Below, piece after piece: positions 1 to 64,000 of a stretch of 64,000 nucleotides of DNA; the stretch's first letter is position 1; each line of letters begins with the position of its first letter. The notes under the pieces are model-generated. The model had not been told where the DNA came from. It ran no database searches and saw only the letters and a program-made list of their open reading frames with translations. The translations under genes were made by a program, and so were the position numbers. The stretch is from Polyangiales bacterium. Lineage in GTDB: Bacteria > Myxococcota_A > Polyangia > Polyangiales > JADJQN01. Location of the stretch: NCBI GenBank assembly GCA_964202905.1, contig CAXNJO010000001.1, forward strand, positions 416,001-480,000, read 5' to 3'.

Positions 1-2130
1 TGAGCTCCGGCCCCGCGCCCTCGAAGCGCCGCACGAGGCGCGTGTCGTCGGCGACCTCGTTGGCGAGCACGTCCCAGTGGCCGGGCGGCGTCTCCGACTG
101 CGGCCCGTCGGCCCAGAACTCCGCGAGCACACGCCCGAAATCCGAGCGCTTCACCGCTTGCGGCGCATAGGGCGCACCGGTGATGGGGTTGGCCGCGAGG
201 CCCGTGCCGTCGTTCGTGCCGAGCGTGTTGTTGCCATAACCGCCCGGCGAGCTGTCCATCATCGCGTCGTCGTTCGGGTCGAGGCGGCTCGAGAGGCGGA
301 TGGCCTCGAGCACGAGCGGCTTCATCGAATCGTCGAAGCGGGGCGGCGTGCCGGGGTCGTGATGGAGCGCGTCGGGCGCGCTGCGCGACATCGCGAACGG
401 CGTGACGTCGCGCCACGCGGAGCCGATGTAGCCCTGCACGCCGCTGCCGATCGGGATGCCGTTCTGCGTGACCGACACCGCGAGGTTGAGCGGCTGGTAG
501 GCCGCCGGATCGGCCGCGAGCACGAACGGATCGTCGACGACGAGCGGCGCGTTGACGGACATGAACGGCATCGCGTCGTCGTAGTTCGTCGCCTCGCGCG
601 CGCCGTCCGCCATGCCCGCGGCGATCACGGCCGCGCCGATGCGGTTGCCGAGCGCGCGCGGCGTGTCGCCGGTCGCCGTCGTGTCGTCGGGGTCGTAGCC
701 GAGGCGACCCATCACGGCGCGGTAACAGGCGACGGAGAGCGCGCCGCCGATCGCCGGCGCGTAGCGGTGCGCGAGCACGCGGTAGGCCGCGTAGCTGATC
801 GCCTCGGTGCGCGCGGCATCCACATCCGTCGCCGTGGGCTTCTCGCGCAGGAAGTAGCCGTCGGCCGTCGCGTCGTACGCCGCCCACGCGTCGTACATCG
901 CGGCCGAGACGTGGAAGAGGTTGCGCGCGTGCACCGTCGGGCGCGGGATGTCGCGGCGGATCGACGCGAGCATCTGCTCGTTCCACTGCCGCGCGATCGA
1001 CTTGTCCGCGGCGCGCGTCACGACGTCGTCGGGACACACGGACGCGGGCGGCGGACCCGCATCGACGCCGCCATCGGCGGGCGGCATCGGCGACGCGATC
1101 GTCGCGATGGTCGGGCCGCGGTGCAGGATCGCGCCGCCGTCGAGCGCGGCGCCGAGCACGTTGCCGCCGACCGTCCACACACCGCCGCTCGGATCGACCC
1201 AGATCGCGTGGAGGGACTCGATCGTCGGCACCGCGCCGAGGTCCTCGCGCGTCCACGTCCCGCCGTCGCGGCGCGTGTAGACCTCGCCGCGCGCACCGCT
1301 CGCCCACGCCTCGGTCGGCGTCACGAAGGCGCCCTGCAGCAGCCCGACGGCGTCCGGCGTCTCGTCGCGCACCGCGTCGCCCGTCGCGGCGATCACCACG
1401 CAGTTGCTCGCGCCGCCGACGGCGACGAGCTCCGCGCCCGCGCCGTGCACGGTGAAGAGCGTGTTGTCGGTGGGCGTCGCGACGCGCGTCAGCGGCCCGC
1501 CCGCGCGCGAGACGAGCAGCGCGCCGCGGGAGCCCGCGACCCACACGGTGCCCGCGCCGTCGCCCCAGACCTTGAAGAGCCCGGCGACCTCGCCGTTGGG
1601 CAGGCGCGGCATGTCCGCGGGCAGGCGCAGGCTCGTCCACGCGGTGCCGTCGAAGCGCCAGACGAAGCCGCTTCGCCCCGCGCTGCTGCCGACGGCCCAG
1701 ACGTCGTCGTCGCCGCTCGCCCAGACGCCGAAGACGGTATCGCGACGCGACACCTGGTGTGGGAAGTCCGCGTGAAGTCCGTGCCGTCGTAGCGCAGCAC
1801 GGTCGCGTTTTCGCCACCAAAGTAGGCCGCGCCGCCCGGGAGCGCGTGCACCCACCAGAGATCGCCGCGCGTGCGCGTCAGCAGGCGCTCCCAGTTCGTG
1901 CCGTCGAAGTGCTGCACCACGGGCCCGCCCGCGCCGTCGGCACCGACGACCCAGACGTCGCGCTCGGACGTGCCGCCCACGGAGAGGAAGGCCTCGGGCT
2001 GCCGCTCGCCCACGACTTGCCAGCGCGCGGGGGCGGGCGGCTCGGGATCGTCGGGGCAGCCGGAGAGCGCGAGGAGCAACGCGGGGGCGAGCGCGAGGAG
2101 CGAGAACCGCGGGATGACCAAGAGGCGCAT
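1..2130 (-). CDS. Lipoprotein: N-terminal beta-propeller-like repeats fused to a vanadium-dependent haloperoxidase-like (PAP2 superfamily) domain; frameshifted at ~1745-1770; runs off the left edge
   Basis: ORF 1489..2130 gives a signal peptide with lipobox LSGC and (D)VWxVG..xxFDG repeats. After ~1745 another minus frame continues with the same repeats (VFGVWASGDDDVWAVG, LHAIWVDPSGGVWTVGG), then SIARQWNEQMLASIRRDIPRPTVHARNLFHVSAAMYDAWAAY and EFWADGPQSETPPGHW, typical of bacterial VHPO-like proteins. Confidence 0.7.
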
Positions 2131-2176
2131 GCGCCTGATTGTGCAAGCACCGGACCGACCCGCGCAAGGTACGGGG

Positions 2177-2689
2177 CTAGAGGCCCTTCTCGCGGATGAA
2201 GGCGTTCGTGAAGCGCATCGTCGCGTCGTAGGCGTCGCGCGTCTGCTTCTCGATGAAGGACTCGAGCGCGCCGCCGATGCCGAAGATCTTCGCCTCGAGG
2301 TCGACCGTGCAGATGCGCTCGATCGTCTTCTCGCCGCGCGCCTCGACCCAATATTCGCCGCGCGTCGTGAGCTTGTCGGCCATGCGGTTCGGCGTGATCG
2401 TGTAGCGCCAGCGCCGGCCGACGGGGTCGAAGCGGCCCTCCTCGGTGTAGGAGATCCCGTCGCCGATCGCCTTCTTCAGCAAGGCCGGCACCTCGAACGC
2501 GGGCTCCATCACGGCGCGCCGCACGATCGCGCCGTTGGGCTCCTCGCGCTGCTCCAGGAGCTCCCAGCGCTTGTAGCGGAGAGCCTCCGAATAGAGGCGG
2601 CGGTTGTACTCGGGGTCGAAGAACACCTTCGGCCAGAAGGTGGCCTCGTCGGTGTCGAAGAGATGCTTGAGGATGAGTTGGGTCGCCAT
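2177..2689 (-). CDS. DUF2505-family protein (SRPBCC/START-like fold)
   Basis: 170 aa, coding-like composition, family-like C-terminus VDLEAKIFGIGGALESFIEKQ. Confidence 0.65.
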   Translation of the reverse strand: MATQLILKHLFDTDEATFWPKVFFDPEYNRRLYSEALRYKRWELLEQREEPNGAIVRRAVMEPAFEVPALLKKAIGDGISYTEEGRFDPVGRRWRYTITPNRMADKLTTRGEYWVEARGEKTIERICTVDLEAKIFGIGGALESFIEKQTRDAYDATMRFTNAFIREKGL

Positions 2690-2705
2690 CGGGGGGGCGA
2701 TCCTA

Positions 2706-3467
2706 TCAGGCCTCGACGGCGATCACGACGACGGTGACGTTGTCCTCGCCGCCGTGCTCGTTGGCGAGGCGCACCATCTCGCGCACGGCGTCCTCGATGC
2801 TGCCGTGGCCCAAGATGGCACGGATCTCGTCGTCGGTGATCATGCCGGAGAGGCCGTCGGAGCAGAGCACGTAGCGGTCGCCGGGCTGCGTCTGCTCGGG
2901 GACGAGGTCGACGACGACCGAGTCCTGCATGCCGAGCGCGCGGGTGATGACGTTCTTCGGCAGCTCGTCGCGCTGCTCCTGCGTCATCTCGGGCATGACG
3001 AGGAGGTAGTCGTTGAGCAGCGAGTGGTCGCGCGTGAGCTGCGTGATGTGACCGCCGCGGATGCGGTAGCAGCGGCTGTCGCCGACGTGCGCGACGTAGA
3101 CCTTCGAGCCGTCCTTCGAGAACAGCGCGCTGACGACGGTCGTCCCCATCCCGGAGACGGAGCGGTCGCGCGCGGAGGCCTCGTAGATCTGCTTGTTCGC
3201 GACCTTGATGCCGGTGACGAGTCGGTTCTCGTCGACGGTCAGGTGCGGGTCGAAGTGGAAGGGCCAGGTGGCGTCCTCCCCGGCCGTGGCCTGGAAGAAC
3301 GCCGCGATGGCATGCGTGGCCATCTTGCTGGCGACGTCGCCAGCCTTGTGGCCCCCCATGCCGTCGGCGACGACGAAGAGGTCGAACTCGGGGAGGATGC
3401 AGTAGCTATCCTCGTTGTGCTCTCGTTGCAGACCGACGTCCGAGAGCCCTGCGGCGGTGACGTTCAT
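2706..3467 (-). CDS. PP2C-type Ser/Thr protein phosphatase (Stp1/PrpC family)
   Basis: Motifs SDVGLQREHNED, VADGMGG, AHVGDSR, LTRDHS, LCSDGL, GGEDNVT. Start taken at ATG 3467. Confidence 0.92.
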   Translation of the reverse strand: MNVTAAGLSDVGLQREHNEDSYCILPEFDLFVVADGMGGHKAGDVASKMATHAIAAFFQATAGEDATWPFHFDPHLTVDENRLVTGIKVANKQIYEASARDRSVSGMGTTVVSALFSKDGSKVYVAHVGDSRCYRIRGGHITQLTRDHSLLNDYLLVMPEMTQEQRDELPKNVITRALGMQDSVVVDLVPEQTQPGDRYVLCSDGLSGMITDDEIRAILGHGSIEDAVREMVRLANEHGGEDNVTVVVIAVEA

Positions 3468-3610
3468 GGCGTCGAGCGCCCGACCTTTCAAGGAGAATGG
3501 GGAGGGCGAACGGTCATACGCGCGCGACCGCGTGTCAAGGACGTTCGCGGGCGCGCACCCGCGGACGCGCGTTGCCGCCCGTCGCGGGGCTTCTGATATG
3601 TTGCGCGCCG

Positions 3611-4675
3611 ATGAACAGCGGCACGAAGAAGATCGCGGTGATCCCGGGCGACGGCATCGGCACCGAGGTGGTGCGCGAAGGGGTGCGGGTGCTCGAGGCG
3701 CTGCGGGCGCTGCGCGGCTACCCGCTCGAGCTGTGGCACCTCGACCTCGGCGCGGACCGCTACCTCCGCGACGGCACGACCTTCCCGAAGGAGGTCGCCG
3801 AGACGATCCGCACCGAGTGCAGCGCCGTGCTGCTCGGCGCGCTCGGCGACCCGCGCGTGCCGAACCTCGAGCACGCCCGCGACATCCTCTTCGGCCTGCG
3901 CTTCGGGCTCGATCTCTACTGCAACGTGCGGCCCGTGGTCTGCCTCTCGGACCGCCTCATGCCGCTCCGCGGGAAGACCGCGAAAGACTGCAATTTCGTG
4001 GTGTTCCGCGAGAACACCGAGGGCATCTACGTCGGCATGGGCGGGCAGTTCAAGCGCGGCACGCCCGACGAGATCGCCATCAACGAAGATGTCAACACGC
4101 GCAAGGGCGTCGAGCGGATCATCCGCGCCGCCTTCGACTACGCCGTGGCGAACGGTCGCAAGCGCGTGCACATGGCCGACAAGTCGAACGCGATGAAGCA
4201 CGCGCACGAGCTCTGGTACCGCGTGTTCTTCGAGGTCGCGCGCGAGTACCCGCAGCTCGAGGCGAAGCACGTCTACGTCGACGCGATGTGCCTCTACCTC
4301 GTGCAGGACCCGGCGATGTTCGAGGTGGTCGTCACCTGCAATCTCTTCGGCGACATCGTCACGGACCTCGGCGCGGGCCTGCAGGGCGGCCTCGGGATGG
4401 CGGGCAGCGGCAACATCCACCCGGGGCGCGTGAGCATGTTCGAGCCCGTGCACGGCAGCGCGCCGCCGCTCGCGGGCAAGGACGTCGCGAACCCGCTCGC
4501 GACGGTGCTGACCATCGGCATGATGCTCGCGCACCTCGGCTGGCCCGAGGAAGAGGCGCGCCTCACCGAGCTGGTGCGCGAGGCCGTCGAGTCGGGGAAC
4601 TGCACGCGCGACGTCGGGGGCACGCTCGGCACGCGCGCGACGGGCGACTACCTCGTCGGGCGCCTGCGCGGCTGA
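3611..4675 (+). CDS. leuB: 3-isopropylmalate dehydrogenase (isocitrate/isopropylmalate dehydrogenase family)
   Basis: IAVIPGDGIGTEV, DLYCNVRP, FRENTEGIY, NLFGDIVTDL, MFEPVHGSAP. Substrate within the family is not certain. Confidence 0.75.
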   Translation: MNSGTKKIAVIPGDGIGTEVVREGVRVLEALRALRGYPLELWHLDLGADRYLRDGTTFPKEVAETIRTECSAVLLGALGDPRVPNLEHARDILFGLRFGLDLYCNVRPVVCLSDRLMPLRGKTAKDCNFVVFRENTEGIYVGMGGQFKRGTPDEIAINEDVNTRKGVERIIRAAFDYAVANGRKRVHMADKSNAMKHAHELWYRVFFEVAREYPQLEAKHVYVDAMCLYLVQDPAMFEVVVTCNLFGDIVTDLGAGLQGGLGMAGSGNIHPGRVSMFEPVHGSAPPLAGKDVANPLATVLTIGMMLAHLGWPEEEARLTELVREAVESGNCTRDVGGTLGTRATGDYLVGRLRG

Positions 4676-4709
4676 CGACGCAACGGCCCAGCGCGCGGGC
4701 GCGCGGGGC

Positions 4710-7087
4710 TCAGCGCTCTTCGCCGACGCGGGTGCGATCGAGGGTGTCGGGCAGCGCGAAGGGCCAGCCGCGCGCGGGGTCGCGCAGGTAGCGATAGCGC
4801 GCGAGGTGCGTCGTCACGCGGCGCACGTAGTTGCGCGTCTGGTCGACGGGGATGCGCTCGACGAAGCGGGCGAGGTCGTCGTCGGGGATCGCGCGCAGCC
4901 AGCGGCGCACGCGCGGCCCGCCCGCGTTGTAGGCGGCGATCGCGAGCGGCCACTGCTCGCCGAACGCGCGCAGCAGCGACGCGTGGTACGCGGCCGAGAG
5001 GCGGATGTTCGTCTCGGGCTCGAAGAGGCGCGCGCGGTCGAAGGGCGCGAGGCCGATGCGCTCGGCCACGCGGCGCCCGGTCGAGGGCAGCATCTGGAGC
5101 AGGCCGATCGCGTCCGCGTAGGAGACGGCGTCGGGGTCGTAGCCGCTCTCCTGGCGCATGATCGCGTAGAGGTAGTCGTCGGGGAGCGTGTGCGCGCGCG
5201 ACGCTGCCTCGACGGCCTCGGCCCACGGACGCGGATAGGCCGCCTCCCAGAGCCATGCGTCCCCCGCATCGGGTGCACGGGCGAGGACAGCGCGCTGCGC
5301 GACGAGCCGATGGGCACGCGCGGCGTCGCCGAGACGCAGATACAAGGCCGAGAGCGCCTCGAGCTCACGGCCTGCGGGCGCGGCGCGGCGGAGCGCGTCC
5401 TCGTCGCGGCGCACGAGCGCGAGCGCGTCGGCGTCGAGACCGAGCGCGGCGTAGAGCGCGGCGGCCGCGGGCAGCGCGAGCGGCGGAATAGCCGATGGGA
5501 TGTCAAAAGATGGTGATTCCTCGGAACGGGCGGCCCGGCATGTTCGCCGAGCGACTCGAGCCGCGCGCGCGCGAGCAGCGCATACCAGTGCAGCGCCTCG
5601 GCCGCGATCGCGTCGCGGTAGTGACCGATGGCCGCGGCGCGATCGTCGGCGCGCTCGGCGGCGCGGCCCGCCCAGTAGTGCCCGCGCCCGCGGACGAGGC
5701 CGCCCGTGCCACTCGCGGCATAGGCCGTGAACGCCGCGCGCGCCTCGGCGAAGCGACCCGCATCCAGCCGCGCGAAGGCCAGCTCCGCGCGGGCCGCGCG
5801 CGCATCGTCGGGCGCACGCGCGGCGCGCGGACCGCGCACGAAGCGCTCGAGACGCGCGACGCCATCGGACGCACCGGAGCGCAGCGCGAGGAGCCCCGCG
5901 AGGTACTCCGCCTCGGCGGACTCGGGCGCGTCGGGGTGCGCGCGCACGAGCCGCGAATACGCGCGGATCGCGCCTGCGTCGTCGTCCGAGCGCGCGAGGG
6001 CGCGCGCCGCGTGGAAGGCGTCGGCCACGGCCGTCGGGCCACCGAGCGCGGCGGCTTGCGCGAGCACGCGCGCCGCCTCGGGATAACGCTCTCGCGTGCC
6101 GTAGAGCGCCATGCCCCGCACATGCAGCAGCCGGGCACGCAGCGCGCGCACCGCCGCGCCCCTCCCCGCCGGCGCGCGGACGCCCTCGAGCTCCGCGAGC
6201 GCGCGCTCGTGCTGGTGCGCGCGGGAGAGCTGCTCGGCCCGGGCGATGCGCTCCGAGACGCCGAGCCGGGCCGATGCCCCGGTGCCCTCGAGCTCGGCGA
6301 GGCGCGCGCGCGCGACGGCGTCCTTCGGGTGGTCGGGCCGCACGAGCACGAGCGCCCGCAGCACCCGCGCCGCCTCCCGACGCTCCCCCGCCTCGGTGAG
6401 CAGCGCGGCGAGCTGCAGACGCTCGGGAAACGCGTAATCTCCCGCTGCCTGCGCGGCCTGCCGCTGCGCCGCGAGCGCCGCCGCGAGGCGCCCCCCGAGC
6501 CGCGCACACACCGCCCGCTGCGCGTGCACCACGGCGCTCGGCATCGGCAACGCCTCGAGCAGCGGCGCGGCCTCGGCGCAGCGCCCCGCGCGCGCGAGCA
6601 GCAGCGCGTGGCGACGCGCGGCGTCCCGCGCGACCGGATCCGGCAGCCCACGCACGGCGGCGAACGCGTCGGCCGCCTCCCCCGCGCGACCGCGCCGCTC
6701 GAGCAGACGACCGCGCAGATAGCGCGCCGCGGGCGCGTCACGCTGCGCCTCGGGCAGCGCGACAAGCGCGGTGAGCGCGTCCTCGTCCCTCCCCGCGCGG
6801 ACGAGCGCCGCGATCGACGCGGGCACCGGCGCACCGTCCGTCGAGGCGCCCGCCTCCCCGGCCGGCGACCCACCCTCGTCATGCCCGCTGCCGGACTCCT
6901 GGGCGCACGCGCGCCCCACCCCGCCGAGACCCGCACCGCCGAGACCCGCACCGCCGAGACCCGCACCGCCGAGACCCGCACCGCCGAGTGACGTGCCCCA
7001 GATCCCCGCGCCGCAGAGCGCGAGCCGGCACGAGAGCACGAGCGCACGCGAGCGCGAACGAAGCACGCGCGCAGCCTGCGGGCGCAC
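4710..7087 (-). CDS. Soluble lytic transglycosylase (Slt70-like) with N-terminal TPR/alpha-solenoid; frameshifted at ~5490-5530
   Basis: The N-terminal helical repeats read in frame 4814..7087 down to ...HWYALLARARL. The catalytic SLT domain (YAIMRQESGY, AIGLLQMLPSTG, AIAAYNAGGP, FVERIP..QTRNYVRRV) reads in frame 4710..6509. Confidence 0.85.
6921..6988. repeat. 15-bp tandem repeat (CCGCCGAGACCCGCA) x ~4.5, encoding GGAGL repeats in the Slt N-terminus
   Basis: Directly visible in the sequence. Confidence 0.95.
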
Positions 7088-7155
7088 GTCGGGCCGCGCA
7101 ACGGCGCCCGCGCTGCGTGGCGCGGCCGAGGCGCGTCGCGTACCCTGCGCGCCGC

Positions 7156-7548
7156 ATGCCGGGTCGCCGCCTCGCCCTCTCCGTCGCGCTGCTCGCGGCC
7201 GTCGCCCTGCCCTTCGCGGCGGGCTGCTCGCCGAGCATCGGCGATTCGTGCGGCGTCTCGACCGACTGCGACATCAACGGCACGCGCATCTGCGACCTCG
7301 CGCAGCCGGGCGGCTACTGCACGATCCAGGGCTGCGACGTCGGGACCTGCCCGGACGGCGAGGCCTCCTGCATCCAATTCCGCGCCGACGAGCCGCGCCT
7401 CGCGGAGTCCTTCTGCATGGCGTCCTGCGAGTCGGACTCCGGCTGCCGCACGGACGAGGGCTACCGCTGCGTGCAGGCCGCGCAGGTCGCCGGCGTCGTG
7501 CTCGACGGGCCCACGCGCTTCTGCGCGATCCCGCCCGCCGCGCCCTGA
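7156..7548 (+). CDS. Small Cys-rich lipoprotein
   Basis: Signal peptide with lipobox AAGC followed by 12 further Cys (e.g. GGYCTIQGC, CMASCESDSGCR). Confidence 0.8.
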   Translation: MPGRRLALSVALLAAVALPFAAGCSPSIGDSCGVSTDCDINGTRICDLAQPGGYCTIQGCDVGTCPDGEASCIQFRADEPRLAESFCMASCESDSGCRTDEGYRCVQAAQVAGVVLDGPTRFCAIPPAAP

Positions 7549-7561
7549 CGGGGCGCACGCC

Positions 7562-7598
7562 CGCGGCCACGGAGCAGCGCGCGGCCACGGAGCAGCGC
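7562..7598. repeat. 18-bp direct repeat CGCGGCCACGGAGCAGCG x2, intergenic
   Basis: Directly visible. Confidence 0.85.
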
Positions 7599-7697
7599 CG
7601 GCCCGCGCGCGGCTGCGGGCGTGCGCACCCGCGCATCTGCGCCAACCATCCGAAAACTGGCGCATTTCCGCCCCTCGGCGTACTCCGCGAAGACACC

Positions 7698-8639
7698 ATG
7701 TCCGCGGGATTGCTCCGCTACCTCGGCGCCCGCTCCCTCCGCGCCCTGCTCACCGTGCTCGGCGTGGTGACGCTGGTCTTCCTGATCGTGCGCGCGGTGC
7801 CGGGCGATCCGGTCGACGCGATCCTCGGCGATCAAGCCTCCCCGGGCGATCGCGCCTCGCTGCGGGCCGCGCTGCACCTCGACGCGCCGCTGCTCACGCA
7901 ATACGCGATCTTCCTCGGCGAGGTGGGGGACGGCACGCTCGGGCACTCGTTCCGCCGCCGCGACGAGACGGTCGCCTCGCTCATCGCGCAGGTGTTCCCG
8001 GCGACGCTCGCGCTCGCGCTCGCCGCGTTCGCCGTCGCGTGGCTGCTCGCGCTGCCGCTCGGCTCGCTCGCCGCGGCGCGGCGCGGTTCCCGCTGGGATC
8101 TCGGCGCGCGCGCCATCGCGCTCTTCGGCCTCGCCGTACCCGGCATCTGGCTCGGGCCGCTGCTGATCCTGCTCTTCGGGGTGGTGCTGCGCGCGCTGCC
8201 TTTGCCGGGCGACGAGGGCGCGGGCGCGCTCGGGCTGGTGCTGCCCGCGCTCACCGTCGGCGCAGCGTTGTCGGCCGTGCTCACGCGGCAGACGCGCGGC
8301 GCGATGATCGAGGTCCTCTCCGAGCAATACGTGCTCGCGGCACGCGCGCGCGGTGTCTCCCCGCTGCGCGTCGTCGTCGTGCACGCGCTCCGCAACGCGC
8401 TGCTGCCGGTGCTCACGGTGGGCGCGGCGCAGCTCGGCGCGGTGCTCTCGGGCACGGTGATCACCGAGAAGATCTTCGAACGCGAGGGCCTCGGCTCGCT
8501 CTTCCTCGACGCGTTCTTCGCGCGCGACATCCCGGTCGTGCAGGGCTGCGTGCTCGTGGTCGCGCTGCTCTACGTCGCGGTGAACCTCGCCGTCGACCTC
8601 ACCTACGGGCTCGTCGATCCACGCGTGAGGCTGTCGTGA
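7698..8639 (+). CDS. Peptide/nickel ABC transporter permease (DppB/OppB-like)
   Basis: PGDPVDAILG, EAA loop YVLAARARG, ITEKIF..GLG, C-terminal DLTYGLVDPRVR. Confidence 0.92.
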   Translation: MSAGLLRYLGARSLRALLTVLGVVTLVFLIVRAVPGDPVDAILGDQASPGDRASLRAALHLDAPLLTQYAIFLGEVGDGTLGHSFRRRDETVASLIAQVFPATLALALAAFAVAWLLALPLGSLAAARRGSRWDLGARAIALFGLAVPGIWLGPLLILLFGVVLRALPLPGDEGAGALGLVLPALTVGAALSAVLTRQTRGAMIEVLSEQYVLAARARGVSPLRVVVVHALRNALLPVLTVGAAQLGAVLSGTVITEKIFEREGLGSLFLDAFFARDIPVVQGCVLVVALLYVAVNLAVDLTYGLVDPRVRLS

Positions 8640-9451
8640 GCGGCGCGCGCGCACGGCTCGCGAAGCTGCCGCTCGGCGTCGTGCTCGTCGGCGCGTTCGC
8701 GCTCGCGGCCGCGCTCGGACCGCTCGTCGCGCCGCACGATCCCGCGCAGATCGATCTCGACCACGAGTACGCCGCGCCCTCGCTCGCGCACCCGCTCGGC
8801 ACCGGCGACAACGGCACCGACGTGCTCAGCGTGCTGCTCCACGGCGCGCGCCTCGCGGGCACGATCGGGCTGCTCGTCGTCTCGCTCTCGGTCGTCGTCG
8901 GGACGCTCGCAGGTGCCTTCGCGGGCTACCGCGGCGGGCTCGTCGATCACGCCGTGACGGGCGTCGCGGACCTCGTGCAGTCGTTCCCGGCCGTCGTGCT
9001 GAACGTCGCGCTGCTCGCCGTCGTCGCGCGGCCCGGCGTGCCGCACCTCGTGCTCGCGCTCGTCTCGAACGGCTGGGTCCTCTACGCGCGCGTCGCCCGC
9101 GGCCAGACCCTCGCGATCCGCGAGCGCGAATACATCCAGGCCGCGCGCGCGCTCGGGATGGGTGACGCGCGCATCCTCTTCCGCCACGTGCTGCCGAACC
9201 TCGGCGGCCCGCTCGTGATCCAGGCGACGAGCGGCCTCGGCGCGGCGATCCTCGCGGAGTCGACGCTGTCGTTCCTCGGGCTCGGGCCGGGCAAGGCCGC
9301 GAGCTGGGGCGCGCTGCTCGATCAGGGCAGCGCGGTCCTGCTGCGCTTCCCGCACGTCGCGCTCTTCGCAGGGGGCACGATCGCGGCGACGGTGCTCGGC
9401 TTCAACCTCGCGGGCGACTGGCTCCGGGATCGCCTCGACCCGCGCCGCTGA
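8636..9451 (+). CDS. Peptide/nickel ABC transporter permease (DppC/OppC-like)
   Basis: HPLGTGDNG.DV, EYIQAARALG, HVLPN, ESTLSFLGLG, NLAGDWLRDRLDPR. GTG start overlaps the dppB stop. Confidence 0.92.
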   Translation: MSGARARLAKLPLGVVLVGAFALAAALGPLVAPHDPAQIDLDHEYAAPSLAHPLGTGDNGTDVLSVLLHGARLAGTIGLLVVSLSVVVGTLAGAFAGYRGGLVDHAVTGVADLVQSFPAVVLNVALLAVVARPGVPHLVLALVSNGWVLYARVARGQTLAIREREYIQAARALGMGDARILFRHVLPNLGGPLVIQATSGLGAAILAESTLSFLGLGPGKAASWGALLDQGSAVLLRFPHVALFAGGTIAATVLGFNLAGDWLRDRLDPRR

Positions 9452-9475
9452 TCGCCCGATGCGCGGACGACGCGC

Positions 9476-10009
9476 CTACTCGCGGAGCAGCCCGAACTGG
9501 CTCTGGAGGAGGTGAGACGTGACGTCGTCCCAGGCCTCGTCGCCCTCGTTCATCGCGACCGACGCGATGTGCACGTTGAGCACGACGCGCTCGACCTTCG
9601 AGGTGAGGCCCGCGGGCTGCGCCTTCTTACCGGGCCGCACGAAGATCGCCTCGGTGCCGGGCACCGGAAACGGCCGCGAGATGTGCATCGTCTGCGTGTA
9701 CTTGCGCTGCCCGCCGGCGAGGCTCGCGCCAAGCAGCGAGTGCGCCGCCTCCGGCCGGCCCGTGCGCCGGTCGATGACCTCGATGCACTCGAGCGCCGAG
9801 TCGACGACGTACACGCGGTTGCGCGTCCACACCTCGAGCATCCGATAGCGCTGCCCCGTGGCGCGGGCCTCGCTCGCGGCGAGCACCTGCGCCTGCCGCG
9901 ACAGCACCACCTCGATGGGTGGCGGCTCCCTCGGCGGCGACGCGGCGTCGGCGGAGATCATCGTCGGCTCGTCGTCGTCGTCGTGGAAAGAATCGCCCCG
10001 GCGCGCCAT
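9476..10009 (-). CDS. Hypothetical protein with acidic N-terminus
   Basis: Coding-like ORF (LEVWTRNRVYVVDSALECIEVIDRRTG); no family recognised. Confidence 0.65.
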   Translation of the reverse strand: MARRGDSFHDDDDEPTMISADAASPPREPPPIEVVLSRQAQVLAASEARATGQRYRMLEVWTRNRVYVVDSALECIEVIDRRTGRPEAAHSLLGASLAGGQRKYTQTMHISRPFPVPGTEAIFVRPGKKAQPAGLTSKVERVVLNVHIASVAMNEGDEAWDDVTSHLLQSQFGLLRE

Positions 10010-10051
10010 GGGCGCAGACGTTACCACGCCTTCCAACGAGCCAAGGCGCCC

Positions 10052-11233
10052 TCAGCCGGCGTGCGCAGCGAGGCGCACGCGACGCCGACGCCGCCAGCGC
10101 CAGAGGAGCGTGAGCGTGACGAGCGGCGTGACGGCCGCGGCCGCAAACGCCGCCGGATACAGGTACTCGCGGGCCTGCCCGAAGCGCACGCGCGGCGGGC
10201 GCGGACGCTCGACCACGACGACCGGACCGGACGGCGGCGTGGCCTCTCCCTGACGGGTCTCGGCGACCGTGGCGCGCGGCGGCGGCGCGACGATGCCGAT
10301 GTGGTTCATCACCTCGCGCTCGTTGCCGCGGACGAAGACCTCCTCGGCGCCGTCGCCGCGCTGCCGGACGCGCGCGCCCGTTTGCCGCGCACGCGCCTCG
10401 CGCGACTCGCGTGCGCCGAGCCCGAGCTTGGCCTCCCAGCGGCCCCCCGATGGCGAGTTCACGATGCCGCCCTCTTCGGCCACGAACATCGCGCTCGAGC
10501 CGCCGCCGTCGAGGTTGAGCGCGCGGTCCGCGCCGAACTCCACGAACATCCGCGCGAGCTCGTAGAGGGTCATGCCGTGGCTGTGACCCTGGCGTCCATC
10601 GACCACGATCAGGATGACCTTCTTGCCATCTCTGGAGATGCCCACGGAGGAGCGCGGGTGCCGCAGGTTCGCGCTGTCGAAGGCGTCGAGCGAGACGAGG
10701 TCGAGCCGCCCGTCGCGCACCAGCATCGGCTGCCCGCTCACGGCCTCGCTGACACGCTCGAGCGCGATGCGGTCCTCGTCGAGCTCCGGCGCGCTGATCC
10801 ACGCACGCCCGCCGCGCGTCACCGCGAAGAAGCCGATCTCCGTGTCGTCCTCGCCATCGGGCCAGCGCGCGCCCCCACCCGCCGTGACGCCTTCGGCGTG
10901 CTGGAGCATCCCCCAGAACCCGCCGTTGGTCGCGGCCGCGAGGCGGTTGCGCGTCGCGTACTCGCTCACCGTGCTCCAGCGCTCCTCGTAAGGCGTCGCG
11001 CGGATGCGGACGCCGGGGTGCGCGAGGTCGACGACGAGCGCGTGGATGGTGCTCGGCAGCGTCGTCGTGCGGACGAGGTGGCGGACGCCGGGGTTCGGGT
11101 CGAGCCAGCGGTCGGTGTGCGCGACCGGCGGGCGACGACGCTCCTGCGCGGCCGCGCGAGCGCCGGGCGCACCGCAGACGGCGGCGAGCGCAAGGACGAC
11201 GAAAAGCGCCTGTGAAATCGGCGTGTTGACCAC
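10052..11233 (-). CDS. Phosphodiester glycosidase (NAGPA/DUF2233) family protein with signal peptide and C-terminal TM anchor
   Basis: AATNGGFW, SGQPMLVRDG, RHPRSSVG, VVDGRQ..SHGMT, ALNLDGGGSSAM, NSPS, EREVMN. Hydrophobic C-terminus followed by WRWRRRRR. Start approximate (GTG 11233). Confidence 0.88.
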   Translation of the reverse strand: MVNTPISQALFVVLALAAVCGAPGARAAAQERRRPPVAHTDRWLDPNPGVRHLVRTTTLPSTIHALVVDLAHPGVRIRATPYEERWSTVSEYATRNRLAAATNGGFWGMLQHAEGVTAGGGARWPDGEDDTEIGFFAVTRGGRAWISAPELDEDRIALERVSEAVSGQPMLVRDGRLDLVSLDAFDSANLRHPRSSVGISRDGKKVILIVVDGRQGHSHGMTLYELARMFVEFGADRALNLDGGGSSAMFVAEEGGIVNSPSGGRWEAKLGLGARESREARARQTGARVRQRGDGAEEVFVRGNEREVMNHIGIVAPPPRATVAETRQGEATPPSGPVVVVERPRPPRVRFGQAREYLYPAAFAAAAVTPLVTLTLLWRWRRRRRVRLAAHAG

Positions 11234-11439
11234 CGACGCACAGCCCGCGTGCGCTCCGCGGCGCGGGGCGCGGGTCACGCGGGACGGTGGCTCCTCCCGG
11301 CGGGCGCGGTGGGTACGGCGGCATGGACGCGGCGGATTATTCGCAAACGCGGCGTCCACGGCAAAGGAACCGCAGCCCGTGTCACTCTCTGGCCGCCGCC
11401 TGCGCGCCGGTGTACAGGCGAGCGCCTCGAGGCCCAAAC

Positions 11440-12798
11440 GTGCTTGCCGACGGAACCGCCCCACGCCCTGCACCGCGACGCGCGTCGCACCTCCGCGCCG
11501 CGCTCCTGCTCGCGCTCGGCGTCGGCGCCTGTGCCGGCAACTCGGGCGGCGGCGATCCCGGCCCCGCGCCCGCCGCGACACCGCGCGCACCGTCCCGCCC
11601 CGATCCCCGCGCCGCGGCCTCCCCCGCCGATCTCCCGGACGCGTCCCCCGCGGACGCCGCGTCTCAGGGCCCACACGACGGCGCGGCCGGCGGCGCGGAC
11701 GGGGGCGCGCTCGCAGACCCGCCCCCCGAGGGCCTGCGCGGCGGCGGCTGGTACTTCGAGGTCCCCGACGCCGACCTTCGCGAGCGCCTCGCGACGCAGC
11801 CGCTGCGCGAGGTCAAGCGCGGCTACGGCGGCCGCAGCGTCGCGTTCAAGATCACGCTCGAGGACGGCTCGCAGGGCTACTACAAGCCGGAGCAGCGCTT
11901 CTCGGCGGCGCACTGGTGGTCGGAGGTCGCCGCCTACCACCTCGACCGCGCGCTCGGCCTGCACCGCACGCCGCCCGTCGTCTCGCGCCGCCTGCCGTGG
12001 TCGGTGCTGCGCGCGGCGGCACCGGACGACGAACGCTTCGCGGAGGTGATCGTCGGCGACGACGGCACGGTGCGCGGCTGCTTCTCGTACTGGGTGCCCG
12101 ACCGCCTCGTGCCGATGCGCTTCGGGCGCGGCTGGGAGCGCTGGGTCCGCGTGCAGACGTGGCCGGAGACCGCCGTGTCCCCATTCCAGCGGCCGCGCGT
12201 CTACACGAACCGCCTCGCCGCGCAGCGCGCCGGCACGGACGCCGATGCAGGCGCGCCCCGTCCGGGCGCGGTGGGTCTCGCCCTGCCTTCGTCGCCGGAC
12301 GGCGAGAGCGAGCCCGGCTTCGCGACCACGACCGACCTCGCCGCCAACGAGCGCAACGACGAGGGGACGCAACTCCCGCTCGCGCCCGCGAGCCCCGACG
12401 AACCCGAGCGCGCCGCCGAGCTCTCCGACCTCGTCGTGTTCGATTACCTCACGCAGAACACCGATCGCTGGGGCGGCGGCAACGCGAACGTGCTCACGCG
12501 CGGCCACGGCGGCCGCATCGTCTTCCTCGACAACGCCGCGGGATTCCCCGACACGCCGAGCGTCTCGAGCGGCCTGATGGACGCGCGGCTCCGCGTGCTC
12601 CAGCGCTTCCGCCGACGCACGGTCGCCGCGCTCCGAGCGCTCGACGTCGCGCGGTTCGCGCAGCGCCTCGCGGGCGAACCGCTCGCGCCGATCCTCGGCG
12701 AACGCCAGATCGCGCAGCTCGAGACGCGGCGCCGCACGGTGCTCGAGCGCGTCGCCGAGCTCGAGGCGCGCTTCGGCAGCGCCGCGATCCTGCCCTGA
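11440..12798 (+). CDS. Exported lipoprotein atypical kinase, Four-jointed/Fam20-like
   Basis: Lipobox LGVGAC and Pro/Ala linker, then GYGGRS..FKITL..GYYKP, SEVAAYHLDRALG..RTPPVVSR, DLVVFDYLTQNTDR, IVFLDNAAGF. Start approximate. Confidence 0.75.
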   Translation: MLADGTAPRPAPRRASHLRAALLLALGVGACAGNSGGGDPGPAPAATPRAPSRPDPRAAASPADLPDASPADAASQGPHDGAAGGADGGALADPPPEGLRGGGWYFEVPDADLRERLATQPLREVKRGYGGRSVAFKITLEDGSQGYYKPEQRFSAAHWWSEVAAYHLDRALGLHRTPPVVSRRLPWSVLRAAAPDDERFAEVIVGDDGTVRGCFSYWVPDRLVPMRFGRGWERWVRVQTWPETAVSPFQRPRVYTNRLAAQRAGTDADAGAPRPGAVGLALPSSPDGESEPGFATTTDLAANERNDEGTQLPLAPASPDEPERAAELSDLVVFDYLTQNTDRWGGGNANVLTRGHGGRIVFLDNAAGFPDTPSVSSGLMDARLRVLQRFRRRTVAALRALDVARFAQRLAGEPLAPILGERQIAQLETRRRTVLERVAELEARFGSAAILP

Positions 12799-12846
12799 CG
12801 GCGGCGAGCGCTCGCCCGTCGCGCGGTGCGCACGCGCGGGGTGCGC

Positions 12847-13074
12847 TCAGTGCGCGGGCGGCGTGGGCTGCTCGGCGCGGGGCGTCAGGTGCATGCCGCA
12901 CACCGGACAATCGCCCGGCCCGACGTGCGAGTAGGGCGTCGCCTCGCCGGGCTTGATGCACTGCATCGGGCACTCGTAGACGCGCGTGTCGGCTTGCGCG
13001 GGGGCGGCCTCGGCCCCGCTCGCGCCGCCGCACGCCGCAGCCACCGGGAGCAGGATCGCGAAGAGGAATCGCAT
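12847..13074 (-). CDS. Small lipoprotein with heavy-metal-binding domain (YxCPM...PGxCPxCGMxL)
   Basis: Lipobox AAAC; YECPMQC...GPGDCPVCGMHLTP. Confidence 0.8.
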   Translation of the reverse strand: MRFLFAILLPVAAACGGASGAEAAPAQADTRVYECPMQCIKPGEATPYSHVGPGDCPVCGMHLTPRAEQPTPPAH

Positions 13075-13343
13075 CGGGAGGCGGGACATCCCGCGTGACT
13101 AGCACGACGCGCCCCGGCCAGGCGAGTCCGCCGGCGCGCCCCGACACGCCGGCCACCCGAGCCGCCACCGCCGCGGTCCACGGCGTCGGGCGCGGGCGGC
13201 GCCGTGGCGCGAACACCAAGAAAAGCGCCTACATTCGGGGACTTCGAGGATGTGATGCGGCCGCCGCGGAGCGCGTCCGATCCCCTCGTGGAGAGGCCGC
13301 CGACCCGCTACCCCGCGGCACGCCGCGTGCTCTCCACGGCGGC

Positions 13344-13607
13344 ATGACCCACGACGACGTCTACGACGACGACACCCAGGTCACCCCGGTCGGCCGGCCC
13401 GGCGAGGACGCGCCGCCCGCCCTCCCCTTCGCGCTCCGGCGCCGCGTGCGCGACGACGAGACCTGGCTCGCCTCGCTGCCCGACGCGGCGCGCGCGGTGC
13501 TCGAGGCGGCCCGCGACGCCTCGCACGTCGCACCGGCCGCAGCGCGACCTCCGGGATCCGTCGCGCGCCCACTGCCGCGCATCCCCTCGCTGCGCGCCCC
13601 ACGCTGA
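13344..13607 (+). CDS. Small hypothetical protein
   Basis: ATG 13344 opens MTHDDVYDDDTQVTP...; fills the gap before a convergent gene. Weak support. Confidence 0.4.
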   Translation: MTHDDVYDDDTQVTPVGRPGEDAPPALPFALRRRVRDDETWLASLPDAARAVLEAARDASHVAPAAARPPGSVARPLPRIPSLRAPR

Positions 13608-13623
13608 GGGCGCGTCCGCGCGG

Positions 13624-15519
13624 TCAGCGCCCCTGCGCGCGCCCGGCGTCCTCGACGCGCACCTGCACGGGCGCCGACATCGGATCGTCCGGCTCCGGCC
13701 GCGCCCCGCTCTGGCGCAGCACCCCGAGCCGCAGCCCGCGGGCGACGACGAGCGCGCGCAACCCCGGTTCGAGCGGGTGCACGCTTTGCGCACGGTCCCC
13801 GCGCCGCAGGTGCGCGGGGGAGAGCACGCCGTCCATCCACAGATCCACGCGGCGCGGACGCCAGCCGACACCGAGTCGCAGCACGAGGTCGCTCGGGCAG
13901 CCGCCGCGCGCCGCGAGATCGAGCGTCAGCACGTCGCCCCGCAGCGTCGCGGCCTCGACCGCGAGGCAATCGCAGAGCGCGACGCCGCCCTCCGGATCCG
14001 TGCGTCCGCGCAGGTAGCGCCCCGCCGCGCCGCCCCGCGGATCGGCCCCGCGCGCGAGCAGCAGCAGGGAGGACGTCGCGTGGACGACGCCGTACTTCTC
14101 CTTCGCAACCCAGTCCCGCACGAGCGGCTCCTCGTCGGTCCGGATGAGCGACTCCCGGTGACGGAAACGCGCGCGGTGCCGCACATCCAGCACGACGTAC
14201 TCGGCGGCGCGGTCGGGCGGCGGCCCGCGCAGCACGCTCCTGCGCTCCGCGAGGTGCGGGAGCAGCGCGTCGGGCGCCTGCACGCTGCGCGTCGCGGGGA
14301 TGCGCGCGACCACGCTCTCGGCATCGCGCGTGAAGGCATCCGCGCGGAAGGCCGACATGGGGAAATCGCGCGAGAGCGGCGTGCCCCCCGCGAGCACGTG
14401 GCCCAGCAGGGCCGGCACGCCGAGCAGAGCCGGCGCGAGGCGCGACGTCACTGCGCGCGACGCGCCCGGACGCGCTCGGAGACGCGCGACGAGGTGGGCC
14501 ATCCCCTCAATCGCCGCGGCGAGCACGAATGGCAGCGCGGGCGTGAGGTAGTGCGACGCGAGGTCGAGCGTCGTCGGGAAATGCGAGACGAGGTTCACGG
14601 CCAGCGCGGGGAGCGCGGGGATCAGCCAGCGCGGGCGCAGCAGCGGCCAGACCAGCCCGACGGGCGCGAGGACGGTGACGCCGTAGAGCAGCCGGCGCGG
14701 CGCGACGAGGTGCTCTGCGAGGTCGCCAGGGTGCGAGAGCAGGTGCCGCGCGACCTCCGGGAAGCTGTTCCCCCAGCGACCGAAGTGCAGCTGCAGGGAG
14801 CCCACCGGCGGTGCGTACCGCGGGTGCAGGACGAGCAGAAAGTAGAGCAGATACGCGGCGCTGCCGAGCACACCGGCGAGCGCGAGGCCGACCGCACGAC
14901 GCCGCTCGCCCGGCGGCACCGCGCCGCGCGCGAACGCCACCGCGCCGACGGCGCAGGCCGCGGCCGTCATCGTCGCGAGGTCTTCGCGGCACGCGAGCGT
15001 CGCCACCACGCAGGCGAGCGCCGTGCGCGGCGCGCCACGATCGAGCGCGTCGACGAGCCAGGCGAGGGGCAGGACGGCGAGCGTGCCGGGATGGAACTCG
15101 TAGGGCACCACGTGCCCGAGGTTCGGCTGCAGCAGCCAGGCGAGCCCCGCCGCGAGGTACGCCGGCGGTCCGAGCCGCCGCCCTGCGAGCCGCGCGAGCG
15201 GGAACGCCGTCGCCGCGTACGCAGCCGCCTGCGCGGCGAGCAACACCGGCACCGTCCCGAACGCACGCCCGAGCACGCCGAGCGGCAGGAGCACCACCGA
15301 GAGGTGCAGCCCTGCGACGTGCGCGCCCACGATCGACTCGCGCGGGTCGTACCGCACGAGCCCCCACGCGATGCGCGTGTAGAACGCGAGGTCGAAGGTG
15401 CGATTGTGATACGTCGCGTAGCGCTGCCAGGACAGCGCGAGCAACCCCACGCCCGCGGCCGCAGCGAGCGCCAGCAGGGCGCCGCGTGCGCGCCGCGCGA
15501 GCTGGGCGTCCGCATCCAT
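13624..15519 (-). CDS. DUF2079-family polytopic membrane protein (GT-C-like)
   Basis: TFDLAFY, GLHLS, YEFHP, LACRED, HYLTP, LLPHLAERR; many TM segments. Confidence 0.8.
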   Translation of the reverse strand: MDADAQLARRARGALLALAAAAGVGLLALSWQRYATYHNRTFDLAFYTRIAWGLVRYDPRESIVGAHVAGLHLSVVLLPLGVLGRAFGTVPVLLAAQAAAYAATAFPLARLAGRRLGPPAYLAAGLAWLLQPNLGHVVPYEFHPGTLAVLPLAWLVDALDRGAPRTALACVVATLACREDLATMTAAACAVGAVAFARGAVPPGERRRAVGLALAGVLGSAAYLLYFLLVLHPRYAPPVGSLQLHFGRWGNSFPEVARHLLSHPGDLAEHLVAPRRLLYGVTVLAPVGLVWPLLRPRWLIPALPALAVNLVSHFPTTLDLASHYLTPALPFVLAAAIEGMAHLVARLRARPGASRAVTSRLAPALLGVPALLGHVLAGGTPLSRDFPMSAFRADAFTRDAESVVARIPATRSVQAPDALLPHLAERRSVLRGPPPDRAAEYVVLDVRHRARFRHRESLIRTDEEPLVRDWVAKEKYGVVHATSSLLLLARGADPRGGAAGRYLRGRTDPEGGVALCDCLAVEAATLRGDVLTLDLAARGGCPSDLVLRLGVGWRPRRVDLWMDGVLSPAHLRRGDRAQSVHPLEPGLRALVVARGLRLGVLRQSGARPEPDDPMSAPVQVRVEDAGRAQGR

Positions 15520-15612
15520 CGGGGCGCGAGCATAGCGGCCGCGGCGTTCACGGCACGCCCTTCGCGCGCCGCGATTGACGCCATCGGTGCGTCGGCCTAT
15601 GCCGACGCCGCG

Positions 15613-16248
15613 ATGGATCCCGCCTCCTCCCGCGGCCTCTACGTGCTCATCGATCCGGAGCACACGCGCGGTCGCGACCCTGCGCAGGTCGCGCGCGCGG
15701 CGCTCGCCGGTGGCTGCGCCGTCCTGCAGCTCCGCGCCAAGCGCCTGCCCGACGCCGCGCGCCTCGCCCTCGCCGGCCAACTCCGCGCGCTCGCGCACGC
15801 CGCAGGCATCCCCTTCGTCGTGAACGATCGGGTCGATCTCGCGCTCCTCACGGACGCCGACGGCGTCCACCTCGGCCAGGACGACCTGCCCCCGGCGTTG
15901 GCGCGCCGCCTCGCGCCGCGGCTCTCGATCGGCCTCTCGACGCACTCGCTCGCCCAGGCGCTCGAGGGCGCGCGCGCCGGGGCCGCGCTGCTCGGTTTCG
16001 GGCCCGTCTTCGACACTCGCTCGAAGGAGCGCCCCGACCCGACGGTGGGCCTCGCCGCGCTCGCCGAGGTGGTGCGCCGGGTGGAGCTGCCGGTCGTCGC
16101 GATCGGCGGGATCCAGCTGGCCAACGCCGCCGCGGTGGCCGCGACGGGCGCGCGGTTCGGCGCGGTCATCGGCGCCGTCGGCGAGGCGGACGACCCGGAG
16201 TCCGCGGCCCGCGCGCTCCACGCCGCGCTCGGCGGACGCGCGCGATGA
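15613..16248 (+). CDS. thiE: Thiamine-phosphate synthase
   Basis: LQLRAK, VNDRVDLA, DGVHLGQDD, IGLSTHS, GPVFDTRSK, VAIGGI. Confidence 0.93.
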   Translation: MDPASSRGLYVLIDPEHTRGRDPAQVARAALAGGCAVLQLRAKRLPDAARLALAGQLRALAHAAGIPFVVNDRVDLALLTDADGVHLGQDDLPPALARRLAPRLSIGLSTHSLAQALEGARAGAALLGFGPVFDTRSKERPDPTVGLAALAEVVRRVELPVVAIGGIQLANAAAVAATGARFGAVIGAVGEADDPESAARALHAALGGRAR

Positions 16249-16838
16249 TCCTCGAGGTCCTCGCGGCCTCCGCCGGACTCGGCGCGCTCGCGTTCGTGAT
16301 CGGACGCCGCGCGCGCCAGCGGCGTCGCACGGCGGCACGCGCGGCCACGGCGCGCAGCGGCGCAGCCGGCACGGCGACACCGCGCGGTCTGCGCGTCGGC
16401 GATGTGCTCCTCGACGCCGACGCCGAACATTGGCTCGCAGGGGCCCTCCACCTCGAGGAGGACGGGCTCGTGATGCGCCTCTTCCGCTGCCCCGGGCACG
16501 CCACCGCGCCCTGGCTCGCGCAGCTCGACGCGGCGGGGGACGACCTCGCGCGCTTGCACCCGACGACCGAAGTCCCCGACGGCGCCGTGCCGGACGCCCT
16601 CCCTGTCGCCGGCCTGCGCTACGCGCTGCGACGGCGCGGCGAGGCGCGCGTCACGCGCGAGGGGAGCGATGTGCCCCGCGGCGTGTACCGCGCGCGATAC
16701 ATCGAGCTCCGCGGCCCAGGCGGTCGCGCGCTCCTCGTCCTCGACCTCGATGACGGCACGCGGCTCGCGTTGGTCGGCGAGCGCGTCGAACGCGAACGCC
16801 TCGACCTGCTCCCCGGCGGCGACGCCCCCGAGCGCTGA
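16245..16838 (+). CDS. Hypothetical membrane-anchored protein (possibly DUF4178-like)
   Basis: N-terminal TM, LRVGDV motif; start overlaps the thiE stop (ATGA). Confidence 0.6.
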   Translation: MILEVLAASAGLGALAFVIGRRARQRRRTAARAATARSGAAGTATPRGLRVGDVLLDADAEHWLAGALHLEEDGLVMRLFRCPGHATAPWLAQLDAAGDDLARLHPTTEVPDGAVPDALPVAGLRYALRRRGEARVTREGSDVPRGVYRARYIELRGPGGRALLVLDLDDGTRLALVGERVERERLDLLPGGDAPER

Positions 16839-16854
16839 CGCGCCGCGCGCGCCC

Positions 16855-17622
16855 TCAGGCGCTCTTGCGCGCCTGAATCCCCTCGAAGTGGCGCACCGAG
16901 CTCTCCACCGAGCCGACGAGCGCGTCGTGCACGAGGGTCGCGACGCCGTTCGGGTTGGACTTGAGCGCTTCGTAGTAGCGCTGCCGCTCGGTCGCGTGGA
17001 TCACCGCGGGCGGGTAGCCATGGCGCAACAGGATCAGGTTCATGAAGAGGCGCGCGACCTTGCCGTTGTGCTTCGGGAAAGGCGAGATCGCGAGGAGCTT
17101 GTGGTGCGCCTTCGCCGCGAGCCGCACGGGGTGCGTCTTCGCCTTCTTCTCTTCGTCGATCCACTTGAACAGCGCGACGATCGCCGGGGCGATCTTGTCG
17201 GGCGTCGCGATCTCGTGGAAGTAGATGCGGTGCACGGGCATGTCCTTGCGGTACTGGACCTTGCCCTTGTTCTGCTCGACTTCGTCCGGTGCGAGCGTGC
17301 CGTAGATGCGGCGCAGCGTCTCGAGATCGACGGGCAAGCGCTTCTTCTCGCCGAGCTCGCGCACGAGGTCGATCGCGGCCTTGTGCTGGCGGATCTCGTC
17401 GTAGGCGGGGAGGAGCGTGCTGTCCGACGCGAGCTTCGGGTCGAGGGCCACCGTCAGCTCCGGGAAGCTGTGCACGACGCCCTCGAGCGCGCTGTCGTGG
17501 TGGACCCACGACATGTCGAAGCGTTGCTGGAAGTCGTGCAGGTCCACCTCGTCGACATCGGCGAGGAGCTCGTTCAAGCGAGCGACCTTCTCTTCGATGC
17601 TACCCGTTCGTGGTGCCTGCAC
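16855..17622 (-). CDS. Fic-domain protein with non-canonical active-site motif
   Basis: HHDSALEG inhibitory-helix-like motif; SPFPKHNGKVARLFMN in place of HPFxDGNGRxxR; RQRYYEAL. GTG start preceded by GGAGG. Confidence 0.85.
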   Translation of the reverse strand: MQAPRTGSIEEKVARLNELLADVDEVDLHDFQQRFDMSWVHHDSALEGVVHSFPELTVALDPKLASDSTLLPAYDEIRQHKAAIDLVRELGEKKRLPVDLETLRRIYGTLAPDEVEQNKGKVQYRKDMPVHRIYFHEIATPDKIAPAIVALFKWIDEEKKAKTHPVRLAAKAHHKLLAISPFPKHNGKVARLFMNLILLRHGYPPAVIHATERQRYYEALKSNPNGVATLVHDALVGSVESSVRHFEGIQARKSA

Positions 17623-17725
17623 GTCTCGACCTCCGCCACCAGCAGCCGGTATCACGGCGAGCACCCCCGCCCACGCGTGAACACCCGCCAAAGAGGCCGA
17701 ACCGTGCGCCAACACAAAGGAAAAG

Positions 17726-18352
17726 TCAATGTTGCGGGCCCGCGGTGGGGGGCCGGGCAAGGAGCGCCTCGAGGCGCCGGACGAGCGCCGCTTCGTCGGG
17801 CACCCCCGTCTCGACCCCGCGCACGACGCCCTCCCGGTCGAGGAACACGAGCGTCGGCAGCGCCTCGACGCGGTAGGCCGCGCGCAGCGTGCCCGCGCGG
17901 TCGGCCACGCTCGGGAAGCCCGCGCCGAGGCGCCGGTGCGCGAGCCGCAGCGCCACGTCGGGCAACCCCGGCGCGTCGACGTCCACGCCCACGAAGGTGA
18001 CGCCACGCGCGCGGAGACGCGCCGCGACCCGGCCGAGGATCGGCGTCGACACCCGGCATGGACCGCACCAGGTCGCCCAGAAATCGAGCACGACGACCTC
18101 GCCTTGGAGGCCCGCGAGGTGGATGAGGTCGCCCGCCTCGGCGCCGTCTCCCGCGGCCACGGGCAGCGTGAAGTGCGGCGCCGCGAGCCCCTCGAGCGGA
18201 TGCCGGTTGCTGCATTGCGACACCCAGAGCGCGCCCACGCCGATCGCGAGAAGCGCGAGGAGCGCCTGCGCTCCGCGGCCACCGCCGCCCGTCTCGCCGG
18301 CTACGGGCGCCCGGCGCGGTCCATCCTCGGGGAGTCGAGGGGGCTCGGTCAT
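17726..18352 (-). CDS. TlpA/ResA-like membrane-anchored thioredoxin
   Basis: VVVLDFWATWCGPC, YRVEALPTLVFLDREG; N-terminal TM. Confidence 0.9.
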   Translation of the reverse strand: MTEPPRLPEDGPRRAPVAGETGGGGRGAQALLALLAIGVGALWVSQCSNRHPLEGLAAPHFTLPVAAGDGAEAGDLIHLAGLQGEVVVLDFWATWCGPCRVSTPILGRVAARLRARGVTFVGVDVDAPGLPDVALRLAHRRLGAGFPSVADRAGTLRAAYRVEALPTLVFLDREGVVRGVETGVPDEAALVRRLEALLARPPTAGPQH

Positions 18353-19896
18353 CGCGCCCCGCGCAAGGGCAGCCGGATGCGGAAGCGCGCGCCCCCTCCC
18401 TGCGCCTCCTCACAGCGGATGTCGCCCTCGTGCTCGAGGACGATCTTCTTCACGATCGCGAGCCCGAGCCCCGTGCCATCCACGCGCGTCGTGAAATACG
18501 GGTCGAAGACCTGCGCGCGCGCGCCCTCGGGGATGCCCGGCCCATCGTCGCGCACCTCGAGCACCGCGTCGCCCGCGTCGCGGAACGCCGCGATCACCAC
18601 GCGACCGCCGCCGTCCGGTCGCGCCGCGTGCAGCGCCTGCACCGCGTTGCGCACCAGGTTGTCGACACAACGCTTGAGCATCATCGCGTCGATGCGGACG
18701 GGCAGCGGCCCGCCCAACGCCTCGGCGCGGATCGCGACGGCGTCCCCCGGCCCCGCGCTCTGCGCCGCCTCCGCGACCGCCGCGAGCGAGCGGCCCGCGT
18801 CGAGCACGAAGTCCGCGAGGTCCGCCGGCTCGAGCCGCGCCTCGGGGAGCTTCGCGAAGGCCGAGAACTCCGTGACGAGCCGGCGGAGCGTCGCGACCTC
18901 TTCCTCGACGATGGCGCGCGCCTCGCCGAGCGTGCGCCGGTAGCCGGCGTCCTGTCCTTTGTATCGTTCGTGAGCCTCCTGCACCGCGAGCTGGATCGGG
19001 GTCAGCGGATTCTTGATCTCGTGGGCGAGGCGCCGGGCGAACTCCTGCCACGCGCCGATGCGCTGGAGGTACTCGATGCGGTCGCGGGAGGCGCGCATGT
19101 CGCGGACCATCTGGTTGAAGGCCTGCGTCAGCTCGCCGACCTCGTCGCTCCCCTGCGCGGGCAGCTCCACGCCGAGGTCCCCCGCGCCGATGCGCTTGGT
19201 CGCGTCCGCGATGACGCCCACGCGGCGCGTCACGCGTCGCGCGAGCGTGCTCGCGACGACCAGCGCGAGGATCGTGAGCGTCACGACGAAGACGACGTAG
19301 ACCAGCAGGTACGTGCGCGAGACGTAGCCCTTGCTCGACTCGAGTTGCGCGAAGACCTCCGCCGTTTCGCCCGCGCGCTGGAAGTCCGCGAACGGTGCCG
19401 CCGGCACCGCGACGCCCACGGCGACCGCTGCGCCCGCGGCGGGCCCGGCGAGCGAGCGTGTCTCATCGACGATACGAGCGCGCGACGGGTCCAGACGCTC
19501 GACGCGCGCTGCGGTGAACGCGCGACCATCGGGGAGGCGGACGACGACGCGCGCGACGACGTCGTAGCGCGCGAGCGCGGCTTCGAGGGCGGCGCGGATG
19601 GCGGGCTCGTCCCCCGCGACGACCGCGTCCCGCAGCCCGGCACCGAAGGCGACGGCGTCCGCGGTGCGTGCCGCGTCCGCCCGGAGCGCGATGAAGTGCG
19701 TGCGGTAGAGCGCGAGCCCCTCCTCGAGCTGCGCGCCGACGCGTCGGTTCACGCCGACCTCGTAGGCCTCGCCGATCGCGACCAGCCCGAACGTCACGGT
19801 GCCGGCGAGGGGCAACAACGCGACCAGCACGATCGACCAGAGGATCCGCTGCTCGAAACGCGTGAAGCGGAACGTGTCGCGCGAGGGCCGCCACAT
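18349..19896 (-). CDS. Sensor histidine kinase, NtrY-like (2 TM, HAMP, HisKA, HATPase)
   Basis: AWQEFARRLAHEIKNPLTPIQL, NLVRNA, DDGPGI, FDPYFTT, GTGLGLAIV. Confidence 0.93.
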   Translation of the reverse strand: MWRPSRDTFRFTRFEQRILWSIVLVALLPLAGTVTFGLVAIGEAYEVGVNRRVGAQLEEGLALYRTHFIALRADAARTADAVAFGAGLRDAVVAGDEPAIRAALEAALARYDVVARVVVRLPDGRAFTAARVERLDPSRARIVDETRSLAGPAAGAAVAVGVAVPAAPFADFQRAGETAEVFAQLESSKGYVSRTYLLVYVVFVVTLTILALVVASTLARRVTRRVGVIADATKRIGAGDLGVELPAQGSDEVGELTQAFNQMVRDMRASRDRIEYLQRIGAWQEFARRLAHEIKNPLTPIQLAVQEAHERYKGQDAGYRRTLGEARAIVEEEVATLRRLVTEFSAFAKLPEARLEPADLADFVLDAGRSLAAVAEAAQSAGPGDAVAIRAEALGGPLPVRIDAMMLKRCVDNLVRNAVQALHAARPDGGGRVVIAAFRDAGDAVLEVRDDGPGIPEGARAQVFDPYFTTRVDGTGLGLAIVKKIVLEHEGDIRCEEAQGGGARFRIRLPLRGAR

Positions 19897-20579
19897 CAGG
19901 GCACCCGCACCGGCTGCGACTGGAAGCTCAACACGCGCTCGGCCGCGCCGATCCGCCGGTTGACGAAGAGGCTCACGAACGAACCGAAGAACGCGTCGTT
20001 CTGCACCGGCCCGCCCCCCGAGTCGGCGAGCCAGCGCCGGATTCGCCTGACGGTGTCCGGGGACAGCGGGTTGAACTCGACGAGCACCGCGAAATACACG
20101 CGCCCGCCGCGGTGCGCGGTCCATGCGCGCGCCCCGCCGACCGGGAGGCCGCGCACCTCGAGGCAGCGACGGAGCACGCCCTCCAGGGTCGCGATCGACT
20201 CCGTGCGGTCCCCCGAGGCCGACTGCAACTGGACGCGGTAGCGCTCTTCCAGGAAATCACGAGTGATACGGCAGGAGAGCGGGGCCACCGCGATCGGCGT
20301 TCGATTGTTGCTCGATCGATACGCGTACACACGCATCACGACGTTCTGCGGGAGGCCGCTGTCGAGCTTGCGGCGCAGGGCGGGTGTCGCGACGTCACGC
20401 GCGGAGAAGTGCAGCTCGGGCACGCCGCCCGACCAGCGCACGCCGAGGGTGCGGCCGGCGACGTCTTGCGCGCGGGCGCTGCGTGGTTGCATCCCCGCGA
20501 CCGCGGCGACGGCGAGCAGCGAGAGCAGCGCGACGCTCGACGCGCGGAGCACGGCGCGCCTGGACGTCCGGCGGCTCAT
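19896..20579 (-). CDS. DUF4390-like periplasmic protein
   Basis: Signal peptide; LRRKLDSGLPQNVVMRVY ... ITRDFLEERYRV pattern; position directly upstream of an NtrY-like kinase is typical of the family. Confidence 0.65.
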   Translation of the reverse strand: MSRRTSRRAVLRASSVALLSLLAVAAVAGMQPRSARAQDVAGRTLGVRWSGGVPELHFSARDVATPALRRKLDSGLPQNVVMRVYAYRSSNNRTPIAVAPLSCRITRDFLEERYRVQLQSASGDRTESIATLEGVLRRCLEVRGLPVGGARAWTAHRGGRVYFAVLVEFNPLSPDTVRRIRRWLADSGGGPVQNDAFFGSFVSLFVNRRIGAAERVLSFQSQPVRVP

Positions 20580-22210
20580 GGCTGCACGAAGCCGATCACG
20601 CTGGAGAAGCCGAGTTGGAACACGCCGACGTCGGTGTCCGCGCGCAGGCCGAGGTCGAAGGTCGCGTCGATCGGCACGCGGGAGAAGCCGTCGAAGCCCG
20701 GCACGCCGAGCTGGACGTCGCGCTGCGAGAACAGCGCGTAGACGCCCGCGGACACGTACGCGTCGACGGCGTAGAGCCCCGAGCTGCCGCGGTGCAGCGG
20801 CAGCGCGTACTCGACGTCGAGGCGCGCGGCGAGGTCTTCGGCGCGCATGAAGCGGATCGCGGTGCCGAACAGATCGGGGGGCGGGCGGCGGTCGAGGTTC
20901 AGCTCGAGCGCGCGCGAGGGGATGAGATCCGAGAGGTCGGACACGTAGAACTTGTAGAAAAACGGCGCTCGGCCGAACACGACCCCGGCGAACGCGCCGA
21001 AGCGCAGCACATGCCGCCAGGGGAGCGGCACGTAGTGCAGCACCGACGCCTGCACGCGGAGGAAGTGGTAGTCCGAGCCCAGGAGCTGCGTGCCGAGATC
21101 GCCGCGCACCTGCACGATCACGCCGCGCGTCGGGAGCGCGGGATCGTCGCGGCGGTCGTAGACGAAGCCGAGCTGCAGCGCCGACACCATGGAGATCCCG
21201 CGCTGGATCGAGAAGTCGATGGCGCGCGTGCTGCCGTTGCGCGACTCCGACGCGGCGGCGGGGACGCTGAACGCGTCGATGTACTCGCCTTGCCAATCGA
21301 GCGTGTAACGGGCGAACGCGCCGATGTCGTGGCCGGTGCCGAGGCTGCCGCCGAAGCGTCGGTAGAGCAGGACCGCGTTGCGCGCATCGAAATCGTCGGG
21401 GCAGTCGGCGGGATCAGGCGTGGTACATCCGGCGCGGGCGATCGAGACGTTCTCGCTGCCGAAGAAGTCGCGGGCGTTGTTGGCGAGCCCGCTCGCCGCG
21501 AACGTGTAGCCGCTGCCGAGGAAGTCGGGGTCGGCGAAGCGCAAGCGCGCGGCCTGTTGGGGCGCCGAGAAGAGGAACGCGCCGCCGAGCGTGATGCCCG
21601 TGCCGAGGAGGTTCGTCTCGGCGAGCTGCGCGCCTGCGTACCCGACGGCGTCCGCGCTGGGGTCGCCGCTGCGCAGGATGCCCTCCGACACGCCGCCGTA
21701 GAGCTGCTGGATGACGAGGGTGTTGCGCTCCTCGAGCTCGATCACGAGCCGCACGCGGCCGCGCTGGGAGCCGCGCTCGAGCGAGAGGTGCACGTCGCGG
21801 AACCAGCCCGTCCCGAGGAGGCGCCAGCGGATCGCCTCGATGCGCGGGTCGTCGACGTCGAGCACCTCGCCCGGCTCGAGCGGGACGAAGCGGCGCACCA
21901 ACCCCGGGCGTGTCCGCCCGTCGGAGCGCACGATCACGCGCTCGAGCAGGTAGCGGATGCGCGCGTCGGCCTCGTCCCCCGGCGTCGCCTCCACGATGAC
22001 CGCGTCCGCGGGCTCCGGGGACGCGGCCGCGGGCGCCGTGGGCGCCGCGTCGGGCGGTGCGTCCGTCTGAGCGTCGCGCTGCGCGTCGGGGGCCGCGGTG
22101 ACGTCCTGCGCACCCGCCGCGGACGCACTGATGGTGCCTGCGCACAGGGCGAAGGCGAGCGCCCACGTCGGCGTCGGTATGGCGGGGGAGCGTCGCGACA
22201 CGGCGGCCAT
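20576..22210 (-). CDS. Omp85 (BamA/TamA-family) outer-membrane protein with a single POTRA domain
   Basis: Signal peptide, POTRA (RLLGTGWFRDV..VRLVIELEER), barrel start ETNLLGTG, YDRRDDPALPTRG, LGSDYHF. Confidence 0.85.
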   Translation of the reverse strand: MAAVSRRSPAIPTPTWALAFALCAGTISASAAGAQDVTAAPDAQRDAQTDAPPDAAPTAPAAASPEPADAVIVEATPGDEADARIRYLLERVIVRSDGRTRPGLVRRFVPLEPGEVLDVDDPRIEAIRWRLLGTGWFRDVHLSLERGSQRGRVRLVIELEERNTLVIQQLYGGVSEGILRSGDPSADAVGYAGAQLAETNLLGTGITLGGAFLFSAPQQAARLRFADPDFLGSGYTFAASGLANNARDFFGSENVSIARAGCTTPDPADCPDDFDARNAVLLYRRFGGSLGTGHDIGAFARYTLDWQGEYIDAFSVPAAASESRNGSTRAIDFSIQRGISMVSALQLGFVYDRRDDPALPTRGVIVQVRGDLGTQLLGSDYHFLRVQASVLHYVPLPWRHVLRFGAFAGVVFGRAPFFYKFYVSDLSDLIPSRALELNLDRRPPPDLFGTAIRFMRAEDLAARLDVEYALPLHRGSSGLYAVDAYVSAGVYALFSQRDVQLGVPGFDGFSRVPIDATFDLGLRADTDVGVFQLGFSSVIGFVQP

Positions 22211-22299
22211 CCTAGAGCACGGAGACGAACGAATCGCGGGTGTTCATTCGGGTTTTCGTGCCGTCGGCGGCACCTCGCGGCACGGGTGTGCCGCGCGAT

Positions 22300-23460
22300 T
22301 CAGCGCGCCCGGAGGAGGACGCCCGCGAACGCCGCGAGCGCCGCGAGCGCGAGGACCAGGCCACCGACGAAGCCGGCGAGCGCGCGGCGGTCGGTCGGCG
22401 CGGCGTGCGCACGGGGGCGCGCGACCTGCGACGGGATGGCTGCGACGCGGCGCGCATGCGCCCCGGCGAGCGGGGCGATCTCCTCTGTGACGTAAACGAT
22501 ACGTACGGTCGCCTCGCGGGGCGCGCGCGCCGGCGGCGGCACGGAAGGGGCCCGCACGGCGGGCTGCGCCTGCGGCGGCGAGGAGCGCGCCGGCGCGCGA
22601 CGCTTCTCCGCCTCGTCGACGATGGCGCCGAGCGTCGTCTCCACGACGCGCAAGAAACGCTGCCCGGTGTCGTCACGGCGGCGCGCGCGGGCATGCGGGA
22701 GCGGAACCGTCGCGTCCTCGCGACCGCGAGCGCGGCGCGCGGCGATCTCACCGCTGGCCACCTCGGCGGCCAGCGCGCCCTCCCCCGCGGCGCCCTCGCG
22801 AATCGCCGCGGCACCGTGGGCACGCGCGTCCGACGTCGCCGCCCGGAGCGCCCCTCGTGTCTCCGTCACAGCGCCCTCCGCGCCCGCCACGAACGACGGC
22901 TCGGCGTCGTCGGTGTCCCCCGCGCCGGGCGCCGGACGTGCGGGTTGCGCCGGACCGGGAGGGAGCTCGGCCTCGATGTGGAACGTGCCGCTCTCCCACG
23001 CGAAGACCGCGCTGAGATCGCCCTCGCCGCGCCCGACGAGCTGGATCTCGACGAGCTCGCCCCGCTCGTAGCGGGCCTCGGCGCGCTCGTCGGCGCGCGT
23101 GAGTGTGAGGCGCCCGCTGAGGCCAGCGCGCTCGCACCAGCCCATCAGATCGGCCGGGATGTGCACGGCGAGCGAACCGGAGCGCGTGCGCGCGTCGCCC
23201 TGCGACACGGGCAGCGACGGGAGCCGCTCCCGCACCTCGTAGCGCCCGCTCTGCGCGTCGAGCAGCGCCTCGAGCGGGTCGGGTTCACCCGGCGCCGACG
23301 CAGGCTCGACGAGGGCCCCCGCGAGCAGCGCGACCTCGCGCCAGGCGCCGTCGTGCTCGAAGCGCAGCACGCCCGAGATCCGCCGCGCTTCGAGGTCGCG
23401 CAGGAGCACGCCGACACCCCCGGCGGAGAATTCACCTTCCAGAACGACGTCGCCCGCCAT
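22300..23460 (-). CDS. DUF4388-like domain protein with low-complexity linker and C-terminal TM
   Basis: Repeated L..LE....SGxLxL...G.L motif (ISGVLRF; LSGRLTL...FAWESGTF); C-terminal hydrophobic helix. Confidence 0.55.
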   Translation of the reverse strand: MAGDVVLEGEFSAGGVGVLLRDLEARRISGVLRFEHDGAWREVALLAGALVEPASAPGEPDPLEALLDAQSGRYEVRERLPSLPVSQGDARTRSGSLAVHIPADLMGWCERAGLSGRLTLTRADERAEARYERGELVEIQLVGRGEGDLSAVFAWESGTFHIEAELPPGPAQPARPAPGAGDTDDAEPSFVAGAEGAVTETRGALRAATSDARAHGAAAIREGAAGEGALAAEVASGEIAARRARGREDATVPLPHARARRRDDTGQRFLRVVETTLGAIVDEAEKRRAPARSSPPQAQPAVRAPSVPPPARAPREATVRIVYVTEEIAPLAGAHARRVAAIPSQVARPRAHAAPTDRRALAGFVGGLVLALAALAAFAGVLLRAR

Positions 23461-23535
23461 CGCCGACGAGTGTCGACGATGCGCGGGCGACAAGCAACGA
23501 ACCCGGAGCGCAGGGCCCATGCGGGCCCCGTCTGC

Positions 23536-24795
23536 TCACGGGAAGATGTCGCGCTCCTTGTAGGCCGCCGCGAGCTTCTGAAGCGCGAGGCCGTAGGCCG
23601 CGACGCGCATCGAGGTGCCATGCTCGCGCGCGAAGTTCCGTGTGCGGTGGTACGCGCGCTTCATCGCCGTCTCGAGCCGCGCGTCGACCTCCTCGAGCTC
23701 CCACGTCTCCGAGCGCTTGTTCTGGATCCACTCGTAGTAGCTGACCGTCACGCCGCCCGCGTTCGCGAGCACGTCCGGCAGGATGTCGATGCCGCGCTGG
23801 AGCAGGATGTTCTCGCCCTCGGGCGTCGTCGGGCCGTTCGCGCCCTCGGCGACGAGCCGCACCTGGAGCATCCGCGCCTCGTCGACGCCGACCTGGTTCT
23901 CGAGCGCGCAGGGCGCGAAGAGATCGGCCTTCACGGCGAAGAACTCCTCGCGCGTGACGGGCTGCCCGCCCTCGTAGCCCGCGATCGCGCCCGTGCGCTT
24001 CACGTGGTCCATGAGCTTGTGCGGGTTGAAGCCCTCGGGGTTGTAGAGGTAGCCGCTGTGATCACCGACGGCGATCGTCGAGACGCCGAGCTTCGAGAGC
24101 AGCAGGCCCGTGTGCCCGCCGACGTTGCCGAAGCCCTGGATGATCGCGGTCTTGCCCTCGAGCGGGAAGCTCTTCTCGCGCGCCCACTCGGTCACGCAGT
24201 GGATCAGGCCCTGCGCCGTCGCCTTCTCGCGGCCGTTCGATCCGCCGACGGCGAGCGACTTGCCCGTGACGACGCGCTTCTGCGCGTTCTTCTCCACGTG
24301 GCCGACCGTGTTCATGTACGTGTCCATCATCCACGCCATGATCTGGCCGTTGGTGCCGACGTCGGGCGCGGGGATGTCGTACTCGGGCCCGATGTTCGCG
24401 CCGAGCGCGTGCGTGAAGCGCCGCGTGACGCGCATGAGCTCACCGCTCGAGAGCTCGCGCGGGTTGAACTTCACGCCGCCCTTGCCGCCGCCGAAGGGGA
24501 TGTCCATCAGCGCGCACTTCCACGTCATCATGGCGGCGAGCGCCTTGGTGTCGTCGAGCGTGACGTTCTCGTGGTAGCGGATGCCGCCCTTGAAGGGCCC
24601 GAGCATGTTGTTGTGCTGGATGCGGTAGCCCTTGAAGAGCCGCACCTCGCCGTTGTCCATGCGCACCGGGAAGTGAACGATGATCTCGTTCTTCGGCTGC
24701 GAGAGAATCAGCGCGACGTGCTTCGGGAGATCGCACGCCTTCGCTGCCTGATCGAGATAGCCCTGGATGACCTTGAAAAACTCGAACTCGGCCAT
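23536..24795 (-). CDS. gdhA: Glu/Leu/Phe/Val dehydrogenase (glutamate dehydrogenase)
   Basis: GYRIQHN, GPFKGGIRYH, MTWKCA, PFGGGKGG, DIPAPDVGT, IQGFGNVG, EGANGP, LANAGGVTVSYYEW. Confidence 0.9.
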   Translation of the reverse strand: MAEFEFFKVIQGYLDQAAKACDLPKHVALILSQPKNEIIVHFPVRMDNGEVRLFKGYRIQHNNMLGPFKGGIRYHENVTLDDTKALAAMMTWKCALMDIPFGGGKGGVKFNPRELSSGELMRVTRRFTHALGANIGPEYDIPAPDVGTNGQIMAWMMDTYMNTVGHVEKNAQKRVVTGKSLAVGGSNGREKATAQGLIHCVTEWAREKSFPLEGKTAIIQGFGNVGGHTGLLLSKLGVSTIAVGDHSGYLYNPEGFNPHKLMDHVKRTGAIAGYEGGQPVTREEFFAVKADLFAPCALENQVGVDEARMLQVRLVAEGANGPTTPEGENILLQRGIDILPDVLANAGGVTVSYYEWIQNKRSETWELEEVDARLETAMKRAYHRTRNFAREHGTSMRVAAYGLALQKLAAAYKERDIFP

Positions 24796-24950
24796 GGTGG
24801 TCCGGCTCCTTTGGGGCGCGCGCGCGGCAATCGCTGCCGGGCGGCGTCGGCGGCAGCTTGATGTCACGCGATTTCGGGGCGCGCCACGACGCAGCGCGTT
24901 GAACGGCCGGCCGCCGCGACACCCGTCGAACGGGTCGCGAGCCGGCGCGG

Positions 24951-25790
24951 TCAGCGCGCGTCGAGCAGCAGGGTAGCGTAGAGCCAGGTCGCGGCGCTCG
25001 TGAAGACGAGCGCGTCGACGCGGTCGAGGAGCCCGCCGTGGCCAGGCACGATGAAGCCGCTGTCCTTCACGCCGGCCGAGCGCTTGATGAGCGACTCGCA
25101 GAGGTCGCCCGCCTGACCGAGCGCGCCGGCGACGACCGCGAGCACGACGCCGTCGACGAGCGGCAGCGCCTGCAAATACCAGAAATGGGCGCAGAGCGCG
25201 CCGAGCACGCTGCCCGCGAGGCCGCCGATCGAGCCCTCGATCGTCTTCTTCGGCGAGACCTTCTCGTAGAGCTTGTGCTTGCCGAACGCGCGGCCCGCGA
25301 AGTAGCCGCCCGTGTCACCCCACCAGGCGAGCATCATCGTCAGCACCACCCAGCCGCCGCCGTTGTCACGCAGGTGCAGGCGACCGAGCGTCGCGAGCAT
25401 GCCGACGTAGAGCGGGCCGGCGATCGTCCACGCGATGCGCCGATCGGCCTCGTCGATCGGGTCCGGGCGCGCGAGCGAGAGCAGCAGCCCGCACATCGGC
25501 AAGAGCGCGAAGGTGGCGAGGAGCGCCGGCGCCGTCGGGGCGTAGAGCTGCACCAGCGCGACCCCGAGCGAGCTCACGACCCCGTAGGCCTCGAGCACGC
25601 GGTCCTTGCCCATCGTCATGGCGAAGAGCTCGTGCGCGGCGATGGCGACCGCCGTGAGCACGAGGGCCTGGAACCCCCACTTCGGGGCCCAGAAGAGCAG
25701 GTAGAGGATCGCCGGGGCCGCGACCGCCGCCGTCAGGAGCCGGACGAGGAGGTTCGAGGGGCCCTTCGCCGCCGCGTCCACGGCGCTCAC
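24951..25790 (-). CDS. cdsA: Phosphatidate cytidylyltransferase
   Basis: DTGGYFAGRAFG, VSPKKTIEG, GDLCESLIKRSAGVKDSG..PGHGGLLDRVD. Confidence 0.93.
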   Translation of the reverse strand: MSAVDAAAKGPSNLLVRLLTAAVAAPAILYLLFWAPKWGFQALVLTAVAIAAHELFAMTMGKDRVLEAYGVVSSLGVALVQLYAPTAPALLATFALLPMCGLLLSLARPDPIDEADRRIAWTIAGPLYVGMLATLGRLHLRDNGGGWVVLTMMLAWWGDTGGYFAGRAFGKHKLYEKVSPKKTIEGSIGGLAGSVLGALCAHFWYLQALPLVDGVVLAVVAGALGQAGDLCESLIKRSAGVKDSGFIVPGHGGLLDRVDALVFTSAATWLYATLLLDAR

Positions 25791-26608
25791 CGCGCCCCCA
25801 GCGCGCGCGCGGGCCACGCATCGACGGCGGAGCGCGTCTCGGAGACGGGCACCGCGGGCGGGCGGGCGGGTCCCGGCGGCGGGACGTCGACGCGGACCTT
25901 GCCGAAGCGCCTGTCTCGGTTTTGATACGCAGCGATCGCTTCGTAGAGATCGCTGTCGTCCCAGTCGGGCCAGAGCGTCGCGCTGAAGTAGAGCTCCGCG
26001 TACGCGGCGCCCCAGAGCATGAAGTTCGAGATGCGCTGCTCGCCGCCCGTCCGCACGAGCAGGTCCACCGCGCCGCAGGCCATCGACGGCAGGAGCGCCT
26101 CGATGGCCGCTTCGTCGATGCGCTCGGGCGCGAGCTCCCCGCGCGCGACACGCTCGCCGAGCACGCGCGCGGCGTCTGCGATCTCCTCGCGGCCTCCGTA
26201 CGAGAGCGCGAGCGAGAGCGTCATCGTGCGGTTGTCGCGCGTCGCCTCGACGATCTCGTCGAGCACCTCGCGGACGCGCGGCGGGAGCCGATCGGTGCGC
26301 CCGATGCCGCGCAGGCGGATGTCGTTCGCGAGCAGCTCCTCGCGCTCCGAGAGGAGGAACTCGCGGAGGAGGTCCATGAGCGCCTCGACCTCGGACTGCG
26401 GGCGCGCCCAGTTCTGCTCGCTGAAGGCGTAGAGCGTGAGCGCCGAGAGGCCGAGGCGGCGGCTCGCGCGGACGATGCGCCGGACGGCGTCGGAGCCGAC
26501 GCGATGTCCGTGCGTGCGCGGGTGGCCGAGCAGCTGCGCCCAGCGCCCGTTTCCGTCCATGACGATGGCCACGTGCGCGGGCAGCCGGCTGACGTCGACG
26601 AGGGGCAC
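25787..26608 (-). CDS. uppS: Undecaprenyl diphosphate synthase
   Basis: HVAIVMDGNGRWA, LYAFSEQNWARP, ALSYGGREEI, VRTGGEQRISNFMLW, RRFG. Start approximate. Confidence 0.93.
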   Translation of the reverse strand: MPLVDVSRLPAHVAIVMDGNGRWAQLLGHPRTHGHRVGSDAVRRIVRASRRLGLSALTLYAFSEQNWARPQSEVEALMDLLREFLLSEREELLANDIRLRGIGRTDRLPPRVREVLDEIVEATRDNRTMTLSLALSYGGREEIADAARVLGERVARGELAPERIDEAAIEALLPSMACGAVDLLVRTGGEQRISNFMLWGAAYAELYFSATLWPDWDDSDLYEAIAAYQNRDRRFGKVRVDVPPPGPARPPAVPVSETRSAVDAWPARALGAR

Positions 26609-26862
26609 GTCGCGCGAGTACCACGCGCCGCCGGCCGGCGGCAAGACGAGCAGGGCGAACCGCCGCAGGCGCAGGGCGAGCGGTCTCGCGGCGACGTCCG
26701 CGGGCGCGGGGGCGCGGGGGCGCGGGGGCGCGGGCGTGAGGCCGACGCCGCGAGCGGCGAGCGGCCGGCGCGCGAGGGACGTTTTTGCCGTGGGCGGCGA
26801 CATGCACCCCACACGACGGGCACCGTTGCGGCCGACGCGAGCAGGGCCTACGTCTGCACGTC

Positions 26863-27843
26863 ATGGCCGAGCGCGACCTGTACGGAATCCTCGGCGTCCC
26901 CCGCGACGTCACGCCGGACGCCCTGAAGAAGGCCTACCGCGCGCGCGCGAAGGATCTGCACCCCGACCGCAACCCCGGCGACAAACGCTCGGAGGAGCGG
27001 TTCAAGGACGTCACCTACGCCTACGACATCCTGTCCGACGCGAGCAAGCGCGCGTTGTTCGACGAGTTCGGGGAAGCGGGCGTGCGGGAGGGCTTCGACG
27101 CCAACGCCGCCCGGCAGATGCGGGCGTACCAGCAGTCCGCCGGCAGCGGTCGCGGACGCGGGGGCGGCTCGCTGGAGGACATCTTCGGCTCCATCGGGGG
27201 GGCGGGCCCAGGCGGATTTTCGTTCGACCTCGAGGACCTCCTCGGCGGCCGCAGCGGGAGCCGTCGCGCACGTCGGCCCACGCGGGGGTCGGATCTCGAG
27301 AGCGAGATCACCGTCACGTTCACGGACGCGCTGCGTGGCACGGAGCAGGCGCTCACCTTCCGGATGCCCGGCTCGGACGCGCCGGTCACCGTGCGCGCGC
27401 GCATCCCGGCCGGCGTCGCCGAGGGCAACAAGGTCCGGCTCCGCGGACAGGGCGCGCCGGGCGCAGGCGGTGGGCTCTCGGGCGACATCGTGCTCACCGT
27501 GCACGTCGAGCCGCACGAGTTCTTCCGCCGCGAGGGCGACGACCTCCACGTGACGCTGCCGATCACGGTCGGCGAGGGGCTCCGCGGCGCGAAAGTGCGC
27601 GTGCCGACGCTCGATGGCGACGTGCAGTTGCGCATCCCGCCACGCACGCAGGGCGGCGCGACGCTGCGCCTCCGCGGCAAGGGCGCGCCGGCGCGGGGCG
27701 GTGAACACGGCAGCGAGCGCGGCGACCTCTACGCGCACGTGCAGATCCGCTTGCCCGAGGGCGAACTGCCCGAGCTCGACGCGGCGCTCGACGCGCTCGA
27801 GGCCGCGTATGGCGGCGACGTCCGGGAACGCCTCGCGCTCTAG
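26863..27843 (+). CDS. DnaJ-class chaperone without zinc finger (CbpA-like)
   Basis: J domain with HPD, G/F region, C-terminal substrate domain (LRLRGKG); no CxxCxGxG motifs. Confidence 0.9.
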   Translation: MAERDLYGILGVPRDVTPDALKKAYRARAKDLHPDRNPGDKRSEERFKDVTYAYDILSDASKRALFDEFGEAGVREGFDANAARQMRAYQQSAGSGRGRGGGSLEDIFGSIGGAGPGGFSFDLEDLLGGRSGSRRARRPTRGSDLESEITVTFTDALRGTEQALTFRMPGSDAPVTVRARIPAGVAEGNKVRLRGQGAPGAGGGLSGDIVLTVHVEPHEFFRREGDDLHVTLPITVGEGLRGAKVRVPTLDGDVQLRIPPRTQGGATLRLRGKGAPARGGEHGSERGDLYAHVQIRLPEGELPELDAALDALEAAYGGDVRERLAL

Positions 27844-27928
27844 TACGCGTCCTCGCTGGCGCAGCACCGAACGAGCGTGATGCGGCGTTGCGCCCACGCC
27901 GCCCGGGGCAATCGGTATCGAATTTGAG

Positions 27929-30718
27929 TCAGGAACCGCGGCGGATGCGCACGCGGACGAGCACGTCGTCAGGGAGGACCCCGTCGAGCAGGTCGAGGCC
28001 CCGCACGACACGCGCGAACGCCGTGTAGCGGCCGTCGAGGTGCGGCTGGGCCGCCTGCGCGATGAAGAACTGGCTCCCGCCGGTGTCGCGGCCCGCGAGC
28101 GCCATGCCGACGGTCCCGCGCTCGTAGCGGACGCGGTTGTCCTCGCAGCGCTGCGAGAAGCCGGGGCCTCCGTAGCCGTCGCCGCGCGGGTCGCCGCCCT
28201 GCACGACGAAGCCGGGCACGACGCGGTGCAAGCGCAGGCCGTCGTAGAAGCCGCGCTCCGCAAGCTGGACGAAGCGGGCGACGGTGGCCGGCGCCTCATC
28301 GGGCAGCAGCTGGAGCTCCACCTCCCCGGACGCGAGCGTGATCACCGCGCGGAGCCGCTCGTCGGCGCGCGGCAGGTCCGCGGCGGAGAGCGCGTCGCGC
28401 AAGGGGGGCGTCTCGCCGGACACGTCGGCGGCGTCGCCCGTGGAGGCATCGACGAACACGTCCGCGGCGGCGGCAGAAGCGGCCGATCCGCCCGCGTCCG
28501 GCGCGGTGGCCCCCGGCGCGTCCACCGCGTCCACCGGCCGAGCGGAGGCTGCGGACGCTGCGGAAGGCGCGGATGTGCCGGGGACGGCGGTGGGGCTGGG
28601 TGTGCGCGCCAGGGAGAGCGTCGCGAGCGTCTGCCGGGTCGTGGCCGCTTTGCGGCGCACCGCGACGTTGGTGTGGGCCTCGAGGGCGCGGACGGCGTCG
28701 CCGAGCGCGGGGTCCCGGAGGGCCGCGACGGCGTCGAGCCAGCCCTGCAATCCCTCGAGTTCGTCGGTGCGGCGGAGCAGGTCGTGCGCCGCGGAGAGCG
28801 CGGTACGCACCTCCGCGGAGAGCGGAGCGGCTGGGCGTTGGGCGCGACCGACCCCGGACGGCGGCGGTGGGGCGGGGCCACCCGATGGCAGCGCATCGAC
28901 CCAGCCGCGCAGCCGCGCCGGGCGCGCCACGACCGCCTCGAGCGCGCTCGTGACGACACCGGGATCCGACTCGCGCAGTCCCCGCAGCACGAGACGCACC
29001 GCGAGCACGTCCTCGACAGCGGGGGTCGCGGCGAGCACCGCTTCGCGCACGCGTGCATCCCCTCGCTCGTAGAGGCGGAGCAGGTAGCCCGCGCGCCCCG
29101 CCGGGTCGCCCGACGCGCGGGCGAGGACCTGTGCGGCGCGGACGTCGCGCTCGGCCTCGCCGACCAGACCATGTCCACAGCGCAGGACGCGCTGCGGCCA
29201 GCCGTGCACCGCATCCACGAGCCGCGCGGCGAGGCAGTGGGCCAGCCCGTCGGCACGCGTCGCGCGCGACGAGACGTCGCCGAGTCGACGCAGGGCTTCG
29301 TCCGCGAGGGGCGCGACGCCCACACCCGTCGCGACCGGCAGCGCCTCGTCGAGTGCCACGAGCAACACGTGCGCTGCCGGGAGGGAGAGCCCGGCCGCCG
29401 TCCCCACTGCGGCGTCCGTCGGAGCGCCCGCCATGCGCGCGTCGGATGACTGCGCATCGGGTTGCCTCGGGCCCTGCTGCGGGGGCCGCGCTGCGGGGCG
29501 CACGGGGATCTGCGCGTCGAGCACGGCGCGGAGGGCGTCCGCATAGGGGCCGTCGTGCGCGGGGTCGCTGCGCCGGGCGAGCGAACGAAAGGCCTGCGCG
29601 CCGACGCGCCAGTCGGGGTCGCCCGCGAGCGCGACGAGGTCGCCGACGCCCGTCGCCGGGTGTGCGCCGTACGCCCGCGCGGCCATCAAGCGCACTTCCG
29701 GGTCTGCGTCGCGCGCGGTGGCTCGGAGAGCGCGCTCGAGCGCTGCGTGCGTCTCCGCGCTCGACGGCGTGGGGGACGGCTGGCGGGCGAGCGCCCAGGT
29801 GCAAGCCAGGCGCACCGCGGGGGACGCATCCTCGGCAGCGTGCGATGCCACCGCAGCGAGCAGCGCCGCCTCGACTGCGCGTCCACGGAGCCCCGCGGCC
29901 CCGACGCCGCGGCACGCGCCTTCACGCACGGGCGTGTTGGCCGCGTCGTCCGGCGTCTCTGCGGATAGCGCGTCGCGCCACGCGGACTCGGCTTCCGGGC
30001 CAGCGACCCGCCCGAGATCGGCGAGCAGCACCCCGCGCGTACGCGCATCGGGCTCCGTCGCAGCGGCGCCGAGGAGCCGGGTCCGCACCTCACGGGGCGC
30101 GTCGTCCTCGAGTGCGGCGAGACCCAACGAGGCAGCGCGCCGAACCACCGGGTCGGGGTCCGCGAGCGCTGCAGAGAGCTCCGGCACGAAGCGTTCGGCG
30201 TGGAGACGGGCCACGGCGACGGTCGCGGCCGCGCGCGTCGGGGCCTCCGGTGCGAGGAGCGCGTCGCGGAGCGCGGGCGTGATCGCGCGGGCGTCCGCTG
30301 CGGCATGCAGCGCGCGGAGATCGGCCGGATTCGACGGGGGCAGCCCGCTGCGCGTCGCCCCGCCGGCAACCCGGCGTGCGCCGGGATCGTCCGTCCCCGG
30401 CGTCGGCCCCGCGGTGCCGGATGCCGGCGCGGAGGGGCCCGCACCAGACGAGCATGCGGAGAGGACGACGAGCGCGAGCCAGGGCGCGACGCGGGCGAGG
30501 AGGCGCTGACGGAGAGACCTGCGTGGGACCCGCGGTGTCGATGCGCGCAGCGCGCGGCAGCGCCGCCCGGGGGCGGGGGGGCGCGACGTGGGCGCGCTGA
30601 GGCGCAGCGCGCAGCCGCGCAGCGACAGGTGCAGATCGCATGGCGCAGGGCACGGCGCAGGGCTGGCGGGCCTTCCGGATCCGCCGCGCGACCGCGGTCG
30701 ATCCGACGTACCTGACAT
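27929..30718 (-). CDS. Lipoprotein with HEAT repeats and C-terminal cyclophilin-type peptidyl-prolyl isomerase
   Basis: Lipobox VLSAC; HEAT repeats (LADPDPVVRRAA, DADPEVRLMAA); GFYDGLRLHRVVPGFVVQGGDP, GMALAGRDTGGSQFFI, HLDGRYT. The start is uncertain and may lie closer to 30500. Confidence 0.85.
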   Translation of the reverse strand: MSGTSDRPRSRGGSGRPASPAPCPAPCDLHLSLRGCALRLSAPTSRPPAPGRRCRALRASTPRVPRRSLRQRLLARVAPWLALVVLSACSSGAGPSAPASGTAGPTPGTDDPGARRVAGGATRSGLPPSNPADLRALHAAADARAITPALRDALLAPEAPTRAAATVAVARLHAERFVPELSAALADPDPVVRRAASLGLAALEDDAPREVRTRLLGAAATEPDARTRGVLLADLGRVAGPEAESAWRDALSAETPDDAANTPVREGACRGVGAAGLRGRAVEAALLAAVASHAAEDASPAVRLACTWALARQPSPTPSSAETHAALERALRATARDADPEVRLMAARAYGAHPATGVGDLVALAGDPDWRVGAQAFRSLARRSDPAHDGPYADALRAVLDAQIPVRPAARPPQQGPRQPDAQSSDARMAGAPTDAAVGTAAGLSLPAAHVLLVALDEALPVATGVGVAPLADEALRRLGDVSSRATRADGLAHCLAARLVDAVHGWPQRVLRCGHGLVGEAERDVRAAQVLARASGDPAGRAGYLLRLYERGDARVREAVLAATPAVEDVLAVRLVLRGLRESDPGVVTSALEAVVARPARLRGWVDALPSGGPAPPPPSGVGRAQRPAAPLSAEVRTALSAAHDLLRRTDELEGLQGWLDAVAALRDPALGDAVRALEAHTNVAVRRKAATTRQTLATLSLARTPSPTAVPGTSAPSAASAASARPVDAVDAPGATAPDAGGSAASAAAADVFVDASTGDAADVSGETPPLRDALSAADLPRADERLRAVITLASGEVELQLLPDEAPATVARFVQLAERGFYDGLRLHRVVPGFVVQGGDPRGDGYGGPGFSQRCEDNRVRYERGTVGMALAGRDTGGSQFFIAQAAQPHLDGRYTAFARVVRGLDLLDGVLPDDVLVRVRIRRGS

Positions 30719-30749
30719 GACGAGCCGTGGCCATACATGCAGCCGCTTG

Positions 30750-30765
30750 TGTTTCACGTGAAACA
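30750..30765. promoter_or_regulatory. parS: parS centromere site (perfect palindrome TGTTTCACGTGAAACA)
   Basis: Exact match to the widespread bacterial parS consensus; ~33 kb from dnaN/recF. Confidence 0.93.
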
Positions 30766-31263
30766 TCCCTTTTCCCTGAGGAAACCGCCATTTTCGGCCG
30801 GTCGAGCGCGTGCGGCGGATGCCCACCCCGAACGCCCCGAGTCGAAGCCCCCGACCCGAACGCCACGCGGTCGCCCGCTCACCCGTCGCGCGTGAGGGCG
30901 CGCCGAACACACGGCGACGAGAACGCCGCCGCCGGGAGAGCCTACCAGCAGAGGGAGCGCGCGCTGAGGCCACCGCCGGCCGCCGCATCACGGCCTGCGC
31001 TCCCGGCGGCAGCGGCCCGATGCCCTCCACGGCCCCGCAGCGCCCCCCGCCCGCGTCCTGCCCCGCCGCGACGCGACACGGCCCTCTGCGGCGCCGACGC
31101 GACGCGACGCCGCCCGACGTGACGCGACCGCGGCGACGCCGCGGCGAGTGGCACGCGCGACATCCCTCGCGCCCCAACGCTCGAAGGCCCGCTCGCGCCC
31201 CAGCGCGGCACGGGACACCACCATGTCGGCGACGTCCGCCGACGCGTGCCCGCGGACCACCGC

Positions 31264-31274
31264 CACGTGAAACA
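31264..31274. promoter_or_regulatory. Degenerate parS (CACGTGAAACA, 11 of 16 bases)
   Basis: Right arm and core match; left arm lost. Confidence 0.5.
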
Positions 31275-31359
31275 AGCGCCCCCACGCCACACGCGCCGCC
31301 ACCCTCCCCGGCACCCCGTTCCGTGCCCGCCTCCGCGCGCCGTACTACGTTCCGGCTCC

Positions 31360-32610
31360 ATGTCCCTCGACGACGACGCGCGCCTCCGACTCGCTGCGCT
31401 CGAACGCGCAGGGCTGCTGCGGGCACCCGTCGAGGTCACCTCCCGACAGGGCCCGACGGTCCGTGTCGGTGGCCGAGACGTGCTCTGCCTCTGCGCGAAC
31501 AACTACCTCGGCCTCGCCGACCACCCCGACCTCGTCGCCGCCATGCGCGACGCCCTCGACACGCACGGCGCCGGCGCCGGGGCATCGCGCCTGATCAGCG
31601 GCACCATGACGCCCCACCGCGAGGCCGAACACGCGCTCGCCGCCTTCGTCGGTCTGCCTGCTGCGCTGCTCTTCTCGTCCGGCTACGCCGCGAACCTCGG
31701 CACCCTCCAGGCGCTCTACGACGCCGACGACGTCCTCTTCTCCGACGCGCTGAACCACGCGAGCCTCATCGACGGCTGCCGCCTCACCCGGGCACGCGTC
31801 CACGTCTACCCGCACCGCGACACGGCCGCCCTCGCGCGGCTCCTCGCGGTCCACCGCAGCGAGGGGCGCCGCGCCGCCATCCTCACCGAGAGCTTGTTTT
31901 CCATGGACGGCGACGAGGCCGACCTCCCCGCCTTCCGCGCGCTCGCCGACGCCCACGACGCCGCGCTGTACGTCGACGAAGCACACTCGCTCGGCGTCTT
32001 CGGGCCCACCGGGGCGGGCCTCTGCGCGGCCTCCGGTGTCGTCCCCGACGTGCTGATCGGCACGCTCGGCAAGGCGTTCGGACTCGGCGGCGCGTTCGCG
32101 GCCGCGTCGCAGCCGGTCGTGCGCTTCCTCCAGAACCGCGCGCGGAGCTACGTATTCTCGAGCGCGCCGCCACCCTCGGTCGCCGCCGCCGTCGCCACCG
32201 CCGCGACCCTGGTCGCCGAGGCCGACGCGCGCCGCACGGCCCTCTTCGCCCATGCGCGCACCCTGCGACAGTCGCTCCGCGCGCTCGGCTACACCGTGGC
32301 TGAGGGTCGCGGGCCGATCGTCCCCGTCCTCGTTGGAGACGCCCGCGCGGCCGTCGATCTCGCCCGCGCGCTCCTCGACGATGGCGTCTTCGTGCAGGCG
32401 ATTCGCCCCCCGACCGTGCCCGTCGATGGGAGCCGCCTGCGCGTCGTGCCGATGGCCACCCACACCGCCGACGACCTCGCGAACGCGATCGCCGCCTTCG
32501 CCGCCGTGCGGAGACCCGGCATGGGCCAGGCCGACCGCGCCCGCCGCGCCGACGGCCCCAGCGACGACGCACCACAACCGCCGCTCGCGACCCAGTGTGG
32601 AACCCCATGA
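31360..32610 (+). CDS. bioF: 8-amino-7-oxononanoate synthase
   Basis: NNYLGLA, GAGASRLISG, SGYAAN, SDALNHASLIDG, FSMDGD, VDEAHSLG, GTLGKAFG, AIRPPTVP. Confidence 0.93.
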   Translation: MSLDDDARLRLAALERAGLLRAPVEVTSRQGPTVRVGGRDVLCLCANNYLGLADHPDLVAAMRDALDTHGAGAGASRLISGTMTPHREAEHALAAFVGLPAALLFSSGYAANLGTLQALYDADDVLFSDALNHASLIDGCRLTRARVHVYPHRDTAALARLLAVHRSEGRRAAILTESLFSMDGDEADLPAFRALADAHDAALYVDEAHSLGVFGPTGAGLCAASGVVPDVLIGTLGKAFGLGGAFAAASQPVVRFLQNRARSYVFSSAPPPSVAAAVATAATLVAEADARRTALFAHARTLRQSLRALGYTVAEGRGPIVPVLVGDARAAVDLARALLDDGVFVQAIRPPTVPVDGSRLRVVPMATHTADDLANAIAAFAAVRRPGMGQADRARRADGPSDDAPQPPLATQCGTP

Positions 32611-33281
32611 TTCGAGGCCTCTTCATCACCGCCACCGGCACCGGCGTCGGCAAGACCTTCGTCTCGCGCGGGCTCGCCCGGGCGCTTGTTTCACGTGACA
32701 CAACCGTCGCGGCGCTGAAGCCGCTCGAGACCGGTTGCGTCGCCGGCCACGCCGAAGACGCCACCGCCCTCGCACGCGCCGCGCGCCGGCCGGAGCTCGC
32801 TCACGCGCCGGGCCTCTACCGCGCCACGCGCCCGGCCGCGCCCTATGCGGCCGCGCTCGGCGGCGAGCCAGCCGTCCCACCGACCGCCGACCTCGTCCGC
32901 GCAGTCCACGACGCCTGCGTGGGCGCCACGCACGCCATCGTCGAGGGCGCGGGCGGCTTGCTCGTCCCCCTCGATGCGACCCGCACGACCGCCGACCTCG
33001 TCCGCGCCCTGGGCTTCCCGGCGCTGGTCGTCGCGCCGGACGCGCTCGGGGTGCTCTCGCACGTGCTCACGCTCGAGCACGCGGCGCGGGCCCTGTCCAT
33101 CCCGCTCGCGGCCGTGGTGCTCTCCCGACACGACGACGGCGACGCCTCACGCGACAGCAACGCGCGCATCCTCTCGGAGCGACTCGCCGTGCCCGTCTAC
33201 GTGTTCCCGCGCATCCCGGACGACGACGATGCGCTCGCGCGCGCCGTCGAATCCGCCGGTCTGCTGCGCGCCTTCGGGTGA
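32607..33281 (+). CDS. bioD: Dethiobiotin synthase
   Basis: FITATGTGVGKT, KPLETG, VEGAGGLLVP; overlaps the bioF stop. Confidence 0.92.
   Translation: MIRGLFITATGTGVGKTFVSRGLARALVSRDTTVAALKPLETGCVAGHAEDATALARAARRPELAHAPGLYRATRPAAPYAAALGGEPAVPPTADLVRAVHDACVGATHAIVEGAGGLLVPLDATRTTADLVRALGFPALVVAPDALGVLSHVLTLEHAARALSIPLAAVVLSRHDDGDASRDSNARILSERLAVPVYVFPRIPDDDDALARAVESAGLLRAFG
32687..32702. promoter_or_regulatory. parS: parS variant TGTTTCACGTGACACA (15/16) inside bioD
   Basis: One mismatch to consensus; in-frame within the bioD coding sequence. Confidence 0.8.
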
Positions 33282-33391
33282 GGCGCGGCGCCGAGACCAC
33301 ACCCCGGCGCTCACTCCGAATCAGCCGGCCCCGCACCCACGCGCCACAGGCGCGCAGCGGGGGCCGCTGCGCATCGAAACGCGCGGGAGGC

Positions 33392-34558
33392 TCATTCGAA
33401 CGCGGCGAGACCGGTGATGTCCTGCCCGACGATGAGCGTGTGGATGTCGTGCGTGCCCTCGTAGGTGAACACCGTCTCGAGGTTCATCATGTGCCGCCCC
33501 ACCGGGTACTCGAACATGATGCCGTTCGCGCCGAGCACGTCGCGCGACGCGCGCGCGATGTCGAGGGCGATCTTCACGTTGTTGCGCTTCGCCAGGGAGA
33601 TCTGCGCGGGGCGCGCCTTGCCCGCCTCCTTCAACCGACCGAGTTGCAGCGCCAGCAGCTGCGCTTTGGTGATCTCGCTCACCATTTCCACCAGCTTCTG
33701 CTGCACGAGCTGGTAACCGGCGAGGGGCCGCTTGAACTGGACACGACTCTTCGCGTAGTCGAGCGCCGTCTCGTAGCAGCTCATCGCCGCACCGATCGCG
33801 CCCCACGCGATCCCGTATCGCGCTTGAGACAGGCACGAGAGCGGGCCCTTCATGCCGGAGACGCCCGGCAGGATTGCGTCCTCGGGGACCTCGCAATCCT
33901 CGAGGATCAGCTCGCTGGTGATGCTGGCCCGCAGCGAGAACTTGTCGTCGATCTTGCGAACCGTGAGGCCCGGCGTGCCGCGCGGAACGAGGAAACCGCG
34001 CACCACGCCGTCGAGCTTCGCCCACACGATGCAGACGTCGGCGATCGAGCCGTTGGTGATCCAGCGCTTGGTCCCGTTGATCCGGAAGCCGCCGCCGGTG
34101 ACGCGCTCGGCGCGCGTGATCATGCCCGTCGGGTTCGAGCCGAAGTCCGGCTCCGTGAGCCCGAAGCAGCCGATCCGCTCGCCGCGCGCCATCCCAGGGA
34201 GCCAGCGCTCCTTCTGGGCCTCCGAGCCGAAGGCCGAGATCGGGTACATGACGAGCCCGCTCTGCACGGAGCAGAACGACCGGATGCCGGAGTCGCCGCG
34301 CTCGAGCTCCTGCGTCGCGAGGCCATACGCCACGGGTCCCATGCCCGCGCACCCGTACCCCGTGAGGCTCGCGCCGAGCAGACCGAGCTCCGCGAATTGC
34401 GGGATCAGCTCGACCGGAAACGTGCCGTCCTGGTAGTGACGCCCGATGGACGGGACGATCTTCTCCTCGACGAAGCGACGCACGCTGCCGCGCACCAGCT
34501 TTTCCTCGTCGCTGAGCAGATCATCGATGCCGTAGAAGTCGACCCCTTGAAACGCCAT
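33392..34558 (-). CDS. Acyl-CoA dehydrogenase, glutaryl-CoA dehydrogenase-like
   Basis: ELERGDSGIRSFCSVQSGLVMYPI, GCFGLTEPDFGS, KFSLRASITSEL, TYEGTHDIH. Confidence 0.88.
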   Translation of the reverse strand: MAFQGVDFYGIDDLLSDEEKLVRGSVRRFVEEKIVPSIGRHYQDGTFPVELIPQFAELGLLGASLTGYGCAGMGPVAYGLATQELERGDSGIRSFCSVQSGLVMYPISAFGSEAQKERWLPGMARGERIGCFGLTEPDFGSNPTGMITRAERVTGGGFRINGTKRWITNGSIADVCIVWAKLDGVVRGFLVPRGTPGLTVRKIDDKFSLRASITSELILEDCEVPEDAILPGVSGMKGPLSCLSQARYGIAWGAIGAAMSCYETALDYAKSRVQFKRPLAGYQLVQQKLVEMVSEITKAQLLALQLGRLKEAGKARPAQISLAKRNNVKIALDIARASRDVLGANGIMFEYPVGRHMMNLETVFTYEGTHDIHTLIVGQDITGLAAFE

Positions 34559-34647
34559 GCGCGGTGCCTCCTCGCGAGCCTGCTCGCCCGGCGGTGCTTA
34601 GCACTTGCAGCCTCGCGGTGCGCGAGTATAGTGACGGCCTTCGATCC

Positions 34648-34720
34648 GGGGATGTAGCTCAGCTGGGAGAGCGCTAGAATCGCACTCTAGAGGTCGCAGG
34701 TTCGATCCCTGTCATCTCCA
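34648..34720 (+). tRNA. tRNA-Ala (anticodon CGC); CCA end not encoded
   Basis: Acceptor stem GGGGATG/CATCTCC with G3:U70, D arm TAGCTCAGCTGGGAGAGC, anticodon stem CTAGA/TCTAG around ATCGCAC, T loop GGTTCGATCCC. Confidence 0.96.
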
Positions 34721-34730
34721 CCGCCGAAGA

Positions 34731-34767
34731 GAGGGCCGCGCCGCGAGGTGCGGCCCTCGTGTTTTGT
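34731..34767 (+). terminator. Probable intrinsic terminator downstream of the tRNA
   Basis: Stem GAGGGCCGCGCC / GGTGCGGCCCTC with GCGA loop, followed by GTGTTTTGT. Confidence 0.7.
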
Positions 34768-34817
34768 GGGCCGGCGCGCAATGAGGGCCGGCGCGCAATG
34801 AGGGCCGGCGCGCGATG
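34768..34817. repeat. 17-bp tandem repeat GGGCCGGCGCGCAATGA x ~3
   Basis: Two perfect copies and one degenerate copy, directly visible. Confidence 0.85.
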
Positions 34818-34861
34818 GGCGGCGCTGGCCGGCAGACACCGCCGCGGATACGTCCGCCACG

Positions 34862-36007
34862 ATGACGCGCGCGAGGCCACCGGCCGTGGAGCGCGGCTGC
34901 CTGCTGCTGTACCGGCTGCTCGACGTCGCCGACGCGGTGGACGTGCCTCGCCTGACCGCGCGCCTCGCGGCCGAACGCCCCGTCCGCAAGGTCGCGCTGC
35001 GCCACGACGCCGGGAGCGCGGCGCTGACGGAGCGCGCGCTACCCCTCGAGATCGACCTCGGCCCGCGCGCCGTCGCGCTCGCCTCCGGGGAGACGCTCGT
35101 CGGGGAGCTGCGCGCGCGCTTCTTCGAGTTCGGCGTGCTCTCGGTGTTGCTCGAGGTCCCCGTCGAGGCGGGCACGACCCTCGCCGCGCTGACCCCGCGC
35201 TGCGCGGCCGCGTGGGAGGCGCCGGAGCTCGATCGCCTCGCACGCGCGGTGGCCGACGAGCTGCTGCCTGCGCTCGGGGATGCGCTGCTCGGCGCGCACA
35301 CCTCCCCCGTCGTCGAGAGCTACGGCGTCCTCTTCGTGGAGGCGCTCGCGACGAGTGAGCCGTCGTACGACGGTGCGGCGCTGCCTTTGGCCGCCGAGCA
35401 CGAGGAGGCGCTCGTGCGGATCGTGCTCGGTGAGTGCGATCCGCGGCCGCTCGCCCGCCCCGAGATCGACGACGTGCTCCGGCACGCCTGGCGCTACTTC
35501 GCCGACGATCTCGCGGTGGTGCACTGGAACAGCGCGTTCGTGCTGGAGCCGGGCGGGAGCCGCGACGTGCCGACGATCCTCGAACTCGCGACCTCGCAAC
35601 GCCTCGAGCTGCGCGTGCACGACGAGCGCCTCGACCGGGAGCTCGACCGTGTGTACGACGAGCTCGCGCGTGCGCGGCGGCGCGGCTGGTGGCTCTTCGG
35701 CGCGCGGCACATGGCGCTGTCGCGCGAAGTGGAGGAGCGGCTCCTCGAGGTCGCGGAGCTCGCAGACCGCGCGGGCAATGCCGTGAAGATGGCGGCCGAT
35801 TTCTTTCTCGCGCGTGTGTACCTCTCGGCCCTGCGCCGCGTGCACGTGCCCCTCTGGCGCGACAGCGTCGACCGCAAGCTTGGCGCGTTCCGAGAGGTGT
35901 ACGCGATGCTCAAGGCCGAGGCCGAGGCACGGCGCGCGCGCCTGCTCGAGGTGATCATCGCGCTGCTCATCGCGTTCGAGGTGTTGTGGGCGCTGCTGCG
36001 CGGATGA
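34862..36007 (+). CDS. Hypothetical membrane protein (RMD1/DUF155-like, single C-terminal TM)
   Basis: DLAVVHWNSAFV, LELA..Q.LELR..D..LD, LLEVIIALLIAFEV. Confidence 0.6.
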   Translation: MTRARPPAVERGCLLLYRLLDVADAVDVPRLTARLAAERPVRKVALRHDAGSAALTERALPLEIDLGPRAVALASGETLVGELRARFFEFGVLSVLLEVPVEAGTTLAALTPRCAAAWEAPELDRLARAVADELLPALGDALLGAHTSPVVESYGVLFVEALATSEPSYDGAALPLAAEHEEALVRIVLGECDPRPLARPEIDDVLRHAWRYFADDLAVVHWNSAFVLEPGGSRDVPTILELATSQRLELRVHDERLDRELDRVYDELARARRRGWWLFGARHMALSREVEERLLEVAELADRAGNAVKMAADFFLARVYLSALRRVHVPLWRDSVDRKLGAFREVYAMLKAEAEARRARLLEVIIALLIAFEVLWALLRG

Positions 36008-36123
36008 ACGCGGGATTTTGATCCGCCAGAGCCCCGCGTGATACGAACGAACATCCCCATGGCGCCACGCGCACGCCGACGGTCGATCGATCCCACGGAC
36101 ACGCGACGTCTCCGGGGTCTCCG

Positions 36124-36894
36124 GTGAAGGCGGTCATCCTCGCGGGCGGGCTCGGTACGCGGCTGAGCGAAGAGACGCAGCTCCGTCCGAAGCCGATGGT
36201 CGAGGTCGGCGGCCGGCCGATCCTCTGGCACATCCTGAAGGGCCTCTCGGCCCACGGGATCCACGACTTCGTGATCTGCTGCGGCTACAAGGGCTACGTC
36301 ATCAAGGAGTATTTCTCCAACTACTTCCTCCACAACTCCGACGTCACCTTCGACATCGCGAACCGCGCGATGGAGGTGCACCAGCACAACGCGGAGCCGT
36401 GGCGTGTGACCCTCGTCGACACCGGCGAGCAGACGATGACCGGCGGGCGCCTCAAGCGGGTCGCGCGGCACCTCGGGGACGCGCCGTTCCTGATGACGTA
36501 CGGCGACGGCGTCGGCGACGTCGACATCACGGCGCTCACCGCGTTCCACCGCGAGCATGGCCTGCTCGCCACGGTGACGACCGCGAAGCCGCCCGCGCGC
36601 TGGGGCGTGCTCGAGGTCGAGGGTCACCGGGTCACGGCGTTCCGCGAGAAGGTCGCGTCGGACGCCGACTGGATCAACGCAGGTTTCTTCATCCTCTCGC
36701 CGAGCGTGCTCGACACGATCGCGGGCGACGAGACGCACTGGGAGCGCGAGCCGCTCGAACAGCTCGCGCACGCCGGGCAGCTCGGCGGCTTCCAACACCG
36801 CGGCTTCTGGCAGCCGATGGACACCGTCCGCGACCGCGCGGTGCTCGAAGAGCTCTGGGCCTCGGGCCGCGCGCCGTGGAAGGTGTGGCCGTGA
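36124..36894 (+). CDS. rfbF: Glucose-1-phosphate cytidylyltransferase
   Basis: VILAGGLGTRLSEET..RPKPMVE, GYKGYVIKEYF, TMTGGRLKR, TYGDGV, GFWQPMDT. Confidence 0.93.
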   Translation: MKAVILAGGLGTRLSEETQLRPKPMVEVGGRPILWHILKGLSAHGIHDFVICCGYKGYVIKEYFSNYFLHNSDVTFDIANRAMEVHQHNAEPWRVTLVDTGEQTMTGGRLKRVARHLGDAPFLMTYGDGVGDVDITALTAFHREHGLLATVTTAKPPARWGVLEVEGHRVTAFREKVASDADWINAGFFILSPSVLDTIAGDETHWEREPLEQLAHAGQLGGFQHRGFWQPMDTVRDRAVLEELWASGRAPWKVWP

Positions 36895-36922
36895 CGCGCC
36901 CGCACGCGCAGCAGGCCGCGCA

Positions 36923-37987
36923 ATGAACCACGACGCCTTCTGGAGCGGCAAGCGCGTGCTCGTCACCGGGCACACGGGCTTCAAGGGGGCGTGGCTCTCG
37001 CTCTGGCTCGAGGCGCTCGGCGCGGAGGTGACGGGATTCGCGCTCGCACCACCGACGACGCCGAGCCTCTTCGCGCTCGCGCGGGTCGGCGACGTCGTGC
37101 GCAGCGTGGAGGGCGACGTCCGAGATCGCGAGGCCGTGGCCCGCGTGATGCGCGACGCCGCACCTGAGATCGTGTTGCATCTGGCCGCGCAGTCGCTCGT
37201 GCGCCCTTCCTACGAAGACCCGCTCGGGACGTGGGCGACGAACGTGATGGGCACCGCGCACGTGCTCGAGGCCGCGCGCCACGTGCCCGGGCTGCGGGCC
37301 GTGCTCATCGTCACGAGCGACAAGTGTTACGAGAACCGCGAGTGGGTGTGGGGCTATCGCGAGTCCGACGCGATGGGCGGACACGACCCGTACTCCGCGA
37401 GCAAGGGCGCGGCCGAGATCCTCGCCGCGAGCTGGCGCCGCTCGTTCTTCGGCGACGGCCGGATCGGCGTCGCGACGGCGCGCGCGGGGAACGTGATCGG
37501 CGGCGGCGACTGGGCGCGCGACCGCCTCGTCCCGGACGCGATCCGCGCCTTCTCCGCGCGCACGCCGCTGCGCCTGCGCAACCCGCGCTCGACGCGCCCG
37601 TGGCAGCACGTGCTCGAACCGCTGGGCGGCTACCTGCAGCTCGCGCGCGCGCTCTGCGAGCGGCCCGCGGAGCACGCCGAGGGCTGGAATTTCGGGCCTG
37701 ACGCGGCCGGCACCGCGACCGTCGCGCGCGTGGTCGATGCGCTCGCGACACGCTGGGGCGAAGGCGCGGCGTGGGAGCACGTGGGCGGCGAGGTCCTCCA
37801 CGAGGCGCGCGCGCTCTCGCTCGACTGCGCGAAGGCCCACGCGCAGCTCGGATGGCGCCCGCGCCTCTCGCTCGACGACACGCTCACGTGGACCGTCGCG
37901 TGGTACCGCGCGCTCGCCTCGGGCGCCGACGCGCGCGCGCTCACGCTCGACCAGATCCGCCGCTACGAGAACACCCCATGTCCGTGA
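36923..37987 (+). CDS. rfbG: CDP-glucose 4,6-dehydratase
   Basis: VTGHTGFKGAWL, HLAAQSLVR, TSDKCYEN, DPYSASK, RAGNVIGGGDW, RPWQHVLEPL. Confidence 0.93.
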   Translation: MNHDAFWSGKRVLVTGHTGFKGAWLSLWLEALGAEVTGFALAPPTTPSLFALARVGDVVRSVEGDVRDREAVARVMRDAAPEIVLHLAAQSLVRPSYEDPLGTWATNVMGTAHVLEAARHVPGLRAVLIVTSDKCYENREWVWGYRESDAMGGHDPYSASKGAAEILAASWRRSFFGDGRIGVATARAGNVIGGGDWARDRLVPDAIRAFSARTPLRLRNPRSTRPWQHVLEPLGGYLQLARALCERPAEHAEGWNFGPDAAGTATVARVVDALATRWGEGAAWEHVGGEVLHEARALSLDCAKAHAQLGWRPRLSLDDTLTWTVAWYRALASGADARALTLDQIRRYENTPCP

Positions 37988-39210
37988 GCCCCTGTCGATC
38001 CTGCGGCGCGCCGCTGCGCGTCACCTTCTGCGATCTCGGCCTCTCGCCGCTCTCGAACGCGTTCGTGCGGCCGGAGAACCTCGCGCGCGGCGAGTCGTTC
38101 CATCCGCTGCACGCCTTCGTCTGCGACGCGTGCCTGCTCGTGCAGCTCGAAGAGTTCGAGTCGCCGGAGCGCATCTTCTCGGACTACGTGTATTTCTCGT
38201 CGTACTCCGACTCGTGGCTCGCGCACAGCCGCGCCTACGCGGAGGACGTGAGCGCGTCACTCGGGCTCGGCGCGGAGAGCCTCGTCGTCGAGGTCGCGAG
38301 CAACGACGGGTACCTGCTGCGCTTCTTCGCGGAGCGCGGGATTCCCGTGCTCGGCGTCGAGCCCGCGGAGAACGTCGCCGAGGTCGCCCGGGCGCGCGGG
38401 ATCGAGACGATCTCCCGATTTTTCGGGCAGATCCTCGCGAACGAACTCGTCGCCGCGGGCCGCCGCGCGGACCTGCTCGTCGGCAACAACGTCCTCGCGC
38501 ACGTGCCCGACATCAACGACTTCGTCGCGGGTCTGCGCACCGCGCTCGCGCCCGCAGGCACGCTGACGATGGAGTTCCCGCACCTCCTGCGGCTCATCGA
38601 GCAGGTGCAATTCGACACCATCTATCACGAGCATTTCTCGTATCTCTCGCTGCTCGCGGTCGAGCGCCTCTTCGCGCGACACGGCCTGCGGATCACCGAC
38701 GTGCGCGAGCTCCCCACGCACGGCGGCTCGCTCCGCATCTACGCGACGCACGCCGAGCGCGGCCTCAGCGAGACGCCCGCCGTCGAGGCGCTGCGGGCGC
38801 TCGAGCGTGCCGCCGGGCTGCACCAGCTCGCCACGTACACGCGCTTCGCGGCGCGCGTCGAGGCGTGCAAGCGCAGCGTGCTCCGCTTCCTCATCGACGC
38901 ACGCGAGGCGGGCCAGCAGGTCGTCGGCTACGGCGCGCCCGCCAAGGGAAATACCCTGCTCAATTACTGCGGGGTCCGCGGCGATCTGCTCGCCTACACC
39001 GTCGATCGCAGCCCGCACAAACAGGGGCTCTTCCTGCCCGGCACGCGCATCCCCGTGTTCGCGCCCGAGCGCATCGCCGAGACGCGGCCCGATTACGTGC
39101 TCATCCTCCCGTGGAACCTGCGCGAGGAGATCACCGCCCAACTCGCGTTCATCCGGGACTGGGGCGGACGCTTCGTGACACCGGTGCCCGAGATCCGCGT
39201 CTGGCCATGA
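37978..39210 (+). CDS. NDP-hexose C-methyltransferase (Zn-binding N-terminus, class I SAM MTase)
   Basis: CRSC...CDAC zinc site, EVASNDGYLL, FDTIYHEH, HGGSLR, GYGAPAKGNTLLN, LILPWN. Confidence 0.88.
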   Translation: MSVSPCRSCGAPLRVTFCDLGLSPLSNAFVRPENLARGESFHPLHAFVCDACLLVQLEEFESPERIFSDYVYFSSYSDSWLAHSRAYAEDVSASLGLGAESLVVEVASNDGYLLRFFAERGIPVLGVEPAENVAEVARARGIETISRFFGQILANELVAAGRRADLLVGNNVLAHVPDINDFVAGLRTALAPAGTLTMEFPHLLRLIEQVQFDTIYHEHFSYLSLLAVERLFARHGLRITDVRELPTHGGSLRIYATHAERGLSETPAVEALRALERAAGLHQLATYTRFAARVEACKRSVLRFLIDAREAGQQVVGYGAPAKGNTLLNYCGVRGDLLAYTVDRSPHKQGLFLPGTRIPVFAPERIAETRPDYVLILPWNLREEITAQLAFIRDWGGRFVTPVPEIRVWP

Positions 39211-39740
39211 GGCTCGTCGAGACGCCGCTCGCGGGGCTCTACCGCGTCGAGGCCGAGCCCCACGCCGACGCGCGCGGGCTCTTCGCGCGGGTCTACGACG
39301 AGGCGATCTTCGCCGCGCATGGGCTGCCGACGCGCTGGCCGCAGTGGAACCTCTCGCACAACGCGCGCGCCGGCACGCTGCGCGGGCTGCATTTCCAACG
39401 CGCGCCGCACGAAGAGCCCAAGCTCGTGCGCTGCACGCGCGGCCGGATCTGGGACGTCGCCGTGGACCTGCGCCCCGGCTCACCGACGCGCCTGCACGCG
39501 GTCGCGCTCGAGCTCTCGGCCGAGAGCCGCCTCGCGCTCTACATCCCGCCAGGCTTCGCGCACGGCTTTCAGACGCTCGTGGACGACAGCGAGGTCTCCT
39601 ACCACATGGGCGAGACCCACCACCCCGCGCTCGCCGACGGAGTGCGCTGGGACGACCCCGCGCTCGGCCTCGGGTGGCCCCTGCCGGACCCGATCCTCTC
39701 GCCGCGCGACGCGGCCTACCCGGATCTGCCGCGCGTCTGA
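39207..39740 (+). CDS. rfbC: NDP-4-keto-6-deoxyhexose 3,5-epimerase (RmlC family)
   Basis: DARGLFAR, GTLRGLHFQ, KLVRC.RG.IWDVAVDLR, PPGFAHGFQTL, RWDDP. Confidence 0.9.
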   Translation: MRLVETPLAGLYRVEAEPHADARGLFARVYDEAIFAAHGLPTRWPQWNLSHNARAGTLRGLHFQRAPHEEPKLVRCTRGRIWDVAVDLRPGSPTRLHAVALELSAESRLALYIPPGFAHGFQTLVDDSEVSYHMGETHHPALADGVRWDDPALGLGWPLPDPILSPRDAAYPDLPRV

Positions 39741-39774
39741 GCACCCCGCGTGACGCGCACCACCGCGTCGTACG

Positions 39775-41019
39775 TCACGCCGGAAAACGCGCGAGCGTCC
39801 GCGCCAACGACACCACGCGCACACCGCGCTCGGTGAGACGCGCGCGCCGCGCGGGCTCGACGTCCGCGTCGGTGGCAGCGAAGAGCACACAGTCGGTGAG
39901 CGCGTCGTCGGGCACGCCGTGCCGCACGCGCGCCGCGGCGATCGACGCGAGATAACCGCGAAAATCCGGGCGGATCGAGGCATCGCAGACGACCTGCGCA
40001 GCGCCGGGCGGATCGCCCTCCCCGTGCGCGACGAACCACAGCGCCGCGCGCGCGGCGAGCACGCCGAGCGGCACCGGGAGCAGCGCCTCCTGCCCCAGCC
40101 CACGCAGGCGACACGCGAGCATCCACGTGTCGACGGCATCGCGGTTCCGCGCGAGGCGCACGCGGATCGCGACCGCGATGCGCTGCGCGACGACGACGTC
40201 GATGCGCGCGAGGAGCGCGGCGCGCTCGCTCTCCGAAGGCGGCGGTGTCGCGCGGGCGATCATGTACTCGAGCCCGCCGCGGTAGCGATCCCACGCGACC
40301 TCGACCTCCTCGAGGCCCGCCTGCACGCGCGCGGGACCCTCGAAATGCCGCGAGATCGAGACGTAGAACGGCTCCGACGCGAGCAGCACGTCCCCGAGCC
40401 CGAGGTAGTCGGACGCGTGCACGAAGGCCCAGTAGGCGAGGTCGCTCGGCCGCGGACGCAGCGCGTGCCACGCCGCGCGCCGCACGACGGAGATCTCGGG
40501 GAACGCGCCGTGCCGCAGCACGTGCTCGAGCAACGTGCGCTGGTCGCCGCGCGCGACGAGCACGTCCTCGGGCTGCGCGTAGAACGTGCCCTGCGCCCTG
40601 TCGTCGACGAGGTCGTGGATCCGCCACGGGGCATACGCGGTCACGGTCCGCGGGCTCGCGAGCAGGCGCGTGAGCAACGCCGCGAGCGCGCCGAAATCGA
40701 GGCGATCGTCGTCCGCGAGGTAGACGAGGAAGGTGCCCGCGCCCTGCGAGAGCGCGAAACCCACGTTCGCGTAGGCGCCGCGGTTCTCGGCATGCCGGAA
40801 GACGCGCAAGGGCAGCTGCGACTCGAACTCACGCAACACCGCCGGCGTCTCGTCCGTCGAGGCGTTGTCGCTGACGACCACCTCCGCCGCGAACGGGAAT
40901 CCCGCGAGCCCCTCGACGAGCGTCGGCAGCAGGCCGCGCAGATAGCGCGCGCGCTCGAAGGTCGGGATGCAGAGGCTGACGACGGGCGCCGCGGCCGACG
41001 CCCCCGCAGGCGCGCTCAC
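39775..41019 (-). CDS. GT2-family glycosyltransferase
   Basis: VSLCIPTFERA, VVSDNASTDET, ENRGAYAN, YLADDD. Confidence 0.88.
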   Translation of the reverse strand: MSAPAGASAAAPVVSLCIPTFERARYLRGLLPTLVEGLAGFPFAAEVVVSDNASTDETPAVLREFESQLPLRVFRHAENRGAYANVGFALSQGAGTFLVYLADDDRLDFGALAALLTRLLASPRTVTAYAPWRIHDLVDDRAQGTFYAQPEDVLVARGDQRTLLEHVLRHGAFPEISVVRRAAWHALRPRPSDLAYWAFVHASDYLGLGDVLLASEPFYVSISRHFEGPARVQAGLEEVEVAWDRYRGGLEYMIARATPPPSESERAALLARIDVVVAQRIAVAIRVRLARNRDAVDTWMLACRLRGLGQEALLPVPLGVLAARAALWFVAHGEGDPPGAAQVVCDASIRPDFRGYLASIAAARVRHGVPDDALTDCVLFAATDADVEPARRARLTERGVRVVSLARTLARFPA

Positions 41020-41786
41020 GCGACGCGCTTCAGGTAGCCGTCGGGCGCGACGGTCACGAGCAGCTGATCCTGCACCGCGGTGTCGATGACGAACTCCGGG
41101 TGCGACTTCAGGTACTGGTGCACGGCCGTCTTCGGGTTGTTGCCCGGGCCCCACGGTCGGTCGGGATACATCGCCGCGGGCAGATCCTCGACCACCGTGT
41201 CGAAGACCACGCAGTAGCTGCCGACGCTCGTGAGCGGCGCATACGCCTCGAGCTCCGCGAGGACGTGCTCGTGCGTGTGGTTGCTGTCGAGACACACGAG
41301 CACGCGCTGGTGCCCCGCCGCGAGCGCGCGCACCTGCGCGACGACGTCCGGCGCGACGCTCGAGCCCTCGAGCATTTGCATGTAGCCCGCGAACGGGTGC
41401 GCCTCGATCGCGGCGCGGTTGTGCGCGCGGATGTCGATGTCGAGTCCGAGCACCTTGCGGCGCGAGCGGCGCGGATCGAGCGGCTCGCCGGCGGCGATCG
41501 CGTCCGCGAGGTCGAGCAGCGCGAGCATCGACGCGCTGAACACGAGCGAGCCGCCGTGCGCGATGCCCGTCTCGAGGATGAAGTCCGGCCGCACCGACCA
41601 GATCAGCGCCTGCATCGCGACGAGGTCCTGCGGGTACTGGATGATCGGCCGCGAGAGCCAGGAGAAGTTGTAGGAGTACTTCGATCCGATCGACGCCAGC
41701 AGGAAGTCCCGCGCGGCCTCCTGAAGCGGCGCGTCCTTGCCGGCCGCCGCGATGCGCGCGGCGACCTCGTTCTCGAACTCACCCAT
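41016..41786 (-). CDS. CmcI/cephalosporin-hydroxylase-family protein (probable sugar O-methyltransferase)
   Basis: YNFSWLSRPIIQYPQD, ETGIAHGGS, LDSNHTHEHVLAEL, VFDTVVE, GNNPKTAV. Confidence 0.88.
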   Translation of the reverse strand: MGEFENEVAARIAAAGKDAPLQEAARDFLLASIGSKYSYNFSWLSRPIIQYPQDLVAMQALIWSVRPDFILETGIAHGGSLVFSASMLALLDLADAIAAGEPLDPRRSRRKVLGLDIDIRAHNRAAIEAHPFAGYMQMLEGSSVAPDVVAQVRALAAGHQRVLVCLDSNHTHEHVLAELEAYAPLTSVGSYCVVFDTVVEDLPAAMYPDRPWGPGNNPKTAVHQYLKSHPEFVIDTAVQDQLLVTVAPDGYLKRVA

Positions 41787-42837
41787 GGTCCACCTCGAGG
41801 TAGCGATGCCGATCTCCCGACATCCGCCGGATCTCCGGCAGATAGACGGAGTTCATGACGTAGATGGCGCTGCCCGCCGGGAGCACCGCGAGGGCCTCCT
41901 CCGGCGACTGCACGCGCAGCCCCGTGGCCGCCAGGTACTTGCCCTGTTTGGCCGGGTTGAGGTCGATGACGACGTCCACCGGACACCCGGCGCGCGCGCG
42001 GAGCAGCGCGAAGATGACGCCCTTCGACGCGCCACCCCACACGACGACCGGCCCCGCTTCCCCGGGCGAGCGCGCGACGCGCCCGAAGTCCGGCGGGAAC
42101 ATGGCGCGATCGGCGTCGTCCGCGCGGGGCGGGCGCAGCGTGGCGAGGTCCGCGACGACGCCGAGGTACTGCCCGCCGAAGAGCCGCTGCGCGGACTCGA
42201 CGCGCCCGAACATGCGGTGAAAATCGGCGAGCCGGAAGTAGTTCACGTGCTCGTAGAAGACGTCGAACCACGCGCGGTGCGCGAGGATCCAGTCGAGGCA
42301 CGGCACCTCGACGTAGATGCGCCCGCTGCCGCCGTTCGCGTCGCGCAGCAGGGCGAGGAACGCGTACGGATCGCGGATGTGCTCGAGCACGTGGCGCAGC
42401 ACGAGACCGCGCGCGCGCAGGCCCTCGCCCGGCCCGAAGTAACGCGCGTGGATGCGCGGATTCCGGCCCTCGTAGGTGGGGTCGAACCCGACGAGGTCGA
42501 AGCCGCGCGACGCGAGCAGCTCGAGGAAATAGCCCTTGCCGCAGCCCACCTCGACGAGCCCCTCGCGGCCGAGCCCGCGCTCGACGACGCCCGCGACCTC
42601 CTCGAGGTGCGCGCGGAACGCGGGGCTCACCGCCTGCTCGTTCTGGTAGTGGCCGTCGTAGACCATGCGCGCGGGATCGAAGGCCGCGTTGAACACGAGC
42701 CCGCTCGACGGATCCTCGACGAGCTCGATGTCGCCGCGCGGGCAGGCGACCGCCTCCGCGGCGGTGTCGTACATCCGATTCTGGAAAATCGGGAACTCGG
42801 GTTGGCGGTAGAGCACGCGCGTCGGGGTGCTGCTCAC
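41779..42837 (-). CDS. Class I SAM methyltransferase, C-methyltransferase-like
   Basis: VEVGCGKG, LRHVLEHI, FYEHVNYF, VWGGASKG, DLNPAKQG. Confidence 0.85.
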   Translation of the reverse strand: MSSTPTRVLYRQPEFPIFQNRMYDTAAEAVACPRGDIELVEDPSSGLVFNAAFDPARMVYDGHYQNEQAVSPAFRAHLEEVAGVVERGLGREGLVEVGCGKGYFLELLASRGFDLVGFDPTYEGRNPRIHARYFGPGEGLRARGLVLRHVLEHIRDPYAFLALLRDANGGSGRIYVEVPCLDWILAHRAWFDVFYEHVNYFRLADFHRMFGRVESAQRLFGGQYLGVVADLATLRPPRADDADRAMFPPDFGRVARSPGEAGPVVVWGGASKGVIFALLRARAGCPVDVVIDLNPAKQGKYLAATGLRVQSPEEALAVLPAGSAIYVMNSVYLPEIRRMSGDRHRYLEVDHG

Positions 42838-43691
42838 GACGCCGCTCCACCCGCAGCCGCCCGGCCACCGCGCACGCCGACGACGCAGGGCGGATCGACG
42901 AGGTTGTCGGGCCGCGCGCCGAAGCGCAGCAGATCCGGTCGGCCGTACTCGGCGGCGATGCGCTCGGCGAGCGCGCGCACCGTGACGCCGACGCCCGAGC
43001 AGACGTTCACCGCGCCGCAGTCGTCGCCGAGCGCGAGATCGACGAGCTGCGCGGCGGCCTCCGCGACGTCGAGGAAGTCGCGGACCTGCGCCCCGCTCGT
43101 GAGCTCCGCGGGCTCCCCCGCCGCGAGGCGCGCGCGCAGGTAGGGCACGAGGCGACGCGCGTCCTCGCCCTCGCCGTGCAGGTAGAAGAGCCGCGCCCAC
43201 GCGAACGCGACGGACTGCGTCGGCAGCCAGTACGCGAGCATCCAGTACGCGCTCGCCTTCGCCGCCGCGTACGGCGTCGCAGGGCGGAGCGGCGTGTCGA
43301 CCGAGAGCGTGCCGCCCGAGAGGTCGTATTCGAAGCAGGTCCCGACGCCGACGACGCGCCGCACGCCGGCGCCCGCCGCCCCGCGCGCGAGCCGCAGCGT
43401 GCCCTCGAGGCAGTCGAGGTTGCGCGGCGAGGCGAGGTAGCGGCCCGGCTCCGCGTACCAGGCGGTGTGCACGACGGTGTCGATGCCGGCGCACGCGCGC
43501 GTCCAGAACGCGGCGTCCTCCGCGAAGAGGTCGGGGGTCGCGACCACCCCCTCGCACGCCGCCGACCCGAGCCGCGCCTCGCTCCCCGAACGCACGACGA
43601 CGCGCACCGACCGGCCGCGCGCGCCGAGCTCGCGCAGCACCTGCCGCCCGACGAAGCCCGTCGCCCCGGTGAGCAGCACGGTGCCCGTCAC
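42834..43691 (-). CDS. NAD-dependent epimerase/dehydratase (probable 4-ketoreductase)
   Basis: TGATGFVG, GTCFEY, YAAAK, RLFYLHG, QVRDFL. Confidence 0.88.
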   Translation of the reverse strand: MTGTVLLTGATGFVGRQVLRELGARGRSVRVVVRSGSEARLGSAACEGVVATPDLFAEDAAFWTRACAGIDTVVHTAWYAEPGRYLASPRNLDCLEGTLRLARGAAGAGVRRVVGVGTCFEYDLSGGTLSVDTPLRPATPYAAAKASAYWMLAYWLPTQSVAFAWARLFYLHGEGEDARRLVPYLRARLAAGEPAELTSGAQVRDFLDVAEAAAQLVDLALGDDCGAVNVCSGVGVTVRALAERIAAEYGRPDLLRFGARPDNLVDPPCVVGVRGGRAAAGGAAS

Positions 43692-43923
43692 GCGGCCCCC
43701 ACGCGCCCGCGCCGCGCCGACGACGCGCGCGCGACGCCGCCCGCGCGACGCCCGACCCCGACGTGTGCAGCACCCACGTCGTGGAGGCTCCCCCGCCCCC
43801 CGGCGCCGGTCAAAGAAAGGGCATCACGCCCGCAGCCGCGGGTGACACGACCCCAACGTGCGGCTGCGCAGGGCGACCCGGCGCGTGGCCCGCGCCGGGG
43901 CAGCGGGGTAGTCTCGCGACCCC

Positions 43924-45012
43924 ATGACGCGCGTCGCCAACTTCAACCCCGGTCCCGCCGCACTGCCCCTCTCCGCGCTCGAGCTCGCGCGCGACGAGCT
44001 GCTCGATTTCGAGGGCACCGGCATGTCGATCCTCGAGCACTCGCACCGCGGCCCCGTCTACATGAAAGTCCACGAGGAGGCGACGGCGCTGCTCCGCGAG
44101 CACGCGCGCATCCCCGCCGACTTCGACGTGCTCTTCCTGCAGGGCGGCGCGTCGCAGCAGTTCGCGGTGGTGCCGATGAACCTGCTGCACCCGGGGCGCA
44201 GCGCGGATTACGCGATCACCGGGGTGTGGGCCGAGAAGGCCTTCGCCGAAGCGAAGAACCTCGGCGCGGTGCGCGCCGCGGCCGACACCGGCGCGGGCGG
44301 CCGCTACACGCGCGTCCCGACGCAGGCCGAGCTCGACCTCGACCCGGGCGCCGCGTACTTCCACTACACCACCAACAACACGGTGGTGGGGACGCAGTTC
44401 CACTACACGCCCGAGACGGGCGGCGTCCCGCAGGTGCTCGACATGTCGAGCGACATCCTCTCGTACACGCCGGATTGGTCGAAGATCGGGCTCGTCTACG
44501 CGGGCGCGCAGAAGAACATCGGGCCGACGGGGATCACGGTCGTGATCGTCCGCAAGGACCTCGTCGCGGCGGGGCGCAAGGACATCCCGCTCATCTTCCG
44601 CTACGCGACGCAGGCGAAGGAGCAGTCGCTCTACAACACGATCCCCACCTTCGGCGTGTACCTCATCCGCAACACGCTGCGCTGGGTGTCGGCGCAGGGC
44701 GGCGTGCCCGCGCTGCGCAAGGTCAACGCGGAGAAGGCGCGGCGCTTGTATGGCGCCATCGACGAGAGCGCGGGCTTCTACCGCTGCCCGGTCGAGGTCG
44801 CGTCGCGCAGCGAGATGAACGTCGTGTGGAACCTCCGCACGCCGGAGCTCGAGGCCGCCTTCGCGAAGGACGCGGACGCGCGCGGGCTCGCGGGGCTCAA
44901 GGGGCACCGGATCGTCGGCGGGCTCCGCGCGTCGATCTACAACGCCGTACCGCTCGCCGACGTCGAGCGGCTCATCGCGTTCATGGGCGAGTTCCGCGAG
45001 ACGCACGGCTGA
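43924..45012 (+). CDS. serC: Phosphoserine aminotransferase
   Basis: NFNPGPAALP, EHSHR, LQGGA, DMSSDILS, YAGAQKNIGP, GLKGHR..GGLRASIYNA. Confidence 0.95.
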   Translation: MTRVANFNPGPAALPLSALELARDELLDFEGTGMSILEHSHRGPVYMKVHEEATALLREHARIPADFDVLFLQGGASQQFAVVPMNLLHPGRSADYAITGVWAEKAFAEAKNLGAVRAAADTGAGGRYTRVPTQAELDLDPGAAYFHYTTNNTVVGTQFHYTPETGGVPQVLDMSSDILSYTPDWSKIGLVYAGAQKNIGPTGITVVIVRKDLVAAGRKDIPLIFRYATQAKEQSLYNTIPTFGVYLIRNTLRWVSAQGGVPALRKVNAEKARRLYGAIDESAGFYRCPVEVASRSEMNVVWNLRTPELEAAFAKDADARGLAGLKGHRIVGGLRASIYNAVPLADVERLIAFMGEFRETHG

Positions 45013-45046
45013 GCGACAGAACGCCCATTTTTCCAGCCTTTTCGCG

Positions 45047-45832
45047 CTATGCGGGGTCGAGCACGGCGAACAGCGCGCGCACCCGCGGCGCGCCCAGCGC
45101 GGCGATGACGGGGCGCAGCTCCGCGTCGACGCCGCGCAGCAGCGCGAGCGCCTCGTCACGGCGCCCGAGCGCGTCGAGCGCGCAGGCCTGCACGACGGTG
45201 GCGTCGCGCGCGAGGTCGGCGTCCGCGGCGGCGCCGGCCGCGATGCGCACCGCGACGCGCAGCGCGGGCTCGGCCCCACCGCGCTCGATCTCCACCTGCG
45301 CCTCGAGGAGATCGAGGCGCACGTCGAGCTCGTCGTCGCCGCACGTGAGCGGGCGCCCGGTGAGCGCGTCCTTCGCCGCGTCGGGCGCGCCGCGGCGCAG
45401 CGCGATCTCGGCGCGCGCGTGGCGCACCACGGCCGCGTCCACGGCGGGCAGCGCGGCCACGTCGACGTCGGCGAGCACGTCGGCGGCTTCGTCGCTCTGA
45501 CCGTCGGCGTCGAGCAGCTCGGCGAGCGCGACGCGGAGACACGCGCGGTCGGTGGTGTCACGCGACGCCGCGAGACGCGACCGCAGCGAGCCGATGGCGG
45601 CGGGCCGCAGCGACGGCTCGAGCAGCGCGTCCTCCCACTGCGCGTCGAGGCGGGCGCGCGCGCGGCGCCGGCGCCAGCGCAGCACCTCGATCAGCGCGAG
45701 CAGCGCGCTGACACCGAGCGCGACGGGGATCATCACCCACGCGAGGCCGCGCGGCGCGAGCAGGCGGTACGCGCCGAACGCGAGGACGGCGACGAAGACG
45801 ATCCGCAGCACGCGGAGACCTGTGCGTTTCAC
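45047..45832 (-). CDS. Hypothetical protein, two N-terminal TMs plus TPR-like helices
   Basis: Hydrophobic N-terminal pair and Ala/Leu-rich helical C-terminus; GTG start approximate. Confidence 0.6.
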   Translation of the reverse strand: MKRTGLRVLRIVFVAVLAFGAYRLLAPRGLAWVMIPVALGVSALLALIEVLRWRRRRARARLDAQWEDALLEPSLRPAAIGSLRSRLAASRDTTDRACLRVALAELLDADGQSDEAADVLADVDVAALPAVDAAVVRHARAEIALRRGAPDAAKDALTGRPLTCGDDELDVRLDLLEAQVEIERGGAEPALRVAVRIAAGAAADADLARDATVVQACALDALGRRDEALALLRGVDAELRPVIAALGAPRVRALFAVLDPA

Positions 45833-45960
45833 GGCAGCGGACCCGTAGCAGACGCGCGCGCGCAGGCACGCGGGTGGTGGCCTCGAGGCGCGCGAACCCA
45901 TGAAAATAGGGGCTTCCGTCGATGGACGGCCGCCGTCGGCGAGACTAGCTTGCGGCGACG

Positions 45961-48065
<2,105 letters not shown>

Positions 48066-48152
48066 GTCGCGCCCGCGCGACGTGCGATCGCGCAGGATCG
48101 CGGCATGTCGCCACCTTGAGAGGCCGGAGCGGTGCACCTAGACTCGGGCGGC

Positions 48153-49976
48153 ATGACGGCGAATCTACGTCCGCTCGCATCCGCGCTCGCGATGGTGATG
48201 GTGTCCGGCACGCTCATGTCCGCGCCCGCGGCGGCCGACGAACCGCCGCCCGTGCGCACGGTGCGTTTCCGATTCCATCCGGTCGAGCGCGCGCAGGTCG
48301 CGCTCTGGATCGAGCGGGAGGGCGAGCCCTTCTTCCACACCGTGCGCCTCACGCAGGCCGTGGCGCGGCGCGGCATCGGCAACCGGCCGGGCGCCCTGCA
48401 GATGAACAGCGGATTCCGCTGGCCGTACGGCCGCCGCGAAGGCGCGCTCCCGGTGTGGGCGCATCGCCGCGTCGACGTGGGCGAGCAGGCGCCCTTCCGC
48501 CGCGTGATCTTCCGCGACCGCGTGAGCGAGGGCGCCGCGTCGCAGGCGCCGACGGGCCTGTTCCCCGGCGAGAGCTACCGCGACAACCCCGATGACTACT
48601 TCTGCCTCTCCTTCCGGCGCGAGCTGAGCGCGAAGGACGCCCTCGACGCCGTCGCCTGCGCGACGCTGTTCAACAGCGACAAGGGCCGCTACGCCACGGA
48701 AGACGACGTCTCCGCGAACTACGCGGAGCCCTTCGTCGACGACGCGGGGGCGCCCACGATGCGACCGCTCGGCGCAGACTCGCTCTATCCGCCGCGCCGC
48801 GACGTCACGTGCAGCCGCGGCGACGGCTGCGGCAACCACCCGGACGTCGGCCAGTACGTGGCGGATGCGCGCCGCGCGATGCCGGAGATCGACACCGCGA
48901 CCATCGCGACGCTGCCGAGCCAGGAGTACAGCTTCCCCTTCCAGATCCCCGCGGATTGGGCCGATGGCGCGTACGTCGCCTACCTCGAGGTCAACACCGA
49001 GGGCGACTACAACGCGCAGTACAACGACCGCACGCACCCGACGCCGGTGACGCCCACGGGCCTGTGGGACTACTGGGCGCAGAGCTACGGCTACGCCTAC
49101 CGCGGGCAGCCCTCGGTCGTGTACCGCGTGCCCTTCACGGTGGGCGCCGACGAGGTCCAGACGACGGCCGAGCCGATGGCCTACAGCGCGGTGAACGGCA
49201 CGGACGGCGAGATGCGCGCGATGACGGACGGCGTGATCACCGACGATCCGGTGGGCGCCCCCGGCAGCGGCGCCGACCGCGTCTACCTCGCCGGGGACGG
49301 CTGGCGGTTCCGCGTCGAGGTGACCTCCCCCGCGTTCTGCGAGGGCAACCAGGCGCCCGCGCCGATCACCGACTTCACGGCCGCGCCCGTCGACGACGAC
49401 GTGCACTCGCACGAGTGGGCGACGCTGACCTTCTCGGTCCCCTTCGAGGACAAGGCGATCGATCGCTTCGAGGTCCGCGTCAGCACGACGCCGATCACCG
49501 ACGAGCCGAGCTTCCTCGCGGGCCAGCCCGCCAACGCGGCCTCGCTCGAGGACGTCGCGCTCGAGGTGCCGACGACGGGCACGACGGGCGACCGCGTGCG
49601 AGTGACGCTCGGCGGGCTGACACCGCAGGCGCGCTTCTACGTGGGCGTCCGGGCCGTCGACGCGTGCGGGCAGGCGGGCCCGATCGCGACGAGCGAGGTG
49701 CACACCACCGCGATCAACTTCACCGTCGTCTCGCCGTGCTTCGTCGCGACGGCGGCGTGGGGCAGCCCGCTCGCCACGGAGATCGGCGCGCTGCGGCGCT
49801 TCCGCGATCGCCACCTGCTGACGAACGCGCCCGGTCGCTCGTTCGTGCGCGCGTACTACGCCGTCGGCCCCACGCTCGCCGGCGTCGTCGGGCGCCACGA
49901 CGGACTGCGCGCCGCCGTGCGCGCGGTGCTCGGGCCGGTCGTCGACGCCGCAGGTGTCCTCGACGGCGAACCGTGA
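48153..49976 (+). CDS. Secreted protein: DUF2271-like N-terminal region, FN3-like domain and C-terminal CFI-box-CTERM domain
   Basis: Signal peptide (AAA|DE); QVALWIE..G.FF.T and DG.YVAYLEVNTEGD; FN3-like GLTPQARFYVGVRAVD; CFVATAAWGS..EIGALRRFRD..L...GRSFV.AYY.VGP. Confidence 0.7.
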   Translation: MTANLRPLASALAMVMVSGTLMSAPAAADEPPPVRTVRFRFHPVERAQVALWIEREGEPFFHTVRLTQAVARRGIGNRPGALQMNSGFRWPYGRREGALPVWAHRRVDVGEQAPFRRVIFRDRVSEGAASQAPTGLFPGESYRDNPDDYFCLSFRRELSAKDALDAVACATLFNSDKGRYATEDDVSANYAEPFVDDAGAPTMRPLGADSLYPPRRDVTCSRGDGCGNHPDVGQYVADARRAMPEIDTATIATLPSQEYSFPFQIPADWADGAYVAYLEVNTEGDYNAQYNDRTHPTPVTPTGLWDYWAQSYGYAYRGQPSVVYRVPFTVGADEVQTTAEPMAYSAVNGTDGEMRAMTDGVITDDPVGAPGSGADRVYLAGDGWRFRVEVTSPAFCEGNQAPAPITDFTAAPVDDDVHSHEWATLTFSVPFEDKAIDRFEVRVSTTPITDEPSFLAGQPANAASLEDVALEVPTTGTTGDRVRVTLGGLTPQARFYVGVRAVDACGQAGPIATSEVHTTAINFTVVSPCFVATAAWGSPLATEIGALRRFRDRHLLTNAPGRSFVRAYYAVGPTLAGVVGRHDGLRAAVRAVLGPVVDAAGVLDGEP

Positions 49977-50194
49977 CGCGCGCGCGGACTGCGGTCGCAG
50001 CGGGCCTCGCGCTGCTCTGCCTCGCGGCGGGCTGCGTGCACGTCGCGCCGTACGAGCGCGAGCACCTGGCGCGGCCGAGCATGGACTTCTCGCGAGAAGG
50101 CAGGGAGATCGCCTTCCGCTCGCACGTCCACGAGTCGCGCGAGGGCGCGATGGGTGGCAATGGCGCGGCCGGCGGCGGCTGCGGCTGCAATTGA
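49973..50194 (+). CDS. DUF4266-family small lipoprotein
   Basis: Lipobox AAGC, VAPYERE.LA, SREGA.GG.G..GGGCGCN C-terminus. Confidence 0.9.
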   Translation: MTRARTAVAAGLALLCLAAGCVHVAPYEREHLARPSMDFSREGREIAFRSHVHESREGAMGGNGAAGGGCGCN

Positions 50195-51426
50195 GCACGC
50201 CCCGCCCACACACCGCGCGCGCGGGTGACTGCGACGACCGGGCGCGCCATCGCGTGCTGCATGCCGCGCTGCTCGTCGGTGCAGCCGTGCTCGCGCTCGT
50301 CGGCGTGCGCGCCCTCGGCGCCCGCGCAGACGAGTCCACGGGCACCTGGACGGGCGCGGTCGAGACGCGCGGCAACTACTACTGGGAGCGCTCGACGCGC
50401 GTCTACGCACCGGCGGTGCACGGCGAGCTCGCATCACCGGACGGCGTGCGCCTCTCGGTCGACTACCTGGTCGACGCGATCACGAGCGCGAGCGTCGCGG
50501 CGGGCGTCAACGCGGACGTGCGCTTCACCGAGATCCGGCACGACGTCGGCGCGGGCGTCGGCTACGAGTTCTCGCTCGGCGACGACGCGAAGTTCCTCTC
50601 GACGCTGCGCCTGCGCTGGAGCGAGGAGCCCGACTACACCTCGCGCGCGGTGAGCCTCTCGAACCAGCTCGCCCTCGACGACCGCTCCACGCTGCTCACG
50701 CTGAACGCGAGCTTCCTCTTCGACGACGTGCGCCAGCGCGTCATGGGCGGCCCGCGCATGGGCGTCTACGACGTCGGCGACCGCGCAGGGCTCCTGCAGG
50801 ACGACGCGTGGGACGTCGACTTCAACGTCGCCTCTCTCACGCTCGGCCTCACGCAGACGATCTCGCCGACGGTCCTGCTCGACGTCGGCTACGACTTCGC
50901 GCAGCTCGACGGCTACCAGAACAACGTCTACCGGCAGGTGCCCGTCGCCGGCACGCCGCGCCCCGAGAACCACCCGCTCGCGCGGACGCGCCACGCGCTC
51001 TACGCGCGGCTCGCGTGGTACGTGCCGGCCTCGCGCACCTCGCTGCACGCGCTGCTGCGCGGCTACCTCGACTCCTGGGACATCGCCGCGATCACGCCGG
51101 AGGCACGCCTCTATCAGGAGATCTCCAGCCTCGCGCAGCTCCGCCTGCGGTACCGCTTCTACGCGCAATCGCGCGCGTACTTCTACCGCGCCGACAGCAC
51201 CGACTACGCCTCGGACGACGTCTTCGTCAGCGCCGACCCGAAGATGAGCGCGTTCCGGAGCCACCTCGCGGGCGCGCAGCTCTCGCTCGGGCTCGACTTC
51301 CTCGAGGGCTCCGGGCTCGACTTCGCGCGCGGCGGATCCGTCGACTTCGGCATCGACTACCTCTGGCAGACGAGCCGCTTCGGCAACGGCGTCATCGCGC
51401 AGATGGGCCTGCGCGTCCCGTTCTGA
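50191..51426 (+). CDS. DUF3570-family outer-membrane beta-barrel protein
   Basis: YLVDAITSAS, SEEPDYTS, GYQNNVYR, ENHPLART, YLDSWDI, RYRFYAQ, DPKMSAF, terminal F. TTG start overlaps the DUF4266 stop; true start may be slightly downstream. Confidence 0.85.
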   Translation: MSTPRPHTARAGDCDDRARHRVLHAALLVGAAVLALVGVRALGARADESTGTWTGAVETRGNYYWERSTRVYAPAVHGELASPDGVRLSVDYLVDAITSASVAAGVNADVRFTEIRHDVGAGVGYEFSLGDDAKFLSTLRLRWSEEPDYTSRAVSLSNQLALDDRSTLLTLNASFLFDDVRQRVMGGPRMGVYDVGDRAGLLQDDAWDVDFNVASLTLGLTQTISPTVLLDVGYDFAQLDGYQNNVYRQVPVAGTPRPENHPLARTRHALYARLAWYVPASRTSLHALLRGYLDSWDIAAITPEARLYQEISSLAQLRLRYRFYAQSRAYFYRADSTDYASDDVFVSADPKMSAFRSHLAGAQLSLGLDFLEGSGLDFARGGSVDFGIDYLWQTSRFGNGVIAQMGLRVPF

Positions 51427-51454
51427 CAACACGGTTGCGACTGCAACCGCGTTG
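51427..51454. terminator. Hairpin between convergent genes (possible bidirectional terminator)
   Basis: CAAC-A-CGGTTGC-GACT-GCAACCG-C-GTTG inverted repeat; no U-tract. Confidence 0.5.
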
Positions 51455-51456
51455 CA

Positions 51457-52404
51457 TCAACCCAGGTCGTGCGCGGCGGTGACTGCGGCCTCGAGCGAGG
51501 CGGGCAGCGGCGCTTCGACGCGCACCTCGCGCCGCGTGACGGGATGCGTGAACCGCAGCGACGCTGCGTGCAGGAAGTGCCGCGACAGCCCGGGCACCGC
51601 GGGCCCGCCGTACAGCCGATCCCCCGCGAGCGGGTGCCCCGCGGCCGCGAGGTGCGCGCGGATTTGGTGCCGCCCGGCGACCGGCGCCTCGACGCGCACG
51701 CGCGTGAAGCCGCCGACCGTCTCGGCCTCGACGACGTGCGTGATCGCGTCGCGCGCGCGGAGGCGCACGGCGTCGCGCTCCTCGACGCAGGCGAGCACGC
51801 GGCGCGGATCACGCGGGTGCGTCGCGAGCGGGAAGGCGAGCGTCGTCGGCGCGCCGAGCGCCCCCTCGACCAGCGCGACGTAGCCCTTCGCGAGCGTGCC
51901 CTCGCGCAGCGCCTCGCGCAGCGCCTCGAAGGTCTCCGCGTCGCGCGCCGCGAGCAGGACACCGGACGTGTCCGTGTCGATGCGGTGCACCAGCCCCGGC
52001 TCGCGCGCGCGGTAGCCGACGCCCGCCATCTCCGGGTAGCGCGCGACCAGCGCGTTCGCGACGGTGCCGAGCTCGTCGGGGCGCAGCGGGTGGCACGGCA
52101 CGCCCGCGTCCTTGTCGACGACGACGAGGTGCGCGTCCTCGTGGAGCACGCGCAGCGGCAGCGCTGGATCCGGGCGCGCCGCGAACGCGCTCGGCACCGG
52201 GCGCTCGGCGAGCGTCACGACGTCCCCCGCCTCGACGACGGCGCCCTTGCGCGCGCGGCGGCCGTTGACGCGGACCTTGCCCTCTTCCGTCAGCAGGCGC
52301 GCCGTGCTGCGGCTCATGTCCGGCGTGCGCCGCACGAGCACCAGGTCGAGGCGCGCGCCCGCGTCCTCGTCGCCGACCGTGAACGAACCTGCGTCTTCCG
52401 TCAC
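51457..52404 (-). CDS. RluA/RluD-family pseudouridine synthase with S4 domain
   Basis: RLD..L, VVDKDAG, VHRIDTDTSGVLL, GRHQIRAHLA..GHPLAGD.LYG, FLHA. Confidence 0.92.
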   Translation of the reverse strand: MTEDAGSFTVGDEDAGARLDLVLVRRTPDMSRSTARLLTEEGKVRVNGRRARKGAVVEAGDVVTLAERPVPSAFAARPDPALPLRVLHEDAHLVVVDKDAGVPCHPLRPDELGTVANALVARYPEMAGVGYRAREPGLVHRIDTDTSGVLLAARDAETFEALREALREGTLAKGYVALVEGALGAPTTLAFPLATHPRDPRRVLACVEERDAVRLRARDAITHVVEAETVGGFTRVRVEAPVAGRHQIRAHLAAAGHPLAGDRLYGGPAVPGLSRHFLHAASLRFTHPVTRREVRVEAPLPASLEAAVTAAHDLG

Positions 52405-52513
52405 GCGCGACGTCTCGCACGCGGCGGAAGGCCGCGCCACCCGCACGCTGGCGTGCCCTGCGACGACTCGGACCTTTGCTCGCGGCGGCGACGCTCTTAT
52501 GCTCTGAGGCCCG

Positions 52514-53629
52514 ATGCCTGCACGGCGCGATTACTACGACGTCCTCGGCGTCCCACAGGAAGCGTCCGCGGAGGACCTCAAGCGCGCCTATCGCAAGAAG
52601 GCGGTCGAGCTGCACCCGGACCGCAACCCCGGCGACGAGGCCGCAGAGGAGCGCTTCAAGGAGGCGAGCCAGGCCTACGCCGTGCTGAGCGACGTCGAGA
52701 AGCGGCGCCGCTACGACCGCATGGGCCACGAGGCGTTCACGACCTCCGGCGGGCCGAGCGGCGGCGCCGGCTTCGAGCCGACGGACTTCGGCGCGGTCAC
52801 CGAGATCCTCGAGGGGCTGCTCGGCGACGTCCTGCGTAGCGGCCGCGCGCGCAAGAAGCCGGGCAACGACGTGCGCCTCGACGTCACGGTGACGTTCGAG
52901 GAGGCGGCGCTCGGCGCCGAGAAGACCGTCGAGATCACGCGCCCCGCGCCCTGCGACGCGTGCAGCGGCACGGGCGCGGCGGAGGACTCGCGCGTCGAAT
53001 CCTGCGCGGCCTGCGGTGGCCGCGGCGAGCAGCGCCTGCAGCGCGGCTTCTTCGTCACGACGCGCCCCTGCGAGGCCTGCCGCGCGAGCGGCAAGCGCAT
53101 CGAGAAGCCGTGCCCGGCCTGCAAGGGCGGCGGCTCGATGCCGAAGACCGAGCCCTTGCTGATCCGCATCCCGCCCGGCGTCGAGGACGGCTCGGTCCGC
53201 ACGGTGCGCGGCGCGGGCGAGCCGTCTCCCAACGGTCCGGGAGACCTGCACGTCCACGTGCTGATCGCGCCGCACCCGGTCTTCACGCGCAAGAGCGCCG
53301 ACGTGCACTGCACGGTCCCGGTGGCCTACCCGCAGGCCGTGTTCGGTGCGCAGATCGACGTCCCGACGCTCGAGGGCAGCGTGAAGATGAAGCTCCCCGC
53401 AGGCTCGCCCTCGGGCAAAATCTTCCGCCTGCGCGGCAAGGGGATCCAGGTCTTCGGCGGCGTCGGCAAGGGCGACCAGCTCGTGCGCGTCGTCGTCGAC
53501 GTGCCCGAGCCGGAGCAGCTCTCGAAGAACGCGCGCCGCCTCGTCGAGGAGCTCGCGAAGGAGCTCGGCGAAAAGCCGCTGAGCGCGCAGAGCGGGCTCA
53601 TCGGAAGGATCCGGGGCCTCTTCGAGTGA
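52514..53629 (+). CDS. dnaJ: Molecular chaperone DnaJ (class A, zinc finger)
   Basis: J domain with HPD, four CxxCxxxG motifs, C-terminal domain. Confidence 0.9.
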   Translation: MPARRDYYDVLGVPQEASAEDLKRAYRKKAVELHPDRNPGDEAAEERFKEASQAYAVLSDVEKRRRYDRMGHEAFTTSGGPSGGAGFEPTDFGAVTEILEGLLGDVLRSGRARKKPGNDVRLDVTVTFEEAALGAEKTVEITRPAPCDACSGTGAAEDSRVESCAACGGRGEQRLQRGFFVTTRPCEACRASGKRIEKPCPACKGGGSMPKTEPLLIRIPPGVEDGSVRTVRGAGEPSPNGPGDLHVHVLIAPHPVFTRKSADVHCTVPVAYPQAVFGAQIDVPTLEGSVKMKLPAGSPSGKIFRLRGKGIQVFGGVGKGDQLVRVVVDVPEPEQLSKNARRLVEELAKELGEKPLSAQSGLIGRIRGLFE

Positions 53630-54927
53630 CGCTCGATCTCTCGCGGCTCGACCGCGCGCTCGCGGACGCCGACCCGCTGCGCGTCGAGGGGCGTGTGCGC
53701 GCGCTGGTCGGGCTCGGGATCCGCGCGGCCGTGCCCGGCGTGCGGGCCCGCGAGGTGGTCGAGATCGCGCGCCGCGGTCGCGCGCCGTTGCTCGCAGAGG
53801 TCGTCGGCTTCGTCGAGGACGACGCGATGCTGATGCCGCTCGGCGCGGCGGACGACGTCGGCGCCGACGATCCGGTGCGACCGACGGGCCGCCCCTTCTC
53901 GGTGCGCGTCGGGCCCGCGCTGCTCGGCCGCGTCCTCGACGGACTCGGCGCGCCCATGGACGGCGGCCCGCCGCCCGAGGGCGAGCTGCGCGCGGTCATG
54001 CGGCCGCCGCCCGATCCGCTCACGCGCGCGCGCATCGTCCGCCCGCTCGCGCTCGGCGTGCGTGCGCTCGATGGCCTGCTCACCGTCGGCGAAGGGCAGC
54101 GCATCGGGCTCTTCGCGGGGTCGGGCGTCGGCAAGTCCACGCTCCTCGGGCAGATCGCGCGGCAGGCCGAGGCCGACGTGATCGTCGTGTGCCTGATCGG
54201 CGAGCGCGGCCGCGAAGTCCGCGAATTTCTGGAGGATTCACTCGGCGAAGAGGGGCGCCGCCGCAGCGTCGTCGTCTGCGCGACGAGCGACGCGCCCGCG
54301 CTCGTGCGCCTCGAGAGCGCCTACGTCGCGACCGCCATCGCCGAGTGGTTCCGCGATCGCGGGCAGCGCGTGCTGCTCCTCATGGATTCGGTGACGCGCT
54401 TCGCCCGCGCGGGGCGCGAGGTGGGCCTCGCCGCGGGGGAGCCGCCGGCGCGGCGCGGCTATCCGCCGAGCGTGTTCGCGGCGCTGCCCGGCCTGCTCGA
54501 GCGCAGCGGCACGGCCGCGCACGGCTCGATCACCGCGTTTTACACGGTGCTCGTCGAAGGCGGCGACCTCGAGGAACCCATCGCCGACGAGGTGCGCGGC
54601 ATCCTCGACGGACACGTCGTGCTCGATCGCGCGCTCGGCGCGCGCGGTCGCTGGCCCGCCATCGACGTGTTGGCCTCGCTCTCGCGCGTGATGGACGCGG
54701 TGACGAGCGAGCCGCACCAGCGCAGCGCGCGCGCCCTCCGCGAGACGCTCGCGCTCTGCGAGGAAAAGCGCGACCTCGTCTCGCTCGGCGCCTACAAGAA
54801 GGGCAGCGACGCGCGCCTCGACCGCGCCCTCGCGAAGCTCGACGCGATCGAGGCGTTTCTTCGCCAGGGGCGCCACGAGCGCGCGCCCTTCGCCGAGACG
54901 ATCGCCGCGCTCGGCAAGCTCGCATGA
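53626..54927 (+). CDS. FliI/YscN (SctN) family type III export ATPase, orphan
   Basis: LLGRVLDGLG, GEGQRIGLFAGSGVGKSTLL, LIGERGREV, LLMDSVTRFARA.RE.GLAAGEPP..RGYPPSVF, EPIADEVRGILDGH, GAYKKGSD. Confidence 0.9.
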   Translation: MTLDLSRLDRALADADPLRVEGRVRALVGLGIRAAVPGVRAREVVEIARRGRAPLLAEVVGFVEDDAMLMPLGAADDVGADDPVRPTGRPFSVRVGPALLGRVLDGLGAPMDGGPPPEGELRAVMRPPPDPLTRARIVRPLALGVRALDGLLTVGEGQRIGLFAGSGVGKSTLLGQIARQAEADVIVVCLIGERGREVREFLEDSLGEEGRRRSVVVCATSDAPALVRLESAYVATAIAEWFRDRGQRVLLLMDSVTRFARAGREVGLAAGEPPARRGYPPSVFAALPGLLERSGTAAHGSITAFYTVLVEGGDLEEPIADEVRGILDGHVVLDRALGARGRWPAIDVLASLSRVMDAVTSEPHQRSARALRETLALCEEKRDLVSLGAYKKGSDARLDRALAKLDAIEAFLRQGRHERAPFAETIAALGKLA

Positions 54928-56138
54928 GCCGCGACGCACACGCCGGGCCGCGCCTCGACGCGGACGTGATCGTCGTCGGCGCGGGGCTCTCGGGGCTCTC
55001 GGTCACCGTCGCGCTGCTCGACGCGGGGCTGCCCGCCGATGCGCGCGTGCTGCTCGTCGACCCGCGCACGACGCTCGACGGACACGACCGCACCTGGTGC
55101 TTCTTCGACGTCGCGCCGCACCCCTTCGCGGACGCCGTCGCGCACCGCTGGCCGCGCTGGCACGTGCGCCACGGCGGCCGTGACCTCGCGCTCGCGAGCC
55201 CCGGCCTCACCTACTGCCACATCCCCGGCGCGCGCTTCTACGAGCGCGCCCTCGCGCGCCTCGACGCGGCCGGTCCGCGCGTCGCGCTGCGCCTCGGCGT
55301 GCCCGCGACGCACCTCGACGACCTCGGCGATCACGTCGTCGTGCACACGCCCGAGGGCCCGCTGCGCGCGCGTCTCGCCCTCGACTCGCGCCCGCCCGCG
55401 CTCCCCGCGCGCCCGCCCTCCGAGCACGTGCGCCTGCTGCAACACTTCCGCGGCCGCGTCGTGCGCGCGGACACCGCGGCCTTCGACCCCGGGCTCGCGA
55501 CGCTGATGGACTTCGACGTCGACGCGTCGCACGGCATCCACTTCGTGTACGCGCTGCCCTTCGACGCGCGCACTGCGCTCGTCGAGAGCACGTTCTTCAC
55601 GCCCTCGCTGCTGCCCGAGGACGTCTACGAGCGCGCGATCGACGCGTGGCTCGCCGCGCGCAAGCCCGGCCACGCGTTCGAGACGGTGTCGCGCGAGCAC
55701 GGCGTCATCCCCATGACGACGGAACCCTTCGACGCCTGGCCTCGCCCGCGCATCGTGCGCATCGGCACCGCGGGCGGCCACGCGAAGCCCTCGACGGGCT
55801 ACGCCTTCCTCGCCGTGCAGCGCTTCGCGCGGGCCTTCGCACCCCGTGTGCTGCGCGCCCTGCGCGACGGCGGCCCGGCGACGCCGCCCGAGGTCCGCAG
55901 CGCGCGCACCACCGCGCTCGACACCGTGTTCCTCTCCTACCTCGCGCGACGCCCCGCGCGCGCCCCGCAGAACTTCTTCCACCTCTTCGAGCGCGTGCCG
56001 CCCGACGTGCTCGTGCGCTTCCTCTCCGACGCCGCCTCGCTCTCCGACGATCTGCGCGTCATGAGCGCAGGCGATCTCCCGCGCCTCTCGCTCGAGACCG
56101 CGCGGACGGCCCCGCTCCTCCGCAAGCTCGCGCGCTGA
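54924..56138 (+). CDS. crtY: Lycopene cyclase family protein (CrtY/CrtL type)
   Basis: DVIVVGAGLSG, DRTWCFF, LQHFRG, LMDF, FVYALPF, LVESTFF, E.GVIPM, GTAGG.AKPSTGYAF. Confidence 0.85.
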   Translation: MSRDAHAGPRLDADVIVVGAGLSGLSVTVALLDAGLPADARVLLVDPRTTLDGHDRTWCFFDVAPHPFADAVAHRWPRWHVRHGGRDLALASPGLTYCHIPGARFYERALARLDAAGPRVALRLGVPATHLDDLGDHVVVHTPEGPLRARLALDSRPPALPARPPSEHVRLLQHFRGRVVRADTAAFDPGLATLMDFDVDASHGIHFVYALPFDARTALVESTFFTPSLLPEDVYERAIDAWLAARKPGHAFETVSREHGVIPMTTEPFDAWPRPRIVRIGTAGGHAKPSTGYAFLAVQRFARAFAPRVLRALRDGGPATPPEVRSARTTALDTVFLSYLARRPARAPQNFFHLFERVPPDVLVRFLSDAASLSDDLRVMSAGDLPRLSLETARTAPLLRKLAR

Positions 56139-57215
56139 ATCACCATTCAGTCACGCACCGAACGCCACACCCCGACCCGCGCACCGCGCCCCCACGACGC
56201 ACGGACCCCGCCATGTCGCTGCTCGACCGCCTGCTCCAACCCCGCACGCTCCTGCACTTCGGCCGCACGCCCGCCTCCGACCCGCCCGCGTGGGCGCACG
56301 CGGCCGAGCCCGACTGGGTCCAGGCGAGCCCCGTCCGCATCGCCCGGGCCCTCGCGCACGCCTGCGCGCTGCCGTCCGGCGGCTGGTACGTGCTCGGCGC
56401 CTCGCGCCTCGTGACGACGGTCCCGACGCGTCACGTCGTCGATGGCCGCGAGCTCGTCGCGTGGCGCGGCGGAGACGGCGTCGCGCGCGTCGCGCCCTCC
56501 ACGTGCCCGCACATGGGCGCGGACCTCGCGTGCGGGCGCGTCGAGGCGAACAGCCTCGTGTGCCCGTGGCACGGGCTCGCGCTCGGCGACGCGCCCCACG
56601 GCCGCTGGCGCCCATGCGCCGCGCACGACGACGGCGTGCTCACCTGGGTGCGCCTCGGCGCGCCCGGCGAAGCGCTCACCGATGCGCCGATCCTCGCGCC
56701 GCGCCCGTCACGCTTCCTCGACGGCGTCATCCGCATCGACGCCGACTGCGAGCCCGCGGACGTGCTCGCGAACCGCCTCGATCCCTGGCACGGCGCCTGG
56801 TACCACCCGCACTCGTTCGCGCGCCTCCGCGTGCTCGAGGAGCGCGAGGAGGTCGTCACGGTGCGCGTGAGCTTCCGCGTGCTCGGCCCGCTCGCGGTGG
56901 AGGTCGACGCGACCTTCCACTGCCCCGATCCGCGCACGATCGTGATGACCATCATCGAGGGTGAGGGTGTGGGCAGCGTCGTCGAGACGCACGCGACGCC
57001 CCTCGCGCCCGGCCGCACCGCGATCATCGAGGCGACGCTCGCGACGAGCGAACGCGCGGGCTTCCTGGGCATGCTGGGCGCCCGCGACCTCGTGCGCCCG
57101 CTCATCGAGGCGCGCGCGCGGCGCCTCTGGGTCGAGGACACCGCCTACGCGGAGCGCACCTACGCGCTCCGCAGGGCCGCGGGCGACGCGGACAACGCCG
57201 GGCGCACGGCCGACC

Positions 57216-58708
<1,493 letters not shown>

Positions 58709-58712
<4 letters not shown>

Positions 58713-59434
58713 GGCTTCCTCGCGAGGAAGCTGTGCACGATGCCGCGCTGCCAGCCGTCCATCGGCTCGGTGTGCACGTCGACGAAGCCGTGCCGGCGCA
58801 GGCGCGCCTCGAACGCGCGCACGCCGTCGAACTCGTTCACGCTCTGGCGCAGGTACTTGTAGATGTCGGTGTGGCGCGCCGTGAGCATGCCGCCCGGGAT
58901 GATCACGGTGCTCGCGACGACGTTCCACAGCAGGCGCGTGCGGCGCCGATCCGCGACGGAATACTCGTGGAAGCAGAGCGTGCCGCCCGGCCGCAGGAGC
59001 GCGAAGAGGTTGTCGAGGCAGCGATCGGGGTCGGGGACGTTGCGGATCCCGTACGCCATGAGGATGGCGTGGTACGTCCCCGCGACGCCCGCGGCGGTGG
59101 GGTCGGTCGCGTCGCCGAGGTGGAAGGAGACGCGCGCGAGCGCGTCCTTGCGACGCGCCTTCTCGAGCATGCCCTCCGACGCGTCGAGCCCGACGAGCTC
59201 CGCGTGCGGATACGTCCGCGCGAGCGCCTCGGTCGAGAGGCCCGTCCCGCAGCAGAGGTCGAGGATGCGGCCCTCCGCCGGGGCCCGCAGTCGCTCCGCG
59301 CTCCAGCGCAGATGCTTGAGATAGCCGGGGTTCATCCCCGTCAGCAGGTCGTAGGTCGAGGCGATGTGATCGAACGCGGAGGGCACGTGGGCCTTCTCCG
59401 CACCGCGCGCCTCACTCACCGGGATCGTCGTCAT
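58709..59434 (-). CDS. Class I SAM methyltransferase (CrtT-like)
   Basis: FDHIASTYDLLTGMNPGY, LDLCCGTGLST, MAYGIRN, HEYSV, GWQRGIVHSF; stop overlaps the crtU start. Confidence 0.8.
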
Positions 59435-59519
59435 GGGCTCACTCTCTCCGTCGCATGCGCGGGGACTCTCACCGGATCGCGTCGCTGGGGCCCCGCGCCC
59501 CGCACGCCACACACCGCAC

Positions 59520-60581
59520 TCAGGCGTCAGCACCGCGGGCCGCCGCGAAGGACGTGCCACCGAACGCCACCGCCCCGCCGCCCCCGATGCGCCCCACGTC
59601 CGCGTCCGCCTGCGCGACCGCGTCGACGAGGAAGCGCACCTCGCGCAGCGGCGGCTCCGCGCGCGACGGCAGCGAGGGCACGACCGTCGCCGGCAGTGAT
59701 CGCGCGAGCAACACCACCTTGCGCAGCCCGCTCGTGCGCGCGCGCTCCGTGACCGAGTCGAAGCCCGCGAGCGCGATCTCACGCCCGATGTCCGCATACA
59801 CGAGCCGCGCGGCGCGCATCGCGGTGCGCACGTCGCGCGGCAGCAGCGGGATCCCCGCATCCGCGCGCGCGTACAAAGCCTCGGCGCGGCCGAGCAGGCG
59901 ACGCACGACGCGCCCGATCCGCGCATCGAAACGCGGCGCCGCAAGGAAGGCGTCGGAGTCGATGCCCTCGCGCCGCAGCCACTCGAGCGGCAGGTAGAGC
60001 CGCCCTTCGCGCGCGTCCTCGCCGACGTCGCGCGCGATGTTCGTGAGCTGCATCGCCACGCCGAGATCGCACGCGCGATCGAGCACGCGCGGGGCCCGCT
60101 CACCCATGATGACCGTCATCATGACGCCCACCGTCGAGGCCACGCGCGCAGCGTACGCGACCACGTCGGAGAACGTGTCGTAGCGGCGGTTCGCGACGTC
60201 CCAGCGGAAGCCCTCGATGAGCGCCTCCGGGATCGCGCGGGGGATCCGGTGCGTGCGCACCGTGGCCGCGAACGCGCGATCGACGGGGTGATCGTCGGGC
60301 GTGCCCGCATACACCGACGCGAGGCGCACCGCGAGACGCTCGACGGCCGCGGATTTGCGCTCCGACGCGACGAGGTCCACGGCGTCGTCCGCGACGCGAC
60401 AGAACGCGTAGAGGGCCGCGATCGGCGCGCGCACGCGCGATGGCAGCAAGAGCCCCGCGGCGTGGAAGCTCTTGGAGCCCTCGCGCAGGATCTCGCGGCA
60501 CGCCTCGATGTCGGCGTCGCGGAGCGGCTCCGCCCCGGCCGACGCCTCCCGTGCGGTGGCGCCGGACTCAGCGCTGCGCAC
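59520..60581 (-). CDS. crtB: Phytoene synthase
   Basis: GSKSFH, LYAFCRVADDAVD, YAARVASTVG, LGVAMQLTNIARDVGEDA..GRLYLP. Confidence 0.95.
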   Translation of the reverse strand: MRSAESGATAREASAGAEPLRDADIEACREILREGSKSFHAAGLLLPSRVRAPIAALYAFCRVADDAVDLVASERKSAAVERLAVRLASVYAGTPDDHPVDRAFAATVRTHRIPRAIPEALIEGFRWDVANRRYDTFSDVVAYAARVASTVGVMMTVIMGERAPRVLDRACDLGVAMQLTNIARDVGEDAREGRLYLPLEWLRREGIDSDAFLAAPRFDARIGRVVRRLLGRAEALYARADAGIPLLPRDVRTAMRAARLVYADIGREIALAGFDSVTERARTSGLRKVVLLARSLPATVVPSLPSRAEPPLREVRFLVDAVAQADADVGRIGGGGAVAFGGTSFAAARGADA

Positions 60582-62169
60582 GCGCGCGCACCTCGGCCGG
60601 ATCCGGAACGATCGAGTCGAGCACGCGCGCCGACGAGAGGACGCCCGGCAGGCCCGCGCCCGGATGCGTCCCGGCGCCGACGAGGTAGAGCCCGTCCACG
60701 TCCTCGCTCTGGTTGTGCGGCCGGAAGAACGCGCTCTGCAGCAGCACCGGCTCGATGCTGAAGGCCGCGCCCTTCAGCGCGAGGTACTCGTCGTGGAAGG
60801 CCTGCGGCGTGAGCACGCGCGAGGTGACGAGGTTCTCTTCGACGCCGGGCAGCACCGTGTCCGAGAGGTAGCGCGAGATCTTCTGGCGGTAGCGCTCGCC
60901 CTCGACCTCCCAGTTGGTGCCGCTCTCGAGGTGCGGGACGGGCGAGAGCACGTAGAAGGCGTCACAGCCCTCCGGCGCCATCGACGGATCCGTCGCGGTC
61001 GGCCGGTGCAGGTAGAGCGAGAAGTCCTCGGCGAGGATCTTCTTCTCGAAGATGTCCTCGAGGAGCTCTTTGTAACGGGGCCCCAGCATGATCGTGTGGT
61101 GGGCCACCTTGTCGTACTTCTTCTGGGTCCCGAAGTACCAGACGAAGAGCCCCATCGAGTAACGCGAGCCCTCGATGCGCGTGTCCGTCCAGTGCTTGCG
61201 GTGCTCGGGCTTGAGCAGGTGCCGGTAGGTCCAGCCCGCGTCCGCGTTGGACACGACGATGTCCGCCGCGATGTGCTCGCCGTCGGCGAGACGCACGCCC
61301 GTCGCGCGGCCCTTTTCCTCGACGCCGTGCGGCGAGACCGTGATCTCCGCGACGTCGACGCCGAGCCGCACCGTGCCGCCGAGCCCCTCGATGAGACCGA
61401 CCATGCCCTTCACGAGCGCGCCCGTGCCGCCGATCGGAAAGTGCACGCCCCACTTGCGCTCGAGGAAGGCAATGAGCGTGTAGATGCTCGTCGTCGAGAA
61501 CGGGTTCCCGCCCACGAGCAGCGGGTGGAAGCTCATGATCTGACGAAGTTTTTCGCTCTTCACGTACTTCGCGACGAGCCCGTACACGGTGCGGTACGAC
61601 TCGAGCTTCATCATCTCGGGGATGATGCGCGCCATGTCCCAGAGGTGCGTGAAGGGCGCGTGCGCGAGCTTCTCGAAACCGACGCGGAAGATCTTCTCGC
61701 TCTGGACGACGAAGCGCTCGTAGCCCTCGACGTCGCCGGGCGCGAGACGCGAGACCTCGTCGCGCATCTGCGTGAACGAGCCCGTGTAGTCGAAGACGTC
61801 GCCGTCATCGAAGCGGATCCGATAGAACGGCGTGACCGGGCGGAGATCGACGTCGTCCTCGAGGCGCTTGCCGCAGAGCTTCCAAAGCTCCTCGAACAGG
61901 AAGGGCGCGGTGACGACGGTCGGCCCGGCGTCGAAGACGAAGCCCTTGTCGCGGAAGACGCGCGCCCGCCCGCCAGGCTGGTCGAGGCGGTCGATGACGG
62001 TCACGCGGTAGCCGCGCGCGCCGAGGCGGATCGCGGCGGCGAGCCCGCCGAAGCCAGCGCCGATCACCACCGCGTGCGGCGCGTCGTCGCCGCGCGGGCG
62101 AGGCTCACGCTGCGCGAGGAGACGGGTCTTGCTGGCCTGCGGGAGCTTGAGAGGAATCGCGGTCATCAC
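60568..62169 (-). CDS. crtI: Phytoene desaturase
   Basis: VIGAGFGGLAAAIRL, FDAGPTV, FHPLLVGGNPF, SLYLHRP, LYLVGAGTHPGAGLPGV. Confidence 0.95.
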   Translation of the reverse strand: MMTAIPLKLPQASKTRLLAQREPRPRGDDAPHAVVIGAGFGGLAAAIRLGARGYRVTVIDRLDQPGGRARVFRDKGFVFDAGPTVVTAPFLFEELWKLCGKRLEDDVDLRPVTPFYRIRFDDGDVFDYTGSFTQMRDEVSRLAPGDVEGYERFVVQSEKIFRVGFEKLAHAPFTHLWDMARIIPEMMKLESYRTVYGLVAKYVKSEKLRQIMSFHPLLVGGNPFSTTSIYTLIAFLERKWGVHFPIGGTGALVKGMVGLIEGLGGTVRLGVDVAEITVSPHGVEEKGRATGVRLADGEHIAADIVVSNADAGWTYRHLLKPEHRKHWTDTRIEGSRYSMGLFVWYFGTQKKYDKVAHHTIMLGPRYKELLEDIFEKKILAEDFSLYLHRPTATDPSMAPEGCDAFYVLSPVPHLESGTNWEVEGERYRQKISRYLSDTVLPGVEENLVTSRVLTPQAFHDEYLALKGAAFSIEPVLLQSAFFRPHNQSEDVDGLYLVGAGTHPGAGLPGVLSSARVLDSIVPDPAEVRARAQR

Positions 62170-62226
62170 GTGCTTTCGTTGGAGCCGGTCGGGAGAATAG
62201 GAGCAGCCCGCCGCAGCGGAAAGGGC

Positions 62227-63456
62227 TCATCCCGGGGAGAGCGCCCCGTGGGCCATGCGGTAGTCGAGACGTTCGCCGGCGTCGAGCAGGATGAACTCGG
62301 GGTGCGTGGTCGTGAGGAACACCTGCCCGCAGTGCCGCGCGAGCAGCGCGAAGAGGCGACGGTTCTTCGCGCGGTCGAGCTCGCTCGAGACGTCGTCGAG
62401 CAGAAGCAGCGGCACGTGCCCCGTGCGCGCCTCGAGCACGCGCAGCTCCGCGACCTTCAGCGCGAGCACGATCGCCCGGTGCTGGCCCTGCGACGCGTGC
62501 CGCCGCGCGAGCGTCTCCTCGAGCGTGAGCGCGAGCTCGTCCGCGTGCGGCCCCTCGGCCGTGAAGCCGCGCGCGAGGTCCTTCTCGAGGGCGCGCGCGA
62601 GCGCCTCGCGGAGCGCGTCCACGGTGGGCTCGACGCGCGGTCGGTAGCGCACCGCGAGGGCCGCCGTGTCGCCGCTGATCTCCGCGAAGGCTTCCGCGGC
62701 GAGCGGCGCGAGGTCCGCGACGAGCCGCGCCCGCGTGTCTCCGACGATCGCGCCCGCCGACGCGAGCAGCTCGTCGTAGGCCGTGATCGCGCGGCGATCG
62801 GGCCGCTCCGCGCGGAGCAGGCGGTTGCGCGAGCGCAGCGCCTTCTCGTAGGCGGCGGCGGCCGAGGCGTACGTGGGGTCGAGCTGCGAGAGGATGCGGT
62901 CGAGCAGCGCGCGGCGGGGCTCTGGTCCGCCCGCCGGGAGCTCGACGTCACCCGGGTGGAAGAGCACCACGCGCGTCGCCGCGTGCCACTGCGCGATGGA
63001 GCGCGGCTTCTTGCCGTCGAGCGCGAGCGCCCGCGCCCGGCCTGTCTCGAGCGCGACGCGAAACGTGCGCGGTGCGAGGTCACCGGCCACGCGCATCGCG
63101 AGCGCGGTCTTCTCGGCGGCGATGCGGTCGGGGCCGCGCTGCACGAGGTCCTCGGTGCGCGCGCCGCGAAAACTGTCGAGCCGCGCGAGGTAGTCGATCG
63201 CCTCGAGCAGCGACGACTTCCCCGCGCCGTTGTCCCCGGAGAGGACGTGGAAGCGCGGCCCTGGCGCGAGCGAGAGCGGCGCGAGGTTGCGGAAGCCGCG
63301 CACCTCGAGCGCGGTGAGCCGCAGCGCCTTGCGCGAGGCGGCGTCCCGCGGCGCATCTCGCGCTGCCGCCTCTCGCGCTGCCGCCTCTGGCCACGCAGCG
63401 CCGTGCACGGCGTCGGCGGGGTCTGCGCCTGGCGCGTCTTCGCGGCGCGGCTCCAT
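62227..63456 (-). CDS. recF: DNA replication/repair protein RecF
   Basis: GFRNL, GDNGAGKSSLLEAI, LRSRNRLL, GPHADEL, ASQGQHR, LLLDDVSSELD. N-terminal ~40 aa low-complexity extension includes a 15-bp duplication (EAAAR x2). Confidence 0.93.
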   Translation of the reverse strand: MEPRREDAPGADPADAVHGAAWPEAAAREAAARDAPRDAASRKALRLTALEVRGFRNLAPLSLAPGPRFHVLSGDNGAGKSSLLEAIDYLARLDSFRGARTEDLVQRGPDRIAAEKTALAMRVAGDLAPRTFRVALETGRARALALDGKKPRSIAQWHAATRVVLFHPGDVELPAGGPEPRRALLDRILSQLDPTYASAAAAYEKALRSRNRLLRAERPDRRAITAYDELLASAGAIVGDTRARLVADLAPLAAEAFAEISGDTAALAVRYRPRVEPTVDALREALARALEKDLARGFTAEGPHADELALTLEETLARRHASQGQHRAIVLALKVAELRVLEARTGHVPLLLLDDVSSELDRAKNRRLFALLARHCGQVFLTTTHPEFILLDAGERLDYRMAHGALSPG

Positions 63457-63475
63457 CGCGGCGATCGGATCCTGC

Positions 63476-64000
63476 TCAGATCCGCATCGGCATGATCACG
63501 CCGACGAAGCCTTCGTGCTGCGCAGCCTTGACCACGCCGGGGTCGAGCTCGCCAGAGAGCTCGAGCGCCACTTCGTCGTCCGGCAGCGCGCCGAGCACGT
63601 CGAGCAGGTAGCGCGCGTTGAAGCCCACGACGAGCGGCGCCCCGGCGTAATCGACGTCGAGCTCTTCCGAGCCCTCGCCGACGTCCGGGTTCTCGCTCGT
63701 GATCTTGAGTTTGCCGGGCTCGAGAGTGAGGCGGACGCCGCCCGACTTGTCGCTCGCGACGAGGTTGATACGCCGCAACGCCTCGTAGAACTGCACGCGC
63801 GCGACCACCACGCGTTTGGTCTGCTGCTGCGGGATGACGCGCGCGTAGGGCGGGAACTGCTCGTCCGCGAGCTTCACCGAGAGCTGCATGCCCTCGCGGC
63901 GGAAGAACGCGTTGCTGCCCGCCTGTCCGAGCCCGACGAGGTTCGGCGTGTCATCGCCCTTCACGCGTGCGCTCTTCGCGTCCTCCGCGATGCGCAGCAG
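63476..64000 (-). CDS. dnaN: DNA polymerase III beta sliding clamp, 3' part (gene begins beyond the window)
   Basis: FPPYARVIP, GEGSEEL, GFNARYLLDVL, VIMPMRI C-terminus. Confidence 0.95.
   Translation of the reverse strand: MLRIAEDAKSARVKGDDTPNLVGLGQAGSNAFFRREGMQLSVKLADEQFPPYARVIPQQQTKRVVVARVQFYEALRRINLVASDKSGGVRLTLEPGKLKITSENPDVGEGSEELDVDYAGAPLVVGFNARYLLDVLGALPDDEVALELSGELDPGVVKAAQHEGFVGVIMPMRI

Follow-up and report, generated by a model that had tools for sequence, protein, structure and literature searches.

The 64-kb window, by which we mean the whole stretch of DNA analysed here, carries on its plus strand a gene for a Fam20-type kinase (11440-12798, with the stop codon at 12796..12798) that encodes a protein of 452 residues and that was read within the open reading frame 11287..12798. 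Since a Shine-Dalgarno-like GAGG, read directly from the plus strand at 11429..11432, lies 7 nt 5' of GTG 11440, since the GC content by codon position shifts at this point and since an identical 452-residue protein with the same start is present in a public collection (P0002), we took GTG 11440 as the start codon. The codon-position GC is flat in the in-frame stretch 5' of this start (0.73/0.73/0.71 for 11287-11439) and gene-like from the start onward (0.90/0.75/0.85 for 11440-11739 and 0.76/0.54/0.95 for 11740-12795). ATG 11323 may be an alternative start in view of P0007, a relative with 76% identity that was called with a longer N-terminus resembling the in-frame upstream translation of the window, and a protein starting there would keep the hydrophobic segment and the lipobox described below. 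A search for terminator-like sites in 11100-13200 found none. A metatranscriptome library contains one contig of 200 nt that falls on 12582-12781 with 2 differences; since such libraries can contain DNA, it was not counted as evidence of transcription.

Divergently oriented from the kinase gene lies a gene for a NAGPA-family phosphodiester glycosidase with a signal peptide of its own (10052..11233, minus strand, start GTG 11233; Pfam NAGPA, 1.4e-34). The two are separated by a gap of 206 bp, and a promoter scan found one sigma-70-like site there, on the minus strand at 11364-11336. According to Pfam, the genes flanking the kinase belong to the NAGPA and DUF2079 families, which we take to have envelope glycans as substrates or to function at the membrane, and the same arrangement is found at locus L002, the closest named relative. 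The NAGPA-kinase pair was considered as a general module and rejected, since no more than 6 of the 80 related loci have the pairing; NAGPA is common in bacteria, with 5 copies in this genome and a presence in 8 of 14 control genomes. When chosen neighbour proteins were compared by tblastn with the 80 related loci, thiE and a Fic-domain gene were found downstream of the kinase in 53 of them, a pattern that includes the window, and in 59 the gene directly 3' of the kinase belongs to the agmatine deiminase family, its product in L011 having no signal peptide. Gene context says little about the substrate of the kinase.

The N-terminus of the protein is that of a predicted lipoprotein. Its signal peptide, recognised from the translation and from similar N-termini in relatives, spans residues 1-30 (11440..11529, plus strand), with an n-region that carries Arg9, Arg13, Arg14 and Arg19, a hydrophobic core that reads AALLLALGVGA, and a helix at residues 14-28 in the AlphaFold model. 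The in-frame motif LLLALGVGAC (residues 22-31, 11503-11532, plus strand) ends in the lipobox cysteine of V-G-A-C, Cys31 (11530..11532, plus strand), which is the predicted lipid-attachment site and residue 1 of the mature protein. Charged n-region, hydrophobic core and lipobox cysteine are all present: the predicted N-terminus reads MLADGTAPRPAPRRASHLRAALLLALGVGA up to the cleavage point and continues with C, and we infer processing by signal peptidase II at Cys31. A pair of arginines precedes the hydrophobic core, but export by the Tat pathway was rejected, the relatives P0013, P0014 and P0019 being without such a pair. Behind the signal peptide, residues 32-100 (11533..11739, plus strand) form an Ala/Pro/Gly/Asp-rich tether (26% Ala, 20% Pro, 17% Gly and 12% Asp) that composition and pLDDT mark as mostly disordered, with pLDDT values below 50 at residues 31-46 and 51-91 of the AlphaFold model. 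The sequence-only reading had proposed both a lipoprotein signal and a disordered tether: the former is borne out in the N-terminus best supported by the GAGG and by codon-position GC, and the latter amounts to about 70 residues, with pLDDT below 50 over most of residues 32-100.

It could be argued that the true start lies elsewhere and that the protein is cytoplasmic, its apparent lipoprotein signal being unused. Two in-frame starts do exist upstream, GTG 11287 and ATG 11323, and the longer, similar N-terminus called for P0007 is in line with such a start; however, no in-frame ATG, GTG or TTG occurs from 11440 to the Cys31 codon and the hydrophobic segment is therefore always in the protein. 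The upstream stretch also lacks a codon-position GC bias, the GAGG is 7 nt 5' of 11440 and three kinds of export signal recur across the family, and we regard a cytoplasmic location as extremely improbable.

The tether is followed by the N-lobe and first part of the kinase domain (residues 101-258, 11740..12213), delimited by profile alignment to Fam20C and modelled with mean pLDDT values per ten-residue block of 87 for residues 101-110 and 90-98 for residues 111-260. In-frame translation of this part gives the Gly loop GYGGRS (residues 128-133, 11821-11838), YYKPEQ with the ATP lysine K149 (11878-11895, with K149 at 11884-11886), SEVAAYHLDRALG (residues 161-173, 11920-11958) and RTPPVVSR (residues 176-183, 11965-11988); Q152, the AAYHLDR motif and, from the profile alignment to Fam20C, the helix-C glutamate E162 (11923-11925) lie here too. 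A lineage-specific, low-complexity insertion follows (residues 259-322, 12214..12405), which is partly predicted to be disordered (pLDDT below 50 at residues 275-284 and 288-303) and which most relatives flank with two separately aligned stretches. The C-lobe (residues 323-452, 12406..12795), defined by Pfam Fam20C and by alignments to Fam20A/B/C, includes the C-terminal helices and holds the catalytic segment DLVVFDYLTQNTDR (residues 330-343, 12427-12468) with D335, N340, D342 and R343, then N350, and finally the metal-binding IVFLDNAAGF (residues 360-369, 12517-12546, with D364 at 12529-12531); the catalytic D342 (12463-12465) was assigned by alignment to Fam20C. All of these features are on the plus strand. 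The whole protein contains 2 cysteines, Cys31 of the lipobox and Cys214, while its relatives contain 0-8 and many of them 0-3.

Every motif named in the sequence-only reading was found in frame and intact in the open reading frame 11287..12798 read from GTG 11440. The functional roles of the active-site residues of Fam20C are known, and in the profile alignment the residues that had been called catalytic line up with its motifs FKP, AEIAAFHLDR, FDFLMGNMDR and HLDNGRGF. G131, K149, Q152, E162, D335, N340, D342, R343, N350 and D364 are invariant in 76/76 aligned relatives, with W218 as a further invariant column. The residues by which an active member is recognised, namely the ATP lysine K149, the helix-C glutamate E162, the catalytic aspartate D342 and the metal-binding aspartate D364, are thus all present in the window protein.

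Taken singly, the window protein matches the Pfam Fam20C domain (PF06702) only marginally, with 28.9 bits against a gathering cut-off of 26.8, that is 2 bits above it, and over residues 320-440 of the C-lobe only. A phmmer search against the PDB returned 6 sequences at E<=10, all of which are Fam20 proteins (best 1.1e-8). We then used a family profile built from 76 bacterial relatives, whose alignment with solved Fam20C (E=5.6e-38) extends through the entire kinase domain (profile positions 81-375, chain residues 107-429) and which matched six Fam20 sequences at E 5.6e-38 to 1.5e-27, including zebrafish Fam20C (2.1e-34), nematode Fam20 (2.8e-30), Fam20A (3.5e-29) and Fam20B (1.5e-27); the corresponding scores were 134 bits for Fam20C, 105 for Fam20A and 100 for Fam20B. 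The best chain outside Fam20 was an unrelated centromere protein at E=0.0086, and PI4K2B was found at E=0.065. The Pfam Fam20C domain was matched by 70/76 relatives at E<=0.01 (best 4.5e-19) and, among the matches listed, 110/120 homologues carry a precomputed PF06702 match. Pfam FAM198 was matched exactly at its cut-off (25.0 bits, residues 159-185, corresponding to the AAYHLDR..PPV stretch) and also by 44/76 relatives at E<=0.01. Below their cut-offs were HipA_2 of Pfam (19.3 bits versus 27) and TIGR03843 of the SCO1664 family (18.9 bits versus 172.4), and there was no Pfam match to CotH at E<=1 for the window protein. Sequence comparison confirmed membership of Fam20 beyond chance, both lobes being homologous and the protein being closer to Fam20 than to other kinase-like families.

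Structural comparisons were made with the predicted AlphaFold model (mean pLDDT 81.3, pTM 0.75) as the query. Among the Foldseek matches listed, ranks 1-28 were all Fam20 entries (E 6.1e-16 to 8.9e-10) and the first row outside Fam20 was PI4KIIalpha, at rank 29 with E 1.3e-4. The VIA-align comparison, which ran against 48,161 chains, gave a Z score of 25.8 for zebrafish Fam20C (rmsd 2.8 A, 275 residues aligned), 25.5 for hydra Fam20, 24.5 for nematode Fam20 and 20.4 for human Fam20A, and outside Fam20 it gave 16.2 for PI4KIIalpha, 14.9 for CtkA, 11.8 for CotH, 10.4-11.5 for HipA and 9.8 for MavQ. A check against PI4K, HipA and CotH had been called for when the family was first proposed, and it came out in favour of that proposal: Fam20, with Z scores of 20.4-25.8, is the best structural match of the predicted model, PI4KIIalpha being the next family at 16.2.

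The genome also encodes a second paralogue, likewise a lipoprotein but more divergent, in which Arg replaces the ATP lysine and the Gly loop is lost. We considered this paralogue as a Fam20A-like pseudokinase partner of the window protein and dropped the idea because most members of its line keep the active-site residues: 14 of its 17 members retain the Lys, and none of the 17 has lost the Glu or either Asp. The window protein might itself have a kinase fold without phosphotransfer, being either a Fam20A-like, ATP-binding pseudokinase or scaffold or an enzyme with a different nucleotide chemistry, for instance AMPylation or glutamylation, which are known from some atypical kinase folds. The pseudokinase Fam20A is indeed among its close structural matches (Z 20.4), the second paralogue has departed from the active-site pattern in this very genome, and the references of a 2021 JBC review name, among bacterial and conserved pseudokinases of different activity, SidJ and an AMPylating one (ref. 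120). We nevertheless find this possibility very unlikely, considering that K149, E162, D342, N350 and D364 are intact in the window protein and in 76/76 relatives and that the family profile gives a higher score to the active Fam20C (134 bits) than to the pseudokinase Fam20A (105 bits).

At a match threshold of E<=1e-3, the bacterial family comprises 655 clusters at 50% identity. Of 401 Myxococcota genomes sampled, at least 113 have a kinase match, among them 22/23 and 33/34 sampled genomes of two Myxococcota families. An orthologue is also present in a Sandaracinus sp. MAG (L044). In the ESM Atlas, only bacterial (Myxococcota) clusters were found, some of them named after the Fam20 Pfam domain, and five distant matches that were inspected looked bacterial. 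A search for longer proteins with a short family alignment gave 2 proteins, with no eukaryotic sequence among them. One of 10 distant matches that were looked up is labelled 'Pseudomonadota bacterium'. Given the 655 clusters, the wide spread in Myxococcota and the shared thiE/Fic synteny, the family is, as judged from sequence comparison, old and vertically inherited in bacteria.

Export signals across the family were scored with a crude in-house rule for hydropathy and lipobox. By this rule, a strongly hydrophobic N-terminal segment is present in 158 of the 201 relatives that have an N-terminal region, and it is followed by a lipobox in 97 of the 201. Several of the 15 listed among the 43 relatives without a hydrophobic segment begin within the lipobox motif, as would be expected if their genes had been called with a truncated 5' end. 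A distant branch from another Myxococcota family has a 932-residue form in which the kinase domain is C-terminal to a transmembrane helix. Export appears to be a family trait that is achieved by three different routes, and the N-terminal targeting that is expected of Fam20 kinases is predicted for the window protein and its relatives alike.

ATP is generally considered to be absent from the Gram-negative periplasm, and an exported kinase would need a supply of it. No TLC/NTT-type nucleotide carrier lies beside the kinase or anywhere else in the 64-kb window. The single TLC-type carrier homologue of the genome is unlinked to the kinase (135215-135793 of contig C1, about 290 kb away) and distant from known carriers (43.8 bits for Pfam TLC; 40.3 bits versus a cut-off of 387 for NCBIfam), and a TLC-type gene lies within 8 kb of the kinase in only 3/80 related loci. 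Of the 401 Myxococcota genomes, 62 have both kinase and TLC, 191 have neither, and 51 and 97 have just the kinase or just TLC, respectively, so that TLC is present in 62/113 genomes with the kinase versus 97/288 without it, a mild enrichment that ignores relatedness; in one Myxococcota family, the kinase is present in 33/34 genomes but TLC in 5/34. A link between an ATP carrier and the kinase was thus rejected, the carrier being unlinked in the genome, close to the kinase in 3/80 loci and without a match in 51/113 kinase genomes.

The ATP problem would be solved if the kinase were a weapon or effector that is delivered by outer-membrane vesicles or by secretion and that phosphorylates targets in prey or host cells, inside which ATP is available. 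Many Myxococcota live as predators and lipoproteins are abundant in vesicles, the protein combines a lipoprotein signal with a tether that is long and flexible, and bacterial kinases of related fold such as CtkA (Z 14.9) and MavQ (Z 9.8) act in host cells. However, the gene is core-like (22/23 and 33/34 genomes of two families) and syntenic with housekeeping genes (thiE in 53/80 loci, agmatine deiminase directly 3' in 59/80), and no Pfam match to secretion-system, immunity or toxin-module families was found among the window ORFs scanned, from 3.5 to 24.9 kb. We therefore consider a delivered effector unlikely.

In the accessible literature, Fam20 kinases are presented as having arisen in animals or eukaryotes. 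The 2021 JBC review states in a figure legend that Fam20 is conserved in animals; in the accessible part of that review, 'prokaryot' is absent and 'bacteria' appears only in a reference title. The same review describes the glycan kinase Fam20B as being thought ancestral among animal Fam20 proteins. A 2022 kinome survey, in the part available, describes the FAM20 cluster as 'eukaryotic- or Metazoa-specific'. In the accessible text of a 2026 preprint, FAM20B is named as one of the proteins that Myxococcota may have contributed to eukaryotes, with Myxococcota in the sister group, and the Myxococcota signal is called not always unequivocal. Databases already label many bacterial relatives with the Fam20 Pfam domain. 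Our literature search found no paper on a bacterial Fam20 kinase, which is consistent with the earlier statement that no myxobacterial example has been characterised.

We think it likely that the gene encodes a catalytically competent Fam20-family kinase that would be exported and lipid-anchored. What our comparisons show is the homology, the fold, the intact active site and the conservation of export signals, while activity, location, substrate and ATP supply are inferred. The Sec pathway would export the protein, which would then be lipidated and cleaved at Cys31, so that the kinase domain (residues ~101-452) would hang on the tether of about 70 residues from the outer membrane or from the periplasmic face of the inner membrane. 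By homology, K149 and E162 would position ATP, D364 would bind the metal (Mn2+ or Mg2+) and D342 would act as the catalytic base; the gamma-phosphate would go to a hydroxyl of a macromolecule that is secreted or belongs to the envelope. Protein and glycan substrates are not separated by our comparisons, in which the profile favours Fam20C (134 versus 100 bits) and the Z scores are tied. We lean slightly towards a glycan, secreted or of the envelope, that would be phosphorylated on a sugar hydroxyl as by Fam20B, in view of the NAGPA and DUF2079 neighbours, the ancestry given for Fam20B in the review and the listing of FAM20B with Myxococcota in the sister group; this falls a little short of an even chance, and Ser/Thr residues of a protein, as for Fam20C, would be a serious if somewhat less favoured candidate. 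A bolder and rather doubtful proposal is that Myxococcota have, outside the cytoplasmic membrane, a phosphorylation system that depends on ATP, in which anchored Fam20 kinases of two conserved paralogue lines would modify envelope glycans or proteins, the family being the prokaryotic sister or source of the eukaryotic secretory-pathway kinases.

The window itself contributes one further family member and negative context results. What extends Fam20 to bacteria is a large and old branch of seemingly exported proteins whose active site is intact, and this branch would be a tractable system in which to study the original role of Fam20 kinases. A bacterial Fam20 would also challenge the working assumption that there is no ATP-dependent phosphorylation outside the bacterial cytoplasm, and it would bear on the Myxococcota contribution to the eukaryotic endomembrane system that the accessible part of the 2026 preprint proposes.

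Among known systems, type II PI4K, HipA/HipT and Helicobacter CtkA share the broad fold class of the window protein (Z 16.2, 11.5 and 14.9), at least 9 Z units below Fam20 (Z 25.8). Type II PI4K and HipA/HipT are cytoplasmic or lipid kinases. CotH (PDB 5jda), a spore-coat kinase that works on the forespore coat within the ATP-containing mother cell, has the same protein-kinase-like fold (Z 11.8), a match far weaker than that of Fam20. CotH has been presented, in the accessible text of PMC12189002, as a bacterial atypical kinase similar to Fam20C. The Pfam likeness to FAM198 (GASK1) is limited to the 27 residues of the AAYHLDR..PPV stretch. For Four-jointed/FJX1, the sequence-only reading quoted catalytic motifs that would be near-identical to those found here, and a resemblance to FJX1 is a lead. 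Active Fam20 kinases prefer Mn2+ and phosphorylate xylose (Fam20B) or S-x-E proteins (Fam20C). Fam20B, the glycosaminoglycan xylosylkinase, which is defined by a saccharide-binding site (represented here by hydra Fam20, PDB 5xom/5xoo), is the best single-sequence PDB match (1.1e-8) and has the same catalytic motifs; its Z score of 25.5 is tied with that of Fam20C, but its profile score is lower (100 versus 134 bits). Fam20C (PDB 5yh3, 5yh0, 4kqa/4kqb), the casein kinase of the animal Golgi, is the best profile match (5.6e-38) and the best structural match (Z 25.8). Sequence identity is only 16-25% in the structural alignments, the core of the window protein is more compact than Fam20C (275 of 386 chain residues align) and its catalytic segment has DRWGGG where Fam20C has DRHHYE. 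Animal Fam20 proteins have conserved disulfides in their luminal domain, a pattern that is absent from the window protein, since one of its 2 cysteines is that of the lipobox. Fam20C has a cleaved signal peptide and resides in the Golgi; both proteins would enter an export pathway through an N-terminal signal, and the window protein, unlike Fam20C, is predicted to keep a lipid anchor and a tether. What the two have in common is the active site itself, with the GG of the Gly loop, the lysine of FKP, AEIAA(F/Y)HLDR, FD(F/Y)L..N.DR and LDN..GF.

An open reading frame at 11287..12798 on the + strand carries, in frame, all the motifs named by a sequence-only reading that had claimed an exported kinase of the Four-jointed/Fam20 type at this place. 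Translated from the GTG at 11440, it encodes a protein of 452 residues (11440-12798, + strand) with a lipobox LLLALGVGAC (residues 22-31, with Cys31 at nt 11530-11532), a Gly-loop motif GYGGRS (residues 128-133), the ATP lysine K149 in YYKPEQ, SEVAAYHLDRALG (residues 161-173), DLVVFDYLTQNTDR including D342 (residues 330-343) and IVFLDNAAGF including D364 (residues 360-369). We favour GTG 11440 as the start of the gene since a GAGG lies 7 nt 5' of it, since codon-position GC changes from flat in the in-frame stretch on its 5' side (0.73/0.73/0.71) to gene-like on its 3' side (0.90/0.75/0.85, then 0.76/0.54/0.95), and since P0002, a protein from the public collection, is an identical 452-residue protein. 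From 11440 to the Cys31 codon there is no further in-frame ATG, GTG or TTG, so that the hydrophobic segment belongs to the protein whichever start is used. A relative that is 76% identical (P0007) is called with a longer N-terminus, ..DYSQVPRPPQRNRKP.., resembling the in-frame translation ..DYSQTRRPRQRNRSP.. of 11287-11439 (+), which is without codon-position GC bias; either regulation is conserved in this stretch or the gene has an alternative start there.

Single-sequence comparisons of the window kinase with domain profiles gave a narrow pass for Pfam Fam20C, in the C-lobe only (28.9 bits for a cut-off of 26.8), a score exactly at the cut-off for FAM198 over 27 matched residues, a score under the cut-off for HipA_2 and, in NCBIfam, a sole and far sub-threshold echo of the SCO1664 family. 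When all PDB chains were searched with phmmer, all six sequences found at E<=10 were Fam20 proteins. An exhaustive search over 1.84 billion cluster representatives gave 655 matches at E<=1e-3, of which 348 reached E<=1e-10 and 68 reached E<=1e-30. A profile of 76 relatives matched human Fam20C at 5.6e-38 over a nearly complete domain and the five remaining Fam20 sequences at E values of up to 1.5e-27. The first match beyond Fam20 was an unrelated centromere protein (0.0086), and PI4K type II beta came at 0.065. Among these 76 relatives, Pfam matches were to Fam20C in 70, to FAM198 in 44 and to HipA_2 in 11.

The sequence-only reading had named a cytoplasmic PI4K or HipA family as the structural match that would speak against a Fam20-type assignment. 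We compared an AlphaFold2 model made from the 76-relative alignment (mean pLDDT 81.3, pTM 0.75; pLDDT below 50 only at residues 1-12 at the start of the signal region, in the tether at 31-46 and 51-91, and in an internal loop at 275-284 and 288-303) with known structures, and Fam20 chains ranked first. In a Foldseek search of the PDB, the listed rows at ranks 1-28 were all Fam20 entries (E 6.1e-16 to 8.9e-10), followed by PI4KIIalpha (1.3e-4) and CtkA (5.6e-4). An independent all-against-all structural alignment with 48,161 representative chains placed zebrafish Fam20C on top (Z 25.8; rmsd 2.8 A over 275 residues), then hydra Fam20 of the Fam20B type (Z 25.5), nematode Fam20 (Z 24.5) and human Fam20A (Z 20.4), ahead of PI4KIIalpha (Z 16.2), CtkA (Z 14.9), actin-fragmin kinase (Z 13.1), CotH (Z 11.8) and HipA (Z 11.5).

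Each active-site motif is intact, and the 76 sequences share, without exception, G131, K149, Q152, E162, W218, D335, N340, D342, R343, N350 and D364. In a profile alignment these residues fall on the Fam20C motifs SGG, FKP, AEIAAFHLDR, FDFLMGNMDR and HLDNGRGF, where we take the counterparts to be the ATP lysine, the helix-C glutamate, and the catalytic and metal-binding aspartates. This residue pattern is one of an active enzyme rather than a pseudokinase, and phosphotransfer would be expected. Altogether, sequence homology and fold, together with conserved residues and signals for export, confirm what had been observed in the sequence and support its interpretation as an exported Fam20-type kinase: the protein is a bacterial, disulfide-free Fam20 kinase variant with a complete active site and a predicted lipid anchor, belonging to a large uncharacterised Myxococcota family.

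This kinase family is already tagged in databases: a precomputed PF06702 match stands on 110 of the 120 homologues listed, three of which have the JGI name 'Golgi casein kinase, C-terminal, Fam20', and an ESM Atlas cluster has the same automatic Fam20 name. Full-text literature searches found a bacterial Fam20 kinase treated in no paper, and many of their matches were to Neisseria strain FAM20. A 2021 JBC review (PMC7948968) presents Fam20 as conserved among animals and Fam20B as presumably ancestral, and in a 2022 survey of the Legionella kinome the FAM20 cluster is classed as specific to eukaryotes or Metazoa. A 2026 bioRxiv preprint (10.64898/2026.05.08.723234) names FAM20B as one of up to five proteins that Myxococcota may have contributed to eukaryotic endomembrane functions, and also cautions that the Myxococcota signal is not always unequivocal.

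The kinase family appears to be old and vertically inherited in bacteria rather than recently imported from animals. The 80 best related loci from 185,579 species genomes all come from MAGs, most of them labelled Sandaracinaceae, Polyangiales, Polyangiaceae, Myxococcales, Myxococcota or Deltaproteobacteria (five have vaguer labels). At E<=1e-10, a kinase match was found in at least 113 of 401 sampled Myxococcota genomes; one family had it in at least 22 of 23 genomes and another in at least 33 of 34. Downstream synteny extends over thiE and a Fic-domain gene in at least 53 of the 80 loci, a histidine kinase in at least 47 and an Omp85 protein in at least 36, these counts being floors because contig ends truncate many of the loci. 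Metagenomes of lake water, freshwater and sediment, sampled in several studies, contain near-identical DNA; one 200-nt contig of a metatranscriptome library falls inside the kinase gene, which is no proof of transcription. Outside the window, the same genome encodes a second, divergent Fam20-like lipoprotein (contig C1, 787683-788810, + strand; 4684-5820 of the extracted locus L082), which Pfam did not detect. It has Arg for the ATP lysine, a lost Gly loop and RIAR for HLDR, and retains the Glu and both Asp. The same paralogue line was seen in 16 further genomes examined; of its 17 members, 14 keep the Lys and every one keeps the Glu and both Asp.

Around the kinase gene, a divergent gene encodes a NAGPA-family phosphodiester glycosidase (10052-11233, - strand; Pfam 1.4e-34); the protein has a signal at its N-terminus and, C-terminally, a hydrophobic segment and then a run of Arg. 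After it on that strand comes a gene (9476-10036) for a protein of 186 residues that matches nothing in Pfam or NCBIfam and, by tblastn, nothing in the 80 loci. Convergent with the kinase gene lies a gene for an 80-residue lipoprotein (12847-13089, - strand) with a Cys-rich CPxxC...CPVCGM segment that scores sub-threshold against the heavy-metal-binding domain HMBD (21 bits, cut-off 23.6) and is kept, among the 80 loci, only in L002, the Sandaracinaceae locus that is the closest named relative and has the same gene order. A DUF2079 membrane protein and thiE are among the four flanking genes. NAGPA adjoins the kinase in 6 of the 80 loci and DUF2079 in 13, and the genome holds five NAGPA-family copies. 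Elsewhere an agmatine-deiminase-family gene (PAD_porph) follows directly 3' on the same strand in 59 of the 80 loci (L002-L081; median gap 10 nt), and the searched flank of 44 loci contains an ornithine-cyclodeaminase-family gene. In the related locus L011 (6782-10789), the deiminase gene is without signal peptide and precedes a carbon-nitrogen hydrolase, and the cyclodeaminase gene lies directly upstream of the kinase; the window's genome has its deiminase gene away from the kinase, on a separate contig (C16). The deiminase-type surroundings look conserved and related to polyamines or arginine, with no evident link to an exported kinase. Since the NAGPA/DUF2079 flank is rare and the deiminase flank common elsewhere, the window-type arrangement is not general and the neighbourhood does not identify the substrate.

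A kinase working outside the cytoplasm would need a source of ATP. The window is devoid of TLC-type carrier genes, and the genome has one distant TLC/NTT-type nucleotide-carrier homologue about 290 kb from the kinase (C1, 135215-135793, - strand; 1114-2964 of the extracted locus L083), matching Pfam TLC at 43.8 bits (cut-off 21; profile positions 161-362 of 491) and NCBIfam at 40.3 bits (cut-off 387). A TLC-type gene lies within 8 kb of the kinase in only 3 of the 80 loci. TLC-like genes occur in 159 of the 401 genomes: 62 have both kinase and TLC, 51 the kinase alone, 97 TLC alone and 191 neither, a mild association with relatedness uncorrected; among the 34 genomes of one family, 33 have the kinase and 5 have TLC.

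The lipoprotein signal and disordered tether of the sequence-only reading were both recovered: a typical signal with its lipobox Cys31 precedes a tether rich in Ala, Pro, Gly and Asp. By a crude hydropathy and lipobox rule, applied to relatives with at least 35 residues ahead of the kinase core, 158 of 201 have a strongly hydrophobic 11-residue segment, followed by a lipobox in 97. Several of 15 listed among the 43 others start within the lipobox motif, which suggests that segment-less relatives may partly be 5'-truncated gene calls. In many lipoprotein-type relatives (P0026-P0125), a conserved stretch C-[VI]-E-[PS]-A-R-S-A-D-[VA]-[PS] comes right after the lipobox Cys and might act as a signal for sorting or processing; the window kinase is without it and reads AGNSGGGD. 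Other relatives have ordinary signal peptides, and in another Myxococcota family the Fam20-like domain makes up the C-terminal end of a protein of 932 residues. The family thus carries three kinds of export signal, and three separate routes putting the same domain outside the cytoplasm would argue that this predicted location matters. Long proteins of this last kind (about 910-930 residues, domain C-terminal) are encoded at L100:1005-3803, a locus of genome G006, and by similar long ORFs in the loci L101 and L102. In the L100 protein the Fam20-like domain comes after a zinc-ribbon-like segment of the form CxxC...CxxC, a long stretch of low complexity and a single transmembrane helix, a type-II-membrane-protein layout resembling Golgi enzymes.
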